NCBI GenBank assembly: GCA_018238155.1
Contig: JABCTZ010000037.1
Span: 1 to 64,000, forward strand
Length of the DNA: 64,000 nucleotides
Origin: Candidatus Heimdallarchaeota archaeon
GTDB taxonomy: Archaea > Asgardarchaeota > Heimdallarchaeia > JABLTI01
Reading direction: 5' to 3'
Shown here: positions 1 to 64,000 of the stretch, one piece after another
How the letters are laid out: the number at the start of each line of letters is the position of its first letter
How positions within the stretch are numbered: position 1 is the first letter of the stretch
The notes under the pieces: generated by a model
Told to the model about the DNA's origin: nothing
Databases searched by the model: none
The model's input: the letters and a program-made list of their open reading frames with translations, nothing else
Made by a program: the position numbers and the translations under genes

Positions 1-13
1 GATTGCTCTAACT

Positions 14-2752
14 TTGGTTACAATTGCTATTGCTAGCAGCTTTTTCTTCTTCGATTCGTTTCAATCACAATTCTCAGTTAATTATATGAATGATAATAGA
101 GCAGAACAAAGTGATATTGTATTATCTTGGGATTTCTCTTATGAAGATTATCTTGGGAACAATAGTGGTTCTATTGACGATTACATATTTGCTAATAACC
201 TAGGTACTGAACTAACAACCCAGCTAAGCTCTTATTTAGGGAATAATTCTATATCAAATGTTTATTCTCAAGAAAGCTCTTATGCTTTTTCTTTTGGTAA
301 AGATGATAATCTCACTTTTACATTAGTCAATGCTAATAATATCAATCTCGAATTACTCGATGAATATTCCGTTGAACAGAACACTAGTATTGATCTACTT
401 GAAGGAGGAATTTTGGTACTCGAGCAATCTGTTGTTGACTATTCATCTTCTGAAGCTGCTCTACTAAATGAGAGTGAAATTTTACTTATGGATGGTCTGA
501 CAGATGTTAGCCAATTCAACTTTACTATTGATTTTCATTCTAAAGTTATCTGGGACATACAAGATTCTGCTCTTTCGAATAAAATTACTAAAATTGTTGG
601 AGTAACTGATTTTGCTGTTGTTGTTTCAGATGACATCTTTGAGGAATACTTACAATTTATCAATTCGGCATCTTCGACATTTGACATATCTGCTTCAATT
701 CATTTTGATCTTGATTATTCAGAAATTAATTTTGAAAACAGAGCTGTACTACAAAATCAGCTTTCACAATTTATTTATTCAACTCAAAATTTTGTTTTAG
801 ATGAATTTTCAACTGATGCTGATTTTTCTTTCGAAACTGTCTTCCTGTCTCTTCTATCAAATCTAGAGAATGTTATTTTCATTATCCAAATACTTGTCTT
901 AGTTTTTACAATACCAACAGTTCTTTTCTCTTTATTGATTCTTTACTTTAGCAATGAATACTTTTTTGCAAAACGCAGCAAACTTTTTTCATTTTATTAT
1001 TCAAAAGGTTCTTCGACTCAGCAGTTATTCTTCTTTGTTTTCACTGAATTTCTTATTTCTACGACTTCAGCACTTATTTCAGGTATTGGATTATCGGTTC
1101 CTTTCACTCTATTAATGATAAAGAATCCAAATTTTGGCTTTGTTCACAATTCTGCTTCTCAACTAAATTTGTCTCTCAATATTTCATATCTCAATATCCT
1201 TTGGATTTCATTAATTATAATTGCGATTGGCTTGTTGGTAATTGTGAATAATATCAAACCAATATTTTCTCTTAGTGGTGATAAGAAGAACCTCGAATCT
1301 GAGGATATTGCTGAACCCAGGACAACAATCTGGAAAAATCTTTACTTTGACTTTCTTCTTCTCTTAGCAGGAGTAAGCATAATAGTGATAGAAAAAGTGC
1401 TTTTCCAAGTTGGACATGATTTCACCACTCAGTTTTTTGTATTCTTCATTGGTATTTTAGTAGTCATTTTCGCTCTCGCATTAGTTCTACTAAGAACATT
1501 ACCAGGTATTCTCTCTTCAGTTGGTAATTATCTGTGGAAATCTTTTGGTGGTATTTCCTCCTTTGCAACCAGATTGTTCAATGTCCGAAAGAAAATATTG
1601 GTAAAAAATATGATTACTTTTGCATTATGTATTTCATATATACTCGTCCTTATTCAAGCAGTTTCTGCAGTAAATCAGTTTAGTACTGAGCAAGCATATT
1701 TTAGTGTAGGTGCTGATGCTAGAATTGATTTCAGTGATGATAGCAATATTACAACAATAATTTCTGCACTACCCTCAAGTATACAGTATTCGGAAATAAC
1801 CAAATTCCATTTGCGAAATTTCCTGACTGGAGATCGATTGGTCTTTCTTGTTATTGATCCGAACACTTTTCTTTCTACTGCTTATTTCAAAGATACTTTT
1901 CTACAAGATAGATCATCTTCAGAAATAGTTGGAAAAATAGACCAAAATCTAACCATTCTCTCTCAACGAGAAATAGCAGAATCGAAATCGTGGCCTCTAG
2001 GGCATAATTATACCCTCACCCTCTCATATGGCAGCACAGATAGACTTTCCCTGGATGTTGTTGACTACTTCAATACTTGGCCATTTTTCATGAATGACAA
2101 TCAACAAGTTGAAGGTATTCCTCTTATTATTGGAAAAGATACATTCAAAGTTCTAAAAGAATATGGGACTGAATTCAGCAATCATCTTCTCTTAGATGTC
2201 CCTGAAACTGAGGATTATGTTCAGATTATGAATAATATAGAAACTGAAGTACTTACCTCTAAAGAAATCCTAGTTAGCATAGATGATGGTTATAATCAAT
2301 TTTGGAGCGAACCTTTCTGGTATATTCTAAATACTTTTGCAGTGATAAATCTCTATCTGATAAGTTTACTATTTATTGTTCTTATAGTTATCACCATAAT
2401 TACATTAGAAAATAATCGAAAAGCGGAAACAGGTATGTTCCTAGCTTTAGGTATTAGAAAGAAACAGATTTTTCTTCTGTCTTTAATTGAACAACTAACT
2501 GTATTAATTCCAGGATTACTTCTCGGAATTGCTATTGGTTTGCCCAGTTCAATTTTCCTAAATAATCAATTGAAAAACAATTTTCCAATCCCTATTAGCA
2601 GTTTAGGTGTTTCTTGGATTGTTAGCATAATACTTCTTGGTATCTTTCTCTTCAATTTGATTTTAGTTACTGGTTCAGCTTTTCGTGCTTCATCTCGAAA
2701 AGTAGCATATTTTATTCAGGAGTTGGAATTACATAATGAGTCTTATGATTGA
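14..2752 (+). CDS. FtsX/MacB-like ABC transporter permease (probably 5'-truncated by the window edge)
   Basis: Two TM clusters separated by large extracytoplasmic domains. C-terminal FtsX-type motif 'NRKAETGMFLALGIRKKQI'. Overlaps the downstream ABC ATPase. Confidence 0.85.
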   Translation: MVTIAIASSFFFFDSFQSQFSVNYMNDNRAEQSDIVLSWDFSYEDYLGNNSGSIDDYIFANNLGTELTTQLSSYLGNNSISNVYSQESSYAFSFGKDDNLTFTLVNANNINLELLDEYSVEQNTSIDLLEGGILVLEQSVVDYSSSEAALLNESEILLMDGLTDVSQFNFTIDFHSKVIWDIQDSALSNKITKIVGVTDFAVVVSDDIFEEYLQFINSASSTFDISASIHFDLDYSEINFENRAVLQNQLSQFIYSTQNFVLDEFSTDADFSFETVFLSLLSNLENVIFIIQILVLVFTIPTVLFSLLILYFSNEYFFAKRSKLFSFYYSKGSSTQQLFFFVFTEFLISTTSALISGIGLSVPFTLLMIKNPNFGFVHNSASQLNLSLNISYLNILWISLIIIAIGLLVIVNNIKPIFSLSGDKKNLESEDIAEPRTTIWKNLYFDFLLLLAGVSIIVIEKVLFQVGHDFTTQFFVFFIGILVVIFALALVLLRTLPGILSSVGNYLWKSFGGISSFATRLFNVRKKILVKNMITFALCISYILVLIQAVSAVNQFSTEQAYFSVGADARIDFSDDSNITTIISALPSSIQYSEITKFHLRNFLTGDRLVFLVIDPNTFLSTAYFKDTFLQDRSSSEIVGKIDQNLTILSQREIAESKSWPLGHNYTLTLSYGSTDRLSLDVVDYFNTWPFFMNDNQQVEGIPLIIGKDTFKVLKEYGTEFSNHLLLDVPETEDYVQIMNNIETEVLTSKEILVSIDDGYNQFWSEPFWYILNTFAVINLYLISLLFIVLIVITIITLENNRKAETGMFLALGIRKKQIFLLSLIEQLTVLIPGLLLGIAIGLPSSIFLNNQLKNNFPIPISSLGVSWIVSIILLGIFLFNLILVTGSAFRASSRKVAYFIQELELHNESYD

Positions 2753-3680
2753 TTGTCGAAATGTCATAAAAATCTACTATAATAGAACGAAACAGATCAA
2801 AATGGCTGCTCTACGTGGTGTAGAGTTGAAAGTCAAAAAAGGGGAGCTAGTTGCCATTGTAGGTCCATCTGGAGCAGGTAAATCTACACTATTGAAGATT
2901 CTCGGTGCATTGGACTTTCCTTCGAGTGGTACCTTACATGTTGGTGGAAAATTGGTAAATACCTTCACTCAATCACAGATTATTGATTATCATCGCAATT
3001 GGGTAGGATTTGTTTGGCAAGCTCCTCTACGAAATGTTCTCACCAGTGAAAAAGCAATTAACAACGTTCTCCTTCCTATGAAAATAGGTGGAAAATTACC
3101 CAAAAACAAACAGAAAGAACGTGCTCTTGATCTTTTGAAATCTGTCGGTTTAGAACACAGAATAAATCATAAACCTACTCAACTTTCAGGAGGTGAAGTT
3201 CAGCGATTAGGAATTGCTGTTGCTCTTGCAAATGATCCAAAAATTATTTTAATGGATGAACCTACCGGAGAGCTTGACTCTGAAACGACGACTGAAATTT
3301 TTACTTTATTAAAGGAACTGAACAAATTTTTTGATAAAACCATAGTAATTGTTTCTCATGATCGATACGTGGAAAAGAAAGCAGATGTTGTTTATAGAAT
3401 TTCTGATGGGCTTCTCTTAAACATTGATCTTGCACGATCAATTGAAGTAACAGACTCAAAAGAACAAGTTAGCTATGTCGATGAATTTGGTCTATTACGA
3501 ATTCCATTACATTTCTTAAAGGATACAGGAATTCAAAACTATGTTAAAATCAAAAGTGCTTCTGATAGAATAGAAATACTTCCACATGTTCAAGAAGCAG
3601 CAGTAAGTGATGTTATTGTTAAAGAAACTAAAAAGGAATCTAAGGGTAAAAACTCAAAGGAAGATAGGAGTGGAAAATAA
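2736..3680 (+). CDS. ABC transporter ATP-binding protein (LolD/MacB-like) with AbrB-like C-terminal extension
   Basis: Walker A GPSGAGKST, signature LSGGE, Walker B ILMDEP, H-loop SHD. C-terminal 'VDEFGLLRIP' resembles AbrB-type domains. Confidence 0.92.
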   Translation: MSLMIDCRNVIKIYYNRTKQIKMAALRGVELKVKKGELVAIVGPSGAGKSTLLKILGALDFPSSGTLHVGGKLVNTFTQSQIIDYHRNWVGFVWQAPLRNVLTSEKAINNVLLPMKIGGKLPKNKQKERALDLLKSVGLEHRINHKPTQLSGGEVQRLGIAVALANDPKIILMDEPTGELDSETTTEIFTLLKELNKFFDKTIVIVSHDRYVEKKADVVYRISDGLLLNIDLARSIEVTDSKEQVSYVDEFGLLRIPLHFLKDTGIQNYVKIKSASDRIEILPHVQEAAVSDVIVKETKKESKGKNSKEDRSGK

Positions 3681-4378
3681 TGTCAATAAAACAATCAAAA
3701 GAGATTAGAAAAATAATTCGGTGCACAGACTTAACTAAGGAATACCAATTTGGTTCTGAAGTAATCCATGCCCTACAAAAGATAAATCTAGAAATTATTG
3801 AAGGAGAATTTGTTGCAGTTATGGGGAAGAGTGGTAGTGGTAAAACCACATTAATAAATATACTAGCTGGGTTACTATCAGCTTCTTCTGGAGAAGTAGT
3901 CATTGATGAGCAATCTTTACTAAATATGTCCACTGATCAATTAAGCCTCTTGCGTAGAAAAACTATAGGAATAGTTTTTCAAATGTTCAATTTACATCCT
4001 GGGTTAACTGTACTAGAAAATGTAGAATTACCTCTATTATTTAATGACATCGATAAAGATAAACGAAGGGCTGCCGCTCAAGAAATATTGACTTTCTTGC
4101 AGCTTGAGGATTACATAGATAACTATCCTGATGAATTGAGTGGTGGAGAAAAACAAAGAGTAGCTATTGCTCGAGCTTTAATCAATGAACCAAAAATACT
4201 TCTTGCAGATGAACCAACTGGAAATCTAAATTCATTACTTGCCAAAGAAATTGTTACGCTTTTCAAAAAAATAAATAAAGAAAAAGGTTTAACAATCATT
4301 TTTGTTACCCATGATGAGTCCTTATTTGATGATGATATGCGTTTAGTAAAGCTCAAAGATGGTAGATTATTGAATTGA
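3680..4378 (+). CDS. ABC transporter ATP-binding protein (LolD-like)
   Basis: GKSGSGKTT, LSGGEKQRVAIARAL, LADEPTGNL, THD. Start overlaps the previous stop by 1 nt. Confidence 0.93.
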   Translation: MSIKQSKEIRKIIRCTDLTKEYQFGSEVIHALQKINLEIIEGEFVAVMGKSGSGKTTLINILAGLLSASSGEVVIDEQSLLNMSTDQLSLLRRKTIGIVFQMFNLHPGLTVLENVELPLLFNDIDKDKRRAAAQEILTFLQLEDYIDNYPDELSGGEKQRVAIARALINEPKILLADEPTGNLNSLLAKEIVTLFKKINKEKGLTIIFVTHDESLFDDDMRLVKLKDGRLLN

Positions 4379-4568
4379 AAGAGTCCTCTCAAATTAATAT
4401 CTGTATAACTAAATTTTGACTTAAAATGCTATTTCTTAAGAAAACTATATTAATTCTTTTCCTTTCGTAGAAAGTATTCCCATCTATAGTATAATTACAG
4501 CTATTCGAATCTTGCTATTTCAATCTTTGAAAGTATTTTTACTAAATGAACTTAGGTTTTGATTAATT

Positions 4569-5438
4569 ATGGCTAAGAAAAAGTTAGGAATAGTAGCAGA
4601 TTCAACATGTGATTTACATCCAGATTATATTAAAAAATATAATATTGGTATTGTCCCTTTGAAAATTATTTTTGATGATGAAGTTAGGTATCAAGGTCTT
4701 GATATTACTAATGATGAATATTATCAGCGATTGATTGCCGGTGAAATGCCTACAACGGGTGCACCTGCACCAAAATTCTTCAAAGAAGCAATTGATAAAG
4801 CATTGGAAGAATATGAACAAGTACTAGTTTTTTGTATCGGCAATAAACTTAGTGCAACATACTCCACAGCTGTTATGGTTAAAAAACAATTTTTCGATGA
4901 AAGAGTAACTATTATTGATACAAACACTTTGTCAGTTACGATCAGTTTAATTCTCTTACCTGTAGCAAGGATGGTAGCTGATGGTGCATCCAAAGAGAAA
5001 GTACTAACTTTCGTTAACAAGACAATTCCTCATACACAAGTATTTGGAGGAGCTGCAACATTGAAGTATCTCCATAAAGGAGGTCGTCTTAGTAGAGCCT
5101 CCTACATGATAGGATCTTTACTAAATTTTAAACCTTTAATTAGTGTAGATGATGGATTAATTGTTTCACCTGGAAAAGTTCGTGGAACGAATAATCTAAT
5201 GGAACACATGAAAACTGTAGCTAATAAAATCGCTGAAAATCGTTTGTCAGAGCTAGTAATTGTTGGTCATTGTGCTAATTTAGAGAAAGCAGAAGAAGCG
5301 GCTGAATATTTGAAAGGATTACCTAATGCACCCAAAGAAGTAATAGTGTGGGAAATTGGTCCGGTAATTGGAACACATTTAGGACCTGGTACCATAGGAA
5401 TTGTTTGGGTAGGCGAATTCAAAGAAGAATGGTTGTAA
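4569..5438 (+). CDS. DegV/FakB family fatty-acid-binding protein
   Basis: N-terminal 'IVADSTCDL', 'LSATYSTA', 'LKYLHKGGR', C-terminal 'IGTHLGPGTIG' are DegV hallmarks. Confidence 0.92.
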   Translation: MAKKKLGIVADSTCDLHPDYIKKYNIGIVPLKIIFDDEVRYQGLDITNDEYYQRLIAGEMPTTGAPAPKFFKEAIDKALEEYEQVLVFCIGNKLSATYSTAVMVKKQFFDERVTIIDTNTLSVTISLILLPVARMVADGASKEKVLTFVNKTIPHTQVFGGAATLKYLHKGGRLSRASYMIGSLLNFKPLISVDDGLIVSPGKVRGTNNLMEHMKTVANKIAENRLSELVIVGHCANLEKAEEAAEYLKGLPNAPKEVIVWEIGPVIGTHLGPGTIGIVWVGEFKEEWL

Positions 5439-5630
5439 ATTAAGATTAATCTTTGGATTTTCGAATTAAAATAAAACAAAAAAGGATAATTTTGTGCTAA
5501 ACACACAATAATTATTCCTTTAAATAGTAAGCTTTTTTTACCAAGCGAACCGAGTCAATTTATAGTGAAACTGTTATTAGATGATTGTTTCAAGCTTATT
5601 GCTTTAGACAATATCCTCTAAGTAAACGAT

Positions 5631-7037
5631 TTGGTGAATAATTTGGTATTAGGAAAATTAGGTTCTTCAATAACTTCTGCTTTGAAGAAGATAGTTGGAG
5701 CTGGGACAGTTGATGCTACTCTTATTCGAGAATTAAAGAATGAGCTCTTAAAAGCTCTTCTCGAAGCTGATGTGAAGCTTGAAATTGCCTTAGAAGTCAC
5801 TGAGAAGGTAGAGAAAAAGGCACTCAAAGATGATCTTCCTCCGGGCATTCCCCGCCAAAAACATGTTGTATCTATTGTACATGATGAGCTTGTTCAGATT
5901 TTGGGTGGCAAGGGACAGAAATTAAAGATAACTCCCGGCAAACTTAACGTGTTACTTTTTGTTGGTATACAAGGTTCAGGCAAAACTACTGTCGTAGGAA
6001 AATTAGGCAATTGGTTAAACAAGCGTGGTATGAAGCCAGCTATGGTTTGTGCTGATACAGATCGACCAGGTGCTTACGAGCAACTAGTTCAACTCGGAGA
6101 ACAAATCAATGTTCCTGTCTATGGTGAGCCAAAAGAAAAAAATGCTGTTAAAATTGCTCGCGATGGTGTTACTCATTTCCAAAAATCAAAAGAAGTCATT
6201 TTAGTTGACACTGCAGGTCGTCATAAAGAAGAGAAAGCCATGTTAAAAGAAATGGCTAAAATTGCCAAAATGGTTAAACCCGATGAAATAATTCTCGTAA
6301 TTGATGGAACATTAGGTCAACAAGCATTTGATCAAGCACTTGCCTTTGCCACAACAACTAAAATTGGAAGTATAATAGTTACAAAACTTGATGGTTCAGC
6401 AAAAGGTGGAGGAGCTCTAAGTGCTTGCGCAGCAACAAAAGCACCAATAAAATATCTAGGTGTTGGAGAAAAAGTTGGTGATTTAGAACGGTTTGATGCT
6501 ACTGGTTTTGTTGGTAGGTTACTCAATATGGGTGATATTGAAGCTTTAATTGAAAGTGTTCAAGCTGCTGAAATTGAACCAGATGAAGAAATGGCTAAAG
6601 CATTCCTCACAGGCAAATTTACCTTACGAGATATGTATGCCCAAATGCAAAATATTGGCAAAATGGGTTCTATGTCCAAAATTCTCTCTTTCCTTCCAGG
6701 TTTCTCTACAGGATTACCAGATGGACTTGAAGATACTTCAGAAGAAAATATGAAAAAATTCATGTGCATGATGGAATCTATGACAGCAGAAGAACTCGAT
6801 GATCCTTCTGTTATTAGAAGCACTAGAATTCAACGTATTGCTCGTGGCTCTGGAACTGACCCAAAAGATATCAAACAACTAATGAAGCAATTCAATCAAA
6901 TGAAAAAAATGATGAAGGGTATGAAGAAAGGAATGGGACGAAGAGGAGGCAAAATGCCAAATATGACAGATTTAGCAGGGATGCAGGGTGTTACTGGTAA
7001 ACCTTCTACAAAAATCACTAGAGGTAAGAAAAGATAG
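5631..7037 (+). CDS. srp54: Signal recognition particle protein SRP54
   Basis: GIQGSGKTT, DTAGRH, TKLDGSAKGGGALS, Met-rich M domain with 'RIARGSG'. Confidence 0.97.
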   Translation: MVNNLVLGKLGSSITSALKKIVGAGTVDATLIRELKNELLKALLEADVKLEIALEVTEKVEKKALKDDLPPGIPRQKHVVSIVHDELVQILGGKGQKLKITPGKLNVLLFVGIQGSGKTTVVGKLGNWLNKRGMKPAMVCADTDRPGAYEQLVQLGEQINVPVYGEPKEKNAVKIARDGVTHFQKSKEVILVDTAGRHKEEKAMLKEMAKIAKMVKPDEIILVIDGTLGQQAFDQALAFATTTKIGSIIVTKLDGSAKGGGALSACAATKAPIKYLGVGEKVGDLERFDATGFVGRLLNMGDIEALIESVQAAEIEPDEEMAKAFLTGKFTLRDMYAQMQNIGKMGSMSKILSFLPGFSTGLPDGLEDTSEENMKKFMCMMESMTAEELDDPSVIRSTRIQRIARGSGTDPKDIKQLMKQFNQMKKMMKGMKKGMGRRGGKMPNMTDLAGMQGVTGKPSTKITRGKKR

Positions 7038-7093
7038 GTCATCTATCTACCTCTTACATTTTCTATTGAAAGAAGTTTTTTGGAGGGAAAGAA

Positions 7094-7765
7094 TTGTATA
7101 GGATTTTTCTAATCAAAATTCAGAAGTTTAAGTATGAGAAAAGAGATCTTAATCTTCCCTTCTCACAAAAACGTATCATTATTGGTTTTTTATCTCGAAT
7201 GGTTACAAATGCTATTTTTCTTTCCCATTCTTTGAGAAAGAAAGTAATTGTTAGATTAGCAATTGAAGAACCAGTTCCTCATATAATTCAAATTCAAACT
7301 GATAAAATAAGATATCTTGGACCTGATGAAAGAAGTTTCGCCTCAATAATCCTAAAAGCAGAAAGAAAAATAATAGAACAAAAAATTAATTCACCTAATG
7401 ATCACTGGTTTCAACCCAATCCTGGATTATTTGCAAAAATAACTGATGATTGGTTAATTGATTTGGACCTCTATTTAAATGAGCCAATTGGATTTATTCA
7501 ATTCAATTATAATTCCACAAATGGAGAGAACATAGTTCAAGAAACAATTGATTTTTCATTTAGAGGTTTTGAAGAAAAAATAAACTCTTTTTGTGAAAAG
7601 TTCAATTCAAATATATTTGTTTTTAATTTAACAAAAGGAGCAATAGATTGGTGTGAACCTCCACTACCATTAAACACTGTCCCACATCACATACAGATAC
7701 CAAAAATAGTAAATCCGCCAAAAATAGTAGGATTAATAAATATTATACTGGATGAAATAAAATAG
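7094..7765 (+). CDS. TrmY-like SPOUT protein (tRNA pseudouridine54 N1-methyltransferase family), divergent
   Basis: 'AIFLSHSLRK' and 'IRYLGPDERS' match TrmY N-terminal motifs, and it follows srp54. C-terminal half is atypical. Start uncertain. Confidence 0.6.
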   Translation: MYRIFLIKIQKFKYEKRDLNLPFSQKRIIIGFLSRMVTNAIFLSHSLRKKVIVRLAIEEPVPHIIQIQTDKIRYLGPDERSFASIILKAERKIIEQKINSPNDHWFQPNPGLFAKITDDWLIDLDLYLNEPIGFIQFNYNSTNGENIVQETIDFSFRGFEEKINSFCEKFNSNIFVFNLTKGAIDWCEPPLPLNTVPHHIQIPKIVNPPKIVGLINIILDEIK

Positions 7766-7775
7766 AAACCAAATA

Positions 7776-8462
7776 TCATGGTTTCCTAGAGAATAAACGA
7801 TATTTTTCCTCAGGATTGGTTAACTCGCGCATTATTCGTGCAATAATTAATTTCTTTGGATCAGAAACTTTTGTTCTTGAAGCAATGTCCTCAAAAGAGG
7901 TGAAATTCACTCTATTTCGTTCAGCTATCAAATTCTCAAGATGGGTCGTACCGATACCTGGAAGCAATTTGAATGCATGCATTCTTGAGGTCACAAGTGA
8001 AGCTTTGTTGAACCAATTAACAAATCGAAATTCTTGTTTTGTAACGATTTCCATTAAACAATCATCAAGAATCTTTTCAGAAGAGTTAGCTAAATCATTA
8101 TATCCAATTCTTCGTTTAATTCGAGTAATTAATTTGCGATTGTCCTTTCCAATTCCAATTCTATAAAGAGGTTTGATATGTACTCCTCTCTTTGGACTTA
8201 ACTCCAACAGAGTAAACCAGATCTCACCTATCGCTTGAACAACGGGTTCTCGACTATTGAATGGATTTGGATCTGTTGGGCTGCCTTCTGATAAATAAGC
8301 TAGTGCCCAAGCAAATTCTTCATATTTTCTTTGTCGGTCACCAGTAGCATCCTGTCTACTTTGAGCTGGATTGTTACTTGATCTATTGCGATTGTTGCTG
8401 TAAGAGCGATTTTGGTTTTGATTTGTTCTTTCGGGCATCATAACCCACCATTTATTATTCAT
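7776..8462 (-). CDS. DUF655 family predicted RNA-binding protein
   Basis: 'QAIGEIWFTLLEL', HhH motif 'LLPGIG', 'YRLF' ending. Conserved position after rpl21e-rpoF. Confidence 0.9.
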   Translation of the reverse strand: MNNKWWVMMPERTNQNQNRSYSNNRNRSSNNPAQSRQDATGDRQRKYEEFAWALAYLSEGSPTDPNPFNSREPVVQAIGEIWFTLLELSPKRGVHIKPLYRIGIGKDNRKLITRIKRRIGYNDLANSSEKILDDCLMEIVTKQEFRFVNWFNKASLVTSRMHAFKLLPGIGTTHLENLIAERNRVNFTSFEDIASRTKVSDPKKLIIARIMRELTNPEEKYRLFSRKP

Positions 8463-8699
8463 TCGTTGGAAATGTTTGATTGTTTATCAATAAACTATTT
8501 CCATTTCAATTATTTTAATGTGATTCTTATTACTTTGTTTATTGTATAGATATTCCATTAATTTAAACTGTTCTCTAATTCCTTATCTAAAATTCTTTAA
8601 ACTCTGACTTAATTTAGTCACAAATTAGCACTTGGAATTTTTCGTAGCAAAGAGATAAAATAAGAAGAAAGTGAAAAGCTATTGATTTGCTAAATAATT

Positions 8700-9026
8700 T
8701 TACTCTCTCAATAGATCAAGCAATTTTCCGGTTTCTTCTGTTGTGAAAACTCTAGATGCATCTTGAATAAAAACTCGCAATTCATCAATGGTCTCAGGCA
8801 AAAAGTTTACTATTGTAATAGCAATATCTTCGCTCAGCTCGAATTCAGCTATTATTTTTTTAACTAAGGTTTTAGCCTGACGTCCTGTAACTTGTGCGGA
8901 TCTTTGGGCGTGTTCTAATGCAATTCTTTGCAAGTAATTTAATTCTCCATCTTTCTTTCTCTTGTTGAAGATACTTACAACTTCTGGGAGTGAAACGGGA
9001 ATTTTATTGAGAGTTTCTTTGGGCAC
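8700..9026 (-). CDS. rpo4: RNA polymerase subunit Rpo4 (RpoF)
   Basis: 'LNYLQRIALEHAQ', 'IVNFLPETIDELR'. Located between rpl21e and DUF655. Confidence 0.92.
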   Translation of the reverse strand: MPKETLNKIPVSLPEVVSIFNKRKKDGELNYLQRIALEHAQRSAQVTGRQAKTLVKKIIAEFELSEDIAITIVNFLPETIDELRVFIQDASRVFTTEETGKLLDLLRE

Positions 9027-9067
9027 AGTAATTCACCTAACAAAGTATTATTCACTTAACTATAAGT

Positions 9068-9364
9068 CTATTTCTGCATTGCAATATAGACATGTTCGGG
9101 TCTAGCAATAATATCTTTGGTCATGTTTCCAACCTTAATTTTGATTACATATGCTCTACCACGGACTTCAGAAATGACACCGAATTTACCTTGATAGCGT
9201 CTGTGTGGCATTCCTTTTTGAATGGCGGAATCAATTTTAATAACAACTTGATCCCCAACATTGTATTTAATTAGTAATCTACCTAAAGGTTGTATACCTC
9301 TCTTTCTAGGAGATTTTGTAAATAATCTTCTTGTACTATGTCTGTATCCTTTTGAATTTGGCAT
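9068..9364 (-). CDS. rpl21e: 50S ribosomal protein L21e
   Basis: 'MPNSKGYRHSTRRLF', 'KGMPHRRYQGK', 'RPEH'. Confidence 0.97.
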   Translation of the reverse strand: MPNSKGYRHSTRRLFTKSPRKRGIQPLGRLLIKYNVGDQVVIKIDSAIQKGMPHRRYQGKFGVISEVRGRAYVIKIKVGNMTKDIIARPEHVYIAMQK

Positions 9365-9757
9365 AATTTATCACGACGCTGAGTTTTTTCCTTATTCATG
9401 AGTTGTTGAGAATAGCTTTAAAAAGCTTGCTTTTGCTTTCGATACCTCTCTGCTTCTTGTTCTCTTTTTAAACTTTCTTCATCTTGCATCTTCTGGTGTG
9501 CCCGTTTCGTTACTTTGTTACTTTTATTGTTGAGTTTAAGTAGTTCCATATGGCATTTGTTCTTGTGGTATTAAGAGTAGTTCATCGTTCCTCTCCTTCT
9601 TCTCTCTCCAGTTCTAGTTTTCGCCTCTTGCTGATTATCGTAGGTTTAGCATTCCTAATTTTTCTACTTTCCATAAACATAAGCTGAGCCGTTCTGAGTT
9701 AAAGTTTCTTTCGCGCTTACATGTCCATCCCCTATCAAATCGTTCCCTTCCTCTCTA

Positions 9758-10066
9758 TTGTACTATTTAAGAGACGCTTTAAAGAAAGGTGATATTTCTC
9801 CTATTGAATTATTGAGATTAAATGGCGCACCAGTACTTTCTTTGTTTGCAAAATTGTCTGTTATTGAAGCGTTCATAGAAAAAATGTTCAAGAATCTTAT
9901 GAGTATAAATTCACTTTCTGAGAATACAAAAATCATCAATTATACTTTTAGCAAACACTTTGAATTTATGCACCATAAAATTCATAGCAAATTTCTTGAA
10001 AATAATCCTCAAATCCTATCAAAATTAGAGACTAATGTTTATAGTAAATTCCTTGATACTGAGTAA
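9758..10066 (+). CDS. Hypothetical protein (doubtful)
   Basis: 102-aa ORF with TTG start and no recognisable motif. Confidence 0.25.
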   Translation: MYYLRDALKKGDISPIELLRLNGAPVLSLFAKLSVIEAFIEKMFKNLMSINSLSENTKIINYTFSKHFEFMHHKIHSKFLENNPQILSKLETNVYSKFLDTE

Positions 10067-10358
10067 ATTGGTAAAATCTTTGAAAGTCAAGTGTTTCTCT
10101 ATAAGTTAGCGTGGCTTTTACTTCTGAGTTGAAGTAATTTATTTATTAATGCTACTTAATTGAATTGCTCTAAATAAAATGGCATTATTCATAAATAAAA
10201 GATAGATTATATAATCAATTATTCTTTATCTTTGAATGATTATTCTTAAAAAAGGTAAACTAAAAAGCAAGCTTTTTGCACGAGACACTGTCTTGAATTT
10301 TCTTTTCTGTATTTAAATATACAATTCAAAAAAAAGAGAAAAAGTAGAGTTAACTACT

Positions 10359-11441
10359 TTACCTGTTCATGATTTTTACAAGATCTTTTGCAACATCTAA
10401 TGTTGAGGAGCTGCCACCTAAATCATATGTTCTTACTTTGCCCTCTTTAAGGTTGATTTTAATAGCATCTTCTACTTGTTTTGCTAGCTCAATTTCTCCA
10501 AGCCAATCAAACATTAGCTTTACAGAAAGAATTGCTGCAATTGGATTGACTTTATATTGACCGGCATATTTTGGTGCACTGCCATGAGTTGGTTCAAATA
10601 AGCCGTATTTATCTGAAGTGGATGCTGATGCAGCAAAACCTAAGCCACCAACTAATTGTGCTGTTAAATCAGATACGATATCACCAAACATATTTGTCGC
10701 AATAATAACACCAAAATTCTGTGGATTTTTTACTAATTGCATACACATTGCATCAATGTTTTGTTTCCAGACCTCAATGTCAGGATAGTCTTTAGCAACT
10801 TCGGCTGCAACGGCAAGGAACATTCCATCAGTTGCACGAATAACATTTGCTTTGTGAACAAGAGTAACATTAGGATAGTTGAATTTTTTAGCATATTCAA
10901 ATCCAGTCTTAACTATACGTCTACAACCTTTTTCAGTAAAAACTCTGCAAGATACAGTTGTTTTCTTTGGGTCGTAATTTTTCTTTTTGAAAGCATCTAG
11001 ATGCATAAATTCAGTTGCATCATAGAAATCAAAACCAGAATAGAGTCCTTCTGTATTTTCTCGGAAAACGACAAGATCGAGATCATCTCGAAAATTCAAA
11101 GGGTTCCCTTCATAAGATTTGCATGGGCGCATATTACTATACAAATCAAAAGTTTGTCTTAATCTAACTATAGGAGATCTATAACCAGGAACATTTGGTT
11201 TAGATGTAATTGCTCCAAAGAGCGCAGCATCTGTTTCTTTCATCATTTCAACGGTTCTATCAGGTAAAGCTTCCTTCTCTTTTTCCCAAAAGACCCAACC
11301 TATATCTCCATGAATGAATTCAGCATTGAAATCAGTGCCTTCATCCATGACTATTTTGGCTGCTTCCAAAACGTCATTACCAATACCATCACCAGGCATA
11401 AATGCAATTTTATATTTTTTAGCCATGTAAACTTGCTCCAA
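10359..11441 (-). CDS. Isocitrate/isopropylmalate dehydrogenase family; homoisocitrate dehydrogenase-like
   Basis: 'PGDGIG', 'RENTEGLY', 'HKANV', 'NMFGDIVSD', 'EPTHGSAP'. 'GYRSPIVRLR' resembles HICDH. Likely start is MAKK at 11426. Confidence 0.9.
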   Translation of the reverse strand: MEQVYMAKKYKIAFMPGDGIGNDVLEAAKIVMDEGTDFNAEFIHGDIGWVFWEKEKEALPDRTVEMMKETDAALFGAITSKPNVPGYRSPIVRLRQTFDLYSNMRPCKSYEGNPLNFRDDLDLVVFRENTEGLYSGFDFYDATEFMHLDAFKKKNYDPKKTTVSCRVFTEKGCRRIVKTGFEYAKKFNYPNVTLVHKANVIRATDGMFLAVAAEVAKDYPDIEVWKQNIDAMCMQLVKNPQNFGVIIATNMFGDIVSDLTAQLVGGLGFAASASTSDKYGLFEPTHGSAPKYAGQYKVNPIAAILSVKLMFDWLGEIELAKQVEDAIKINLKEGKVRTYDLGGSSSTLDVAKDLVKIMNR

Positions 11442-11774
11442 TAACGTATTATCGGTTTACTTGAAGTTAAAGAAAGTAGTGTTCCTTTTTTATTTTTTTC
11501 TATTCGATGTATTTTTTCAGCTATTTTTTAGAAATTTCAGTGTAATGAAATGCTATACTCTTAATTTTTCAAACAGTTTGATAATTAATGTCAGAATTAT
11601 CTATGGTTTACAGTTGCTTAAAGAGGTAACTTGAAATAAGAAATAGCAATTATATTATCATAGCAAAGTTTCAGTTTAGAAAACCAGTTAAATTTACTAT
11701 ATCTGGAACTATTTTTGTTGGAGAACCGGCAGAAAACAGTAATCTCTAAATGTAATGTACGGAGAATATGAAAA

Positions 11775-12260
11775 TTGTCAGATGTAGAAAAAGTAATCCC
11801 AGAAGAAGAATTAGATGCTGCAACTGAAAGACTGGTTTACAAAATAACTGAAGGATTACAACGACTAAATAGTATCGGCACCGTTCAATTTATCCAAATC
11901 GATTTACCTCCAATTCCAGATAGGATTAAAGATATTTTAGCTATTAACTTTAATTCTCCTTTAGAAGATGGCTTGTATATCAATCAAACAATTGTTTTGG
12001 AACAAATGGATTCTGGTGACTCCTTTATGAGAGCATTGAACTCCATTAGAAAGCTCTTAACTGTGGCAGGTAAAATTTCCATTGATGAAATCCAAGCAGT
12101 AGTAAATATCGATTATAAAGGTAAACCAATGGATATCATCATTACTTATGTTCCTGAGGAACATGATATCAGTCTTGTATCAGTGACTCAACATGGAGAA
12201 TTCTTTAGAATTTTAGAATATGTTAGATTCTTCTGGTTAAAATCAAGACCAAGAATTTAG
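11775..12260 (+). CDS. Hypothetical protein
   Basis: Clean 161-aa globular-looking ORF followed by a T-rich tract. Confidence 0.7.
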   Translation: MSDVEKVIPEEELDAATERLVYKITEGLQRLNSIGTVQFIQIDLPPIPDRIKDILAINFNSPLEDGLYINQTIVLEQMDSGDSFMRALNSIRKLLTVAGKISIDEIQAVVNIDYKGKPMDIIITYVPEEHDISLVSVTQHGEFFRILEYVRFFWLKSRPRI

Positions 12261-12384
12261 ACTTTAGAAATTTCTCTTTTTTTTTTATTCTTTCTTTTTT
12301 ATCTTTCTTTACTCAATAATTACCAAAAACTCAAAAAGTAATATTGAGAATTTGATTATAACGTCAATTAAATTGTGATGAACC

Positions 12385-13731
12385 TTGGAAGATAAATTTA
12401 GCACTTCTCAAAAGCAAGATTTCATTATTAATCTATCAGAAATAATTCCTTATACAATTGAGTTTTCAAAAGATGCTAAGGAAATTATCTTAACAAAAGG
12501 GGTTATCACAGGAGAAATTTCTTTAGATAGTTTAGCATTAGAGCTCGCTCAAAGATTTGATATAGCTTATGAAGATATTTTCTTCACGTTAAATGATAAT
12601 AACGATTTTTTAATCAACATAGTTTCTGAAAATTTTATTGATATCTCCATTGCAGAAAGTACCATTCTTGAGATGATAGCCAATGAATTACCTTATACGT
12701 TAAAAAATGCAGACACTCACAAAGTATTTACTTATATTACTGAGAATTTGTTTGGGATACCATTAATTGGTTCAATGTATTTTGGTGTTATTGACCGTGG
12801 GACAAACCTCTTACAAGTAAGGAGTTTGACAGGTTGTCCTCTAAATTGCCCTTTTTGTTCAGTAGATGAAGGACCTGTAACTAAGACAAAGCATAGAGAT
12901 TTTATTATTGACTCAGATTACTTGGTAAACACTTACGATTATGTCGTTAAGGAAAAAAAATTGAAAAAAGCAGAAGCTCATTTGGATAGTCAAGGAGAAC
13001 CAATGGCATATCCTTACATTGTTGATTTAGTGCAGGGGTTAGCAAATAATCCCAATACTGCGATAATATCTGCACAAACTAATGGATGGTATTTAACAGA
13101 AAAGCTCGTTGATGATTTAGAATCTGCAGGTCTTTCGAGGATAAATCTTTCAATAAATTCAATGGAATTAAACAAAGCTAAACGATTATCTGGTAGAGGA
13201 GATTATTCTTTGCAGAAAATTTTGGATATGGCAGAATATATTGCCAACTCAAAAATTTCTTTATTGCTTGCACCTCTTTGGATATCAGGAATAAATGACA
13301 CAGATATCGAAGAGATCATTAAATTCTCTAAAGGAATTAATAAGAAAGAAAAACGTTTCCCACCTTTAGGGATACAAAATTATCTGATTCATCAACAAGG
13401 GAGAAATATGAAAGGAGTGACATCTAAAACCTTCAAAACTTTTAATGAACAATTGAGAGAATTCGAGAGAAAATATGATGTGTCAAACCTCGTACTTAAA
13501 CAATCAATGTTTGAATCCTATAAATCCAATATGCTACCAAACCCTCTAAAAACAGGGGAAATAATCTCGGGAAGAGTTATTCTTCCGGGCAGACTAAATG
13601 ACGAGATATTTACTGTTGCAAAAAATAGAATCATACATGTTACTGGAGCAGAAGGTTTATCCGTTGGTACAAAAATTAAAGCACGAATTGTCAGAAATAG
13701 GCACAATATCTTTTTTGCGAAAAAAGTATAA
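12385..13731 (+). CDS. Radical SAM protein with C-terminal TRAM-like domain (archaeal COG2100-like)
   Basis: CxxxCxxC 'CPLNCPFCSVDEGP', 'FGVIDRGTNLLQVR', and a beta-rich C-terminus ending 'RHNIFFA'. Confidence 0.88.
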   Translation: MEDKFSTSQKQDFIINLSEIIPYTIEFSKDAKEIILTKGVITGEISLDSLALELAQRFDIAYEDIFFTLNDNNDFLINIVSENFIDISIAESTILEMIANELPYTLKNADTHKVFTYITENLFGIPLIGSMYFGVIDRGTNLLQVRSLTGCPLNCPFCSVDEGPVTKTKHRDFIIDSDYLVNTYDYVVKEKKLKKAEAHLDSQGEPMAYPYIVDLVQGLANNPNTAIISAQTNGWYLTEKLVDDLESAGLSRINLSINSMELNKAKRLSGRGDYSLQKILDMAEYIANSKISLLLAPLWISGINDTDIEEIIKFSKGINKKEKRFPPLGIQNYLIHQQGRNMKGVTSKTFKTFNEQLREFERKYDVSNLVLKQSMFESYKSNMLPNPLKTGEIISGRVILPGRLNDEIFTVAKNRIIHVTGAEGLSVGTKIKARIVRNRHNIFFAKKV

Positions 13732-13751
13732 TCTTGTTTTCAATCAATTAC

Positions 13752-14852
13752 TTAAACGGGAAAGCGTAAAAGAGCAACTTTTCCACCAAATTTTCCAACT
13801 TGTTTACCAGATGCATGGTGTTCACTCATAATAACAATTTTACCACCAGATTTTTGTACGCTCTGTAGAAATCGATCGAGTTTTTTCCTTTTCTCTCTAT
13901 CTCTTAAACGTAACTGATTATCAACAAGTAACAAAGTCTCTACCGCACCAAATCCAATTGCCTTAGTAATCGCTTCATGTCCATAAGCAACAGTGCCGGT
14001 ATTTTTACCAATCCTTGTCATAACTTCTTCAAGATACACTGCATCAGAACTTGCTTGTTCTTCCTCGATAATTCGTCCTAGAATATTTTTACTAATAATT
14101 TCACCAATAGCACTTGGACCACCATTACTAGCAGTTTCAATTATTATTTTTTCCAAAGGAATCGTTGTAATATTTTTCTTTTCTTTAAGATAGCGATAAT
14201 ATTTGTCTTTTGTGAATCCTGGACCGGCAAGAACCATTGCAGTTGCATCAGGCACTTTTGCTGAAAAGGCTTCTTCAATTGCAAAAGTAACTTTCGAATA
14301 GAATTTGGCTATTTTCTCCGCACGTATTTTTTCTTTACTCCCCGATTTCTTTGGTATACGCTCTTTTAAATTAGCAAGAATAGAGCTTGAAAAAGCCCCT
14401 ATGGCAGCAAGAGTAGCTTCGCTGTCATCAATAGCAACAATAAGTACTTTTGCGCTTGCAGATTTTTTCACTGCAGCCTCTAATCGATCCTTATCGATTT
14501 TAGACCAAATTTCTTTTCCGATTGTAAGCAATGTTCCTGTTTCTACATTAATTGTATGATATGTTCCATAGGATATCAAATCTTCTGGACCCTCAGTTAT
14601 TGTCCCTTTAATTCTTAAGCGATTAGCAAATTCATGAAATTTAACTTCTTCAACCTCTAATGTGAGAATCATAGAAACACGTTCACCTTTCTCTGCACGC
14701 CCATTTTCTTCACCTACTCGAATTCTGCGATAAGTTCGAGCTTTTACTTTATCAAGAGGTAGAATGAGATTATAGAGAACATATAAATCATCAACTGTTT
14801 CAGGTACAACTGAGACAGAGCCAATTTGATATTTTCGTGATTTAATGTTCAA
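13752..14852 (-). CDS. pelA: Pelota/Dom34 ribosome rescue factor
   Basis: 'PETVDDLYVLYN', 'GTYHTINVE', 'AGPGFTK', 'AVETLLL', 'FGGKVALLRFP'. Confidence 0.95.
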   Translation of the reverse strand: MNIKSRKYQIGSVSVVPETVDDLYVLYNLILPLDKVKARTYRRIRVGEENGRAEKGERVSMILTLEVEEVKFHEFANRLRIKGTITEGPEDLISYGTYHTINVETGTLLTIGKEIWSKIDKDRLEAAVKKSASAKVLIVAIDDSEATLAAIGAFSSSILANLKERIPKKSGSKEKIRAEKIAKFYSKVTFAIEEAFSAKVPDATAMVLAGPGFTKDKYYRYLKEKKNITTIPLEKIIIETASNGGPSAIGEIISKNILGRIIEEEQASSDAVYLEEVMTRIGKNTGTVAYGHEAITKAIGFGAVETLLLVDNQLRLRDREKRKKLDRFLQSVQKSGGKIVIMSEHHASGKQVGKFGGKVALLRFPV

Positions 14853-14952
14853 TAGTATTTCACCAACAATAGAAATTAATTGTTGAATCTAGTTTAGAAA
14901 TATAACTATACTATCTATTATTTTCTGAAAAATGATGAAAGAATGGAGAATT

Positions 14953-15438
14953 TTAGAAGTTCGCTAAAATGTCTTCAACTCTTGAAGCAAAATCCTTCAT
15001 TAAACGATATCTCAATGTAGATCTGCTAGTTTCTTCTTTAATCATTATTACAATCGAATTATTGCTCTCGGATCTAAAAACTAGAAAAAAGCCTTCTTTT
15101 CCTTCCAACATAACTCCAATCGGATCCCCAATATCATAATGATTTGTTGTCATTTTTATCAGTGATAAAAATTCTCTCACATATGAACTTGTAAACTCAG
15201 TATCAACATCTTGAGAAGACCATTTTAGCACAAGAAGTCCAGAAGATTCAATAACGATAACAGATCTGACTCCAGGATTTAATGCATGTAAAACATTGCA
15301 TTCTTTTTCAAATCGTACATCAACTGATAGGCTCAAATTATATTCCTCACGTATAATTAGTTTTTTTGAAACGTTTTTTCGTTTCATTAAAAAAACACTA
15401 GTTTTCTTAATGAATGTTATGTATATTACTTTTTCCAT
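14953..15438 (-). CDS. Roadblock/longin (profilin-like fold) domain protein
   Basis: Pattern 'GVRSVIVIESSGLLV' - helix - 'GDPIGVMLEGKEGFFLVF' - strand - C-terminal helix is typical of Roadblock/LC7 proteins. True start is probably downstream. Confidence 0.65.
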   Translation of the reverse strand: MEKVIYITFIKKTSVFLMKRKNVSKKLIIREEYNLSLSVDVRFEKECNVLHALNPGVRSVIVIESSGLLVLKWSSQDVDTEFTSSYVREFLSLIKMTTNHYDIGDPIGVMLEGKEGFFLVFRSESNNSIVIMIKEETSRSTLRYRLMKDFASRVEDILANF

Positions 15439-15584
15439 TTTAATTACTTCAAAAGTAATTTGTTTATACTCAAAACCATTAATAACAAATAGAAATAAAT
15501 AAAAATGAAATACTCAACGAGTATCAGAATTCATATGAACCAATTGTCCCCCAACTTTTAAGTGAACTAACTTGAGTGTTGGTA

Positions 15585-15752
15585 TTATCCGCATCCAGAG
15601 CAACTTGAACAACCACTGCCACACATTGCCATACTTTTAACATATTCTTCATAGCATACATGGTGGACAACGATAGTTTTGTTGTTTGTAGTATACACTT
15701 CTAGCGATTTTTCGTCTTTATTGATTTCTTTATTACATAGTATACAAGGCAT
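15585..15752 (-). CDS. Small Cys-rich protein (55 aa), not in the ORF track
   Basis: Manual translation: MPCILCNKEINKDEKSLEVYTTNNKTIVVHHVCYEEYVKSMAMCGSGCSSCSGCG*. CxxC...HxxC plus a 4-Cys tail. Confidence 0.75.
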   Translation of the reverse strand: MPCILCNKEINKDEKSLEVYTTNNKTIVVHHVCYEEYVKSMAMCGSGCSSCSGCG

Positions 15753-15889
15753 ATTAATCACTGTATTATCTGACTGATAGAACAGACTAAAACACTTCTT
15801 ATTTAAAAATTAAGGTAAAACTCTCCAAAAAGTAAACAAAAGAAATAAAATAAATCCAATAGATTAAATAAAGTTAATCAAAATTTGTT

Positions 15890-15999
15890 CTCGGCTGATA
15901 TCAGAGATTATTGATACCAACCAAGTTAACTGTCCCCTAAAGACCTATCTATCCGGTTCTTTTCCCAAGAGTGCGACGGTTGATTTTGAGGGTTAGCTA
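15890..15999 (-). ncRNA. Candidate structured RNA / 5' leader upstream of the small Cys-rich gene
   Basis: On the minus strand CUUGGUUGGUAUCA pairs with UGAUAUCAGCCGAG (14 bp including G-U), next to a second interrupted stem-loop. Confidence 0.35.
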
Positions 16000-16271
16000 T
16001 AAATAACCAATCCAAATTCTATGAATTATAGATACATATTACTAGAATAATAGAATTATGAAGGAAAATTTCGCCTGTAAGAAAAACATTGTTAGCCCTT
16101 CTTTTCGAATTTTAAGGGCGTAAACACCTTGTTTTTATTTATTAGCGACAAGGAAAAATATTAATAATAACAATATCAATTAGTTTCTAATGAAAAGTTG
16201 ATAAAAGGTTATTCCGTAATTTTGTGGAAAAATTATCGTTAGTTTATTAAAAAAACAAAACTGGGGTAAAA

Positions 16272-17951
16272 ATGAAAATGGCAGCACAGGAATTAACTCA
16301 GCTTGAGGAAAAACTCTTTGAAAAAATTAAAGCTATAGAAAAAATGGGGATTTCAGTACGTTATTTACCAAATAGAGTTGAACCTGGAGTTGCGTATCAA
16401 TTAAATCATGAGAATAGATGGAGCAAATTTTCAGGAGAAACACTATTTATTAACCAGCAAATTCTTACTGATTTAAAATTAGAGCCATTAATTTTTTGGC
16501 GGGAAGCATTTTTATTTCTCGCACCAAAAACACTTAGAGATACATGGTGGGTTCGTGTTTTAGCAAATACTTTTCCTTTCAGTATTCAACAAACAAATGA
16601 AAATTATGAAAAATGGTCAGAAGTATGGGAAAAAGTAATTGATTCTAAACTCCAAAAAGTTTCAGAGTACAAGAAACTCGCATCTTCAATTGGTTCGAAA
16701 GGAATTATTGAAATATTTAGATTGTGTTTACATCAAACACTCTTAGTACAAAAGGAATCGGGAAACGAAAGAAAAAAATTCTCACATGTAGAGCTAAACT
16801 TGAAGGAATTTACTTTAATTATTTCAAAAGTCCGTGATGCGTCTGTTGGTTTAAATGACAGTGCAATAGATCTTTTGAAAATAGCTCTGATAAAGCAAAC
16901 ATTGAAACCAAAGGAATTAGAAAAATATACGAACAAAAGTAGAAGCACAATTAGTAAAATAACCAAAAAACTTCAAGATATGCAAATTTTAGATACTAGA
17001 ATACAAGTTAATATTCATCGACTTAATTTGGGAAATTATTACATGTTATTTAATTGTACACGAAAACAGTATGAGAAAATGAAAAATAGTCATCCAAAAC
17101 ACCCTTTCCTTTTTGCTTATACTGTTCATTGTCTAACAACTTGCACGATTTCATTACAATTCATAGGACCTAGAACAGAAAAATTTTTCCGGCATTTAGA
17201 AAAATATTGTAAATGGTTGAAGAGAACTAACCAAATAATCGAATATCAATTATTTGAGCTTCATAATTCCTTCAGAAGCTATTTTCTCAAATACTTCAAC
17301 CCAAAATCAAAGATTCAGAATCTCAATATTAACGATATAGCAATTAACTATAATTTACTAAGAGAAATGCCACAAGATAAACGAAAAGGAGCAAATTTAG
17401 AATCAGAAAATATCATTATTACTCACCCTCAATATTCGAAGATGTGTAACAAATTAGATAAAAATGATATAGAAATAATTAATCAAATTTTGAATGGAAA
17501 TTACACAAGACGAGGTATTCAAAAAGCGATTAAGAAGGATATGAATTATATTGTTAAGCGTTTACAATATCTCGAAGAGAAAGAAGTACTAACAGAGAAT
17601 GTCTATGTTAAATTACCCAATAATACAGAACGAGTTACTCTCTTCATCAAGGAAACTAAGAATGAAAATGAACCGTCTCTAAAAGAGAGAATGAAGCTTT
17701 TAAGCTACTATTTACCCAATGTTTTATTTTCAGAAGTGAAGGGAACGTTTGACGGTATAATGATGCTATTATCTCTTTCATATTCTAATGTTTTACAATT
17801 TGTAGATTTTGTTAATTTCTTTTTGCCTTCATCTGCATATATACAGATTATTTTAGGAAGGGCAAAAGAGCTACAAACGTTCAGAAAGCTACCAGTAAAT
17901 CGTTGGACTGGTTCTGAATGGTTAGTTTATGATGATGATTTTGAGATGTGA
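16272..17951 (+). CDS. Large multi-domain winged-helix transcriptional regulator (tandem HTH + Lrp/RAM-like units)
   Basis: HTH1 'KPKELEKYTNKSRSTISKITKKL' and HTH2 'LDKNDIEIINQIL...YIVKRLQYLEEKEVL', each followed by an alpha/beta segment. Confidence 0.7.
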   Translation: MKMAAQELTQLEEKLFEKIKAIEKMGISVRYLPNRVEPGVAYQLNHENRWSKFSGETLFINQQILTDLKLEPLIFWREAFLFLAPKTLRDTWWVRVLANTFPFSIQQTNENYEKWSEVWEKVIDSKLQKVSEYKKLASSIGSKGIIEIFRLCLHQTLLVQKESGNERKKFSHVELNLKEFTLIISKVRDASVGLNDSAIDLLKIALIKQTLKPKELEKYTNKSRSTISKITKKLQDMQILDTRIQVNIHRLNLGNYYMLFNCTRKQYEKMKNSHPKHPFLFAYTVHCLTTCTISLQFIGPRTEKFFRHLEKYCKWLKRTNQIIEYQLFELHNSFRSYFLKYFNPKSKIQNLNINDIAINYNLLREMPQDKRKGANLESENIIITHPQYSKMCNKLDKNDIEIINQILNGNYTRRGIQKAIKKDMNYIVKRLQYLEEKEVLTENVYVKLPNNTERVTLFIKETKNENEPSLKERMKLLSYYLPNVLFSEVKGTFDGIMMLLSLSYSNVLQFVDFVNFFLPSSAYIQIILGRAKELQTFRKLPVNRWTGSEWLVYDDDFEM

Positions 17952-18668
17952 CTATTTTTTACTGCGTTTTGATTTTGGCAGATACTCTATTGTTTTCCCA
18001 GTAACTATAGTTCCATCTTCCATTTCTAATGAAATTAGTTTCCCACATTTCTCAGGGCAACCTCGTTCACATCTTGGCGTCCACCAGGTAAACAAAGCAG
18101 GAGCAGCATCATTTACTAAATAAAATATCATCTGAGCAAGCCGACGAATCTCCCATTGAGCACGAGAGCAAATGCGAAAGTTGAAGAAATTCCAAAGAGA
18201 TCGAGCATTCATAGTCATTACTATTGCTGTTTTTGTAGCATTTGGTAAAAGATATCTTGAGTCTTCTAATTCAATTCCTAATTCATCCAGCTGTTTTCGA
18301 GCATCTATTGATTGCTGCAGAAAATCTTCGGCTATTTTTCGTGCTTTGGAGTTCTCAAGGATGGAATCTGGAATCACTGCCCAATCTTTCCCACCAATTT
18401 CCAATGGGTCAGAATATCTTTGACTTTCTTGTGAAAAAGATGCCATTCGATGTCTTACAAGTTGATGACTTGTTACTCGAGACACACCTGAAATTCTAAA
18501 AGTGAAATTAACATGTTCTGCTACAGATTCATGCCCAGAATCAATGACACGTTTGATTATATCTTCGTTTGTTGGTTCGTTTAAAATTACTTTTTTCTTA
18601 CCACGACACATTTTTATGGCAACTTCAGCTAATTTTTCATTTGTTGCACTAAGTAATTCAACTTTCAT
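17952..18668 (-). CDS. thyX: FAD-dependent thymidylate synthase
   Basis: 'GHESVAEH', ThyX motif 'RHRMASFSQESQRY', 'AQWEIR'. Confidence 0.96.
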   Translation of the reverse strand: MKVELLSATNEKLAEVAIKMCRGKKKVILNEPTNEDIIKRVIDSGHESVAEHVNFTFRISGVSRVTSHQLVRHRMASFSQESQRYSDPLEIGGKDWAVIPDSILENSKARKIAEDFLQQSIDARKQLDELGIELEDSRYLLPNATKTAIVMTMNARSLWNFFNFRICSRAQWEIRRLAQMIFYLVNDAAPALFTWWTPRCERGCPEKCGKLISLEMEDGTIVTGKTIEYLPKSKRSKK

Positions 18669-19161
18669 TTTTATCGTCTCAACTACTATAGTCTTGAGTT
18701 ATTTTTGTTTTATTTTCTAACTTACTTCTTAAATTTATTGAATGTGTTTAACTTCCAACAGAGAGTGATTTTTCTCTATTGAATTCTCCATATATGCTTT
18801 AAAGTAATTCGTGTTAGCATTATTAAGATTCCTCCAAATAAAGGATAATTAATGCTAACACTAAACAATATTCAACAACTGTAGTGCAAATTTGATTGAT
18901 AGATAATTAGTATTTTAATTTTTCAATAACCAAATTAACTGAAAATTTCTCATTCACAAATAGAATCTTTAATTATTGAATATTTAGTAATAGAAACAAG
19001 ATTGGAAGGAGAAAGAAGGATGATAAAAAAAGGAAAATATTGTGACCATTGCTACAAAATGAAAGAATAGAGAATCAGTATCTTCCAGTTTCTCTTTTTT
19101 TGTGTAAGGAGATTTTCAAGGTATGACTCCTATATTTAGTTCCCTTGAACCAAGCATTACC

Positions 19162-19734
19162 CTAATGACTAGGTTGGTATAAATTGCCTTTATTCATTAT
19201 ATCATAATATTTCTCTTGGAAATACTCGATTGAAGTATCAATGATTTTTAATGCTTGCTCTTTTCCTTCCCATCCCTGAACTTCAGTTTTCTTCCCCTTC
19301 TCTAGTTTCTTGTATTCTCTAAAGAATTCTTCAACCTCGAGTAATTGATGTTTTGGCACCCAATCCAATGAATTTGCTTCATCCATTCTAGGATCGTTAT
19401 GAGCTACAGCAATGATTTTATCATCATCACCCATTTCATCTTTCATTCGTAATACTCCTATAGGTCGAGCTGTAACAAGACATCCTGGGAAAGTTGGTTC
19501 TGTAATTAATACCATTATATCTAAAGGATCTTTATCATCACCCAATGTACGTGGAATGAATCCATAAGAAATTGGAAAAACTACAGATGAATACAAAACA
19601 CGATCAAGATAAATAGCCATAATTTCTTTATCAAATTCAAATTTATTCTTTGAACCTTGAGGTGTTTCAATTACTGCATAGACTATTTCAGGAGGGTTAG
19701 GTCCTGGTTTAACATCTGTCCACAAATTTGGCAT
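19162..19734 (-). CDS. ppa: Family I inorganic pyrophosphatase
   Basis: 'YGFIPRTLGDDKDPLD', 'DDKIIAV', 'FFREYKKLE'. Confidence 0.96.
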   Translation of the reverse strand: MPNLWTDVKPGPNPPEIVYAVIETPQGSKNKFEFDKEIMAIYLDRVLYSSVVFPISYGFIPRTLGDDKDPLDIMVLITEPTFPGCLVTARPIGVLRMKDEMGDDDKIIAVAHNDPRMDEANSLDWVPKHQLLEVEEFFREYKKLEKGKKTEVQGWEGKEQALKIIDTSIEYFQEKYYDIMNKGNLYQPSH

Positions 19735-19930
19735 GATTTCATCAACTTCTTGTTAGTGGTGAAATAATACACAAATAAATCTTTTCAATCTTCGAGTGTT
19801 TTTATTTAAATATAATACAAATAAAAATGAATAAATGAGTGAATGGATTTTGTAATCCATTTAGATCGTGCTCATGAAAATTTCTACTGAAATTAAGTGT
19901 AAAATTGAATTATTGTTAGTTTCTAAAAAG

Positions 19931-20037
19931 TGGGAAATCACTCCAATACGCTCAGAGATCCTAAAAGCGAGTATCTCTATTTTGCGGATGGGAGATAGCT
20001 TAGCTGACTATTGCTTTTATCTGGAGTGCACTTCCCA
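19931..20037 (+). ncRNA. Candidate structured RNA (long interrupted hairpin)
   Basis: Nested helices UGGGAA/UUCCCA, CACUCCA/UGGAGUG, UAAAAGCGA/UUGCUUUUA, UAUCUC/GAGAUA. G-U pairs favour the + strand. Confidence 0.45.
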
Positions 20038-20116
20038 GATATATTTAACTTAAGCATATAAAGAATATTTAGAATGAGGCAAAATGAAAGAAAAAAGCGT
20101 TGGCTCTATTCTAAAA

Positions 20117-20590
20117 TTATCCAAGCGCTTCCCATGTTGCATATTTTTCCACATAAAGTTTAGCTTTTCGTTCGAATTCTTTAACACTATTTTTGAACTC
20201 TTTTGCTGCGGTAGTGTTTAACGGATCGTCTGGATTGGGATTGGATAATAAAAATCGTAATGATTCCACAATATCAACTAAATTACTTGCTGGGGTCCAA
20301 TCCTTTCCTAAAATACCTACACAAATTCTATCTTTGAAAATATTTGGATGCCAGATAGGAGTTAAAACTTTCACTTTTGGTGGTTTAAAAGGAAATGACC
20401 TTGGTATATGTATTTCAAATTGGAATACACCGCCAGAATATAAACCGGTTCCAATCATGAACCCTCTCCAAACTCTAGTGTTTCCATTTAAAGGAGTGAA
20501 GTTTGGTTCCTCTTTCTTCATTTCCCCCGATTCAATAGCTAATCTTGCCCAAAAGTCGTCCTCACTGAGTTCCATTTGATTTTTCCTCAT
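20117..20590 (-). CDS. Ubiquitin-conjugating enzyme E2 (UBC family)
   Basis: 'YSGGVFQFEIHIPRSFPFKPPKV', HPN motif and catalytic Cys in 'WHPNIFKDRICVGILGKDWTPA', 'PNPDDPLN'. Confidence 0.95.
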   Translation of the reverse strand: MRKNQMELSEDDFWARLAIESGEMKKEEPNFTPLNGNTRVWRGFMIGTGLYSGGVFQFEIHIPRSFPFKPPKVKVLTPIWHPNIFKDRICVGILGKDWTPASNLVDIVESLRFLLSNPNPDDPLNTTAAKEFKNSVKEFERKAKLYVEKYATWEALG

Positions 20591-20840
20591 TTATTTTTGA
20601 TTCAAATTTTTTTGATTGTTTATCCTAAGCAATATTTAATACCGTTTAAACCTTTTGAAAGTTTTTCGGAACGGATGATTTACATTTGATTCGAATTAAA
20701 CTTAGATTAGTTCATTTATTCCACCATTTTATTGTTTTGCTATATGCAATAATATAAAATTCCTATCCGAAAGACTTTTTGAATAATTATACATTAAATA
20801 TTTATACTAAATTATTTAGTCACAAGTTGTTGATGCAAAA

Positions 20841-21107
20841 ATGGCTTCTCGAAGAATACCCGAACTTGATGCAGCTATAAAATGGAAAACATTTTATGAT
20901 TTATTGAGTCAAAAAGCTTTCAAAGATGAAAGAGATAAAGGTGTTGTAGCAGCAGTGTTCTGTCTTAGCACATTTCCTGCTACAATCGAAACAATTGTTC
21001 GTTGGAAGGCTCTCTGTGATATTTTAATAAGGGAACCATTCGATATTGATAACTCCAGAAGAGGTTTAATTGCAGCAATACTTTTACTGTCAATAAACAA
21101 GAAATAG
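20841..21107 (+). CDS. Small hypothetical protein with an internal duplication
   Basis: 88 aa with two copies of a W-K-x-x-x-D-(I/L)-L...G-(V/L)-(V/I)-AA motif. Confidence 0.7.
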   Translation: MASRRIPELDAAIKWKTFYDLLSQKAFKDERDKGVVAAVFCLSTFPATIETIVRWKALCDILIREPFDIDNSRRGLIAAILLLSINKK

Positions 21108-21157
21108 CACTTTATTGTAAGATAAAAAGAAAAAGAGAAACCAAATTTCTCCTTTAA

Positions 21158-23302
21158 TTAACGAACTTTGGACCCATTAGGTACTTTTCTCAATGGTGTT
21201 AATATTGATATTTCAGGGTCAGCAGCAGCTGCTAACAGCATACCATTAGACTCTACACCACGAATTTTGGCTGGTTCTAGATTAGCAACTATTACTATTT
21301 GCTTTCCAACCAATTCATCTGGCTTATATCGTTCAGCAATACCTGCAACAATTTGTCTTTCCTCTGTACCAATATCAACAATAATCTTCAGTAGTTTTTT
21401 CGTTCCATCTATAGGTTCTACAGATTTAATAGTAGCAACTCTAAGATCTAATTGCTGAAAGTCTTTAAAGGGAATAAGTTCTTTTGTCATTTTTTCATCA
21501 GCCTTTGATTCTTTTTTCTTCTTCTTTTTAGGTTTAGCCTTTTTCTTAACCTCTTCGGAGGGAGCTAATTGTGGATTTTGTTTTATTAATTCTTTAACAG
21601 ATTCTCCACCCCATTCCAATCCAAGTTTTATTATTTGTTCGAGTTCAATTTTCTGGAATAATGGTACAAGCTCTTTGGAAATGTTATGATTATCAGAGAT
21701 TTTCTTTCCAACAGAATTCCAAGGTTGCTTATGAACATCTTCTTTTAATTGTAATAATTCGAATATTTTTTCTGCAGCAAATGGAATATAGGGTGCTAAA
21801 AGCACTGCCAATCCTCTACAACATTGAGCACAAATATTCAAAGTTGTAGCAACACGATCCTTCTTATTATCCTTCCAATCTGCCCATGGTTTCTTTGTTT
21901 GGAAATATCGATTACATTCACGTGCAAAGTCAAAAATGGTTAGAATTGTTCTTTGGAATTCAAATTTTCGCATCTCAGCATCTGCTTTCTTTGAAGTATC
22001 AATTAAAGCATTGATCATATCTTTGTCCTCTTTTTCAAGAGAACACGCTTTTGGAATTTTCCCATCGAAGTAACGATTAACAAATGTCAATGTTCTGTGA
22101 ATGAAATTTCCAAGTATATCTGCAAGATCACCGTTAACACTGTCACGAAACTCTGACCAAGTAAAATCTGTATCGTGTCTTTCCGGAGCAATTTTCATTA
22201 AGTAATAGCGCCAGAAATCAGCAGGAAATAACTCTAAAGCTGTATCAGTAAAGACACCTATTTTTTTGCTAGAAGAGAACTTTGTTTTTTCGTAGTTTAA
22301 CCATTGGAAAGCTTTAACGTAATCAGCTAGTACAAAACCATCATTAGCTCCTATCAAAGTAGCTGGGAACGTTATGGTATGGAAGGGTACATTATCCTTT
22401 CCAATAAAGTTAACAATGTAAGTATCAGTTTCTTTCCAGAATTTTTTCCACAGATTGGGATCTCCTTGTTGTTTAGCCCATTCTTTTGAAATGGAAATAT
22501 AACCAATTGGTGCATCAAACCAAACATAGAAGACTTTGTCACGGTATCCGTCCAGAGGAATTGGTACTCCCCATTTTATATCTCGTGATATGCTGCGAGG
22601 TCTTAGCCCATCTCTTATCCAACTATTAGAAATTGAAAGAGTTGTTTTAGGCCATTCTTGATGAGAATCAATCCATTCTTTTATTCGACCTTCCAAACTT
22701 CTCAAGTCTATGAATAGATGTTTACCTGAGCGAATCTCAGTATTATTTTTCCCACAAATGATACAAATAGGATTAATTAGATCTATACCATCAAGTACTT
22801 TTGAGCAATTTTCACATTGATCGCCTCTTGCATGTTCATATTTGCAATTTGGACAAGTTCCAACAACATAACGATCAGGCAAATTACGTTGACAATTTTT
22901 GCAGAAGAGTGATTGTATCTCTTTTTCCTCAATAAATCCATTTTTGTAAAGCTTCAAAAATAAATGTTGAGTCATTTCAATATTTTCTGGAGTATGAGTT
23001 CTACTGAACAGATCAAAAGATAAACCAAATCGTTCGTAGATATCTTTTTGTTTTTTGTGCATTATTTCAACAAATTCTTCGACAGGTATTCCTGCTTCTA
23101 ATGCTGAAACTTCAGCTGGGGTTCCATGATCATCTGTACCACATACTGCTAGAACTTCTTCTCCCCTTTGTCTCAAATACCTAGCTAATATATCAGCTGG
23201 TAAAAGAGAGGATACTAAGTTCCCGAGATGTTTTACAGTGTTTACGTAGGGCAAGGCACTTGTAATTAGATACCGTTTTTTCTTGTCAGACACTTTGAAC
23301 AC
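21158..23302 (-). CDS. metG: Methionyl-tRNA synthetase with C-terminal tRNA-binding OB domain
   Basis: 'ITSALPYVN..HLGN', Zn knuckles, 'YVWFDAPIGY', 'KFSSS', C-terminal 'ANLEPAKIRGVESNGMLLA'. Confidence 0.97.
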   Translation of the reverse strand: MFKVSDKKKRYLITSALPYVNTVKHLGNLVSSLLPADILARYLRQRGEEVLAVCGTDDHGTPAEVSALEAGIPVEEFVEIMHKKQKDIYERFGLSFDLFSRTHTPENIEMTQHLFLKLYKNGFIEEKEIQSLFCKNCQRNLPDRYVVGTCPNCKYEHARGDQCENCSKVLDGIDLINPICIICGKNNTEIRSGKHLFIDLRSLEGRIKEWIDSHQEWPKTTLSISNSWIRDGLRPRSISRDIKWGVPIPLDGYRDKVFYVWFDAPIGYISISKEWAKQQGDPNLWKKFWKETDTYIVNFIGKDNVPFHTITFPATLIGANDGFVLADYVKAFQWLNYEKTKFSSSKKIGVFTDTALELFPADFWRYYLMKIAPERHDTDFTWSEFRDSVNGDLADILGNFIHRTLTFVNRYFDGKIPKACSLEKEDKDMINALIDTSKKADAEMRKFEFQRTILTIFDFARECNRYFQTKKPWADWKDNKKDRVATTLNICAQCCRGLAVLLAPYIPFAAEKIFELLQLKEDVHKQPWNSVGKKISDNHNISKELVPLFQKIELEQIIKLGLEWGGESVKELIKQNPQLAPSEEVKKKAKPKKKKKKESKADEKMTKELIPFKDFQQLDLRVATIKSVEPIDGTKKLLKIIVDIGTEERQIVAGIAERYKPDELVGKQIVIVANLEPAKIRGVESNGMLLAAAADPEISILTPLRKVPNGSKVR

Positions 23303-23463
23303 ACTCCTACTATTTTCGAGAATCGTTGAGAATAATAATATTGAACGAAAATATAATAGTGATTTCTTCGTTGAGGGATGGTATTTAACTTTTTTGAATA
23401 AAAATTAAACTTAGTTGCAATACTAATTCAATTTGATTGAAAAATAGACTAGTAAAGGAAAAT

Positions 23464-26400
23464 TTACTTTACAACTGTTATGGTTGGAGTTTGAACTACT
23501 CCAATATGAGTATCATTAATTATACCTACTGTATCTACTATCCTACAATAAAATGAAACCGTACGTTGTGTATAGGACCTGAATAATCCCTTTCTCATTG
23601 AAGGAGGTTTCCACTCGAAAGATTCCAAAACAAAATTCTCTTCTTTTTTCACTCTAGTTTTTAATCGATATCTCTTAATTAACTTGACTTTAGCGTTCTT
23701 AGTAAATTGCAAGATATGTATTTCTCTAATGTCACTATGTGCTTTGAATTGTAATTTTGGAGTTATTTCAGTAACATAGTTACTACGAATTCTTGATTTA
23801 AGTGGTGGATTTCCAAGCAAACTAAAATTAATTAGCTTAGATAAAGGAGGTGAGACTTTGAGTGAGGCAGATGTACTAGCTCCTCTGCCATTAAAGACAC
23901 AAAGTAAATGCCATTTGGATGAACACATACTAAGGGGTATTACCACAGGCATATCAATTGTGAGACTTTTTCTTGAGAACCGAGATTTCTTTTCATATAA
24001 TTTAATTATCCCTCTTTGTGAGAGACCCCACAATGTCAATTTACCTCGAGTATTGCTTTTCGAGATAGATGCCTTGACTTTAACAAAAATCTCTCCAACA
24101 GGATTTGGAGATGTTGTTAGATTTGTTATGGAATGGGTTTTATTTTTTGGTACTTTGACCTTTGTACATGATTTATGGGCAGTGGCTAGGATTTTTCTAC
24201 TCTTTCCATCTCGAACAATAAATCTTAGCTTGAAATCACCATGATAATTATTGAGTTGAATTGGAATTGGAAGGTAACAAAAATCAACCAATGATGCTTT
24301 TTCCAAATTAATAGACTCTTGAAAAGCTTTTCGTCTTGCACCTGATCCCTTAGTCAGAGGAACAAATTCTGCTTCTATTTTAACTGGATGTGAAATTTTG
24401 GATTGGAGTATTGATCGGCGCCATTTTATCTTTATAACCGGAACAATTAGTGAATAATCAACTTTAGATGGAAAGTTATGTATTGAAACATTTTTGACAA
24501 ATTTAGATTCTTTGAAGAATTCTTCTCGTTGGAATGTTGGTGTAGCAGCGACTATTTTTGTAGAACCTCTAGCTGTTCGATTTGAAGTTTTAGATGTGCG
24601 TTTCTTCTTAGAAGCATTTGTTTTTGTGCTTCTTGAAATTCGAGGTTTTGGTAACACTGCACCTTGAGTACGATATCTTGAACTTGACGCTGTAGATGCA
24701 TAAGCCTGCACTTTTCTTTTCGAAGATTTTTGCAAAGATTTTGATCTAGAAGATGATTTCCTTTTGTATCCCTTTGTTTTAATAGGAGCTTTTTTTCTAG
24801 CTAGCTTCTTAGGTTTTGAAGATGAGCGTTTCTTCTTTGGAGTTTTCTTTTTGGCTTCTTTCACTTTTCTTTTCTTTGGTGGTGACCTAGTTCGTGCTGG
24901 AAGCTTCTTTTTTGATTTGACGGGTCTAATAGTTGCTACAGGTTTTGATTTCATAGAAGGAGTAGAAGGTCGTCTAATAGGTCGAGCAGCTAAAGGTTTT
25001 GATGGACGTCCAGTAATGGGTTTTGGTGGTGGTTTTTTAGCTTTTTCAAGAAGCTTTAATCTCTCGAGACGTTTTTTCTCTAACACTTTTTCTCTTTTTA
25101 TTTTCTCGCGTTGTATTTTAGCTGATTGTATTTGTTTCACTTTAAGTCGTTGACGTTCCTTTGACATTACTTTTTTACGCCTTGTCCTAGAATCAGATTG
25201 AAGTTTGCGAGCAATTGCACTTCGTGAATTATCTGCAGTTCTAACAGGTTTTGCAGCTTTTGTTTCAACGAATTCAGTTAATGATTTATCAGGAAGACCT
25301 AACATCTCGCTAAAAACTCTTCTAGGTTTACCATTCATTAAACTCAAACTTTTGATAAGATTTGTAATGTTATTGTGATTTTGTTCATATAAATAAAACA
25401 TAAATGTAGCTGCAGAAATAGGAGGAGCTATTCGAGCTGTCCCCCACAACATAATAAGAAGTGGAGCAAGTTCACTTTCACTCATTTGTAGTTCAGTTAG
25501 CTCTGGTTTTAACCAGATAAGTAAGGCACGCAAAGATTCATAGATTTTCCCAGGAGGTCCTCCTGTTTCTGGGTTGTGATTATAATATTTAGCGAAAAGC
25601 CCGCCAGATGATTCGATACCAGGGTCTCCTTGGAATTTTGCGAACATACCAAAGTTTACTGCTCTTTTGCGATGTTCAAAAATGGTATTTCCCTTTATTT
25701 CAGGAATTGGTGTACCAGCCCTAACCATCTTAGCACCTTTCAATGCTAATGCTTGTAGTAATAAAATGATTGAAATTCGAATGCTTTGATCATATTGTGC
25801 ATCAAAGAATCGACATTCAATAGTTCCATAGACTGTATATGGGTAAACATCTACGTACCTGTCATCAGGAATTTCTTTTCGAACATGCCTCGAGAATTGT
25901 GTCTGGGTATTAGATGATTCAACGTGCGGTAAATAATCGGGCATATTCGGTCCCAATTGCCCGGAATTTTCTTTTAACCTAAAACTTCGAATACTATCAG
26001 GAGCTAAAACCAAAGTTCGTCCATCATCACCCTTCTTAAGAATAATACGTCCAGCAGGTTTCCCATTTACAAACGGAGAAGTATTAGATAAAGCTATAAG
26101 ATGTGGTATATATGCTCTAATCATGTTATAAGCAGCACTTTTTTCTGCCTTGTTTTTAAATCCACCAAGATGATGATGTTCTCCGCAAGTTACTCCAGCA
26201 CGATATTCTGATTGATAAGGATTAAATCCCAAAGCTTGAATATTATATCCTTTTGTAATTGATTGAGAAGCAGCTAAATAGAGAGTGTTTATCCACCAAT
26301 CCATTTCTTCAATATACTCACAGGGAGGTGTCACTAATTCTAATAACCAAGTAATTTGTGATATATTTGGATCAGGACCAAATACATTGATTGCAATAGA

Positions 26401-26724
26401 TTTACCGTTGAGCTCATACTCTATTTGAACATAGCGAATCATTTTACCATGTCTTTCTACATCCTTTCTAGAGACACGCTTGATTTTTTTCCGAATATAG
26501 TCAGGGACATTTTTAGTGCTACTTGTTAAAGATTTTATGAAACTTAATGCCCCATTAAACATCTGATCCCAGACTGCAACTAGTTCTTTTCCATCCTCCA
26601 GAATTTCTCCGCGTTTATCAGTAATGAAATTTTCAACCTCTAAACCATGAGTAAAAGGCAACTTACGTAAGGTACTAGTAGCAGAATTTGCTGAATCTGA
26701 TTTTGTTTTACTGTTTTTACTCAT
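23464..26724 (-). CDS. GCS2/YbdK-like carboxylate-amine ligase domain fused to a Lys/Arg-rich linker and basic beta-rich C-terminal domains
   Basis: 'THGLEVE', 'LELVTPPC', 'TCGEHHHLG', 'LIALSNTSPF', 'YGTIECRFFDAQ' match the GCS2 catalytic pattern. Residues ~490-730 are low-complexity and basic. Confidence 0.8.
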   Translation of the reverse strand: MSKNSKTKSDSANSATSTLRKLPFTHGLEVENFITDKRGEILEDGKELVAVWDQMFNGALSFIKSLTSSTKNVPDYIRKKIKRVSRKDVERHGKMIRYVQIEYELNGKSIAINVFGPDPNISQITWLLELVTPPCEYIEEMDWWINTLYLAASQSITKGYNIQALGFNPYQSEYRAGVTCGEHHHLGGFKNKAEKSAAYNMIRAYIPHLIALSNTSPFVNGKPAGRIILKKGDDGRTLVLAPDSIRSFRLKENSGQLGPNMPDYLPHVESSNTQTQFSRHVRKEIPDDRYVDVYPYTVYGTIECRFFDAQYDQSIRISIILLLQALALKGAKMVRAGTPIPEIKGNTIFEHRKRAVNFGMFAKFQGDPGIESSGGLFAKYYNHNPETGGPPGKIYESLRALLIWLKPELTELQMSESELAPLLIMLWGTARIAPPISAATFMFYLYEQNHNNITNLIKSLSLMNGKPRRVFSEMLGLPDKSLTEFVETKAAKPVRTADNSRSAIARKLQSDSRTRRKKVMSKERQRLKVKQIQSAKIQREKIKREKVLEKKRLERLKLLEKAKKPPPKPITGRPSKPLAARPIRRPSTPSMKSKPVATIRPVKSKKKLPARTRSPPKKRKVKEAKKKTPKKKRSSSKPKKLARKKAPIKTKGYKRKSSSRSKSLQKSSKRKVQAYASTASSSRYRTQGAVLPKPRISRSTKTNASKKKRTSKTSNRTARGSTKIVAATPTFQREEFFKESKFVKNVSIHNFPSKVDYSLIVPVIKIKWRRSILQSKISHPVKIEAEFVPLTKGSGARRKAFQESINLEKASLVDFCYLPIPIQLNNYHGDFKLRFIVRDGKSRKILATAHKSCTKVKVPKNKTHSITNLTTSPNPVGEIFVKVKASISKSNTRGKLTLWGLSQRGIIKLYEKKSRFSRKSLTIDMPVVIPLSMCSSKWHLLCVFNGRGASTSASLKVSPPLSKLINFSLLGNPPLKSRIRSNYVTEITPKLQFKAHSDIREIHILQFTKNAKVKLIKRYRLKTRVKKEENFVLESFEWKPPSMRKGLFRSYTQRTVSFYCRIVDTVGIINDTHIGVVQTPTITVVK

Positions 26725-26766
26725 TAATCATTCATACCCTACTTTTGTGTTAAGTTTCTTGGTAAT

Positions 26767-28200
26767 TCATTTTGGTTTTTGATGTAAAAGATAATCAAAC
26801 AAATATTGTTGAGTAAAAGGATAACTCTCTTCTTGTTCTTCTAGAATCTGTGTTATCTTAGATGCAAAATCCATGAGTGTTGTAACTTCAGAGATATTTA
26901 ATTTTCCGCCTTTAAGTTGCTGAATCACAAAACTTCGACGAATATCAATAATATCTGCAAATATGTTAAGAATGTACAGCTCTTCATAGACGTTATTTCC
27001 AGAAGGATCAAACAATGCATCCGTATTAAAATAAACACCAGAAATTGAACATAATTGAGCAATAATATCAGAAAGTCTTGCTTGAGTTTTAACTCTCAGT
27101 ATTTTATCAAAATCTTTTCTTGTAACTTTTGATTTTTCAATACCAACGCGGTTAATCACTTTTTGGGGCCAATAAATTTTCAGCATACGCAGAGCATTTA
27201 GTCCTAGAACATATCTTATATGATTAAAGGTTACTCCTAGTTCTTTTGCTTTTTCTGAAAAAATGAAAGTAAGATGATCACTTGCTTGTGGTACACTAAA
27301 ATAATTATGATCAGTACCATACATTGCAGATAAATGCCAATCCTCTACGAGATCGATACAATTTTTATAGAAAATTTCACAATCATCGCCTCTCATCCCT
27401 GATGTTTCAGTTTTGATATTTGAATCACCAAGAATTTCATACATACCTTTAGTTGTATAGTCAAAACCAAAATGCCCGAGTATTATTGTAAAATCGTCAT
27501 TCTTTGCTCGTTTTCTAACTTCCATTGTTACTTGATGTATCTCTTGAGCTGTTTGATAATTTTGAACATCAAAAATAACTGGCAATTTATAATCAACTGC
27601 AGTACGAACAATTTCAAAAATATTTTCACTGACAATATCATTTATCCAGTTCTCAGAAAGAGGGTGGAGTTTTAATCCTCTTGCACCATATTCAACACAT
27701 CTGAGGATTTCATCAATTGCTTTTTCCTTGTCATTTGGATCTACTCGACAAAAGGGAACTAACCTAGAACCATACTCAAGTGTTTGTGCACGAGTGATAA
27801 TATAATTATTCGAACGGATAAAATGAGGGGATGTCTTTGCATGGAGAGTATCATGCAATGGAAAAGTAACTATTTTATCTGCAAACCAACCAATATTCTG
27901 CGTAGTTCTCGTATCTCGAAAGATGTCTTGCTGTAATTTTGTTGCAGGCATCGTGAAATCATTAGCTTTTTCTGGCAAACTAAATGCATAATCCTCGGGA
28001 TAGCTTGTGATTCTTCTATGAACATCGAATTTTAATTTCTCATAGAAGTCTATATGATCCTTCGGTCTAACAATTCTATAATCTTTACCTTTTCCACTTA
28101 CGACTGATTCTTTACCCAAATGTGTGTGAGTATCCACTACATTTAGTTTTAGCGGTCTTTTCTTAGGATCATCTTTATCATATATAATTATCATTAGCAT
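26767..28200 (-). CDS. Metal-dependent amidohydrolase (amidohydro_2-like TIM barrel) with a C-terminal extension
   Basis: 'VVDTHTHLG', 'GARGLKLHP', 'ILGHFG', 'YGTDH', 'LGLNALRML'. Confidence 0.85.
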   Translation of the reverse strand: MLMIIIYDKDDPKKRPLKLNVVDTHTHLGKESVVSGKGKDYRIVRPKDHIDFYEKLKFDVHRRITSYPEDYAFSLPEKANDFTMPATKLQQDIFRDTRTTQNIGWFADKIVTFPLHDTLHAKTSPHFIRSNNYIITRAQTLEYGSRLVPFCRVDPNDKEKAIDEILRCVEYGARGLKLHPLSENWINDIVSENIFEIVRTAVDYKLPVIFDVQNYQTAQEIHQVTMEVRKRAKNDDFTIILGHFGFDYTTKGMYEILGDSNIKTETSGMRGDDCEIFYKNCIDLVEDWHLSAMYGTDHNYFSVPQASDHLTFIFSEKAKELGVTFNHIRYVLGLNALRMLKIYWPQKVINRVGIEKSKVTRKDFDKILRVKTQARLSDIIAQLCSISGVYFNTDALFDPSGNNVYEELYILNIFADIIDIRRSFVIQQLKGGKLNISEVTTLMDFASKITQILEEQEESYPFTQQYLFDYLLHQKPK

Positions 28201-28346
28201 ACCTCAAGTAAATTAACTGAATAAAGGCTTTGTATACTGCAAGCATATTTGTAAGTTTCTATCAAATAGAGAGAGAGTTACATATAATTACATAGGTATA
28301 CAAAACATGACTAAAAACCCTTGTATTAAGTTAAAAAAAGAGAAGA

Positions 28347-29387
28347 TTAACCAAAGAATGATTTAGCTAATAACCATTCTTCTTCGGGAACTATTTTTCT
28401 CTTAGCAACTGCTTTTTCAATAGGGACATCAACAATACGAGTGCCTTGTAGACTAGCCATACGACCAAACTTCTCATTGTGAATTAGTTCAGCAGCTTTT
28501 GCACCATATCTTAAACCTAAATATCGATCATATGCTGTAGGTGGTCCCCCTCTTTGAATATGACCTAAAGTAATTCCACGAACGAGAAGTTTAGTACGTT
28601 TTGTGATTTCCTCTGCGAGAAATTCCCCTACTTTAAGATTAGCAAGCAAAATATTTCCAAATGAATCTGTTCCAGCTTTATCAATTTTTTCTTTCATTTC
28701 TGGAAAAACAACGCCTTCGGCAACACAGACAATGCTATATGTTCTCTTACCTTCATGCCTTTTTTTCAACATAGAACATATTTCATCAATTGAAAATTCA
28801 AATTCGGGTATAATGATTGCAGTTGCATTTCCTGCCATCCCAGCTTCTAATGCAATCCATCCGGAATGTCGTCCCATTAATTCCAAAACGAAAACACGAT
28901 GGTGAGATTTTGCAGTAGTTCTCAATCTATCAATTGCTTCCATTGCTATATTTATTGAAGTATCGAAACCAAAAGTTTGATCTGTTGCTTCTAAATCATT
29001 ATCAATAGTTTTTGGTACACCAACAACATTAGCTCCTTTTTCATTCAGGATTTTTGCTACACCTAAAGTATCATCTCCACCACATGCTGCAAATGCATAG
29101 ATATTCAATTTTTTCAATGTAGCAAGAATTTTCTCAAATCCATTCTCAACTTTTCTTGGATTTGTACGAGATGAACCTAGAATGGTTCCACCCTCTTGAA
29201 CAATTTCTTTAACGCTTTCCAAAGATAGATTTTCAGTTAAGCCCTCAATCAATCCTTTCCAACCATCTTGAAATCCAACAACGTCATACCCAAATTTTAT
29301 TGCCGTTCTTGTAAAACCAGCTATTACAGGATTTAATCCTGGAGCATCGCCACCACTAGTTAAAATACCAATTTTTTTTGCCATCAT
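28347..29387 (-). CDS. pfkA: 6-phosphofructokinase (PfkA family)
   Basis: 'LTSGGDAPGLN', 'GGTILGSSR', 'PKTIDND', 'ELMGRHSGW', 'LGHIQRGG'. Confidence 0.95.
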   Translation of the reverse strand: MMAKKIGILTSGGDAPGLNPVIAGFTRTAIKFGYDVVGFQDGWKGLIEGLTENLSLESVKEIVQEGGTILGSSRTNPRKVENGFEKILATLKKLNIYAFAACGGDDTLGVAKILNEKGANVVGVPKTIDNDLEATDQTFGFDTSINIAMEAIDRLRTTAKSHHRVFVLELMGRHSGWIALEAGMAGNATAIIIPEFEFSIDEICSMLKKRHEGKRTYSIVCVAEGVVFPEMKEKIDKAGTDSFGNILLANLKVGEFLAEEITKRTKLLVRGITLGHIQRGGPPTAYDRYLGLRYGAKAAELIHNEKFGRMASLQGTRIVDVPIEKAVAKRKIVPEEEWLLAKSFFG

Positions 29388-29568
29388 TAATCACTGATAA
29401 ATATTCGGTAATTGTATCTTTTGCTTCAATTATTATTTTTTTTCTCTTTATTTAATTTTATCAATCAATATCCATCATCATATATTAAGCTAATTTTTTA
29501 TTGGAAAAATATTAATTACATAAAATTTGTATAATAGTGAGTGATATTATAATGTTTGGTGAATTATT

Positions 29569-30738
29569 ATGGTAAGTTATAATTATCGTTGGAAAAGTAA
29601 GGACCAAAAAGAAATTGCTGAAGAAAATCTTATTATGTTTATTAAAAAGCAAATAGCAAATTACAGTCCATTTTACCGTGAATGGTTTAAACAACATGAA
29701 ATCGATGTATCTAAAATAAAAACAATTTCTGATGTACGAAAAATACCAATAACAACAAAAGCTGAACATTCATCAGACCCCTATTCTTTTATTTTAAAAC
29801 CATATATGCCGGAATGGTGGGAGTGTAAATTTGAAACAAAACCTCTTTCAAGATTACAATCGTTTAAATATTGGTTGAAATCACAAAACAAAAGTTACTT
29901 TCGAGAAATTTTTAGCAAAGAACCTATGAAAGATGAAGAAAAAACAATTACTGAAGCTTCTAACGATTGGTTACCAGTTCATTTCCACACAACAGAAAGT
30001 GCAAAAGACCCACGTTTGATAGCATACACAAAACGTGATTTAAAGAAGAATATACCGGAAATTGCAGCTCAAATTTATTCCACAGGGTTTAGATCATATT
30101 GGGAAGTTTTTAGTTTAATCCCTGCATCTCCATCAATCAATTTCTTCCAAAGTGTTTGGGCACCTCTTTCAGTTGGAGGAGGATCTTTCTTTACTTGTGG
30201 TGAAAATATTACTTCAATTGATACCCAAATTGAATTAGTAAATAAAATTACTTTCGAAGTATTCTTAGGTAAACCAACATTTGTACTCAAGTGGCTAAAA
30301 GCAGCTATTATTAAACTCAAGAAAAACAAAATTTCTCCAATAACTAGTGTAAAATTATGTATCTTATCAGGTGAAACTTTAAAGTCGAAAGATAAAACTA
30401 AAATTAAAGAACTATTTTCTCAACTTGGTTCGGAACCAAGTATCATTGAAAATTATTCTAATAATCGTACAAAGGTATCATTTACGGAATGTTCAGAAAA
30501 TTCAGGCATTCATTTAAATCCAAGATATTTCTTCTGGGAAGTATTAGATCAAAAGACCTTAGAACCTGTTGAAGAAGGAGAAAGTGGGTATCTCTGTTTT
30601 AGTCATATTGATTGGCGTGGGACAGTGTTTTTACGTTATAACACGGGTGACCTTATTGGAGGTCTAGAATGGAAAAAATGCGATTCGTGTGGATTGACAA
30701 TGCCAATAATCAAAGGACCAATTACACGTAAAATGTAA
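29569..30738 (+). CDS. Phenylacetate-CoA ligase (PaaK)-like adenylate-forming domain, degenerate
   Basis: 'YSPFYREWF', 'IPITTK', 'FLRYNTGDL', 'CDSCG'. The SSGTTG loop is replaced and the C-terminal domain is absent. Confidence 0.75.
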   Translation: MVSYNYRWKSKDQKEIAEENLIMFIKKQIANYSPFYREWFKQHEIDVSKIKTISDVRKIPITTKAEHSSDPYSFILKPYMPEWWECKFETKPLSRLQSFKYWLKSQNKSYFREIFSKEPMKDEEKTITEASNDWLPVHFHTTESAKDPRLIAYTKRDLKKNIPEIAAQIYSTGFRSYWEVFSLIPASPSINFFQSVWAPLSVGGGSFFTCGENITSIDTQIELVNKITFEVFLGKPTFVLKWLKAAIIKLKKNKISPITSVKLCILSGETLKSKDKTKIKELFSQLGSEPSIIENYSNNRTKVSFTECSENSGIHLNPRYFFWEVLDQKTLEPVEEGESGYLCFSHIDWRGTVFLRYNTGDLIGGLEWKKCDSCGLTMPIIKGPITRKM

Positions 30739-30833
30739 TTGGTAACTTTTTACTTTAAAACCCAAAGTAATTTATTATTTCTCAAAAAATAAAGAAAAAT
30801 GAACCTCCATTTTGGAGGAAAGAAATATTTAGA

Positions 30834-31439
30834 TTATTTCACGGGTCGTTTTTCAACAGTATCAAGATAATACAAAACGTTCATTGTTGAAAAGACCATA
30901 ATGATTATCACAATTCCAATACCTAACCAAAAAGTTGGTGAAATTCTAACTGTTGATGCAATGAAATCATTGTCACTAGGCCAACCTTCAAGGGGTCTTG
31001 GAGAGCCTGAGGCCCAACGCTCGTAGATAAGGCTACCTATAAGATATATTATACTACCAAGAAAAACACCGCCACCACCAACTGGACCTGGTCTTTCTCT
31101 TGTAAAATAGCATGGTTTATTTTGATAAGTTAACCAAAATTGATAGGTTGCTCCTACAGTAATAATAAATAAACCTATACCAATCAATACTGATGCTGAT
31201 ATTGGAAAATTCAATAACTCAGCAACATTGCCAAAAGTACCTTGGGCAAGTTTGTCTGATCGCCACCTACCACTCCACTTAGTGAAATAAGTATAATGAT
31301 TATCATTATCACCAAAGTGGTTTACATAGGGAACAGCCATTGTAAAGAGAAGTAAAGTAAATGCGCCTAATAATACGCCTATTCCAATCCATTTTTGAGA
31401 TGGTCTCGTCATTTCATAACCCAAATGTTTTGCCTCCAA
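30834..31439 (-). CDS. Four-TM membrane protein
   Basis: Four hydrophobic segments with a long first loop containing 'W-S-G-R-W'. Confidence 0.75.
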   Translation of the reverse strand: MEAKHLGYEMTRPSQKWIGIGVLLGAFTLLLFTMAVPYVNHFGDNDNHYTYFTKWSGRWRSDKLAQGTFGNVAELLNFPISASVLIGIGLFIITVGATYQFWLTYQNKPCYFTRERPGPVGGGGVFLGSIIYLIGSLIYERWASGSPRPLEGWPSDNDFIASTVRISPTFWLGIGIVIIIMVFSTMNVLYYLDTVEKRPVK

Positions 31440-31585
31440 TGATAAATAAGGAGAGAATTATTGTTTTTAATTCTTTTGATAAGTGTTCGTTAATTCTTAT
31501 TATTTGCATACACTTAATGTTTCATAACGAAAAACTTTTTCTATGTTTTTATTGCTAGATAATATACAAGTACGAGTGATAAACT

Positions 31586-31930
31586 TTGACAAAAGATCTA
31601 TCTATTCATATTAAAATCTGGTTTGAAAGAAAAGATGAATCTGTTATTGGACCAGGTCGAATGGCAATTTTAGATGCAATAGATCAAACAGGTTCTCTGA
31701 CTCAAGCAACAGAAATGTGTAATATATCCTTTCGAAAAGCTTGGAAACTTATCAATGAAATTAATGATAAAATGGAACAACCTGTAATTTCTACCGCACG
31801 AGGAGGTAAAGGAGGAGGAGGTGGAACAACTCTTACAGAATACGGGAAGAAGTTGTTAATGCAATACAAAAAAATTCAGTCTATATTAGAAGGTGTGGTA
31901 AGTAATCCGGATATCTGGTCAGAAATATAA
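31586..31930 (+). CDS. ModE N-terminal-type HTH regulator (no molybdate-binding domain)
   Basis: 'IGPGRMAILDAIDQTGSLTQA..ISFRKAW...RGGKGGGGGTTLTEYG'. Confidence 0.9.
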   Translation: MTKDLSIHIKIWFERKDESVIGPGRMAILDAIDQTGSLTQATEMCNISFRKAWKLINEINDKMEQPVISTARGGKGGGGGTTLTEYGKKLLMQYKKIQSILEGVVSNPDIWSEI

Positions 31931-31955
31931 AATGAGAATATATTGAGAATAGACT

Positions 31956-33080
31956 CTACTGCTCATTTTCTAAATCATCATCTTCCAAACGCTTTCGTTC
32001 AGCGTTTAATCTATCAAGGAAACTAAATCTACTAGATTCTTTTTTCTTTGGTGGAGGTGATTCAACGACTACTTGTTGTTCAACGGGAGGTTGTGAAATA
32101 ATAGGGCGTTCAACAGGAGGTTGTGGAATAATGGGACGTTCAACGGGAGGTTGTGGAATAACAGGTTGTTCCATTATTGGAGGAGTAATTGTGCTTATGG
32201 GTTGAGTTGCTGTTTTCTCAGGTTCTGTAGGAGGTTCAATAACAGGTTGTTCATTTAAATCGGCAGCAGTTGGAGCTAATGATATTGGTTCAGTAAAGGA
32301 AGGTTTAGCAGACTCTTTTTGCTCAACTACACCTACAATGGGAGGAGTTACTATACTTGCCTGAGGTACTATTGGAGCTGTTTGATTTATTGGCAGAATT
32401 GTATTTGCCATAATATTATCTACCGTTGGAGCTTCAATTGAAGGTACTCTTCCAATACCCAAAGGTTGAGCAGACAAGTGTTGAGAACCAGAAATTGTAT
32501 GAACTTCAGGTTGCTGTGGATGAGTAGTATCTACCATTTCAGTAGAAGGCATCGTCATTCCTTTCTTATCTAAAATCATCAACTTACTAATTGCTTCGAA
32601 TGTTTCTGTAATGCCAATCCCTTTCAGGCTTGTTGTAGGGATGTAAAAAGAGATATTGAGTCTTTTTGCGGTTTCTAAACCTTCTTCATTCAGTACTTCA
32701 CGAAGCTCTTCAACATCATTCTTTGTACTAACAAGAACCTTTGGGATATTGATATCCTCTAATTTGTTTATCCATCGATCAAGAGAATCGAGAGTATCTC
32801 TTCGTGTAGTATCATAACAAAGGATGGCACCATGTGCACCTTTTGTGAAGATATTACTTATTTCGGCAAATTGATCTTGACCACCAATATCACAAATCTG
32901 TAACGTTACTTCTTCTCCATCAACAACTAGTTTTTTGCTAAAGAAATCAGCACCAATAGATAATTTGTAGCTTCCAAAGAATTCACCGGTAGTTAGGTAA
33001 TTACAAATAGATGTTTTACCAATTCCACCATCACCAAGGACTACAACTTTGAAGAAGGTCGCCACTAAATATGTCTCCAT
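31956..33080 (-). CDS. Rab-like small GTPase with a long Pro-rich C-terminal tail
   Basis: G1 GDGGIGKT, 'SIGADF', G3 DIGGQ, G4 TKND, then a ~200-aa P/Q/E-rich tail. Confidence 0.92.
   Translation of the reverse strand: METYLVATFFKVVVLGDGGIGKTSICNYLTTGEFFGSYKLSIGADFFSKKLVVDGEEVTLQICDIGGQDQFAEISNIFTKGAHGAILCYDTTRRDTLDSLDRWINKLEDINIPKVLVSTKNDVEELREVLNEEGLETAKRLNISFYIPTTSLKGIGITETFEAISKLMILDKKGMTMPSTEMVDTTHPQQPEVHTISGSQHLSAQPLGIGRVPSIEAPTVDNIMANTILPINQTAPIVPQASIVTPPIVGVVEQKESAKPSFTEPISLAPTAADLNEQPVIEPPTEPEKTATQPISTITPPIMEQPVIPQPPVERPIIPQPPVERPIISQPPVEQQVVVESPPPKKKESSRFSFLDRLNAERKRLEDDDLENEQ
32081..32170. repeat. 30-bp tandem repeat x3 encoding E(R/Q)P(I/V)I(P/S)QPP(V/M) units
   Basis: caacgggaggttgtgaaataatagggcgtt / caacaggaggttgtggaataatgggacgtt / caacgggaggttgtggaataacaggttgtt. 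Confidence 0.9.
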
Positions 33081-33452
33081 TTATTTCATTGTATGATTTA
33101 TATATTAAGCTCAAATTAAACATTTGTAAAGCATTTATTTACATATTTCCTACTAAATTTACCTATTTAAGTTTTCGATACGTACTATCTTCAGACAAAA
33201 TATTTCTTAAATATCCTTTGTCTATATCTTAAAAATAAGCTTTTTTAATATATAATACCATTCGTTTAAGAGTTTGACAACAGCAGGAGAGAATTTTACT
33301 TCTTTTCTTTCGAAAATTACGATTTAGAGGAAAAACTCTTATTTACTGAACAAAATGTTAATGAGATTTGTATTGACAAATCTATCAGTTATAGATATAA
33401 TTATTAATAAATAGAATAGAAATCATTACAAAGCCATCAAATATCAGTAGAT

Positions 33453-33989
33453 ATGGATAAGTGTTATTCAATGAAACTCTCAAAAATTATTAAAAACAGG
33501 AAGGCAATGACCCCCTTAATGATTGGATTGATTGTCGCTGCATCAGTAGTAGCTGTTTTCTTTGTTATAATGGCTGCAGTAGTTCCTTCCATGAGTCAAA
33601 ACATAAACATGCAAATTAGAGAGGAACTCATTATTGGAAATTCCACTAGCGATCATTTTTCCTTGGATTTTGACATAATGTGCGATTATGAAGCAGGTGA
33701 AGTTTGGAGAGCAGAAATATATAAAAATAGTTCAACTCAAAATGCCTTTACACTTTATGGTTATACAAGTTTAACTGATGAAGTTTCCTTTAAGAGAAAT
33801 GAGGAAAGAACAATTAAAGTATTATACTTTACAGCTGAAGCAGGTGTAGATCCAACTGAAGTTGATGGTGTTCGATTAATTTTCCAAGTTGGGGATGAGT
33901 ATGTTCTAAGAGTATACTATAGACCTCTTGATAAACCAGAAGAAACAAGCTTATTTACAGAAGCAACATTTGAATTTAAAACAAAATGA
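33453..33989 (+). CDS. Type IV pilin/archaellin-like protein (class III signal peptide)
   Basis: 'KNRKA|MTPLMIGLIVAASVVAVFFVIM' is a PibD-type cleavage site plus hydrophobic helix, followed by a beta-rich domain. Confidence 0.7.
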   Translation: MDKCYSMKLSKIIKNRKAMTPLMIGLIVAASVVAVFFVIMAAVVPSMSQNINMQIREELIIGNSTSDHFSLDFDIMCDYEAGEVWRAEIYKNSSTQNAFTLYGYTSLTDEVSFKRNEERTIKVLYFTAEAGVDPTEVDGVRLIFQVGDEYVLRVYYRPLDKPEETSLFTEATFEFKTK

Positions 33990-34148
33990 TTTTGAAGGAA
34001 AGCTATTTTTCCTTATTTTTTTTATTTTCTATTTTCCAGTCATTCTTTCTAATACGAAAAATCCAAATGCAAACATTTTAAAAGCGTTTTAGGTATGTAA
34101 ATGTATGTAGAATAAATTACACTTTTATACATAAGTTGTGATACAAAA

Positions 34149-35612
34149 ATGGTTGAGAAAATAATTGACATTTCAGTAATGAATGTCGGTGAAATTGATG
34201 GGCGCGCTTATATGAATAAGCGTGATATGGAAAGAATTGGTGTCGATGATTTTGATATCATTCAGCTAATTAATGAATTTGAAGACAGCTGTGCAGTACA
34301 AGTTCTTGAAAATGACGAAGTGGAAGCAGATACTGTTGCAGTAGATAACGGAATTCTCGATTCCGCGAACATTAGCGATGGCGATAGGGTGAAAGTAAGA
34401 AAAGCCCAAATAAAAGATGAAGCAATAACTAGAGTGAAGTTTGGTATTGAACCTCTTGAAGGTCAACCTGTTGAAGAATGTATAACATACATTTTAGAGA
34501 ATTTTGATGAATTAACATCAGTAATAAGAAATCGACCTGTATATCGTAATTTACAAATTGATTGGCCAGATGCTGGATGTGGACACGTCAAAATAACCTT
34601 TTTAGATGCAGATCCAGATATGGAAGGCGACGAAGTTGGTATCATTGATCCTTCAGGAAAAGAAGTAGAAGTTCAATTAGTACCTGCAAGTGAAATGTCC
34701 TTCAATGCAGTTTTGATTCTCGACGTATCAGGCTCAATGAGTAAAATTGATATGATTGTCAAAGGAACTGGAACGGCAGTTGAAGGGTTAAGAAGAGGTC
34801 TTAAAGGAAGTAAAGACTTAGACAAACTCTTAGATGAATTCGAAGAGAAGAAAGTATCTCGAATTAAAGGTGCTGCCTTAGCAACTCTATTGTTCCTTTC
34901 ACAAAAAGTTAGTCGTGGATGGGGTGAACAATTATCTATCCTCAGTTTTGCAGGGGATGTTGATGTTTTTGAAATTGAATATGGTTCTGGTGGACCCACG
35001 CCGGTCATAGCATGCACAGGTCAAGCAAAATCAGCTGGTCTAGAAATCATTGCTGATTATGTTTCCAAGAGATGTTCCAAAGGTGGTGGACTTACATTCA
35101 TGAGTGGTGCAATTCAACAAGCTTATGAAATGACAAAGCAATTCGAACCAAATTCAATAACTGGTAAGATGAATCCAGCAATGATTATTCTTCTAACTGA
35201 CGGTCAACCAAACAAAGGAAACGGTCTTGGAATAAACCCAGTTCCTGTTGCACGCAAATGTGCTCGAGATTATCCAAATACTATTCTCTATACCATTGGT
35301 CTTGGTGAAGCAGATAAAAGACTACTCAAGAAATTATCAGAAATTGGTAGAGGAGAATTTTATGAAGCAAATGATCTTGGTGAATTAACTAAATTCTACG
35401 ACCTCTTAGCAAGACGATTTATGATCGCCTTAAAAACTGAACCAACTGAACTTGTTGAACAAGTTCCAGAAGACTTCTTTGATACTGTTGCTGATGACGA
35501 AGAAAGCGATGAAGTCGAATTAGCTCTTGAAGAAGACTACGGTGGTGCAGGCGAAGATATAGAAGAATTCGAAGAAGAATTCGTAGAAGAAATCGAAGAA
35601 GAAGAAAATTAA
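34149..35612 (+). CDS. Cdc48/VAT N-domain-like + von Willebrand A domain protein with an acidic tail
   Basis: N-term 'GRAYMNKRDMERIGVDDFDII...DNGILDSANISDGDRVKVRKA' resembles the Cdc48 double-psi barrel. MIDAS 'DVSGS', 'GLT', 'LLTDG', 'YTIGLG'. Confidence 0.8.
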   Translation: MVEKIIDISVMNVGEIDGRAYMNKRDMERIGVDDFDIIQLINEFEDSCAVQVLENDEVEADTVAVDNGILDSANISDGDRVKVRKAQIKDEAITRVKFGIEPLEGQPVEECITYILENFDELTSVIRNRPVYRNLQIDWPDAGCGHVKITFLDADPDMEGDEVGIIDPSGKEVEVQLVPASEMSFNAVLILDVSGSMSKIDMIVKGTGTAVEGLRRGLKGSKDLDKLLDEFEEKKVSRIKGAALATLLFLSQKVSRGWGEQLSILSFAGDVDVFEIEYGSGGPTPVIACTGQAKSAGLEIIADYVSKRCSKGGGLTFMSGAIQQAYEMTKQFEPNSITGKMNPAMIILLTDGQPNKGNGLGINPVPVARKCARDYPNTILYTIGLGEADKRLLKKLSEIGRGEFYEANDLGELTKFYDLLARRFMIALKTEPTELVEQVPEDFFDTVADDEESDEVELALEEDYGGAGEDIEEFEEEFVEEIEEEEN

Positions 35613-35745
35613 GAAAAAATCTTCTTCAATATTTTCCTTTTTTAATCAATAGTATTTTTTTTTTGATGAAGTCTTTTTTTCAACTTAGTATTTACTCATA
35701 GAAAAGAAAAAAAGATCGATTTACTCGATCAATTAACGATTGATT

Positions 35746-36423
35746 TTAAACGAGCGATAATATTAAGGATAACTCAACTTCTGGAATCAGAGAAATCCCG
35801 AAGATTGCTAACGAAATAATTTGGAATATTCCCCAACCAATACAGAATAAGGACACAATTATTGCAACGGGCATCCAGTTTAGTATTTTACCAATCATCG
35901 CCATCTGTTCTGTCAGTGTTCTAACTAATACAAATATAATAATATCTGCTGCTAAGAAAACTGCAAAATAAATCCATTTACCTTGTCCTAAATCACCGAA
36001 AGCTGCTGCGAAAATCGCTGCTCCAAGAAATCCTCCAAGCAAAGCAACAAGAGCAGTAATCGGAGTATCCTCTAAAGTTCTGAGAGTTAGCAGTGCACCA
36101 ATAACAACCATAACAATTATTGTTAAAGGATTAAACCAAACCATCCATGGGTATTCATCGGGAACATTAACTGCTAGAAAACCAGCAAGCATTAGTGTTA
36201 ACACACCCAAAACAATGCCCACTTTCTCCATGACAGCAACCATTGAGAAGAGCATATTTCTTTCGCTTTCATCATTTTTCTCAATTCGAGCAAATTTTCG
36301 AATTATTCCTGAAGAAACAACTACAGCATCCAGAATAAGGACAATTGGTGAAAGAATAAACATTGCAAATTCAAATGCGTGTTCCATGATAAATTTCACC
36401 TGATATATGAATGAATAGTACAA
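35746..36423 (-). CDS. Polytopic membrane protein (about 6 TM)
   Basis: Strongly hydrophobic ORF, co-oriented downstream of the NuoH-like gene. Confidence 0.7.
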   Translation of the reverse strand: MYYSFIYQVKFIMEHAFEFAMFILSPIVLILDAVVVSSGIIRKFARIEKNDESERNMLFSMVAVMEKVGIVLGVLTLMLAGFLAVNVPDEYPWMVWFNPLTIIVMVVIGALLTLRTLEDTPITALVALLGGFLGAAIFAAAFGDLGQGKWIYFAVFLAADIIIFVLVRTLTEQMAMIGKILNWMPVAIIVSLFCIGWGIFQIISLAIFGISLIPEVELSLILSLV

Positions 36424-36453
36424 GCTATCTTATTAAGCTATTCAATTACGCAT

Positions 36454-37494
36454 TTAACTTATACCTTTTACTGCAGCAACTCCCCCAACAACTATAAGAG
36501 TAATTAAAGCACCAGGGACTAGAAATTTGAAATTAGCATTTATTGCTTGATTTGACTTCAAGCGAGGAACAATGGCTTTTATTATTGTAATGCTCAACAT
36601 TACCAAACTTAATTTGAAAAGAAAATTCAACATATGAGCTAAAAGCTCATAACCAGCTAATATTGGAATAGGAAGATATGCTCCCCCAAGAAAGACAGAG
36701 ACTATAACTCCTGCAAGAGCTACTTCAAAAATACGCAGAGAGAGATTCCATACGTGAAGCTTCCAATTTATTGTTGTTGGAAGGCGAATAGATAGATCTG
36801 GTGTTGAATCCAATCTATCAAAATATGGTTGATCGAATTTGAAAGATAACGCGAATAGGGAAATTAGTGCACCCCAAGGTATAAGAAGAAATATTCCATA
36901 AATCTTGTTTTCATAAGCAATAAGGCGAATATCTTCGGCAAGGATACTGATACTCATAGATCTTCGAACGAGAGAGGGTCCTATAAATGCTAAGAATAAT
37001 GGAATGTCAAATAGAATAAATGTTAATGCCATTTTTAGTGCTTCGTATGTAGAGTGCTTCTCACCAACCCACAAAATAAAGAAGATGAGAACACCAATTA
37101 ACATACTAATTGTAAGTAAAAGTAACAAATCACCTTCAAAAGAAATTATGCCAACAATACCAGATGTTTTTCCAGGATTATTCCCAAAAGAACCTACAAT
37201 GGAAGAGAAATCACCTACAACACATATTGGTAGTAACAAAGCACTTGTTAAACTAAGAGTTAAGAAAAATAGTAGCAATATACCTTGAATAGCACTTCTT
37301 ATGTTTAGCTGCTCTTTCTCTCCTTTAAAACAAAGCTTGAAATGTTCTACAATTGGGATAAACATAGGAGAATCTTTGGGTTTAAAACTAAAACGTGAAT
37401 ATGATCTACTAACAATCTGTTCGAAGATAATAGTTAATCCAAGAATAAATAGAAAACCTGGAAAAATGAATATTTCTACCCACGGAATAGCCAT
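36454..37494 (-). CDS. Complex I subunit 1 (NuoH/HycD/MbhM)-like membrane protein, divergent
   Basis: 'IFIFPGFLF', 'PIVEHFKLCFK', 'QPYFD', 'VFLGG', 'IVPRLK' follow the NuoH layout. Confidence 0.75.
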   Translation of the reverse strand: MAIPWVEIFIFPGFLFILGLTIIFEQIVSRSYSRFSFKPKDSPMFIPIVEHFKLCFKGEKEQLNIRSAIQGILLLFFLTLSLTSALLLPICVVGDFSSIVGSFGNNPGKTSGIVGIISFEGDLLLLLTISMLIGVLIFFILWVGEKHSTYEALKMALTFILFDIPLFLAFIGPSLVRRSMSISILAEDIRLIAYENKIYGIFLLIPWGALISLFALSFKFDQPYFDRLDSTPDLSIRLPTTINWKLHVWNLSLRIFEVALAGVIVSVFLGGAYLPIPILAGYELLAHMLNFLFKLSLVMLSITIIKAIVPRLKSNQAINANFKFLVPGALITLIVVGGVAAVKGIS

Positions 37495-37589
37495 ATTATT
37501 AACTCCTAATTATTTCTCATTAGATGAATGAATAAATGATATATTTGAATTACTTTAAACCTTTTGTAATATTTCTTGCTGAATTTTTT

Positions 37590-38771
37590 TCATCCTTTAA
37601 TTCCCCAGCCTTCCCCAACAAATAAAAGAATGGTTGAAATATCTTCAATTGCGCTTCCAGTTATTCGGGAAAGTAATCCTTGAGTATTAACCTTCATTGG
37701 ACAAGTTATTTTGATTAGTCTAGGATTATCTTTCTCTGTACCTTTCCTACTATGAACAAAACTAAACAATTCTCCAATAGGAGTTTCTACTCTAACAATA
37801 GTGTTACTTGGGGCTAATTCAAATGAAGTTGCAGAATTATGAATGAGACCATCAGGCAAAGTTTGCAGAAGCTCTCTAACAATCTTTATTGATGCAATGA
37901 TCTCATCAAATAATATTGAAAATTCTCCAAAAAGATCACAAAAATCAGAAACGGGAATATCAAATGAAATGTCCTTATAGGCACAATATGGATCTGATTG
38001 TCGTACATCAGTAGTTATTCCTGAAGTTCTTGCTAAAGGTCCTACTAATGAAAGGTTTTTAGCTGTTTCTCTTGAGATAAATCCAACATCCTTTAACAAA
38101 CCCTTTACAAATGGGTTTCTTTGATTTCTAGTTTTAATTTTTTGTATTTTTCTTTCCATTAAAGAAAGTGTCTGATAGAGTGAAACTATATCGTCTTCTG
38201 TGATGTCAGCAAAAACACCACCAAATGTAATAAATGAAGAAGTTAAAGCAGGTTGAGTGATTTGTTCAATATGAACTAAAATATCTCTTCGCAATAACAA
38301 AACTCTTTGATGAAATATTGGATAGGAAATGCCTTTTGCTATTGTGCCAAGTTTGAGAAGATGACATTGAATTCTTTCTAATTCTAAAATAACAGAACGA
38401 ATATAATTTGCTCTAGCGGGAACAACAATTGGTTTTTTGGCTAATTTCTCAAAAGCCAGAGAAATTACTGTTTGATAATGAAATGGATGAGCAATCGCAT
38501 AAGATTTAGTAAGATGAAGTATTTTTTCCCAAGAATGTTTTTGAAATATTGGTTCGTAATTATTGCATGAACATAATCTTCCATCCAGCTTTGTTCCTTC
38601 AACTTTATTTGAGGATAGCTTCATCTGAATGTCCACCATCTCATTTGTGAACATATTTCGAAATATAATGCGTTTATCATAAATGGAAGAAATAACTCGG
38701 TTCTTATCAGATTTACTCACAATTGTATTCTCCATATTCAATAGATTATAACTATTAATTGGGAAATACAT
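37590..38771 (-). CDS. NuoD / group-4 hydrogenase large-subunit-like protein lacking NiFe ligands
   Basis: 'RANYIRSVILELERIQCHL', 'FGGV..D', 'VGPLARTSG..DVR', 'VETPIGE'. No CxxC Ni-binding motifs. Confidence 0.8.
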   Translation of the reverse strand: MYFPINSYNLLNMENTIVSKSDKNRVISSIYDKRIIFRNMFTNEMVDIQMKLSSNKVEGTKLDGRLCSCNNYEPIFQKHSWEKILHLTKSYAIAHPFHYQTVISLAFEKLAKKPIVVPARANYIRSVILELERIQCHLLKLGTIAKGISYPIFHQRVLLLRRDILVHIEQITQPALTSSFITFGGVFADITEDDIVSLYQTLSLMERKIQKIKTRNQRNPFVKGLLKDVGFISRETAKNLSLVGPLARTSGITTDVRQSDPYCAYKDISFDIPVSDFCDLFGEFSILFDEIIASIKIVRELLQTLPDGLIHNSATSFELAPSNTIVRVETPIGELFSFVHSRKGTEKDNPRLIKITCPMKVNTQGLLSRITGSAIEDISTILLFVGEGWGIKG

Positions 38772-38896
38772 TTTTGAATATTTGTGTTTGCTGATGAAAA
38801 GTTCGTTGAATCTAGTGATATTTAGAAATCAAAAGCTATAAAATCAAACAATGTTTTTAATGCAAAATGAATAGAATCAATATTGAATAATTTGAA

Positions 38897-40006
38897 GTGG
38901 TTTGTATGAATAAGAAAAAGACAAATGATGTTTTAATTATTGGTGCAGGTGCAATTGGAGGTATAACAGCTGCAATTCTAAATAGAAAAGGGGTAGATGT
39001 GACTGTAGTAACAAGAAAAGGAACACACTTCGATTCAATAAAAAGAGATGGATTAAGAATCGAAGGATATGATGAACCTTTTCATTTTCCAATTCATTCA
39101 AACTTTAGAAATTTAAAAGGCTCATTTAAACATGTATTAGTTGTTGTAAAAAATCCAAGTACAGAAGAAGTAACTAAGCAATTGAAAAAAGTCATTACTA
39201 AAGATAGTTTGGTATATAGTTTACAGAATGGATTTGGTAACACAGAGATAATGGCAAAACACATTCCTCGTAATCAAATAGTTGCGGGAGTAATTGGATG
39301 GGGTGCAACATATTTGGGAAATGGGAAATTGAGGATTACATCAAAAACTGGTGATTTTGTTTTAGGTTTTGAAGATGGCAAAAATTCTAATGATTCGAGG
39401 TTATTGGAAATGAAAAAAATACTCGAACATTGGAAACCAACAATTCTAACTTCAAATATAATTGGTTTTAGATGGGCAAAGTTAATTGTAAATTGTATAC
39501 TTGCACCAATAGGCGGATTGCTTGGTTTAACATTAGGTTTTATGATGAAGGACAAAGAAATTGCTCCTATCTTAGGAGATATGAAAAGTGAGGCAATTCA
39601 AGTAGCAGATGCCCATAAAATTCAATTGGAGAAAGTTGATGGATTGAATATTCGTAACTTTTTCTATAAACCAAAAACTTCTGATGGAATGTTCACTAAA
39701 TTGTCTAGCAGCATTATTAGCTCAATCATTCTAAAGGTTGGAGCAAGAAGACATGGAAGCATTTATCCATCTTTATTAACAGATTTAAAAAGAGGAAAAA
39801 AGACTGAAATCGAATTCCTTAGTGGTTATATAGAAAAAAAAGGCAAAGAAGTCAATCTTGAAACGCCAATTAGCACCTTCTTAATAAAAGCAATAACTGA
39901 AATTGAGAAAGGAAAAAGAAAGATTGGACTAGAAAATCTACTAGAATTGAAGGAAATAGCAAAGATTTCACGGGAAAAGATAAAAGAGCAAGAGAATAAA
40001 CTATAA
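38897..40006 (+). CDS. panE: 2-dehydropantoate 2-reductase (ketopantoate reductase) family
   Basis: 'IIGAGAIGG', 'SLQNGFG', 'WAKLIVN', 'SLLTDL..GKKTEIE'. Confidence 0.88.
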   Translation: MVCMNKKKTNDVLIIGAGAIGGITAAILNRKGVDVTVVTRKGTHFDSIKRDGLRIEGYDEPFHFPIHSNFRNLKGSFKHVLVVVKNPSTEEVTKQLKKVITKDSLVYSLQNGFGNTEIMAKHIPRNQIVAGVIGWGATYLGNGKLRITSKTGDFVLGFEDGKNSNDSRLLEMKKILEHWKPTILTSNIIGFRWAKLIVNCILAPIGGLLGLTLGFMMKDKEIAPILGDMKSEAIQVADAHKIQLEKVDGLNIRNFFYKPKTSDGMFTKLSSSIISSIILKVGARRHGSIYPSLLTDLKRGKKTEIEFLSGYIEKKGKEVNLETPISTFLIKAITEIEKGKRKIGLENLLELKEIAKISREKIKEQENKL

Positions 40007-40072
40007 CTTATTCATCAGGGAAAAGTAAACAAATTACCTCTTTTAGAAAAAAGCAGGAGGATATCCAGTCAC

Positions 40073-40441
40073 TTGTTACCAAATAATGGTGAAGAAGAAA
40101 CCATGTTATATGACATGACAATAGAGTTCTTCAAAAAAATGAACTTTCAGGTTCGAGAAGATGTTACTTTAATTGGTACAAGTGGAAAAAAGCATAATTT
40201 CCATCTAGTTGTTAAATTGAATTCAGATGCAGATATAAAACAAATATTAGTTCTTGTTGTAAATTGGAATAGAGCTGTTGGAGTGGACAGATTAATACGA
40301 TTTGAACGTATGTTAAATGATTTGCAAAAACGGAAAGGAATGATAATTTCGAATAGCTTCAGCGGTTCTGCAATTAAATTTGCTAAAAGAACAGGATTGA
40401 TTCTCTATACTAAAGAGCATCTTCATATTTCCAATGATTAG
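40073..40441 (+). CDS. Mrr-like restriction endonuclease-fold protein, probably inactive
   Basis: 'GTSGKKHNF', 'WNRAVGVD', 'GMIISNSFSGSA..FA' follow the Mrr_cat pattern, but the D..ExK residues are missing. Confidence 0.7.
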   Translation: MLPNNGEEETMLYDMTIEFFKKMNFQVREDVTLIGTSGKKHNFHLVVKLNSDADIKQILVLVVNWNRAVGVDRLIRFERMLNDLQKRKGMIISNSFSGSAIKFAKRTGLILYTKEHLHISND

Positions 40442-40455
40442 TTAGAACAATTCAT

Positions 40456-41490
40456 TTAAAAGAATGATTCCAAAGTAGATTGCCCTTTAGTGAGAGGAAT
40501 CGCATTAAAACCTTCTTTTTGTAATTCTCTTGCTAATTCAGCAGCTTTTCCAAACACAGTAAAGATTTTTTCCGGAGAGCTTTGTTTGATTATTTCAAGA
40601 AGACTACCGTAATCTGAATGATCACTCATAACATAAGCAGCATCTGCACCCATTCGATATTTATATTGTTCTTGGTTTTTTGCCCACCCGGAAAAACCAA
40701 TGATTTTCAGATTATATTTTCGTTTTAGAAATGCTAAAGTTTTATCTCTTGCGCTTGTATGGTTATGAAACAGAATCCATGGTTTATTTTTTTCCAAACC
40801 TATATCCATTTTATCATTTGCTAATAGTTTAGTGGAATGTAAATCCAAACCTAATTCCTTATGCGTCTGCTCCATTTGCCAAATAGCATTTGTGGAATAT
40901 CTTTTTTCACACAGATCTCCAAAGCTATAATTCAATAATTGAGCTTTTCCAACAGAATAACCTAAGAGTGCAACAGGATTGCCTTGATCCAGCTGTTTTT
41001 GGATATATTCTCTTGCTAGTGTTGCTTGATGTTCATATGTTGGAAAACGATAATCTTTGTCACCCCATGTTGCTTCGAGAATTAGAACATTACATTTGAA
41101 TGGTTTAAATCCAGTTAAATAAGCTCTGTCCTCTATATTGACATCACCTGTGTATACGACAATATCTCCATTTTCTTTATTTGTTATTTTAGCAACGGTT
41201 GAATCAAAAGTATGCCCTCCAGGCACTGTTTCAAGCTTGTATTCATTATTCTCCCAAAAATCATGGAAATCGAGAGAATAACCAATCCTTTCTTGGAACA
41301 ATCGAGCAGTAGCTTTTGAGCAAACCACAGGAGGAATTGTACTAGGTTTCTTCTTACTGCGTGGTAAATGATCATAATGAGCATGTGAAACAAACATTGA
41401 ACTTACAGTAGGATTTACAATTTGAGGATCCAGTATAATCTCTGAAGATTCAAATGAGATGTTAATTCGGTTTTTACATTTGACTTTCAA
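40456..41490 (-). CDS. Metallo-beta-lactamase/beta-CASP exonuclease (SNM1 / ligase-associated exonuclease-like)
   Basis: 'SHAHYDH', 'GGH', 'YTGD', 'LEATWG', 'SGWA', 'SDHSDY'. Confidence 0.88.
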   Translation of the reverse strand: MKVKCKNRINISFESSEIILDPQIVNPTVSSMFVSHAHYDHLPRSKKKPSTIPPVVCSKATARLFQERIGYSLDFHDFWENNEYKLETVPGGHTFDSTVAKITNKENGDIVVYTGDVNIEDRAYLTGFKPFKCNVLILEATWGDKDYRFPTYEHQATLAREYIQKQLDQGNPVALLGYSVGKAQLLNYSFGDLCEKRYSTNAIWQMEQTHKELGLDLHSTKLLANDKMDIGLEKNKPWILFHNHTSARDKTLAFLKRKYNLKIIGFSGWAKNQEQYKYRMGADAAYVMSDHSDYGSLLEIIKQSSPEKIFTVFGKAAELARELQKEGFNAIPLTKGQSTLESFF

Positions 41491-41657
41491 ATTAATTCAC
41501 GTGTTTCTTGGTTGATATCTATTAATAACAAGTTTATCACTTCTAAATAAATAGTCCCCTAAAACTATTACTAATTTCTTTTTGTAACAGAATAATTTAA
41601 TAAGAAGAAAACGCGTTGAGATGATGTAAGAAAATTTGTGCTATTCTTTTAGGAAAG

Positions 41658-42215
41658 ATGATGATTATGCTTCCAACCTGGTTTGAATCTGTTGTTTCAT
41701 CTCAAGTATTCAATGCAATCATCTTTGCAGCCCCAACAATGTTCGCAAACGTAACGCCTATGCTTTTTGGCGGCGGATTGCCAATGGATTTTAGAAGAAA
41801 CTTTTTCGATAAAAGAAGGATATTGGGGAATAGTAAAACCATAAGAGGATTCGTTGCAGGTTGTTTTGGTGGATTACTAATGGGTGTTTTCACCATGTGG
41901 TGGTTCAACAATATTGTTGAGTTAGATTTCCAAATAACACTTGTTAATGGTTTTTTACAAGGTTTAGGTGCAGTGACAGGAGATATTGTAGGGTCATTCA
42001 TTAAACGCAGGAGAAATATTCCACCCGGAGGATCACTAATGATTGTAGATCAAACCGGCTTTATGTTCTTTGGACTCTTATTTGGAATGATAGGATTAGA
42101 AGGAGGGATTTTTCCATGGACCTATTGGATAATAATGGTTCCTCTTGCAGCTTTTGTTCATGTTGCTGCAAATGCTGTGGGATATACTCTTGGTTGGAAA
42201 GAAGTTTGGTGGTAG
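41658..42215 (+). CDS. carS: CDP-archaeol synthase
   Basis: 'P.MFAN..P...GGG.PMD', 'LGNSKTIRG', 'GDIVGSFIKRR', 'DQ', 'GWKEVWW'. Confidence 0.93.
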   Translation: MMIMLPTWFESVVSSQVFNAIIFAAPTMFANVTPMLFGGGLPMDFRRNFFDKRRILGNSKTIRGFVAGCFGGLLMGVFTMWWFNNIVELDFQITLVNGFLQGLGAVTGDIVGSFIKRRRNIPPGGSLMIVDQTGFMFFGLLFGMIGLEGGIFPWTYWIIMVPLAAFVHVAANAVGYTLGWKEVWW

Positions 42216-42314
42216 ACCTATTTTTCTTCTTTTTAAATTAATTTTTGTAACTAAACGCACTCTTATAAATTACTCATTAAAATATATCTTAGAAAGTTTT
42301 GTGTGTGAGTAAAT

Positions 42315-42932
42315 TTGACTTATGTTCCCCCCGAAAAAAAACAAAAAGGAGGTTCCAGTGGCTTTGGTGACATACTCTATGTTATGGTCTTCTTTTTAAT
42401 TGAAGGATTATTTATTTTCATTGGTATCCCTATTGTTGTTTTAGCACTTGGTTTGGTTCCAATAGCCATGTATTTGATTATCACGAAAACTTATGGAGCT
42501 GTATGGGTACTTTATCTTGTAGGTATAGTAGTGATCTTTTTCCAGATTTTAGGTATTCAATTCTTCATGCGAAAGTGGGTTTTAGAACCAAATAAAATGA
42601 ATTTCAGACAATGGATTCATTCGAGATTCTCCCCAACAGAAATCCGAAAACGTAGAGAGGAGAAAAGAGCTCGAGCTCAAAAGATGAATGAATGGTACGA
42701 TGGTATGGATCGAATTCATGAAAGACGAAATCAGATTAGAGATGAACAATCTTATGATTTACGTGGAGAATGGTTTAAAGGTTCAGGAGGAGACCCGGAA
42801 TTATTGAATAAAGCTCCAAAAGAAGATGACAGCATCATTTTAGGAGAACCTTCAACAGAGGAATTTATTAGTCTTGGAGAAGACACTGAAGGTTCAAAAG
42901 AAGAAGGAAAAAATGAAGAAACAAACTCTTAG
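42315..42932 (+). CDS. Hypothetical membrane protein with a charged/acidic C-terminal tail
   Basis: N-terminal hydrophobic helices, then coiled-coil-like and acidic segments. Confidence 0.7.
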   Translation: MTYVPPEKKQKGGSSGFGDILYVMVFFLIEGLFIFIGIPIVVLALGLVPIAMYLIITKTYGAVWVLYLVGIVVIFFQILGIQFFMRKWVLEPNKMNFRQWIHSRFSPTEIRKRREEKRARAQKMNEWYDGMDRIHERRNQIRDEQSYDLRGEWFKGSGGDPELLNKAPKEDDSIILGEPSTEEFISLGEDTEGSKEEGKNEETNS

Positions 42933-42963
42933 ATTTATTCTTCAATACTCATTTTTTTATTTA

Positions 42964-44112
42964 TTACTGTTCATTTTTCTCTACAAGTAGAAATGGAAAG
43001 TTTTTCTTAATTATTTCATTGATTTCAGTGAAATCTTCCTTTATAATTGTTGATTCACTCAATTTCTCTTGATAAATAATTTCCACAGATTTTCGTAAAT
43101 TTGAGAGAGATTTATCTAAGAAATGTGTTGGGCGGTCACATAGTACAGCACAAGTAGAATATAATCCTGTATCCAAAACAATAGTTCTGTCTTCTGCAAC
43201 AATGGCTCTAAGCTCTTTCGTACTTCCTAATGACTCATTTAATAATCCAGATATTGCAGAAATCAATGAACTTAGTAAATTCTCATTAATCAAGGTGACA
43301 TTAGATTGAGATTCAGTATTTGTTTTCTTATCTAAAATACTCATTCTACTAATATGAACGTTAAGACCAATTTTTGTAAAAACTAAAATAAAATAGACAT
43401 TCACGGGCAAACGATAGATAAAATCTATTCTAACAACATAGATAATAGTAAAGGTCAGCATGCCAACTATTTTCACTGTATCAGCAATTTCATGAAAAGT
43501 ATTATTTTGAAAAACATCTCCACCTATGAAACCAATAACAAAACCCAAACCAATAATAATCATTGAAATTGCTTGAATAAGAGTAATTGCTTCCCGAGTA
43601 AATCTAAAAGCATTAAAATGGACAAAAGCGCCAAAAGCAAATATCAAAAGACCAAGCAAATTATACGAAGAATCCCAACTCCACTGAAGAATATCAAGAA
43701 AAGCAGAATGTTGGAGAGCTAAATCACCAGTTAAACCAAGTTCATTAACAGTTGGAGCAAAAAGATAAAGCAAGTTAAACATTACAGAAGCAAATAGTAA
43801 AAGAGTAATCAAAGCAAAGCGAAAACGATTTGGTTTCACAGTATATAATTCTTCAAAGAAGATGTAAATAAGAAAGTAAACTAAACTCCAAATAATTAGA
43901 GATGAATAAAGAAGATTTTTACTTGCTGAAACAATAACATATTGGAGTATGCTAATAATGCCACCAATTCCACCAATGAACAAACTTAGAGTAAGTACAT
44001 AAGCAGTTCTGTTTTTTCTAATGGATTGATAAAGCATTAGAACGAAAAGAGTGAAAAATAATCCGGAAATTACTGCTGAAATAATTATGCCTAGGTTTGC
44101 CATGCACCTCAC
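42964..44112 (-). CDS. About 7-TM membrane protein with a C-terminal longin-like domain
   Basis: Seven hydrophobic segments. C-terminus 'VYFILVFTKIGLNV...NENLLSSLISAISGLLNESLG...LRAIVAEDRTIVL' has the longin topology. Confidence 0.7.
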   Translation of the reverse strand: MRCMANLGIIISAVISGLFFTLFVLMLYQSIRKNRTAYVLTLSLFIGGIGGIISILQYVIVSASKNLLYSSLIIWSLVYFLIYIFFEELYTVKPNRFRFALITLLLFASVMFNLLYLFAPTVNELGLTGDLALQHSAFLDILQWSWDSSYNLLGLLIFAFGAFVHFNAFRFTREAITLIQAISMIIIGLGFVIGFIGGDVFQNNTFHEIADTVKIVGMLTFTIIYVVRIDFIYRLPVNVYFILVFTKIGLNVHISRMSILDKKTNTESQSNVTLINENLLSSLISAISGLLNESLGSTKELRAIVAEDRTIVLDTGLYSTCAVLCDRPTHFLDKSLSNLRKSVEIIYQEKLSESTIIKEDFTEINEIIKKNFPFLLVEKNEQ

Positions 44113-44264
44113 TCAAGAATTTATTGAATAATACTTTTTCGTTTTAGGAAGAAACAAAGCATAAGTAATTTTAGAGATAGGAAGTTTTTTTAAAAAAGGA
44201 GAAAAATCTCTTGAGTAGATGACAAACAACTATTGAAGAAAAATCCAAATTAGAAGGTATTCTG

Positions 44265-45422
44265 ATGTCCAAGAAAAGCAACAAATCCATTGAAGAGAAA
44301 TCAGCAGATATGGTCGTTACACCATGGGAAGTAAGCGGTATTATTGATTATAAAAAGCTAGTAAAAAAATTTGGAACAACTCTGCTTGACAAAAAAGAAA
44401 TTGAAACGATACAGAAATATAGTAAAGGAGAATTACATTTACTACTAAGAAGAGGTTTATTCTTCAGTCATCGGGATTTTGATTGGATATTGAAGATGTT
44501 AGAAAAAGGAGAGAAATTTGTTCTTTACACAGGTAGAGGACCATCAGGACATACACATTTAGGTCATCTTGTCCCTTGGATTTTCACAAAGTGGTTGCAA
44601 GATGTTTTTGATGTCGAATTATATTTTCAGATGACAGATGATGAGAAATTTCTGTTTAATCAAAATCTTTCCTTTAGTGATACGAGAAATTTTGCTTTTG
44701 AAAATGCAAAAGATGTACTTGCAGTAGGTTTTGATCCCAAGAAAACACATTTCATTTTCGATTCACACTTAACTCCAGCAATGTATAGAATTGCAGCTGA
44801 GGTAGCAAAAAGAGTTACTTTTTCAACTGCAAAAGCGGTATTTGGTTTCTCTAATGATTCAAATATTGGTATGATATTCTACCCATCGATTCAAGCCATG
44901 CCATGTTTTCTCCCATCGGTCCTAAAAGGAAAAAATGTCCCCATTCTTATACCTGCAGCAATAGATCAAGACCCATATTGGAGAATCACTCGAGATGTTG
45001 CACCAAAATTAGGTTACTATAAACCGGCAGCCATTCATTGTAAATTTTTCCCCGGTCTAGCAGAAGGAGGAAAAATGTCTGCTTCACAACCTGACACTTG
45101 TATCTTTACTACAGATACACCTAAACAAGCGAAAAAGAAAATAATGAGCGCTTACACAGGTGGTCGAGCAACCCTCGAGGAGCAAAAAGAATTAGGTGGA
45201 GAACCGGATAAATGTATTGTTTACTGGTATGAATTCTACCTCTTTGAGTCTGATGATGAGAAATTGAAACAAATGAGAACCGATTGTTTAGCCGGTAAAT
45301 TGCTCTGTGGTTTTTGTAAAAAGAATTTAGCTGAAAAAGTCCACCACTTTATTGGAGAACATCAAGAACGAAGAAATAAAATATCAAAAGAAATGATTGA
45401 GAAAATGATTATCAAAGAATAG
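44265..45422 (+). CDS. trpS: Tryptophanyl-tRNA synthetase (archaeal/eukaryotic type)
   Basis: 'VTPWEV', 'YTGRGPS..HLGH', 'QMTDDEKFL', 'AIDQDPYWR', 'KMSAS'. Confidence 0.97.
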   Translation: MSKKSNKSIEEKSADMVVTPWEVSGIIDYKKLVKKFGTTLLDKKEIETIQKYSKGELHLLLRRGLFFSHRDFDWILKMLEKGEKFVLYTGRGPSGHTHLGHLVPWIFTKWLQDVFDVELYFQMTDDEKFLFNQNLSFSDTRNFAFENAKDVLAVGFDPKKTHFIFDSHLTPAMYRIAAEVAKRVTFSTAKAVFGFSNDSNIGMIFYPSIQAMPCFLPSVLKGKNVPILIPAAIDQDPYWRITRDVAPKLGYYKPAAIHCKFFPGLAEGGKMSASQPDTCIFTTDTPKQAKKKIMSAYTGGRATLEEQKELGGEPDKCIVYWYEFYLFESDDEKLKQMRTDCLAGKLLCGFCKKNLAEKVHHFIGEHQERRNKISKEMIEKMIIKE

Positions 45423-45438
45423 AATCATCTCTAGCTTT

Positions 45439-46077
45439 CTACCACAGAAAAACTGGAGAACACTTTCTTTTTTTAATTTGTTCTATTAAATCTTGAATGG
45501 TTTTAATAGGGATGGAAAATTGTGTGACACATCTACCAACTTGGGTGTGTATATGAGAATCACTTCCACCAACCAGGGGTAAATTTAGTGTCGCAGCAGC
45601 TCCTTTAGCCAATTCGTTTGAAAGTTGAGATCTTGAACCATTTATTTCAATAGCATCTATTTCTAAATCATAAATTAAATCACCAACTCCAAGGTAATCA
45701 AATGGATGAGCAGAAATAGCGATACCACCTTCTGAATGGATCATATCGATTACCTTATGGATATCTAAATAGGGAGTAGGAGGAGAAGAGATACCATATG
45801 CTAAAATATCACCTTGAGCTGTTGAGATTTCTACTGATGGAGCAAGCACAACAATCTGATATTTATCAAAAAGTGCTTGGAGGGTTTCTTCTGAAAATCT
45901 GTGAATGTAATTATGATCTGTAACGGTAATGGCATTCACTTTACCCGTTAACTCATTTAATGTTTCATCAAGAGTAATTCTAGCACAAGAAGAGTAACTA
46001 GTGTGAATATGCATATCAACTAAAAAATCAGTTGAACGACGTATATTTGATATTCGTTGTAAATTTTTCAGATTCAT
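45439..46077 (-). CDS. PHP-domain metal-dependent phosphoesterase
   Basis: 'DMHIHT', 'TDH', 'VEIS', 'AHPF', 'GGSDSH'. Confidence 0.9.
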   Translation of the reverse strand: MNLKNLQRISNIRRSTDFLVDMHIHTSYSSCARITLDETLNELTGKVNAITVTDHNYIHRFSEETLQALFDKYQIVVLAPSVEISTAQGDILAYGISSPPTPYLDIHKVIDMIHSEGGIAISAHPFDYLGVGDLIYDLEIDAIEINGSRSQLSNELAKGAAATLNLPLVGGSDSHIHTQVGRCVTQFSIPIKTIQDLIEQIKKRKCSPVFLW

Positions 46078-46116
46078 TTGAAACTCTAACCCAATGTTAC
46101 AAACACTTTATTCTAT

Positions 46117-46584
46117 TTACAAAAAGATTATCCTATTTCCACCCAATTTCTTTGCTTTTTTCAAAGCTCGGTGAGCTAATCTTTGAGCTTGCCCCTTAAA
46201 CAATCGTCTCGACCATTGATATGGACCAGTTGGTCGAATTGGTGTGTAAGGTCCACGAGATACACCTATGCTTAATGAAGCAACACAACCACAATTTAGA
46301 CCCACATCATTAATCTCATTAATTATATATTCGAGGTCATTGATGATCTCTTCATGAGCAAGAGCACCAGTTAAACGTAACATGCATTCTTCCGTGCCGT
46401 GTTTTTCATCTAAACCATAGATTACCTCTCCAAGGTGCTTTCTAACGAATTTTGTGACTAAAGAAGTAAGTGAACCTGTAATGTCATTTGGTTTGTAAGC
46501 AACCCAACCTTGATCCTCAGAAATCTTCTTGAAATTGTCTAGATCAATGAAAATTACTAATTCTTCTACGGTTTGAAAAGTCAA
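46117..46584 (-). CDS. GGDEF-like nucleotide cyclase-fold protein with a non-canonical motif
   Basis: 'FIDLDNFKKI', 'HGTEEC' in place of GGDEF, 'SLSIGVS', 'AHRALKKAKKLGGNRI'. Confidence 0.75.
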   Translation of the reverse strand: MTFQTVEELVIFIDLDNFKKISEDQGWVAYKPNDITGSLTSLVTKFVRKHLGEVIYGLDEKHGTEECMLRLTGALAHEEIINDLEYIINEINDVGLNCGCVASLSIGVSRGPYTPIRPTGPYQWSRRLFKGQAQRLAHRALKKAKKLGGNRIIFL

Positions 46585-46762
46585 TTCTGCACCTTCGAGT
46601 TTAATTTTAAACTTTCACAAAAAGAAAGACAAAACAGATTTTAAGTGTTTTGCGAGTTCTCGAATCTTGAAAATGAGAACAAGCCATATTTCGAAGAGAA
46701 ATAGTAAGCATATATATACCGGAGCATCCAATTCGAACTAGAGAAGGTTTGGGAAGAGATTA

Positions 46763-48067
46763 TTGACAAATAGAGAGAATGCACAACCTAGAAAAAAGCC
46801 TGTATTTCAGAAAGTAATTTATTCACTACGACGAATATTACTTGATATCAACAAAATTCCTGGTCCTATTTTTCTTCTTTTGCTTATTGGTTTTTCAAGC
46901 TTGTATAATTCTACAGCGCACGCTTCACTTACCATTGTACAAGCTGCTATTCCGGCAACCGAGGAAACTAGACAAACTAATGCCTATGTACAACCAACAT
47001 TTCTTGCAATGTATCCCTCTGACAGGTACAGTCGTGGGTTGGGATTTGCCATGCGTGATAACTACATCTACAGCATTATTGGTTACAATCCTACAGTTAT
47101 CGATGTGAGTAACAGGAGTGCACCGACATTCGTTGCTGAGTATATTGTTGGAAATGGCAGAATGTGTACACTTGCATTACAAGATAATTATCTTTATCTT
47201 GGCAGTAGTTTAGGTCTTGAGATTTTGAATATCAGCGATTTTAACAGTATTACCAAAGTGGGTCAGTGCAATACCACTGGAGCTGTTATGTCTATTGTTT
47301 TGCAAGATGATATTGCTTACTTAGCTGCTAGTAGTAATGGTTTGGTCATTGTCAATGTTAGCGATCCGACGCACCCTGTAGAGGTGGGTTGTTTTAATGA
47401 TGGCGGAAGTGCTTGGGACCTTGCTCTCAAGGGGTCGCTTGCCTTTGTGACGGATACTGAAACTACTTTGGAGATTATTAACATAGGTGACCCTCAGAAT
47501 CCTATTAAAGTCAGCCACTACAAGGATGAGGTGTATGATGATTTGCCAGGATCAAGTATTACACTAAATGGTTCATATGCGTATCTTGGTACCTTTCGCT
47601 ATGGTCTCTTCATACTCGATATTACAAATAGTTCTCATCTGGAAAGAGTTGGTCATTATTATGGTGGGACAAAACCAATAGGTGAAAAGAGCAATGATGA
47701 ATCTGTGCGTGGTATTTTTGTAAAAGAACAATACATTTTCGAAGCAGTAGGTTCAAATGGCTTTTACGTTCTTGACGTTCGTGACTCCTCTAATCCAGTC
47801 TCTCTGGGGCAATTTACAGGCTTTTATTTTCTTTTTGGTCTCTATTTACATGAAACTTGCCTTTATCTACAAACTTTATTTGAGGGCATTGTGATCTTGA
47901 ACTTGACTTTCCATAGGGGTTATCCTCCCGGGACCTTTAGAGGACTAATCTTGACTTTAATTTTCGTTCCCATTGGTTGTGGATTAATTGCACTACCATT
48001 TATTATCGAACATAACAAAAAAAGAAGGAGAGAACTTTGGATTCAAAGTTATACCATAAAGAAGTGA
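46763..48067 (+). CDS. LVIVD-repeat beta-propeller surface protein with N- and C-terminal TM segments
   Basis: Repeats such as 'AYLAASSNGLVIVNVSDPTHPVEVG', 'GLFILDIT', 'GFYVLDVRDSSNP'. Confidence 0.85.
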   Translation: MTNRENAQPRKKPVFQKVIYSLRRILLDINKIPGPIFLLLLIGFSSLYNSTAHASLTIVQAAIPATEETRQTNAYVQPTFLAMYPSDRYSRGLGFAMRDNYIYSIIGYNPTVIDVSNRSAPTFVAEYIVGNGRMCTLALQDNYLYLGSSLGLEILNISDFNSITKVGQCNTTGAVMSIVLQDDIAYLAASSNGLVIVNVSDPTHPVEVGCFNDGGSAWDLALKGSLAFVTDTETTLEIINIGDPQNPIKVSHYKDEVYDDLPGSSITLNGSYAYLGTFRYGLFILDITNSSHLERVGHYYGGTKPIGEKSNDESVRGIFVKEQYIFEAVGSNGFYVLDVRDSSNPVSLGQFTGFYFLFGLYLHETCLYLQTLFEGIVILNLTFHRGYPPGTFRGLILTLIFVPIGCGLIALPFIIEHNKKRRRELWIQSYTIKK

Positions 48068-48295
48068 GAGAAAGAGTAGCAATATTTTTACTTCTTTTAA
48101 ACCTTCAAATTGCTCATTCTAGTATAAAGTAAATAATTATAGAATTTGATTATTGTCTATTTCTTTGAAAAGAAATTCTATTTGATTTTATGATTTAGAA
48201 CAAGGGAAAAAGAGAGAAATTTTGTATCAATTTTAACCGCTATCAATGAATTCATAAAGATGAACCATTCGTAACAGCGATTGAGAGATAGAAAT

Positions 48296-48550
48296 ATGTC
48301 TAGCCAAACTAATGAGAAAATGAAAGCATATATCCTAATCAATGCAAAATTAGGAAAGACAAATGATGTTCTTGCAAAACTAAAAAAGATACCTGGAATC
48401 ACTACTGTAGCAGTTATTACTGGAGAATACGACATTATTGTTCGTGTTGAAACAGCCGATATGAATGAAATGTATAACAGAACACAAGAAGTCCATCTAA
48501 TTGATGGTATTATTGAAACAACAACATCCATTATACAAAAGGAATTCTAG
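48296..48550 (+). CDS. Stand-alone Lrp/AsnC ligand-binding (RAM) domain protein
   Basis: 'KAYILINAKLGK...VITGEYDIIVRVE...IIETTTSI'. ATG at 48296 preferred over the track's TTG at 48281. Confidence 0.9.
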   Translation: MSSQTNEKMKAYILINAKLGKTNDVLAKLKKIPGITTVAVITGEYDIIVRVETADMNEMYNRTQEVHLIDGIIETTTSIIQKEF

Positions 48551-48588
48551 ACATTAACAGTGACAATCAGTTTGGATGGTGACCATTC

Positions 48589-50001
48589 TTGGCAGACAAA
48601 ACAACAAGACCTATTGGAAAAATAAGCAGAAAATACACCTTCATAATTTTAGCTGTTTTGTCAGGAGTGATAGGGTCTATTTGGGTTGCTATAGATACAT
48701 ATGCCAGTTCAGCCATTGTTCTCTCAATTGATGGAACATCAAATGAATACGTATTTGCTATTCAATCAATGCTAATTGGTGTTGTAGTAAGTTTTCTATT
48801 CGCTTTAGTTTTATGGATACCCATTAGCAAAAAGCCATGGGAAAATCTTTTTCAGAAATTTAAAACAAAAAAAAGCCAAGCTGTTAGTAATAAAAGCACT
48901 CAAACAACACAAAGAGTAATTCAAATACAACAAAATATTAAACCAACAGTAAAACGTCAATTTTCATTTTTAGGACAATTCATTGACCCTCAATATCAAG
49001 GAATTAAAATACCAACGAAGAAAATGTTTCTTTGGATAAGTCTTTCTGGACTTTTTTCAGGAGTGAATACTTTTGTTTATTTCATTCTCATAAAAGATAT
49101 GGATTTAGCGGTCTTTCTTCCTGCAGCACAATTCGTAGTTGTTTATCTTTTAATAGGTGACTTAGTAATAGACAAAACAATGCCTTGTATTATAGAAATC
49201 CAATCTATAATCATGATAGTTTTAGGTGTCATTCTCGCCGGAATAGATTTTACAAGCGGAGCCTTTGAATGGAAAAGTCTTCTTTTAGTATTTTTGGTTT
49301 TAAATGTTAGCGCAGCAATCTATGTCATCTTTCAGAAAAAAGTGATAGAAACGAAAGACGCAAAAGGTCGTACCTTAGATTCCACAAATACTCGATTGTG
49401 GACTTTGTTTTTTATGACATTCTTCACAGTAGTTCTCGCATTACCTTTTATGAAACAAGCGGATTGGGTTGTTTTTAGAACCACTCTCAAACCGGCATTA
49501 TTTCCAATTGCATTATCAATGATTTTGGTGTATATCGCTAGAATCCTCTATGTTCGAGCTCTTTCCATGGGAAAAATGGCTATTGTTAACTCCCTTTCGT
49601 CTGTTTCAGTTATTGTTGGAATACCAATAACAATAATTGGAAACTTAATTTGGCCCGACCATTTCCTATTACCAACCGGTGAATATGCATGGGCAGTCTG
49701 GTTACTCAGAGGAATTGGTGCCATTCTTGTCTTTACAGGTATAGTAGGATTATCTATGAGCGAGGTTAAGATAATTATCCTAGCAAAAGTGAAAGGAGGT
49801 ATGGAATGGGATGGAGAAAAAATAAAAGGTATTTCAGGTGTAGAAAAAGTTGCGGCAATAACAGGAAAATATGATCTATTGATTGTCCTTCGCTTGAGAA
49901 CAATTGGGCGAGGATATCAACCAATAGTTAAACAATTAGAAAAACTTCCATTCATTGCAGATATTAAATCTAATACTCTGCTTAAGGAATGGAATGCATA
50001 G
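48589..50001 (+). CDS. EamA/DMT-like transporter fused to a C-terminal Lrp/AsnC RAM domain
   Basis: About 10 TM in two halves. C-terminus 'GVEKVAAITGKYDLLIVL' is a RAM motif. Confidence 0.8.
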   Translation: MADKTTRPIGKISRKYTFIILAVLSGVIGSIWVAIDTYASSAIVLSIDGTSNEYVFAIQSMLIGVVVSFLFALVLWIPISKKPWENLFQKFKTKKSQAVSNKSTQTTQRVIQIQQNIKPTVKRQFSFLGQFIDPQYQGIKIPTKKMFLWISLSGLFSGVNTFVYFILIKDMDLAVFLPAAQFVVVYLLIGDLVIDKTMPCIIEIQSIIMIVLGVILAGIDFTSGAFEWKSLLLVFLVLNVSAAIYVIFQKKVIETKDAKGRTLDSTNTRLWTLFFMTFFTVVLALPFMKQADWVVFRTTLKPALFPIALSMILVYIARILYVRALSMGKMAIVNSLSSVSVIVGIPITIIGNLIWPDHFLLPTGEYAWAVWLLRGIGAILVFTGIVGLSMSEVKIIILAKVKGGMEWDGEKIKGISGVEKVAAITGKYDLLIVLRLRTIGRGYQPIVKQLEKLPFIADIKSNTLLKEWNA

Positions 50002-50012
50002 TTTTCTACTGA

Positions 50013-53000
50013 TCATCCAGTGTAGCGTAATGCTTCACTCGGAGGTATTTTTGATGCCCTTCTTGCAGGTAGAACGGCTGAAATTATCGACAAGAGCACT
50101 GTTAAACCAATGAATATTCCAAGTGTTCCCCATGGAATTATGAAATTGAAATCATACTGTAAGAGGTATTGAGAATGCATGCCATAACCAAGTAAGAAAC
50201 CATTAATAATTCCAATAATGAGACCTACTAATGCTACAGCAAAAATTTCAATGACTACTGCAGTAATAACTTCACCTCGTTGAAATCCGAGAGCACGCAT
50301 CATACCAATTTCTCTGGTTCTTTCAGAAATCCCGCGCAAGGATACAACAATTAATCCTAATACACCTACCACTAACCCTAAGGAAACAAATGCTTGCATG
50401 AAATTTATTGATTGTGAAACAAGTTCTAACAAGACTTCAATACGATGTCTTAAACTGATTGTATCAAAATAAATCAATTGTTCTTCTATTTTGTGACTTA
50501 TTTCTACTATTTGATCAGTATTTAGTTTTGAATCAACGGATATGAGAAAGGCGGTATCTTTGTAACCTATTGAAGCAAATATCGGAGAATCCTCACTTGT
50601 GAATAAGAAAGCAGAAAAGTGCATTGAATAAGAAGTTGTCTCTACAAAAGCGGCAATAGTATAATTCGAGAGAGTGATAACAGTATGAGTTTCATTTGAT
50701 AATGCAAAATCAATTTGGGGTATAGTTATTTTATCACCAACAGTTTGATTGACAGAATATACTCCACTCGCATCATCATAACTAAATTCCCTTAGAAGAC
50801 CAGGAAGTATAACATAATTGTTTGAAACATTCATAGTTTCAATCCATGGGTCATCTTCAAGTTCATCCCAGACTTCAACAAAATTATATTCGGTCATATC
50901 AAGAAATTCTTGATTAATACCCCACATGTTTGTAGGAACAGGAACAGCTTGCTCAAACACACCAGTAGCATTTTCCGTAGTGAATTTGATATATGTAATC
51001 GCCCCTGCAAGTGAATACAGAAATCTCATTCCTACTACATTTTCAATATTTTCATCTGAAGATTTTATTTTATCAATAGAATCAAGAGGATCATAAGTTG
51101 GAAATGGTAAATAAGCGATGATATCTACTCCACCTTCTTCGTTTTCAGCAAAATCAGCAAAACCTAATGTAAAGCTTCCTGTAAACACAGCAAGAAAAAC
51201 ATTCATAGTGAGAATAACACCAAATATAGCAAATGTCAATGCTGAGCGAGTTTTCTTTTTGCCAATATAGCGCATTGAGATGATACCCAATGAACGTGTT
51301 TTTTTGAATTTTTGAAAAATATCATTAAACCTATCCGATAACCACTCCAAGTTAAGAGCAACAAAGATAATTGTACCAAAAACTAATCCCAGCATTCCAA
51401 TTAAAAATGTATATAATGCTTGATCGTCTTGAACACCAATATCACTTAAATATGGATTTAGTACAAGAACCGACAGCAAACCAGCAAACATCCATGAAAC
51501 TGCAAATCCATTAAAAGCTAATCGTGGGTTTATAAAACGGGCGAGTGTAAATCCTATCCCCATCAAAATTCCTAGACTGCTCCCGACAAACATCATCCAT
51601 CGCCAATCTGGAATTATAAGTAAAGAAATTGTGAATGTTGTAATGCCAGCAATTAAAAGAATAACTCCTGAATAAATTGACCAATCACCACTTCGTTTAT
51701 TCACTTTCGCAGATTGAATTTCATTTATCGTATCAACAATATCAATACGTGAAGCTTTCCAAGCAGGATAGAGAGCGGCAAGTGAAGATATTACTATGCC
51801 AATAGCAAACGAAATTATCAAACCAATTGGATTAACTATTAATGGAATGTTAGTTAGTACTTGGCCTATGTTCAAGAAATTTTCGAGCAAAAAGATAATC
51901 ATTAAACCATTCAGCAACCCACCACCAACACCAAATAACGACCCAACTCCTCCCAATACTACACTTTCAGTAATTAACGTGGTCAGAAGTTGTCTTTGAG
52001 TCATACCAATAGCTCGTAAGATGCCAATTGAACGTTGTCTTTCATCAATGTTCATCATAGTAATATTGAGAATAAGTAAAATACCTGAAATGATTATCAA
52101 TGAGCCAAAAACATACAAAACTATCCGAAATGAATTAATAGAATCTGTAACATCCCTGAAGGCTTCAAATTTTTGCGGATCAATATCATATCTACCTCCA
52201 TCTTCTGTTCCCAAATCAGCAATTAATTTATCTTCCAACATTTTAGTTACATTTAGAGCATTATCATTACCTTGAGTTGTGCTCACGACAATATTGTTTA
52301 TTTTTGAAGTAGAGACATTGAAAATATCTTGTGCGAGATCTAATTTAACAAAGATAGCATTACCTGCATCAAGAACTCCTTTACCAGAAATAGATACAAC
52401 ACCTTTTATATTCAATTGATAAAAGGAATAATTTCCTTGAGCATTGAGGTAAAGAATTTGGATTGGCATTAATTTAGGCAACTCTTTGATTTCCTTTAGA
52501 CCTGAATCATCTGTTTTAAAATCAATTAAAGACTCAGCCAAATTATTTCCAATTAAACATTCTTTATCAACTAAATCGCTGAAATTGTAATTATTATTTC
52601 CATATTGGTTATCTAGAACAAAGTCACCGAATTCTTTATCGAGATCTTCATCTACGCCTAGAAGTGTAACTATTGGTTCAAGTTGATCTGTAACATTAGA
52701 ATTTGCTCCAACTACATTAGTTATTCTTGGTGCAATACCATCGATATATTGGCCAATAGTTGGATCATTCTTAAGATTCTCATAGACGGAGTAATTGAAA
52801 AACTCGGGTTGAAATTCTCCTTTTTGAATTACAATATCAGCATTACCATATCTTAAACTAACAGTTTCTTGCATTGCATTAACTAACGAATCTGTAGCAA
52901 CTTGTACACCAGCTAAAAGTGACACACCGATTAGTATCCCCAATGTGTTTATTATATTCTTTAATTTCCTTCTGCTGATTCCTCTTAAAGCATGTTTTAT

Positions 53001-53024
53001 GGCAAATAGCAACTGGTATCTCAC
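50013..53024 (-). CDS. FtsX/MacB-like ABC transporter permease (duplicated domains)
   Basis: 'ERQRSIGILRAIGMT', 'ERTREIGMMRALGF', 'PARRASKIPPSEALRY'. Confidence 0.92.
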   Translation of the reverse strand: MRYQLLFAIKHALRGISRRKLKNIINTLGILIGVSLLAGVQVATDSLVNAMQETVSLRYGNADIVIQKGEFQPEFFNYSVYENLKNDPTIGQYIDGIAPRITNVVGANSNVTDQLEPIVTLLGVDEDLDKEFGDFVLDNQYGNNNYNFSDLVDKECLIGNNLAESLIDFKTDDSGLKEIKELPKLMPIQILYLNAQGNYSFYQLNIKGVVSISGKGVLDAGNAIFVKLDLAQDIFNVSTSKINNIVVSTTQGNDNALNVTKMLEDKLIADLGTEDGGRYDIDPQKFEAFRDVTDSINSFRIVLYVFGSLIIISGILLILNITMMNIDERQRSIGILRAIGMTQRQLLTTLITESVVLGGVGSLFGVGGGLLNGLMIIFLLENFLNIGQVLTNIPLIVNPIGLIISFAIGIVISSLAALYPAWKASRIDIVDTINEIQSAKVNKRSGDWSIYSGVILLIAGITTFTISLLIIPDWRWMMFVGSSLGILMGIGFTLARFINPRLAFNGFAVSWMFAGLLSVLVLNPYLSDIGVQDDQALYTFLIGMLGLVFGTIIFVALNLEWLSDRFNDIFQKFKKTRSLGIISMRYIGKKKTRSALTFAIFGVILTMNVFLAVFTGSFTLGFADFAENEEGGVDIIAYLPFPTYDPLDSIDKIKSSDENIENVVGMRFLYSLAGAITYIKFTTENATGVFEQAVPVPTNMWGINQEFLDMTEYNFVEVWDELEDDPWIETMNVSNNYVILPGLLREFSYDDASGVYSVNQTVGDKITIPQIDFALSNETHTVITLSNYTIAAFVETTSYSMHFSAFLFTSEDSPIFASIGYKDTAFLISVDSKLNTDQIVEISHKIEEQLIYFDTISLRHRIEVLLELVSQSINFMQAFVSLGLVVGVLGLIVVSLRGISERTREIGMMRALGFQRGEVITAVVIEIFAVALVGLIIGIINGFLLGYGMHSQYLLQYDFNFIIPWGTLGIFIGLTVLLSIISAVLPARRASKIPPSEALRYTG

Positions 53025-53295
53025 CCCAATGTTTCATTCAAACGATTATTATTGTAAATTGTTAAACATTGATATTCTAATTGATAAGATAATATTTTTT
53101 ATTAATTTTAAATGAAATGTTTATTATATATTACGTGTTTCCAAAAACGGTTTATCTACATTAACTTTTTGAAAGGGAATGAAATAAATGTTACAACCTC
53201 AAAAGATTTATTCACTAAAAATCCAATATAAGTAAGATTTTCAAAGCAAGAAATGTTTTATAAAATAAAAAATAAATAATTGCAGGTGCGAAATA

Positions 53296-54861
53296 ATGAG
53301 TCACTCGGAAGAGAAAGAAGCAGAAATAGTAAAATTCCCAGGAATTGCTAGTATATCTTTATCAATCACACCTATAGGTGAGTTTGAAAATTTCGATATG
53401 TTGGAAGCAGTTATCCGGGTCTATGATGAAAATGAAGAACAAATAATGAGGCAAAAAGCAAGATCACTACAGATTATTGCTAAAAATCTCAAACTGTTCA
53501 TTCAGAACAGAACCGATTTACCAATAAATGATCGAAGGATGTCAACTTGGTTTTCTGATTACTTAACAAAAATGGGTATTAAATTAGATGAAGAAGAATC
53601 CTATCAAATCATCAAAAAGGCTTCACAAGCTCTTGAAAGAGTATCTAAGGTTAATATAGAATTAGTTGAACCTTCAGATTTAGTGTCAATTGAAACTGAT
53701 GTCTTAGCTAATCTAATTGATTTAAAATCGGATCATTTAATGTCAGAAGACGAACTTAATGATCTATTAGAAAAACATCAAACACCAGTTACTAACAAAG
53801 TTGTTCGAACAATGACCTATATCAATAACGGAGGAGTTGAACACAAAGATACTCTTAATCTTGAAATTGTTCCTTCTGAACAAATTTTAGAACACACATT
53901 AGTAGCTTCTTTCAAAAATGAAACTGAAAAGGAATTAACAAAAGTTGTGATTTCAGATATTATACCTTTTGCTTACAAAATCCTTGATGTAACAAGTAAA
54001 GTAGGTGGAAAATATAAAAAGGAATTATTACCAAAAGGTTTGAAAATTATTTGGAAGGTAAGTTCGGTTGCGCCTGGTAAGGAAGTAAAAGTGTTCTATA
54101 AATTTGAACGAAGAATTCCTAGAACAATTTACATACGAAAGAATGAGGAAATTCGAATCGTACAAGATTACAATGCAATTGTCATTGAAAAACCAGAGGG
54201 TGAGCCAATAAAGAGGCACTTCATCTCAGAAGTTATTAATCTATTACCTGTGACATTGGATGAACTTGTTATTAGAGATTTAATTCCAACAGAAATGCAA
54301 GTAACAGAAAAAAGCATTACTGATGAAACGAAATTAATTGATTTCGGACAAAATTATGGAATAAACATTCAAGTTTCTGAAACAAATGTTGAAACTGGAA
54401 CCAAACATTTGAAGAAATATGAAATCATCCATGCTCCATTAATTTGGAAATTTAGCCTTATTTTACCTGTAAGTGATGAAGATTCGCGAGAAATTGCGGT
54501 AACAAAAATCCTTGAGCAAACACACAAAGAAGATACTTACATTTGTACAATTGTTGCATCAACTCCTGAACCTTGCAAAGTAATCTGTCAAGTAGAGGAT
54601 GGCTTAAAAGCAACTGAGTTCATGCCATCTGAACTTGCTCCGAATGCTTCGGGAAACACACTCACTTGGGAAATTGAGGAAAAATTAACCGTTTCATTGA
54701 TGCTTAAAGGAAAACTATCCAAACGTCCTCAACCACCTAAAGCAAAAATTGGCACCAAAGATTACGAAATCCCTGAAAGTAGCATTGTGATAGAAAGAAA
54801 GAGTAAGATAGTATCTATACCTTTCAGTCATGTTGCTCTTTACAGAAAAGCTTCAAGATAG
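53296..54861 (+). CDS. Hypothetical cytoplasmic protein with repeated Ig-like (DUF11-like) beta-sandwiches
   Basis: Repeated 'N....L..VVI.D.IP' and 'W.(V/I)' patterns. No signal peptide or TM. Confidence 0.6.
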   Translation: MSHSEEKEAEIVKFPGIASISLSITPIGEFENFDMLEAVIRVYDENEEQIMRQKARSLQIIAKNLKLFIQNRTDLPINDRRMSTWFSDYLTKMGIKLDEEESYQIIKKASQALERVSKVNIELVEPSDLVSIETDVLANLIDLKSDHLMSEDELNDLLEKHQTPVTNKVVRTMTYINNGGVEHKDTLNLEIVPSEQILEHTLVASFKNETEKELTKVVISDIIPFAYKILDVTSKVGGKYKKELLPKGLKIIWKVSSVAPGKEVKVFYKFERRIPRTIYIRKNEEIRIVQDYNAIVIEKPEGEPIKRHFISEVINLLPVTLDELVIRDLIPTEMQVTEKSITDETKLIDFGQNYGINIQVSETNVETGTKHLKKYEIIHAPLIWKFSLILPVSDEDSREIAVTKILEQTHKEDTYICTIVASTPEPCKVICQVEDGLKATEFMPSELAPNASGNTLTWEIEEKLTVSLMLKGKLSKRPQPPKAKIGTKDYEIPESSIVIERKSKIVSIPFSHVALYRKASR

Positions 54862-54893
54862 ACGTAAAGTAAAAGAAAATTGGAAAATAGTTA

Positions 54894-55754
54894 CTATTTT
54901 CCTTTTCTTACTTCATTGAATTTTTTATTATATTCTTCCGCTGATGCTTGTAAATCAGAGGAATAAAGAATAGCGCGTCCGACGTTCAACATAACATTTT
55001 CGCCCCCATATTGGATAATTTTCTTTAAATCACCTTGTTGTTTTCCAATACCAGGAACTAACATTACAACTTCATTTCCAGCTAATCTCCGAATGATTTG
55101 GATATCTTCTGTAGTAACATGTCCAGTTGCACCAACAACCATCCCATCACCATTATTTATCTTAAGCTTCTCAGCGATAAATTCGTAGCCTTTTTTATTA
55201 TCAATAATACCCTCTTTCATAAAATGAATTGCATCAGGATTGGACATTAAAGTAAGTGTAATTAATCCTAAGCCTGCATTATGCGCACTCTCGAGACTAT
55301 TAGCAATATTTCCTGCAAAAGGAGAGAATGTTACTGCATCAAAACCCATTTCTTTCATCCAATAGAAACCAGAATCATTTGAAGAGCCAATATCACCTAT
55401 TTTCTGATCGAGAATAGAAACCAAACCTTGTTCATGGATCTTTTTATTCATTTTTTTGTAAGCTTCAATTCCCATATGAAAGATATACTGATTATTAGGT
55501 TTGATAGCACAACAGAAATCTTGAACACTCTCTAGAAAGTCATCAAAGAATGATAGGATTGCATCTTCATTAGATCGTCCATCTACAAAATAACCTTCTT
55601 TCATAACGTTTTTTTCTCTTTGGTGAGGGATTGCAGGGTCAAAACCGGCGCAAAGAATGGAGTCCTTTTCATCACGAGCTTTTTGATATTTCTTTAAAAA
55701 GTCCTTATCATAAGCAGTCATTATTATTTCAACCTTCTTTCTAAATTGTTTCAC
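54894..55754 (-). CDS. pyrF: Orotidine-5'-phosphate decarboxylase
   Basis: 'LCAGFDP', 'AIKPN', DxKxxD 'DQKIGDIGSS', 'VGAT', 'VPGIGKQQGD', 'GRAILY'. Confidence 0.94.
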   Translation of the reverse strand: MKQFRKKVEIIMTAYDKDFLKKYQKARDEKDSILCAGFDPAIPHQREKNVMKEGYFVDGRSNEDAILSFFDDFLESVQDFCCAIKPNNQYIFHMGIEAYKKMNKKIHEQGLVSILDQKIGDIGSSNDSGFYWMKEMGFDAVTFSPFAGNIANSLESAHNAGLGLITLTLMSNPDAIHFMKEGIIDNKKGYEFIAEKLKINNGDGMVVGATGHVTTEDIQIIRRLAGNEVVMLVPGIGKQQGDLKKIIQYGGENVMLNVGRAILYSSDLQASAEEYNKKFNEVRKGK

Positions 55755-55845
55755 AACTAGAATATTACTTTTGCTGAAAAAACAACATTATTAATTTAAA
55801 ATTAAAGAATAAACCTTATTTGTAATGGACATTAGTCAATAACTA

Positions 55846-56076
55846 GTGAATAACCCAATGAAAGTTCGTACTATCGGTTTTGCAGAGAAAATGTTTGGAT
55901 TCAAAGAAAAAGAGATTATCTTTGAAGGAACCAAGTTACTAAGTGAAGTTCTAGATTTTACTGAAATCCCACTGAATCTTATTGCAATTATAATAAATGA
56001 AAAAGCAGCAACCAAAGACCATGAAGTAAAAAATGAGGATAAAATAATAATAACCCAAATAGTTGCTGGTGGGTAA
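55846..56076 (+). CDS. MoaD/ThiS/SAMP-like ubiquitin-fold protein
   Basis: About 72-76 aa, 'IAIIINE', C-terminal 'IVAGG*'. Confidence 0.85.
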   Translation: MNNPMKVRTIGFAEKMFGFKEKEIIFEGTKLLSEVLDFTEIPLNLIAIIINEKAATKDHEVKNEDKIIITQIVAGG

Positions 56077-56261
56077 AATTAATTCAACATTGAATCAATA
56101 AAGAGCCCAAATTTACTACCAGTGTAATCATTCACTTAACTGAAAAGTTCGACAGTGTAACAGTAGAAAAAATTGCTCTGAAGCAGCAGAATATCTTGGA
56201 TTAATTATTGAGAAAGAAAAAATAGCAGCCTTACATTGACTGCTTTCTTTTATTTAATCAT

Positions 56262-57125
56262 TTATTTTATTATATCAAGAGACAAATCTATTGATTTGAA
56301 AGAATGAGTTAGAGCACCGGAAGAAATAATATCTGCACCCAATTTTGCGTACTGAACAATATTCTCTTTATTAATTCCACCACTTAATTCCAATATCACT
56401 CTATTACGTAGCTTGTTTTTCTCTAAAATCTCAATGGCTTTTGCAACTTCCTTTGGACTCATATTATCCAACATAATAATATCTGCGCCTGCTTTTGCTG
56501 CTTCAAGCATTGTATCATAGTCTTCTACTTCTACTTCGATTTTCTTTGAAAAACTTAGATGTTTCTTCAATTGTTCAATCGCAGTTGTAATTGATGTAAA
56601 TAAAACCCGGTGATTATCTTTGAGAAGAACCATATCATCTAATCGCAACCGATGAGTATCTCCACCACCACAAGTAACGGCATATTTCTCAAAGAGACGC
56701 ATACCAGGAGTGGTTTTTCGTGTCGCAGCAATTACCGTTTTAGAATCTTTAGGGACTTGCTGAACAAATGAGGCTGTTTTTGTTGCGATACCGCACATCC
56801 TTGCTAAGAGATTGAGAGCCAGCCTTTCTCTAAGTAGAATATTTTTCATTGAACCATAAATGAGTGCAATGTCTTGATTTTTTACCAATCTATCTCCATC
56901 ATTTGCTTTTAGGATAACTTCACATCCTAAAGATTGGAATATATCAGAAATTAATACTGCGCCGGAAAGAACACAATCTTCTCGAGTGAAAAGTCGTGCT
57001 TGTGCTTGTTTTTCATCAGGGATTAGAATTTCAGAAGTGATATCACCATATCCCTCATCTTCTATTATGAAACTTTTCAGCAATTCACCTGCAAGTGTTT
57101 TTGGAAAAGGATAGATTCTCTTCAT
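56262..57125 (-). CDS. nadC: Quinolinate phosphoribosyltransferase
   Basis: 'ED.GYGDITS', 'TRKTTPG', 'HRLRLDD..LLKDNH', 'EVEV', 'MLDN', 'SGG'. Confidence 0.96.
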   Translation of the reverse strand: MKRIYPFPKTLAGELLKSFIIEDEGYGDITSEILIPDEKQAQARLFTREDCVLSGAVLISDIFQSLGCEVILKANDGDRLVKNQDIALIYGSMKNILLRERLALNLLARMCGIATKTASFVQQVPKDSKTVIAATRKTTPGMRLFEKYAVTCGGGDTHRLRLDDMVLLKDNHRVLFTSITTAIEQLKKHLSFSKKIEVEVEDYDTMLEAAKAGADIIMLDNMSPKEVAKAIEILEKNKLRNRVILELSGGINKENIVQYAKLGADIISSGALTHSFKSIDLSLDIIK

Positions 57126-58078
57126 GTCAATTCAAACATCCTTAATATTGCTTTTTCCGCTTTTTCATTGATTTCTTTTGGTATGATAATTTCATGTTGT
57201 TCATATAAAAGGGAATCTCGAACAAGTTCCAATGTATTCTTTTTCATATTTTTACATATTGCAGTATCTTTTGCTAGAATAAAATTCTTTTCGGGATGAT
57301 CATGATTTAACCGATCTACCAAACCCTTTTCTGTTGCAACAATGATATTTTTTGCTTCTGTTTCTTTTCCAAAGAAAATCATTGCTGCTGTAGAACCAAT
57401 AAAATCAGCAATGTCTTGTACTTCAGGATTACATTCCGGATGAGCAATAACAACTGCATCTTGAAACTCTTTTTTCAGAGCAGAAATAGTTTGAACATCA
57501 AATCTTCGATGAACATAACAATGACCATTACGAGGTATTGGTAATATTTCAACTTCAGGTAATGTTTTCTGCACATAAAATCCTAGATTTTTATCAGGAC
57601 CGAAGAAGACTTTCTTCACTCCGAGATTTTTTACTACAGTAGCAGCATTGCTACTTGTACAGGTTGTATCTGCAGCAGCTTTTGTTTCAGCTGTTGTATT
57701 CACATAAACAACAACTGGTATATCCTCACCATATTCTTTGCGAGCCTTTTCAATTAGCTCTGCACTGCATTGGTCAGCCATTGGGCATCCGGCATCAGGA
57801 TTTGGAATGAGAACTTTCATTTTAGGGTTCAGAATTTTTGCTGTTTCAGCCATGAAATGTACCCCCGCAAAAACAATCATTTTAACGTTTTTTGCATCAC
57901 GCGCAGCTTTACTCAGTCCTAATGAGTCCCCAACAAGATCAGCAACTTCTTGAATTTCTAATTCTTGATAATAGTGTGCTAAAATAAAAGCATTTTTTTC
58001 CTTCTTAAGTTTTTGAATCTCCTCTTGGAGGTGGGCAATTTCTTCTGGTGTTTTTTTAACTGGTACTTTAGAAGCCAT
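57122..58078 (-). CDS. nadA: Quinolinate synthase A
   Basis: 'LAHYYQ', 'GDSL', 'GVHFMAE', 'AGCPMA', 'CYVH', 'AHPEC', 'CKNMKK'. Confidence 0.96.
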   Translation of the reverse strand: MASKVPVKKTPEEIAHLQEEIQKLKKEKNAFILAHYYQELEIQEVADLVGDSLGLSKAARDAKNVKMIVFAGVHFMAETAKILNPKMKVLIPNPDAGCPMADQCSAELIEKARKEYGEDIPVVVYVNTTAETKAAADTTCTSSNAATVVKNLGVKKVFFGPDKNLGFYVQKTLPEVEILPIPRNGHCYVHRRFDVQTISALKKEFQDAVVIAHPECNPEVQDIADFIGSTAAMIFFGKETEAKNIIVATEKGLVDRLNHDHPEKNFILAKDTAICKNMKKNTLELVRDSLLYEQHEIIIPKEINEKAEKAILRMFELT

Positions 58079-58191
58079 AGAAAACCAAACGACCTTTGAA
58101 TCATTTATAATAGAAGTTCTTTTCTTCTATACAATTAAAACCTTCGCTTAGCTATCTTAGCTTAAAGATTAGTTTAAAAAAATAAATGATT

Positions 58192-58228
58192 CAAGAGCAT
58201 TTAGGAGAAAAAATTCAAAGTGCTCTTG
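58192..58228. terminator. Inverted repeat downstream of the zinc-ribbon/coiled-coil gene
   Basis: caagagcattt ... aagtgctcttg. Confidence 0.35.
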
Positions 58229-58239
58229 TCTAGATAAGG

Positions 58240-59028
58240 TCATACTCGAGACATTCGGGCAAGCACTTCATCAACTGCGCCAATTAACCCTTCAATATTT
58301 CGTGCATCTAACTCTTTTACTCGTTCGCGATATTCTTCTTCAGTTAATTCACCAACTTGATGACGAGCAAATAATTCTTCTTTCTTGGCTATTGTTTCCT
58401 CCTTATCATAAAGGAGATTATCACGATATTGTTTGAGTTTTGCTTCTTCTTCATCAACTTTAGCTTCTGTAGCTTCTTCTTTATCCTTGTATTCGCGCTT
58501 TAACCGATCGTAAGTTGAATCTTGAATGCGACCTTCTTTGTAAATATCTTCTAATTTTTCTTGACGTTCACGCATTTCAATAACATCTTGTACAAGATTC
58601 AAAAGAGATGCCGAAGCCATTGCTTTTCGTTTCACATCTATTGATTTTTCATGTTTTTTAATTTCGGCTGCTATTTTCTTTAAATCAGCTTCATATTCTT
58701 TTTCAGTTATTGCTTCTTCAACTCTGAATTTAATCTCCAATGTGTCTTTATCTTTGTTTAGAGACTCAACCTTCTTCTGGATAGGAATAATTTTAGAAAG
58801 AGCTAGAAGTGATTCTTCTTCCTCTGGTGTTAATTCCACCTTTACTTTAGGAGGTTTCTTTGAGCTAGAACGTGGTTTAGTTTTTTCTTCAACTATCTCC
58901 ACCACAGGTTCTTCTTCTACATTTACTTGAGAAGTGGATTTTTCTTTTTCTAACTTTGTACCACAGGATCTACAAAAACGAGCACCGGGTATTGCTCTTG
59001 CACCACATTTAGAACAAAACTTTACCAT
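58240..59028 (-). CDS. Zinc-ribbon + CdvA-like/SHOCT-like coiled-coil protein
   Basis: 'FCSKCG...FCRSCG', then a long coiled coil with three motifs 'AITEKEY', 'GRIQDSTY', 'GELTEEEY'. Confidence 0.75.
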   Translation of the reverse strand: MVKFCSKCGARAIPGARFCRSCGTKLEKEKSTSQVNVEEEPVVEIVEEKTKPRSSSKKPPKVKVELTPEEEESLLALSKIIPIQKKVESLNKDKDTLEIKFRVEEAITEKEYEADLKKIAAEIKKHEKSIDVKRKAMASASLLNLVQDVIEMRERQEKLEDIYKEGRIQDSTYDRLKREYKDKEEATEAKVDEEEAKLKQYRDNLLYDKEETIAKKEELFARHQVGELTEEEYRERVKELDARNIEGLIGAVDEVLARMSRV

Positions 59029-59337
59029 TTTTTATCAGCTACCATATTATTAGTAATGTATAACGTCACAATCTGGTATTTATTAATATTTCAATATCAG
59101 AGATTAAAAACAATAAGCAGAGAGCTTTTTAATTAGATTATTGTTTTATGTTATATTTAACTAATATATATAATGAAAGCAATATAGATTTTGCCATTTG
59201 TTAACAAAAAACAAATTCCGCTATAACGTAATGCTAATATATGGTTTTCTGAAGCTACTAGTACTAGAACATTTGACGAAATAGATATTTCCGAAAGGAA
59301 AATTGAATGGAATCTAATTCAATAGAGAAGTGCGAAT

Positions 59338-61143
59338 ATGGCGGAAAACAATGACCAAGAAAAATCATCAAGCATGCTAAATGGTGAATCAGATTTAGAT
59401 GGTAAGATGATTATTGATTCGAGGGGAGAAGAAGTTGGCATTTGTAAAGCAGTTAATATTGGAGAGGATGGGCAAATTAGTTTGAGCTTTGAAGTTGTAA
59501 TCAATGAAAAACAAGTCATCCCAACTCAAACAATTCCCTATAATGTTATTAGCAAAATTACTGATGTAATTGAATTAAGAGTTCCAATTAATATTAAAGT
59601 AGCACAGTCATCAGATGAAATCAAAACTCAAGATGAAATAAAAGAAACAAAAGTATTGGAAGAGCAAAAAGAATTAATTGAAGTAAAAAAACCGCAAGAA
59701 ATGGTTATTGCTGAACCTGAGACATCAAAATCAGCAGATGATTCTACTAAATCTAATGAAGAGAACATAATTGAGCCAAGCAAACATGCGCCTATGAAGA
59801 AAACAGAACCTGTAATTGATAAAACGATTAAAACTTTCAACAAAACTCAACTAATTGCAGCTGAAAAATTAACTGGTAAAATTGAAATACCACAAGCAGA
59901 TGCTACGCAACAATTATCAAAAGCACTCAAAGAAGAAGATTTTCCTAAAACAAAAACGAAACTTACTTCTACAAATGAAGAAGTAAAAAAATTAACAGTC
60001 GGATTAGAAGAATCCGTTAGAAAAATAGAACGCTTATTTAAATTAGTAACTGAGGGTGACGAGGAAACAAAAGTTGAAGCAATTAAAGCTTTAACATATC
60101 TAACTACAATCTCTCCTGAACTAGGCTTAAGTCTAATACCTAAATTGATGGAATTAAATGATGAACCTAATCAAGTAGTCAGATTAAATATAGCTCAACA
60201 ACTGGAAGTTATTGGTGAAGCAAATCCCGAACTTTTTAATGGTTATTATCTAGAATTATTAGAAAATGCATACGAAGAACCAATCGAAGAAATAAGAGAA
60301 CAACTAGTAAAAAGTCTTCATGAAATTGCAAGGAAGGATGCAAATATTGCATGTACTGATCTAGAAGTATTTTTAGAAGATGTTATCATTGGAAAACGGG
60401 TACCTGAAGTACCAGCAAAAGTACTGCACGATGTTACTCTTAAAGTAGTTTCGGGAAATTTCAAGCTAACAAAAATAGCTATTCGAGCACGATTGAAATT
60501 TATTGCTCAGGGAGGAAAGCTAGGAGAACGTTGTACAGAAGAACTCGAAGACTATAACGCAACTCTAATTGGACTTACCTTGATTGAAACTCACTCTCCT
60601 AAAGAAGCAGAAAAATTGATGAAGAGTACAAATTTTAAGAAACTTGGACCAATTTTTATTGAAGTAATTAATCAGATGATTGCTGCTTACAGTGAAGGAT
60701 CAATTAAGCAGCTTGAAGAAGCGGTAGATAAGAAAATAATCATTTCAATAGAAGTAATTGAACGATTCTTTGAAAGAAAAATAATAAAAACTCTTGAAGG
60801 AATGAAAAACGTTCCAATGGAAGTATTTTTTGGGAGTTCAATTGTTACACCTGAAGAAGCAGAAAAAATCATCTATCGGCTTGTTGTTCAGAAGCGGATA
60901 AATGCGTCAATCAACATAAATGGCAATCGTACTTTTATCACCTCTCTAGATGTAGAAAAATCAAATGGAAAAAATATAGAAAAGCCAAAAGTCACTAAAC
61001 AACCCGCGAAGAAAACTACTACAAAAAAGAAAACAACTACAAAGCAGGCACCAAAGAAAACAGCTTCAAAAGCTACTGCTCCAAAGAAGAAAACAAGTAC
61101 AACAAAAAAATCAACAGCAAAAAAACAAACTAAAGATAAATAA
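59338..61143 (+). CDS. PRC-barrel + HEAT-repeat + winged-helix (PCI-like) protein with a Lys/Thr-rich tail
   Basis: PRC 'LDGKMIIDSRGEEVG...IPYNVISKITDVIEL'. HEAT 'DEETKVEAIKAL', 'EPNQVVRLNIAQQL', 'EPIEEIREQLVKSL'. wH 'EAEKIIYRLVVQKRINASI'. Confidence 0.7.
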   Translation: MAENNDQEKSSSMLNGESDLDGKMIIDSRGEEVGICKAVNIGEDGQISLSFEVVINEKQVIPTQTIPYNVISKITDVIELRVPINIKVAQSSDEIKTQDEIKETKVLEEQKELIEVKKPQEMVIAEPETSKSADDSTKSNEENIIEPSKHAPMKKTEPVIDKTIKTFNKTQLIAAEKLTGKIEIPQADATQQLSKALKEEDFPKTKTKLTSTNEEVKKLTVGLEESVRKIERLFKLVTEGDEETKVEAIKALTYLTTISPELGLSLIPKLMELNDEPNQVVRLNIAQQLEVIGEANPELFNGYYLELLENAYEEPIEEIREQLVKSLHEIARKDANIACTDLEVFLEDVIIGKRVPEVPAKVLHDVTLKVVSGNFKLTKIAIRARLKFIAQGGKLGERCTEELEDYNATLIGLTLIETHSPKEAEKLMKSTNFKKLGPIFIEVINQMIAAYSEGSIKQLEEAVDKKIIISIEVIERFFERKIIKTLEGMKNVPMEVFFGSSIVTPEEAEKIIYRLVVQKRINASININGNRTFITSLDVEKSNGKNIEKPKVTKQPAKKTTTKKKTTTKQAPKKTASKATAPKKKTSTTKKSTAKKQTKDK

Positions 61144-61231
61144 TTTTGTCAACATGTTTTTTGCTTATTGTAACTATTTTTACTAAAAGATTAATTAATA
61201 ATATAGTCAGTAAAATTACTGGGGATATCCA

Positions 61232-62227
61232 ATGAAATTACTGATTACAGGTGGAACAGGATTCTTAGGTGGATTTGTTCTAAAAGAATTAGAAAATCCT
61301 ATCTACAAAGAAAAATTCTCTTTAGAGAAAATAAGGCTCTTTGTAAGAAGTGCTAAAAAAGCAGAGAAGATAAAAAGTAAGCTATACGAATTTGAAATTA
61401 TTGAAGGAAGCATTACTGATAAAGAAGCAGTACAAAAAGCAACAGAAGGGATAGATTCAGTTCTGCATATTGCAAGCAAGTATAGTATACATGGCAAGAA
61501 AAAGGATTTCATCACCACAAATGTAGATGGAACAGCTAATTTACTGAATGCACTTGCACCTGGTTCAACATTCATCTTAACTTCATCAATTGCAATTTAT
61601 GGTTACAACGCTAATAAGGGCAAACCATTTACAGAAGATTACGAACCAAAGAAACCATTCTGGCATTATCAAGTAACAAAGAAAATGCAAGAAGATCTAG
61701 CAAGGGAAAAGTGCAAAGAAAAAGGAATAACTTTTGTTGCTTTAAGACCACCAATGATTTCAGGACCAGGGGATGAACCAACAAAGATATTCATTGAGAA
61801 TCTTGAAAAAAGAAGAATTGTTTTGTGTAGAGGAGGAAATGGATTCATCCCTGTTGTACATCCTACAGATGCAGCAAAAGCACATTTACTGGCACTGGAG
61901 AAAGCTGCAGAAGTCGATGGTGAAGCATTTCATTTTTCTAGTTTTCATGTGAAATTCAAAGACTTTGCTAATGCCTTTACAAAAGAGTTAGGTATCAAAA
62001 AAATCAAAATGAGAGTCCCTTACTGGTTTATTTATTCATTTGCTACAGTTTTAGAGTTCTTACCGTTTAATACCCCCTATTCCCGATTTGCAGTGAAATT
62101 CCTAGGAGGGTCAGACCAACTAGACAATTCAAAAATAACTGAAAAATTAGGTTATCAACCAACCTTTAAACTAGAAGAAACAGTCAAAGAAAGCGTCGAT
62201 TGGTATAAAACATTAATGTCCAAATAA
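61232..62227 (+). CDS. Extended SDR / NAD-dependent epimerase (3-beta-HSD-like)
   Basis: 'ITGGTGFLG', 'NVDGT', 'TSS', YxxxK 'YQVTK', 'LRPP'. Confidence 0.9.
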   Translation: MKLLITGGTGFLGGFVLKELENPIYKEKFSLEKIRLFVRSAKKAEKIKSKLYEFEIIEGSITDKEAVQKATEGIDSVLHIASKYSIHGKKKDFITTNVDGTANLLNALAPGSTFILTSSIAIYGYNANKGKPFTEDYEPKKPFWHYQVTKKMQEDLAREKCKEKGITFVALRPPMISGPGDEPTKIFIENLEKRRIVLCRGGNGFIPVVHPTDAAKAHLLALEKAAEVDGEAFHFSSFHVKFKDFANAFTKELGIKKIKMRVPYWFIYSFATVLEFLPFNTPYSRFAVKFLGGSDQLDNSKITEKLGYQPTFKLEETVKESVDWYKTLMSK

Positions 62228-62467
62228 ACATCACCTTAAATTAAGTGATAATTTGGAGTGTAATCCTTAATCAGATATTTATTGACACAAGAATAATACT
62301 GAGCTGAGAAGTACATTTAAAATGTTAGAGAAATCAACTAACACAAGTAGTAATCGTCTTAGTGAACAATACAATAATTTTAAAAATAGCAAATTTCGAT
62401 TTAAGCGAAAGACACATAAAGAGTAAGCAAGTGTCTCCAAAACGTGAAACAAACGGAGAAATGAACT

Positions 62468-62629
62468 ATGCCCGTTGCCGATCCAGAGAAACGAGAAATC
62501 GCCCGAAGAAAGTTACTTTACGTTCAAGTTTGTAGAAAATGTTATGCAAGAAATGCTTTACGTGCAGTGAAATGCCGAAAATGTGGTTCAAAAAGATTAA
62601 GACCAAAGAACCGTGAAAGCAAAGGATAG
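62468..62629 (+). CDS. rpl40e: 50S ribosomal protein L40e (not in the ORF track)
   Basis: MPVADPEKREIARRKLLYVQVCRKCYARNALRAVKCRKCGSKRLRPKNRESKG*, with the L40e CxxC..CRKC..LRPK pattern. Confidence 0.95.
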   Translation: MPVADPEKREIARRKLLYVQVCRKCYARNALRAVKCRKCGSKRLRPKNRESKG

Positions 62630-62815
62630 TTCGATAATTATTCTTCTTTTATCCTTTTCATCTATTATTTATTTTATTTTTCACTATTTGATTTTAAGGT
62701 TAAACAAAGTACAGCTATTTCCATCAGAAATTTTTCTTATTTCTTGTTCTCTAGAAAAAATTTCTCCTATTTAGACAAAAAATTAATTGATGTCATCCAC
62801 CGTTCCTTTTTTTAT

Positions 62816-63055
62816 GGACAAATAGGACATTGCACTATTTGTTCATTCCCAGTCACAGTAACAAGACCGTTGTTGTTACTGATCATCTCTGAGACCTCAC
62901 CAGAAACAATTGGGTGAAGGATTCCCGAGTCCATGTAGGGCACGGGGCTGGAACCTTTTGAATTGGCTTTTGACTTTTGTTAGTCAGTAAAGAAATATAC
63001 TGCTGCTCAGTATTAAGCCTCTTTCTTGAGAGATTGACGAAAGTATTGCAGCCCA
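62816..63055 (+). ncRNA. Candidate multi-helix structured RNA
   Basis: GC-richer intergenic block with several stem-loops and two multi-way junctions. G-U pairs favour the + strand. Confidence 0.45.
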
Positions 63056-63261
63056 TTTTTGCTTATGAATCATCAACTATTCTGCTTTTCGTTCTATCTA
63101 TTTGAACATTCGTTTCTCAAAAGATTGTTTGTGAGTGTACACTTTACCCTTTGTCCTTATTGTCCATAAGAAGTGATAACAGTTGCCACTCCTACAAGAG
63201 AAATTTAAATAAAGAATATAGATAAATTCAAAAAATAAAATAAATAGATAAAACATACCAA

Positions 63262-63368
63262 GTGCGAGTGGTCTAGCTCGGCATGACGCTAGCCTCACAG
63301 TTTACCTATCTTTCAGGAAAACGAGGAAACGCTGGATATCACCGGTTCAAATCCGGTCTCGCACACCA
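63262..63368 (+). tRNA. tRNA-Val(CAC) with a 30-nt anticodon-loop intron and encoded CCA
   Basis: Acceptor GUGCGAG/CUCGCAC, D stem GUC/GAC, anticodon CAC at 63296-63298, intron about 63300-63329, T arm ACCGG-UUCAAAU-CCGGU, then A and CCA. Confidence 0.93.
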
Positions 63369-63387
63369 ATAATATCTATTTTTCTAA

Positions 63388-63861
63388 CTATTTTCTTCCA
63401 CCATGAAGTATCGGCAAAATTACTATCTTGTCATCGATATTAACTAGATCAGAAAGTGAATATATTTCTCCATTTACGAGGACAGTATGTTTTCTAATCA
63501 CATCATCTTTAAATCCATTATTCTTCATGTAAATCTTGACAGTCATTGGGTATTGGAGTTGTTCAAACGGTTCAAAAGTAAAATCAGGTAAACTCTCTTG
63601 TTTTAATTTAATCAATTTAAAAAATTGAATCAGAATTTTCACAGCTTCATCAAAGAGTGTGGAGTTTTTCAAATTGCCTTTAGTAGTTGCTTCGATTAGT
63701 TTCTTCTTGAGATTTTCGCACAAGAATAACTGTTCATCCGCTGAAAGTTTCTGCCAGTTATCTTTTAGCTTTTCGTGAAAACTTTTCAGTTTGAAATTTT
63801 TATTAAATTCTGTTTCTTCGAGAAACTTATTTGACCATTTAAATTTATCATATCCGGTCAT
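63388..63861 (-). CDS. Helical N-domain fused to a MoaD/ThiS-like ubiquitin-fold domain ending GG-RK
   Basis: 'HTVLVNGEIYSLSDLVNIDDKIVILPILHGGRK*'. Confidence 0.75.
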   Translation of the reverse strand: MTGYDKFKWSNKFLEETEFNKNFKLKSFHEKLKDNWQKLSADEQLFLCENLKKKLIEATTKGNLKNSTLFDEAVKILIQFFKLIKLKQESLPDFTFEPFEQLQYPMTVKIYMKNNGFKDDVIRKHTVLVNGEIYSLSDLVNIDDKIVILPILHGGRK

Positions 63862-64000
63862 TTTTTACACTTCATCCTTTTCATTTAATTAAGGTAATAA
63901 TTATTTTTTTAACTGAAAAGTCTTTTCTATCCTTGTTAGAGAAAGCATATTCAGTTCAAATATTGCTTATCGTTCTTTACTAATTTCTTCTACTAAATTT

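Follow-up and report, generated by a model that had tools for sequence, protein, structure and literature searches.

What does a giant protein with an amide ligase-type catalytic domain act on in an Asgard archaeon, and with which partners does it do so? The question is raised by two genes in a window of 64,000 nucleotides, the whole stretch of DNA analysed here, from Candidatus Heimdallarchaeota archaeon. In a preliminary description, based on the letters of the sequence, these genes were presented as a possible writer and eraser of a glutamyl-type modification of macromolecules. They had been described as co-oriented and 42 bp apart, which is indeed the case, both being on the minus strand:

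23464-26724, minus strand: ligase ORF (P0001), 1086 aa
26767-28200, minus strand: Amidohydro_2 ORF (P0002), 477 aa

The two genes are surrounded in the window by housekeeping genes, PFK and MetRS, and P0001 is the sole GCS2-family gene of the genome. The motifs that had been listed for both products are present. In the ligase, these are HGLEVE (residues 26-31), ELVTP (129-133), GEHHH (181-185), SPF (216-218), and TIECRFFD (301-308), and in the amidohydrolase, H25/H27 (HxH), K177-L-H179-P, H243-F-G, and G-T-D297.

The ligase domain and its closest relatives

The catalytic domain occupies the N-terminal part of P0001:

25285-26724, minus strand: ligase catalytic domain, YbdK/GCS2 glutamine synthetase-like fold, P0001 residues 1-480

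The Pfam model GCS2 (PF04107) matches the ligase at 26.6 bits (cut-off 21), only over the 51 residues from 175 to 225, and a profile built from 56 homologues of the ligase matches YbdK with an E value of 4e-11. The AlphaFold model of residues 1-490 has a pLDDT of 90.7, and the best PDB matches of the ligase model in Foldseek are the YbdK structures 1tt4/1r8g (E 1e-14, TM 0.75 by target). In the reaction of YbdK/GCS2 enzymes, ATP turns a carboxylate into an acyl phosphate, and the attack of an amine then produces an amide. Judging by the alignment, the ligase retains all the residues that this reaction requires. Across 22 diverse ligase domains, there is no variation at E29, E31, E129, H185, E303, R305, and D308, and the metal/ATP ligand pattern (ExE, Glu, the HxH of H183/H185, and E.R..D) is invariant or nearly so in the same set. 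Since the ExE, E, HxH, SP(F/Y), and GT(I/V)E.R..D motifs are kept, the same ATP-dependent acyl-phosphate chemistry would be expected.

The protein had been assigned to a GCS2/PafA fold. The GCS2/YbdK fold and the intact catalytic core stand, but PafA/Dop is not the nearest fold, as YbdK and GCL are nearer. A glutamine synthetase-like fold is common to the ligase and to the YbdK/GCS2 structures of E. coli (1r8g), Salmonella (1tt4), and plant GCL (2gwc). PafA and Dop, the enzymes of pupylation, have the superfold in common with the ligase (Foldseek E 3e-5 to 7e-5), but their match is weaker than that of YbdK (TM 0.37-0.55) and ranks under YbdK, GCL, and GshA, and no Pup_ligase Pfam match to the ligase is found at E <= 0.1. 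Nevertheless, the ligase differs from YbdK and its relatives in several respects. It is only 16-18% identical to YbdK in sequence, and no equivalog-level NCBIfam model for glutamate-cysteine ligase or YbdK is matched, the best score being 52 bits against cut-offs of 176-437. Its catalytic domain exceeds theirs by about 110 aa and holds family-specific positions, the loop R249-L-x-x-N253 and C135, that are invariant in the 22 diverse domains. Finally, the ligase has an extra 600-aa arm plus Ig module and obligate vWA and Amidohydro_2 partners, and it occurs almost exclusively in Asgard archaea.

These comparisons bear on one alternative, a small-molecule pathway. In this case, the product of the ligase would be an amide metabolite, of the gamma-glutamyl type or another (a thiol, an osmolyte, or a cofactor precursor), the Amidohydro_2 protein would hydrolyse, decarboxylate, or cyclise the same metabolite, and regulation or localisation of the enzymes would be the only role of the vWA protein and Ig module. 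Such a pathway is possible, if somewhat unlikely. YbdK and glutamate-cysteine ligases being the closest folds, the single GCS2-family gene of the genome, and the housekeeping neighbours PFK and MetRS all agree with it, whereas the low identity to YbdK, NCBIfam scores far under all the equivalog cut-offs, and the invariant family-specific positions argue against it.

A divergent Amidohydro_2 hydrolase

The upstream gene had been described as encoding a TIM-barrel amidohydrolase with an extra C-terminal domain, and both Pfam and an alignment of 38 homologues bear this out:

27166-28200, minus strand: Amidohydro_2 TIM barrel, P0002 residues about 1-345
Residues 346-477 of P0002, minus strand: variable C-terminal domain, with the C-terminal ~130 residues poorly conserved between clades

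Pfam Amidohydro_2 (PF04909) matches residues 130-341 at 39.6 bits (cut-off 26.4), and D23, H25, H27, K177, H179, D211, H243, and D297 are invariant in the 38 homologues. By these residues, P0002 is a divergent member of Amidohydro_2 with its predicted metal site intact. With ACMSD, IDCase, gamma-resorcylate decarboxylase, and LigI, all of PF04909, P0002 shares the metal site of the TIM barrel (HxH, H, H, D), but its similarity to the solved members of the family is marginal, and it has its variable C-terminal domain in addition. Searches of the PDB by sequence or profile produce marginal matches only (E 0.2-0.6), and the nearest solved sequences to the P0002 profile are those of IDCase and gamma-resorcylate decarboxylase, with weak similarity in both cases.

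Most of the characterized Amidohydro_2 enzymes are decarboxylases, lactonases, and hydratases; they act on small molecules, and few of them are amidases. Because of this, and because the nearest solved sequences are decarboxylases, the role of eraser or deamidase can be given to P0002 only as a putative one. That these decarboxylases act on small molecules is also a point in favor of the metabolite pathway. A co-fold of the ligase domain with the amidohydrolase scored 0.00, which is evidence neither for nor against binding.

A third gene that is inherited with the pair

Besides the two genes first noted, a third gene of the window belongs to the same set:

34149-35612, plus strand: Cdc48_N-like + vWA protein (P0125, 487 aa), with a full MIDAS site
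35469-35609, plus strand: acidic C-terminal tail of P0125, residues 441-487, net charge -26

Pfam VWA matches P0125 at 37.5 bits. CDC48_N (PF02359) reaches 31.4 bits, under its cut-off of 35.1, and orthologues of P0125 carry unmarked precomputed CDC48_N matches. The MIDAS residues, D192-x-S194-x-S196, T316, and D351, are invariant in 24 vWA sequences; in known vWA proteins, the MIDAS binds an Asp or Glu carboxylate of the ligand.

These three genes are linked and inherited together, they have been duplicated as one set, and they co-evolve. Among 400 genomes of the phylum, the ligase is present in 252, the Amidohydro_2 gene in 251, and the vWA gene in 247; presence and absence are identical for the three genes in 30/30 listed families, and each of them is found in 47/85 genera. 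Linkage is retained in all the lineages inspected, with variations in gene order, and the vWA gene adjoins the ligase in other lineages. Two families each have two complete paralogous trios, and the three gene trees agree, with the same A/B split and the same clade topology. In addition, there is a metagenomic fusion protein (P0303), whose residues 1-406 align to residues 11-424 of P0125 (E 2e-15) and are followed by a ligase domain at 451-907. Distant ligase forms, both Thermoplasmata-labelled and giant, also neighbour VWA and Amidohydro_2 genes. Thus, the ligase and the amidohydrolase are conserved together in family-level presence, linkage, co-duplication, and matching trees, and the independent inheritance that was to count against the original proposal is not what is observed. 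The part of that proposal which has to be given up is the pair as a complete unit, since the unit is a trio. No description of this trio was found in the literature searched, where a paper on a Klebsiella fimbria deals with an ATP-grasp enzyme and has no bearing on it.

A small GTPase was also considered as a fourth member and rejected. The Ras-like gene of the window is only the sixth of 18 paralogue matches to the neighbour in Loki, the neighbour in Hod has no match in the source genome, and the linkage was put down to chance. Loki, Jord, and Freya loci conserve a 90-aa protein next to the hydrolase, and this protein was not found in the source genome.

For the small-molecule pathway, an obligate and slowly evolving MIDAS partner, fused to the ligase in one protein, is unfavorable, as are the giant multidomain forms of the ligase. 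Moreover, in the neighbourhoods inspected, neither a transporter gene nor any other biosynthetic gene is retained near the trio.

The distribution of the trio is also relevant to a possible role in conflict or defence, in which a vWA-centred sensor would work with the amide ligase and the hydrolase as effector or regulator, and the giant, variable extensions would result from an arms race. For instance, methylases, Mom, SLATT, TIR, and 7-deazaguanine genes are found near the fused form, which is at the end of a contig, and restriction-modification methylases adjoin the trio in two short-form loci. Architectures vary widely, giants included, and outside Asgard archaea the trio is rare and sporadic (3/401 Thermoplasmatota genomes). 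Nevertheless, defence islands are typically patchy in distribution, whereas the trio in Asgard archaea is clade-wide and mostly single-copy, with trees that track clades. PADLOC gave no matches, and the trio of the window sits amid housekeeping genes. A role in defence is, on balance, improbable.

The polybasic arm and the Ig-like module

The remainder of the ligase consists of two parts:

24505-25284, minus strand: polybasic low-complexity linker or arm, P0001 residues 481-740, net charge +76
23464-24504, minus strand: three tandem Ig-like beta-sandwich domains (with the stop codon), P0001 residues 741-1086, net charge +44

The K/R-rich disordered linker is present as first described, but its length is closer to 260 aa than to the ~240 aa given for it. 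It has 90 K+R and 14 D+E residues, and contains a charged helical stretch at ~515-560 plus K/R/S/P-rich repeats. The basic, beta-rich C-terminal region of ~350 aa is modelled as all-beta, in agreement with its first description, and forms three Ig-like sandwiches (residues 727-1086; pLDDT 91.5, pTM 0.86). Structure searches with this module produce generic beta-sandwich matches only; a twin in the Atlas, from the same family, has a TM of 0.72. Between clades, the module is homologous (hhalign, 92-98.6% probability). The charge of the ligase tail follows a different pattern, as it is +77 to +120 in the source genus only; other clades have modest values, and Thor-type copies have negative ones. 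The beta module at the C-terminus is an ancestral feature, unlike its basic charge.

The family also includes short forms of ~470-580 aa that lack the Ig module and still occur with the trio. Consequently, the core function does not depend on the extension, and such short forms are in keeping with a small-molecule pathway. Relocation of the module to a neighbour protein in the short-form clades was not observed, as an Ig-module HMM matched no neighbour. There are, in addition, giants of 2232-3804 aa and a zinc-ribbon form.

The extension had been called histone-H1-like. The resemblance is one of composition only (K/S/P, disordered stretch): a globular winged-helix linker-histone H1/H5 domain was not found with Pfam, and neither was any DNA-binding domain, GCS2 being the sole Pfam match in the ligase. 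These results concern the earlier reading of the arm, according to which it would bind DNA or RNA, and the ligase would modify chromatin or RNA-bound proteins. Although the net charge of +76 in 260 aa, the K/R/S/P-rich repeats, and the basic Ig domains would suit nucleic acid tethering, the basic charge is limited to the source genus, and it becomes weaker or even negative in other clades, where the trio is unchanged. The lack of a detected DNA-binding domain further reduces its likelihood, and the acidic tail on the vWA partner of the same genus is an alternative, protein polyanion. Tethering to nucleic acids is, in sum, quite doubtful. Thus, in spite of the conserved C-terminal extension, polyanion tethering cannot be a mechanism general to the family, because the basic charge is lineage-specific and Thor-type tails are acidic.

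Acidic tails of 41-56 aa on the vWA partner are found in the source genus only, where they end in, for example, ...EEDY, ...EDEY, or ...EEEEN. Across eight clade means, the charges of the ligase and vWA tails have a Spearman coefficient of -0.80, with the source genus at +104 versus -26; this correlation depends for the most part on one or two clades, with p 0.09 when the source genus is left out, and the related genomes behind it are non-independent. Since the polycationic arm and the acidic vWA tail occur in one genus, the tail, rather than DNA, would most likely be the polyanion partner of the arm, as a tether or as a substrate.

A model for the trio

The best reading of the trio, which we favor tentatively, is a protein-directed, reversible carboxylate-amide modification that is docked by the MIDAS. 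The ligase would act on a protein or peptide carboxylate and not on a free metabolite. The vWA protein would dock on or beside the ligase and would either present or hold the carboxylate-bearing target, or read its unmodified state. The hydrolase would then reverse or process the amide product, and the three Ig-like domains on their flexible arm would be a scaffold or targeting block. In the source genus, the arm would have turned polycationic and the vWA partner would have acquired its polyglutamate-like tail. The Ig module and the disordered arm suggest a macromolecular context, as do the giants and the zinc-ribbon form.

Several observations run against a protein-directed modification. YbdK and the plant and bacterial GCLs, which are the closest characterized relatives of the ligase, use free amino acids. 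The small-molecule substrates and mostly non-amidase reactions of known Amidohydro_2 enzymes are similarly at odds with it, as are the weak PDB similarity of P0002, the short ligase forms that keep the trio in the absence of the Ig module, and the Cdc48_N score of P0125, which is below the Pfam threshold.

The trio would resemble pupylation in its logic, with a GS-fold ligase, a potential reversing enzyme, and a substrate-binding head of the Cdc48-N type on a partner protein. However, the putative eraser is here a TIM barrel, while in pupylation it is the paralogue Dop, of another fold, and no genes for a Pup-like tag, a proteasome, or an AAA unfoldase are linked to the trio in six neighbourhoods.

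A more specific form of the protein-directed reading, which is rather unlikely, is that the trio is a ubiquitin-independent, reversible, and Asgard-specific protein modification, for which the Glu-rich vWA tail of the source genus is the substrate, gripped by the polybasic arm. In this form, the GS-fold ligase would amidate Glu or Asp side chains or C-terminal carboxylates, or add amino acids to them, the TIM-barrel metallohydrolase would strip the mark, and the MIDAS protein would read the free carboxylate. The result would be a code like that of tubulin tails, with a writer of an unrelated enzyme fold. The likeness to the tubulin tail code (TTL/TTLL and carboxypeptidases) is by analogy only: in both, a Glu-rich C-terminal tail could be the target of an amide ligase that depends on ATP and of a metallohydrolase. 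Nevertheless, TTL/TTLL enzymes have an ATP-grasp fold and the ligase of the trio a GS-like fold, and modification of the tail is putative here.

Significance

No known archaea are closer relatives of eukaryotes than Asgard archaea, and few gene sets of unknown function are clade-wide among them. Elsewhere, ATP-driven amide formation on carboxylates serves protein tagging (Pup) and tail codes (tubulin). The trio unites amide-forming chemistry, a MIDAS docking domain, and a Cdc48-N-type head. Should the trio modify proteins, the lineage ancestral to eukaryotes would have a post-translational system of a new type, and if the metabolite reading is the true one, the trio would point to an Asgard-specific compound of a new kind. 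In both cases, concrete constructs with which its function may be tested are offered by the partners, by the conserved residues, and by the natural fusion.

Gene context of the ligase and the amidohydrolase

In the window, which has a G+C content of ~33%, the ligase and the amidohydrolase belong to a run of four co-oriented genes on the minus strand. The third gene of the trio considered here lies apart from this run.

28347-29387, minus strand: phosphofructokinase
26767-28200, minus strand: P0002, the amidohydrolase, 477 aa (Pfam Amidohydro_2, 39.6 bits)
23464-26724, minus strand: P0001, the ligase, 1086 aa, 42 bp downstream of P0002
21158-23302, minus strand: methionyl-tRNA synthetase (MetRS)
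34149-35612: P0125, the Cdc48N-vWA orthologue, third gene of the trio

All the motifs that the preliminary description quoted for P0001 and P0002 were found in the sequence. Past the MetRS gene there is a gene for a ubiquitin-conjugating enzyme (E2; UQ_con, E 8e-33; 20117-20590, minus strand), followed by inorganic pyrophosphatase (19162-19734) and ThyX (17952-18668). A small HTH protein gene (31586-31930, plus strand) and a Ras-like GTPase with a Pro-rich tail (31956-33080, minus strand) are located between the hydrolase and vWA genes. Small GTPases adjoin the trio in several lineages; they are not orthologous, and that of the window is not the orthologue of the Loki or Hod GTPase. A 389-aa ORF (29569-30738, plus strand) shows a weak match to the AMP-binding domain of adenylate-forming enzymes (27.3 bits vs a cut-off of 29.9), covering the C-terminal part of the domain only.

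Conservation of three genes as a unit

Of 400 genomes of the phylum that were searched in their entirety, 252 contain the ligase domain, 251 the amidohydrolase and 247 the Cdc48N-vWA protein, and each gene occurs in 47 of 85 genera. Presence and absence of the first two are identical in every listed family (for instance, 11/11 in f1, 0/31 in f3, 0/12 in f5, 0/19 in f12, 5/5 in f13 and 6/6 in f14), and the vWA protein follows the same pattern. Thus, the pair singled out in the preliminary description is indeed conserved together, but the unit is a trio. Literature searches found no description of it. Approximately 140 long ligase homologues (944-1416 aa) were found, and nearly all of the named ones carry an Asgard label (Heimdall-, Hod-, Loki-, Thor-, Jord-, Freya- and Sigynarchaeota). 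Shorter matches are fragments or forms of ~550 aa, almost all of them Asgard where named.

In five other lineages, the constant third gene encodes a protein that combines Cdc48_N and vWA domains in ~430-450 aa. The Hod order is hydrolase, ligase (4-bp overlap) and Cdc48N-vWA. At the Loki and Jord loci, the ligase is convergent to the other two genes; the Freya locus has this arrangement plus two inserted genes, and at the Thor locus the vWA and hydrolase genes are adjacent, with the ligase ~7 genes away. The complete trio is present twice in families f13 and f14, as in genome G116 (2.917-2.926 Mb and 2.376-2.383 Mb). A tree was built for each protein from 23-24 loci, and the three trees have a common clade topology and deep split, with f8, the second copies of f13 and f14, and Thor/f31 in type B, and f21, Jord, Loki/Freya, Hod and the window's genus in type A. 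The Hod-labelled clade is sister to the window's genus in all three. The vWA protein is the slowest-evolving member, and its MIDAS residues (D192, S194, S196, T316 and D351) are invariant, as are D23, H25, H27, K177, H179, D211, H243 and D297 of the hydrolase.

At Loki-, Jord- and Freya-labelled loci, a gene divergent to the trio amidohydrolase encodes a beta-rich protein of ~90 aa (L007:17202-17483, L008:16815-17087 and L005:20341-20676), with 33-71% identity between lineages. A three-row profile did not find it in the window's genome; it is a candidate for a fourth component restricted to some lineages.

The catalytic domain of the ligase

P0001 is the only GCS2-family gene product in its genome. 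The Pfam GCS2 match covers residues 175-225 only (26.6 bits vs a cut-off of 21), and the NCBIfam YbdK and GCL models score far under their cut-offs. Residues 1-490 were predicted with a pLDDT of 90.7 from an alignment of 56 homologues. The best Foldseek match of this structure is YbdK (1tt4/1r8g, E 1e-14, TM 0.75 by target). Plant GCL comes next and then E. coli GshA, ahead of Dop/PafA (E about 1e-5 to 1e-4), with glutamine synthetases at the bottom of the ranking. YbdK is also the top match in a profile search of PDB sequences (E 4e-11), with the ExE, GxHxH/SP(F/Y) and GT(I/V)E.R..D blocks aligned. Consequently, of the GCS2/PafA fold proposed earlier, the GCS2/YbdK fold and motifs hold, whereas PafA and Dop are more distant than YbdK, GCL and GshA.

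An alignment of 22 ligase domains that covers all the architectures encountered has no variation at G27, E29, E31, Y103, D118, E129, P133, P134, C135, E140, W144, H185, P207, S216, R249, L250, N253, P266, T301, I302, E303, R305, D308, Q310, Q324, R352 and G359. Therefore, the catalytic core for ATP-dependent carboxylate activation is intact. ELVTPPC and R-L-x-x-N are family signatures; Cys135 of the former (codon 26320-26322, minus strand; invariant in 22/22 diverse domains) adjoins the metal-ligand Glu129.

The C-terminal module and its charge

Residues 727-1086 of P0001 are predicted to be all-beta, with three Ig-like sandwiches (pLDDT 91.5, pTM 0.86). The structures matched by Foldseek, VIA-align and Atlas are generic beta-sandwiches (CARDB, FN3, MG domains and transglutaminase C-domains), the sole close shape match being the ligase family's own Atlas cluster (TM 0.72). 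BLAST reaches only the window's own clade. Profile-profile comparison connects the module across clades (own vs mid-length forms, 97% probability over 306 columns; mid vs long, 97.7%; long vs Thor-type, 98.6%), and the module is thus ancestral.

The basic charge of the tail, by contrast, is not. Net charge in P0001 is +10 for residues 1-480, +76 for 481-740 (K+R 90 vs D+E 14) and +44 for 741-1086. Tails of homologues range from +75 to +150 in the window's clade and from about 0 to +98 in Hod/Loki/Jord types. The histone-H1-like extension of the preliminary description is present in P0001 as a polycationic arm, but Thor-type tails (-4 to -26) show that such an arm is not a trait of the whole family. 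Among the K/R/S/P repeats of the linker, residues 615-621 (24862-24882, minus strand) read PPKKRKV, one residue off the SV40 nuclear-localisation signal; this likeness is likely compositional chance.

Net charge of ligase and vWA C-terminal tails (trios from 26 loci, two of these being repeats of the same sites)
Window's genus: ligase +77 to +120; vWA tail of 41-56 aa, -24 to -29
Loki/Freya type: ligase +38 to +93; vWA tail short and acidic (AEEEEEYS), -4 to -7
Hod, Jord and Thor types: ligase -24 to +55; vWA tail essentially none

Examples of vWA tail ends from the window's genus are EEDY, EDEY and EEEEN. Over eight clade means, the two charges are inversely correlated (Spearman's rho -0.80, p 0.02; -0.69, p 0.09 minus the window's genus). 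Because the clades are few and related, this pairing is a lead and not proof. The acidic vWA tail, made by the trio itself, may be the protein polyanion partner of the basic arm.

Fused, giant and outlying forms

When 1.84 billion representatives were searched exhaustively by profile, 98 proteins matched at E <= 1e-30. Residues 1-406 of P0303 (962 aa; L034:10001-12889, at a contig end) cover the full length of P0125 in an alignment (E 2e-15), and the ligase domain comes after them. This natural fusion argues that the vWA protein and the ligase work in physical contact. Its neighbours (methylases, Mom, SLATT, TIR, QueC/QueF and TGT-like genes) resemble a defence island; nevertheless, the clade-wide, vertically inherited distribution of the trio, its housekeeping neighbours and a PADLOC search without matches make a defence role improbable.

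In giant forms (2232-3804 aa; P0279, P0287, P0291, P0295, P0298, P0299 and P0304), the ligase domain is close to the C-terminus. Pfam assigns no confident domain to the N-terminal two-thirds of P0279 and P0287, the two that were checked, and the P0287 locus also has VWA and Amidohydro_2 genes. Forms of ~1250 aa end in a double zinc ribbon. VWA and Amidohydro_2 genes recur at the loci of a 1250-aa form and a 2740-aa form. MAGs with a Thermoplasmata or Thermoplasmatota label are the source of three distant forms (L036, L037 (=L033) and P0276), with the whole gene set present in L037. Since only 3/401 sampled Thermoplasmatota genomes have a match, the system is centred on Asgard with rare outliers, reflecting either gene transfer or mis-binning.

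Possible function of the trio

The three genes are inherited together, linked and duplicated as a set; their trees match, two of them are fused in P0303, and each protein has an intact active or binding site. The ligase would form an amide on a carboxylate, and the hydrolase would reverse or process the product. The vWA fold of known vWA proteins binds ligand carboxylates, and the MIDAS protein may dock the target or read its free state. The main rival is a small-molecule pathway, which we regard as somewhat less probable than the reading we favour. It is supported by the metabolite substrates of the closest ligases and Amidohydro_2 enzymes that have been characterised, and by the retention of the trio with short ligase forms. 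Given the obligate binding partner, the fusion, the Ig scaffold and the giant multidomain relatives, we tentatively favour a protein or peptide as the target of the ligase.

Follow-up and report, generated by a model that had tools for sequence, protein, structure and literature searches.

A Cdc48-type N-domain joined to a MIDAS vWA domain: a candidate docking subunit of a hydrolase–ligase module in Asgard archaea

The gene and the folds of its product

The window analysed here is a stretch of 64,000 nucleotides from Candidatus Heimdallarchaeota archaeon (contig JABCTZ010000037.1). An ATG-initiated open reading frame on its forward strand, confirmed exactly by the ORF list and the translation, encodes P0001, a protein of 487 residues that joins a Cdc48-type N-domain to a vWA domain. 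The features of this gene and the neighbouring genes discussed below are as follows.

34149..35612, + strand: whole gene of the Cdc48N-like and MIDAS vWA protein P0001, 487 aa (ORF list and translation)
34149..34688, + strand: Cdc48/p97-type N-domain, residues ~1–180, with the predicted hydrolase docking surface (Pfam, model, VIA-align, co-fold)
34689..35453, + strand: vWA domain with intact MIDAS, residues ~181–435 (Pfam VWA, structure alignment, conserved columns)
35454..35609, + strand: disordered, lineage-specific Glu/Asp-rich C-terminal tail, residues ~436–487 (pLDDT, alignment A1)
26767..28200, − strand: Amidohydro_2 metal hydrolase of 477 aa, predicted to bind the N-domain directly (Pfam Amidohydro_2, neighbourhood, co-fold)
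23464..26724, − strand: giant GCS2-like carboxylate-amine ligase P0202, 1086 aa (Pfam GCS2, translation)
20117–20590, − strand: E2 (UQ_con, E = 7.7e-33)

The N-domain consists of a double-psi β-barrel lobe (residues ~1–90) and a second (Nc) lobe (residues ~95–180). Pfam matches CDC48_N (PF02359) to residues 17–87 with an E value of 2.2e-7 and a score of 31.4 bits, slightly under the 35.1-bit cut-off, and an AlphaFold model of residues 1–182 has a pLDDT of 90.7 and a pTM of 0.81. Alignment of this model with VIA-align gave a Z-score of 16.3 (r.m.s.d. of 2.8 Å over 163 aligned residues) for CDC48A-N (9uw1_A), 15.9 for PEX1-N, 15.4 for p97, 14.8 for NSF-N, 13.7 for VAT-N and 13.5 for UFD1. The alignments to CDC48A-N, PEX1-N, NSF-N, VAT-N and UFD1 cover the model from residue ~1 to 182 with 157–168 residues aligned, and the N-lobe superposes on DPBB structures with an r.m.s.d. 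of 1.4–1.8 Å over ~82 residues. Because the model matches both lobes of the known N-domains, a double-psi barrel followed by a second lobe can be assigned to P0001. This agrees with a preliminary description of the locus, which had likened residues ~1–180 to both Cdc48/VAT N-subdomains and had proposed comparing a predicted structure with p97-N and Ufd1.

Residues 181–435 match Pfam VWA (PF00092; E = 3.6e-9, above cut-off) and are structurally similar to classical MIDAS vWA domains (Z ~20–21, r.m.s.d. of 2.0–2.7 Å over 174–191 aligned residues), with Z-scores of ~19 for TFIIH p44 and 18.8 for Rpn10. The five MIDAS residues, D192, S194 and S196 of the DxSxS motif together with T316 and D351, show no variation in alignment A1, and the set DSSTD is present in 52/52 family members. 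A conserved, family-specific helical insert (residues ~198–238, motif EGLRRGL) lies immediately after DxSxS. From residue 433 onward the pLDDT is below 50, indicating that the C-terminal tail of ~50 residues is disordered; in A1 the acidic tail is restricted to relatives with ~82–96% identity (family f1 alone). The intact MIDAS and the Glu/Asp tail had both been pointed out in the preliminary description, and both are real, the tail as a property of the closest relatives.

Where Cdc48/p97 carries its D1/D2 AAA+ domains with Walker A/B motifs, the vWA domain is found instead. No Pfam or NCBIfam match to an AAA domain was obtained for the protein, and its match to TIGR01243 is confined to residues 20–91. 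The architecture originally proposed for this reading frame, a Cdc48 N-domain and a vWA domain with no ATPase, is thus upheld by the two-lobed N-domain, the five MIDAS residues and the lack of an AAA match. The N-domains of Cdc48, NSF and PEX1 are adaptor-binding modules. The analysis supports P0001 as a motor-less pairing of two protein-binding modules that acts as an adaptor. Its family comprises 76 representative clusters at E<=1e-10, and the 60 close homologs all come from Asgard MAGs.

Conserved partner genes and a predicted complex

The hydrolase has invariant metal ligands (HxH, H179, H243 and D297), and the ligase is built from a ligase domain (residues ~1–480), a basic disordered arm (~490–700) and a β-rich C-terminal part. 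The arm is strongly basic (20–25% K+R). A pairing of this arm with the acidic tail of P0001 was considered and rejected, as the arm is also present in family f4, where the P0001 homolog has no tail, and other lineages have neither. The three genes do not form one operon in the window, and in the genus from which it comes ~6–7 kb of unrelated genes lie between them.

Genomic neighbourhoods (~8–9 kb around the P0001 homolog) were surveyed at 50 loci from ~40 Asgard genomes. A hydrolase ortholog occurs at 34 of the 50 loci, mostly directly upstream of the P0001 homolog on the same strand with a gap of 4–260 nt, and the ligase lies within ~9 kb at 24 loci at least; in family f4 the hydrolase, the ligase and the vWA protein stand in one co-directional row. 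Two paralogous copies of P0001 (L018 and L022, ~28% identity) are accompanied by diverged hydrolase and ligase copies of their own. No module genes were found within 8–9 kb of four orthologs (L001, L002, L006 and L007) or of three paralogs (L017, L021 and L050, the last in the window's own genome); a search for conserved partners of these paralogs gave housekeeping genes only. A phyletic survey of ~300 Asgard genomes from 30 families places P0001, ligase and hydrolase homologs together in the same ten families in near-identical counts, with none of the three in the other 20 families; over half of the genomes sampled contain the three-gene module.

A conserved fusion of 870–900 residues (880 in one example) at loci of families f11 and f28 combines a hydrolase-like N-terminal half (profile E values of 1e-21 to 1e-40) with a Cdc48N-vWA-like C-terminal half (1e-11 to 2e-19), and the same pairing is seen by Pfam in P0157. 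The window holds all three members of an Asgard ligase–hydrolase–vWA module for which linkage, co-duplication and fusion are observed. Family f14 departs from the usual sizes, with a short ligase (~570 residues) and a long P0001 homolog (~720–760 residues). The idea that the N-terminal extension of the latter represents the missing C-terminal part of the ligase was rejected, with no similarity detected by phmmer at E<=10; the extensions consist of additional barrel-like units connected through a Pro-rich linker.

Co-folding of the hydrolase with P0001 gave ipSAE values of 0.80, 0.83 and 0.79, with 0.01 for the best of three controls; these values pass a mark that is attained by 58 of 80 solved complexes and two of 110 mismatched pairs, although the input used here (custom alignments plus an Mg ion) differs from the set-up in which that mark was calibrated. 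The runs have at least 56% of their contacts in common and the pLDDT of the partners is at least 76. We know of no similar complex, so that a pass through model memory is unlikely. The predicted interface lies wholly on the N-domain (residues 8–15, 43–46, 59–80, 101–105 and 134–148). Its residues are no more conserved than the rest of P0001 or of the hydrolase (permutation p of 0.72 and 0.96), which leaves the exact interface uncertain.

Proposed role and alternative explanations

We propose, with a probability of roughly 0.6, that P0001 is the non-catalytic docking subunit of an Asgard module made up of an Amidohydro_2 hydrolase, a GCS2-type ATP-dependent carboxylate-amine ligase and the Cdc48N-vWA protein. 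The N-domain is predicted by co-folding to hold the hydrolase. Since the MIDAS is complete and lies outside the predicted interface, the vWA domain would remain available to a third component that offers a carboxylate (Asp, Glu or a C-terminus). The ligase may write, and the hydrolase erase, an amide or isopeptide linkage whose carrier is probably a protein, and the vWA protein would bring the hydrolase to its substrate or tag. Reversible amide-bond modification, with P0001 docking the hydrolase and its MIDAS free for a carboxylate-bearing ligand, is the most likely explanation of the data. The three-gene module appears to be previously undescribed: a search within a limited literature collection found no description of either the Cdc48N-vWA architecture or the module. 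None of the PADLOC defence-system models matched P0001, the hydrolase or the ligase at E<=0.01.

The preliminary description had cast P0001 as an adaptor or substrate receptor for Cdc48 or the proteasome, plausibly tied to the ubiquitin system through the E2 encoded in the window. The adaptor part of this reading stands, with the hydrolase and the ligase as the conserved partners in place of Cdc48 and the proteasome. Cdc48 lies within 9 kb of a family member at one of the 50 loci (~5 kb away at L008), a short AAA protein is present at L017, no proteasome gene occurs in the annotated neighbourhoods and nothing that matches the window's E2 lies within 9 kb of a family member at the 50 loci; neither Cdc48, PAN and the proteasome nor the window's E2 can therefore be counted among the conserved neighbours. 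A link to ubiquitin does exist elsewhere in the family. Two orthologs from Sigynarchaeota, which nest within the orthologous clade of P0001 (support 1.0), end in a C-terminal ubiquitin-like domain (UBL). A Ub-E1-E2-JAB cassette lies next to these orthologs, and the UBL shares 46% identity (E = 2e-29) with the cassette's free modifier; this adjacency is found in two Sigynarchaeota genomes with differing gene order. The uncharacterized genes that flank the Sigynarchaeota locus gave no hydrolase or ligase profile match. The Sigynarchaeota ortholog has probably been wired instead to the canonical ubiquitin system by fusion to a copy of the local modifier and by its position beside the cassette. 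The arrangement is compatible with an adaptor that generally serves protein-tagging systems in recognition or recruitment.

These observations bear on three further readings of P0001. A cofactor of the Ufd1 or Rpn10 kind, delivering UBL-tagged substrates to Cdc48, PAN or the 20S proteasome, would account for the Ufd1-N/p97-N fold of the N-domain (Z of 13.5 to 16.3), the resemblance of the vWA domain to Rpn10, the UBL-fused orthologs beside Ub-E1-E2-JAB and the Cdc48 gene at L008. Cdc48N-type domains also bind UBX and ubiquitin folds. However, this reading is improbable given the neighbourhood results above, the 20 of 30 sampled Asgard families in which P0001 homologs were not found and the predicted occupation of the N-domain by the hydrolase. 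Classical MIDAS domains, moreover, match the vWA domain better than Rpn10. The Rpn10 Z-score is tied with those of many other vWA domains; Pfam gave no UIM match. Small molecules are the substrates of characterized GCS2 (YbdK-type) and Amidohydro_2 enzymes. The ligase and hydrolase might accordingly make and trim a γ-glutamyl-type or other amide metabolite or cofactor, with the vWA protein helping in assembly or delivering metal, which is what vWA subunits do in chelatases and CoxE-type maturation systems. Such a role in metabolism would suit the known chemistry of the two enzyme families, the intact catalytic residues of the hydrolase and the pathway-like inheritance of the trio as a unit. 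We nevertheless regard it as quite unlikely, as no AAA+/MoxR or chelatase partner and no further conserved pathway enzymes were found in the neighbourhoods examined, the long disordered arm and β-rich domain of the ligase are typical of macromolecule binding, an inactive fused scaffold copy exists and some orthologs carry a fused ubiquitin-like modifier.

To our knowledge, DEPDC5/Iml1, the large subunit of GATOR1/SEACIT, is the only eukaryotic protein in which a Cdc48/NSF-N-like domain is followed by a vWA-like domain, and P0001 might be an archaeal relative of its N-terminal half (NTD and SABA) that works with small GTPases. Whole-chain Foldseek searches match DEPDC5/Sea1 structures (9o5e_H, 8adl_W and 7t3a_A; E ~7e-10 over 431–520 columns), and VIA-align gives a Z-score of 12.4 for the N-domain against the DEPDC5 NTD. 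A Ras-family GTPase is a divergent neighbour of P0001 in the window and in its genus, and a Gtr1/RagA-like gene lies ~9 kb from one Sigynarchaeota ortholog. The domain order is also the same, the DEPDC5 NTD resembling the NSF/Sec18 N-domain and SABA resembling Sec23 according to a review (PMC8534245). Despite this support from both structural methods, we consider the relationship highly improbable. The N-domains of Cdc48, PEX1 and NSF match better (Z of 14.8–16.3 versus 12.4, r.m.s.d. 4.9), the whole-chain TM-scores of ~0.3 equal that for p97 N-D1, the vWA domain of P0001 is of the canonical MIDAS type, conservation of the GTPase neighbour stops at the genus and the conserved partners are enzymes rather than longin/roadblock proteins. 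P0001 ends after the vWA domain, without SHEN, DEP or CTD, so that the likeness is at the level of the fold only; a link at the sequence level was sought with Pfam (IML1 and DEP at E<=1), phmmer and a profile search against PDB sequences, and none was found.

A bolder form of the docking-subunit proposal, which we put forward tentatively and hold to be possible though rather unlikely, is that the trio constitutes a new Asgard protein-tagging system parallel to ubiquitin. The GCS2-like ligase would attach a carboxylate-bearing tag or protein tail in the manner of PafA, the Amidohydro_2 enzyme would remove it and the vWA protein would read the mark through its MIDAS and recruit the eraser, this reader having been captured by the ubiquitin system in Sigynarchaeota through modifier fusion. 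If so, different tagging systems in the archaea related to eukaryotes would have been able to exchange such adaptors.

No known group is more closely related to eukaryotes than the Asgard archaea, whose ubiquitin and Cdc48 toolkits are investigated as forerunners of protein quality control in eukaryotes. In P0001 a Cdc48-type adaptor-binding domain occurs as an independent module, set on a vWA scaffold, and is predicted to serve for holding an enzyme instead of supplying an unfoldase, and one lineage seems to have plugged the same protein into a ubiquitin system. With three soluble proteins, a predicted interface and a mutable metal site, the module provides a testable entry to a possible new protein modification, and it offers a way to trace the passage of recognition adaptors from one tagging system to another before the origin of eukaryotes.

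Relation to known systems

The carboxylate-amine ligase superfamily that includes the GCS2 enzymes also contains PafA and Dop. By analogy, the Asgard trio may follow the logic of the actinobacterial Pup system (PafA ligase, Dop deamidase/depupylase and Mpa ATPase), in which a ligase is likewise combined with an amide hydrolase. However, no Pup-like tag, AAA ATPase or proteasome linkage was found for the trio, and its hydrolase is a TIM-barrel Amidohydro_2 enzyme unrelated to that of the Pup system.

The N-domain has the two-lobed fold of ~160 residues that is common to Ufd1 and to the N-domains of Cdc48/p97/VAT, NSF/Sec18 and PEX1 and, like those of Cdc48, NSF and PEX1, is predicted to be a docking surface for a partner protein. 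All of these except Ufd1 precede AAA+ rings, whereas that of P0001 precedes a vWA domain without an ATPase, and its predicted ligand is a TIM-barrel hydrolase and not a UBX, SHP or SNAP-type adaptor. The vWA domain shares its canonical fold and MIDAS with a range of adaptors (BatA/BatB, ITIH, α2-delta and integrin I-domains, and the intracellular Rpn10 and TFIIH p44); P0001 differs from these MIDAS-type adaptors in being cytoplasmic, in being joined to a Cdc48N-like domain and in carrying the helical insert after DxSxS. The MIDAS domain of midasin/Rea1 binds UBL domains, a pairing that the UBL-fused orthologs of Sigynarchaeota recall.

Domain architecture and genomic setting

The Cdc48N-vWA protein is encoded by an intact open reading frame, with no long reading frame opposite it on the other strand, in a window of about 33% G+C that also encodes a Ras-family GTPase, a Roadblock/LC7 protein and a ubiquitin E2, all eukaryote-like signature proteins. 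The features considered here are as follows.

34149-35612, + strand: Cdc48N-vWA protein, intact, 487 aa
26767-28200, - strand: Amidohydro_2 hydrolase, about 6-7 kb upstream of the Cdc48N-vWA gene
23464-26724, - strand: GCS2-like giant ligase, likewise about 6-7 kb upstream
33453-33989, + strand: 178-aa ORF, directly upstream of the Cdc48N-vWA gene
31956-33080, - strand: Ras-family small GTPase (Pfam Ras, E = 2e-35), extended at its C-terminus by a long Pro-rich stretch
20117-20590, - strand: stand-alone ubiquitin E2 (UQ_con, E = 7.7e-33); its flanking genes encode inorganic pyrophosphatase and MetRS
14953-15438, - strand: Roadblock/LC7 domain protein (E = 4e-7)

The N-terminal hydrophobic segment (…RKAMTPLMIGLIVAAS…) of the 178-aa ORF is reminiscent of archaeal type IV pilin-like signals; Pfam gives no match for this ORF, and its conservation is limited to the genus (∼39% identity). 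The Ras-family GTPase gene is transcribed divergently to the region of the Cdc48N-vWA gene, an adjacency kept within the genus (loci L011 and L012) and lost beyond it.

The Pfam vWA match clears its cut-off (E = 3.6e-9), and the CDC48_N match at residues 17-87 falls just under the curated one (E = 2.2e-7); there is no AAA match, and the CDC48 model of NCBIfam covers the first 90 residues only. An AlphaFold model of the whole protein (pLDDT 76) has two ordered domains and a tail disordered from residue 433, while residues 1-182 modelled alone gave a confident structure (pLDDT 90.7, pTM 0.81). Exhaustive comparison of this N-domain model with 48,161 PDB representatives returned CDC48A-N as the top match (Z = 16.3, r.m.s.d. 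of 2.8 Å over 163 residues), other high matches being PEX1-N (Z = 15.9), p97 (15.4), NSF-N (14.8), Sec18-N (14.5), VAT-N (13.7) and UFD1 (13.5). All of these cover both lobes; single double-psi barrels align with approximately residues 4-88 only. Residues 181-435 align with classical MIDAS vWA domains (Z of ∼20-21), TFIIH p44 (Z of ∼19) and Rpn10 (Z = 18.8).

The MIDAS residues Asp192, Ser194, Ser196, Thr316 and Asp351 are invariant in a 36-sequence alignment, and 52 of 52 family members, drawn from every subfamily, carry all five. A helical insert (∼198-238) directly after the DxSxS motif, with invariant Asp201, Glu212, Gly213, Leu214, Gly217, Leu224 and Arg238, is a signature of the family; the acidic tail is found in the closest relatives only. 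The preliminary description had proposed a two-lobed Cdc48/VAT-type N-domain beginning with a double-psi barrel, a vWA domain with an intact MIDAS, an acidic C-terminal tail and no AAA ring, and its structural side is confirmed in every respect, the modelled N-terminus adopting the expected barrel. We regard the fold and the intact MIDAS site as shown or strongly supported.

Family distribution and a three-gene module

A word-indexed search gave 60 homologous proteins of identical architecture (44-96% identity), the closest from Heimdallarchaeota and other Asgard MAGs, which places the source organism in the Heimdall group of Asgard archaea. All but two are labelled Asgard; the exceptions (P0003 and P0027, 85-89% identity, with NCBI labels Zixibacteria and Bathyarchaeia) are probably from mis-binned Asgard contigs. 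An exhaustive search of 1.84 billion representatives yielded 76 clusters at E ≤ 1e-10, most aligning end to end; those with a named lineage are Sigyn-, Odin-, Thor-, Hel- and Promethearchaeota. Members occur in 172 of the 301 genomes sampled from the phylum (62 of 90 high-quality genomes), often as two to four paralogs per genome, and are confined to ten of the 30 families.

Several variants were observed. The window's own genome holds a second, diverged copy (G000:C41:219949-221127, loci L010/L050; ∼27% identity, one TAA within the match). Its neighbours are housekeeping genes (ELP3-like radical SAM, iPGM, ArgRS), and neither a hydrolase nor a ligase gene is close by. Long forms of ∼680-830 aa (L030-L036 and L046 in families f14, f27 and f29; proteins P0070, P0073 and P0087) add one or two barrel-like units and a Pro-rich linker of 100-150 aa N-terminal to the core; these lineages have a short ligase (∼470-590 aa) that lacks the arm and C-terminal part. 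P0154 (667 aa), with three tandem CDC48_N + CDC48_2 N-domains and no ATPase, again employs the Cdc48 N-domain without a motor.

The giant protein, which has a weak GCS2 match, and the Amidohydro_2 protein recur beside homologs on Freyr-, Jord-like and Promethearchaeota contigs. Screening ±9 kb around family members with the window's proteins (50 loci, ∼40 genomes) placed a hydrolase ortholog in 34 loci, usually directly upstream of the Cdc48N-vWA gene, co-directional with it and separated by 4-260 nt, and the ligase within ∼9 kb in at least 24. In family f4, hydrolase, ligase and Cdc48N-vWA gene follow one another in a single co-directional row. Two diverged paralogs (L018 and L022, ∼28% identity) each have a diverged hydrolase (∼28%) and ligase (∼34%) of their own alongside, indicating that the module was duplicated as a unit.

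Whole-genome searches (ligase domain, E ≤ 1e-20; hydrolase profile, E ≤ 1e-40) found all three proteins in exactly the same ten families, with near-identical genome counts (66, 62 and 65 of 76 genomes in f11; 61, 61 and 62 of 68 in f14), and none of them in the other 20. The pattern is clean at the family level; it is given without a statistic because related genomes are not independent. Membership of the Cdc48N-vWA protein in a three-gene module is likewise shown or strongly supported.

Predicted hydrolase partner and ubiquitin link

The hydrolase was co-folded with Mg and residues 1-435 of the Cdc48N-vWA protein. The three runs gave ipSAE values of 0.80, 0.83 and 0.79, compared with 0.01 for the best of three controls, and shared at least 56% of contacts, with partner pLDDT of at least 76; in the tool's calibration, 58 of 80 solved complexes attained that mark, as did 2 of 110 mismatched pairs. 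From this calibration the present runs depart in their own alignments and the metal ion. All confident contacts on the Cdc48N-vWA side lie in the Cdc48N-like domain, on both lobes (8-15, 43-46, 59-80, 101-105 and 134-148), leaving the vWA domain outside the predicted interface. The hydrolase would contribute residues 29-62, which start just past the HxH motif (His25, His27), 97-143, 351-355 and 387-390. Neither protein is more conserved at the predicted interface than elsewhere (p = 0.72 and 0.96), which leaves some doubt about the exact surface. The modelling supports, rather than demonstrates, binding of the hydrolase to the N-domain.

Fused homologs of two separately encoded proteins are classical evidence that the two work as one unit. 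A conserved gene of 870-900 aa, divergently oriented, adjoins the hydrolase-Cdc48N-vWA pair in f11 and f28 loci. Its N-terminal half matches the hydrolase profile (E of 1e-21 to 1e-40) and its C-terminal half the Cdc48N-vWA profile (E of 1e-11 to 2e-19), a match that takes in the N-domain and the greater part of the vWA domain; Pfam, independently of these profiles, finds Amidohydro_2 and CDC48_N in P0157, a protein of this type. The fused copy lacks the HxH/H/D metal ligands and every MIDAS residue, and has the look of the pair turned into an inactive scaffold. Backed by this natural fusion, the predicted complex of hydrolase and N-domain may be counted among the results shown or strongly supported.

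Two Sigynarchaeota members (565 and 570 aa) are extended by a linker and, at the C-terminus, a ubiquitin-family domain (Pfam E of 3e-5 and 9e-6) ending ...IPASTAG-T or ...IPASHAG-KHKPF. Each gene lies one gene from a cassette of ubiquitin, ThiF-type E1, UQ_con E2 and JAB; the cassette is on the upstream side in one of the two genomes and on the downstream side in the second. Between the fused domain and the locus's own free modifier, which ends ...IPASTAG-LI, identity is 46% (E = 2e-29). In the family tree the fused proteins nest in one orthologous clade with the window's protein and the module-linked copies (support 1.0). The connection of the family to ubiquitin-like tagging is therefore real. 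In one Sigyn locus (L051) the fused ortholog is preceded directly by a coiled-coil-rich 363-aa protein (3972-5063, +) and followed directly by a 375-aa membrane protein (6814-7941, -). The ortholog in the second genome has flanking genes that are comparable in length (352 and 343 aa); all of these may belong to that system.

The preliminary description had read the protein as an adaptor or substrate receptor for Cdc48 or the proteasome, plausibly tied to the ubiquitin system through the window's E2, and this interpretation is partly supported. The ubiquitin link stands through the Sigynarchaeota fusions; the window's E2, which has no adjacent E1, ubiquitin or JAB gene there, is not conserved as a neighbour in the 50 loci (±9 kb). 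Conserved linkage to Cdc48 is not borne out, a Cdc48 gene lying near a family member in one locus only.

Proposed role and comparison with known systems

The likeness to the NTD-SABA region of DEPDC5/Iml1 is real in fold and domain order, but AAA+ N-domains match better, and neither sequence nor context supports the likeness. NPRL2-like proteins have been described in Asgard archaea by Liu et al. (bioRxiv 10.1101/2020.10.19.343400), who report no Depdc5 homolog in the one passage naming it. A literature search found no paper describing the Cdc48N-vWA architecture or the three-gene module, and there was no PADLOC match. The Cdc48N-vWA protein is an adaptor of an unusual kind, and the Asgard module to which it belongs is undescribed.

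Within this module, the ligase would write, and the hydrolase erase, an amide bond, probably on a protein; the Cdc48N-vWA protein would bring the hydrolase to its target, its free MIDAS site binding a carboxylate on a third component. It is possible instead that the ligase and hydrolase act on small molecules. Known systems offer analogies rather than tests: the Pup-system enzymes PafA and Dop share a ligase superfamily with GCS2 enzymes, and the MIDAS domain of midasin binds UBL domains through a glutamate.
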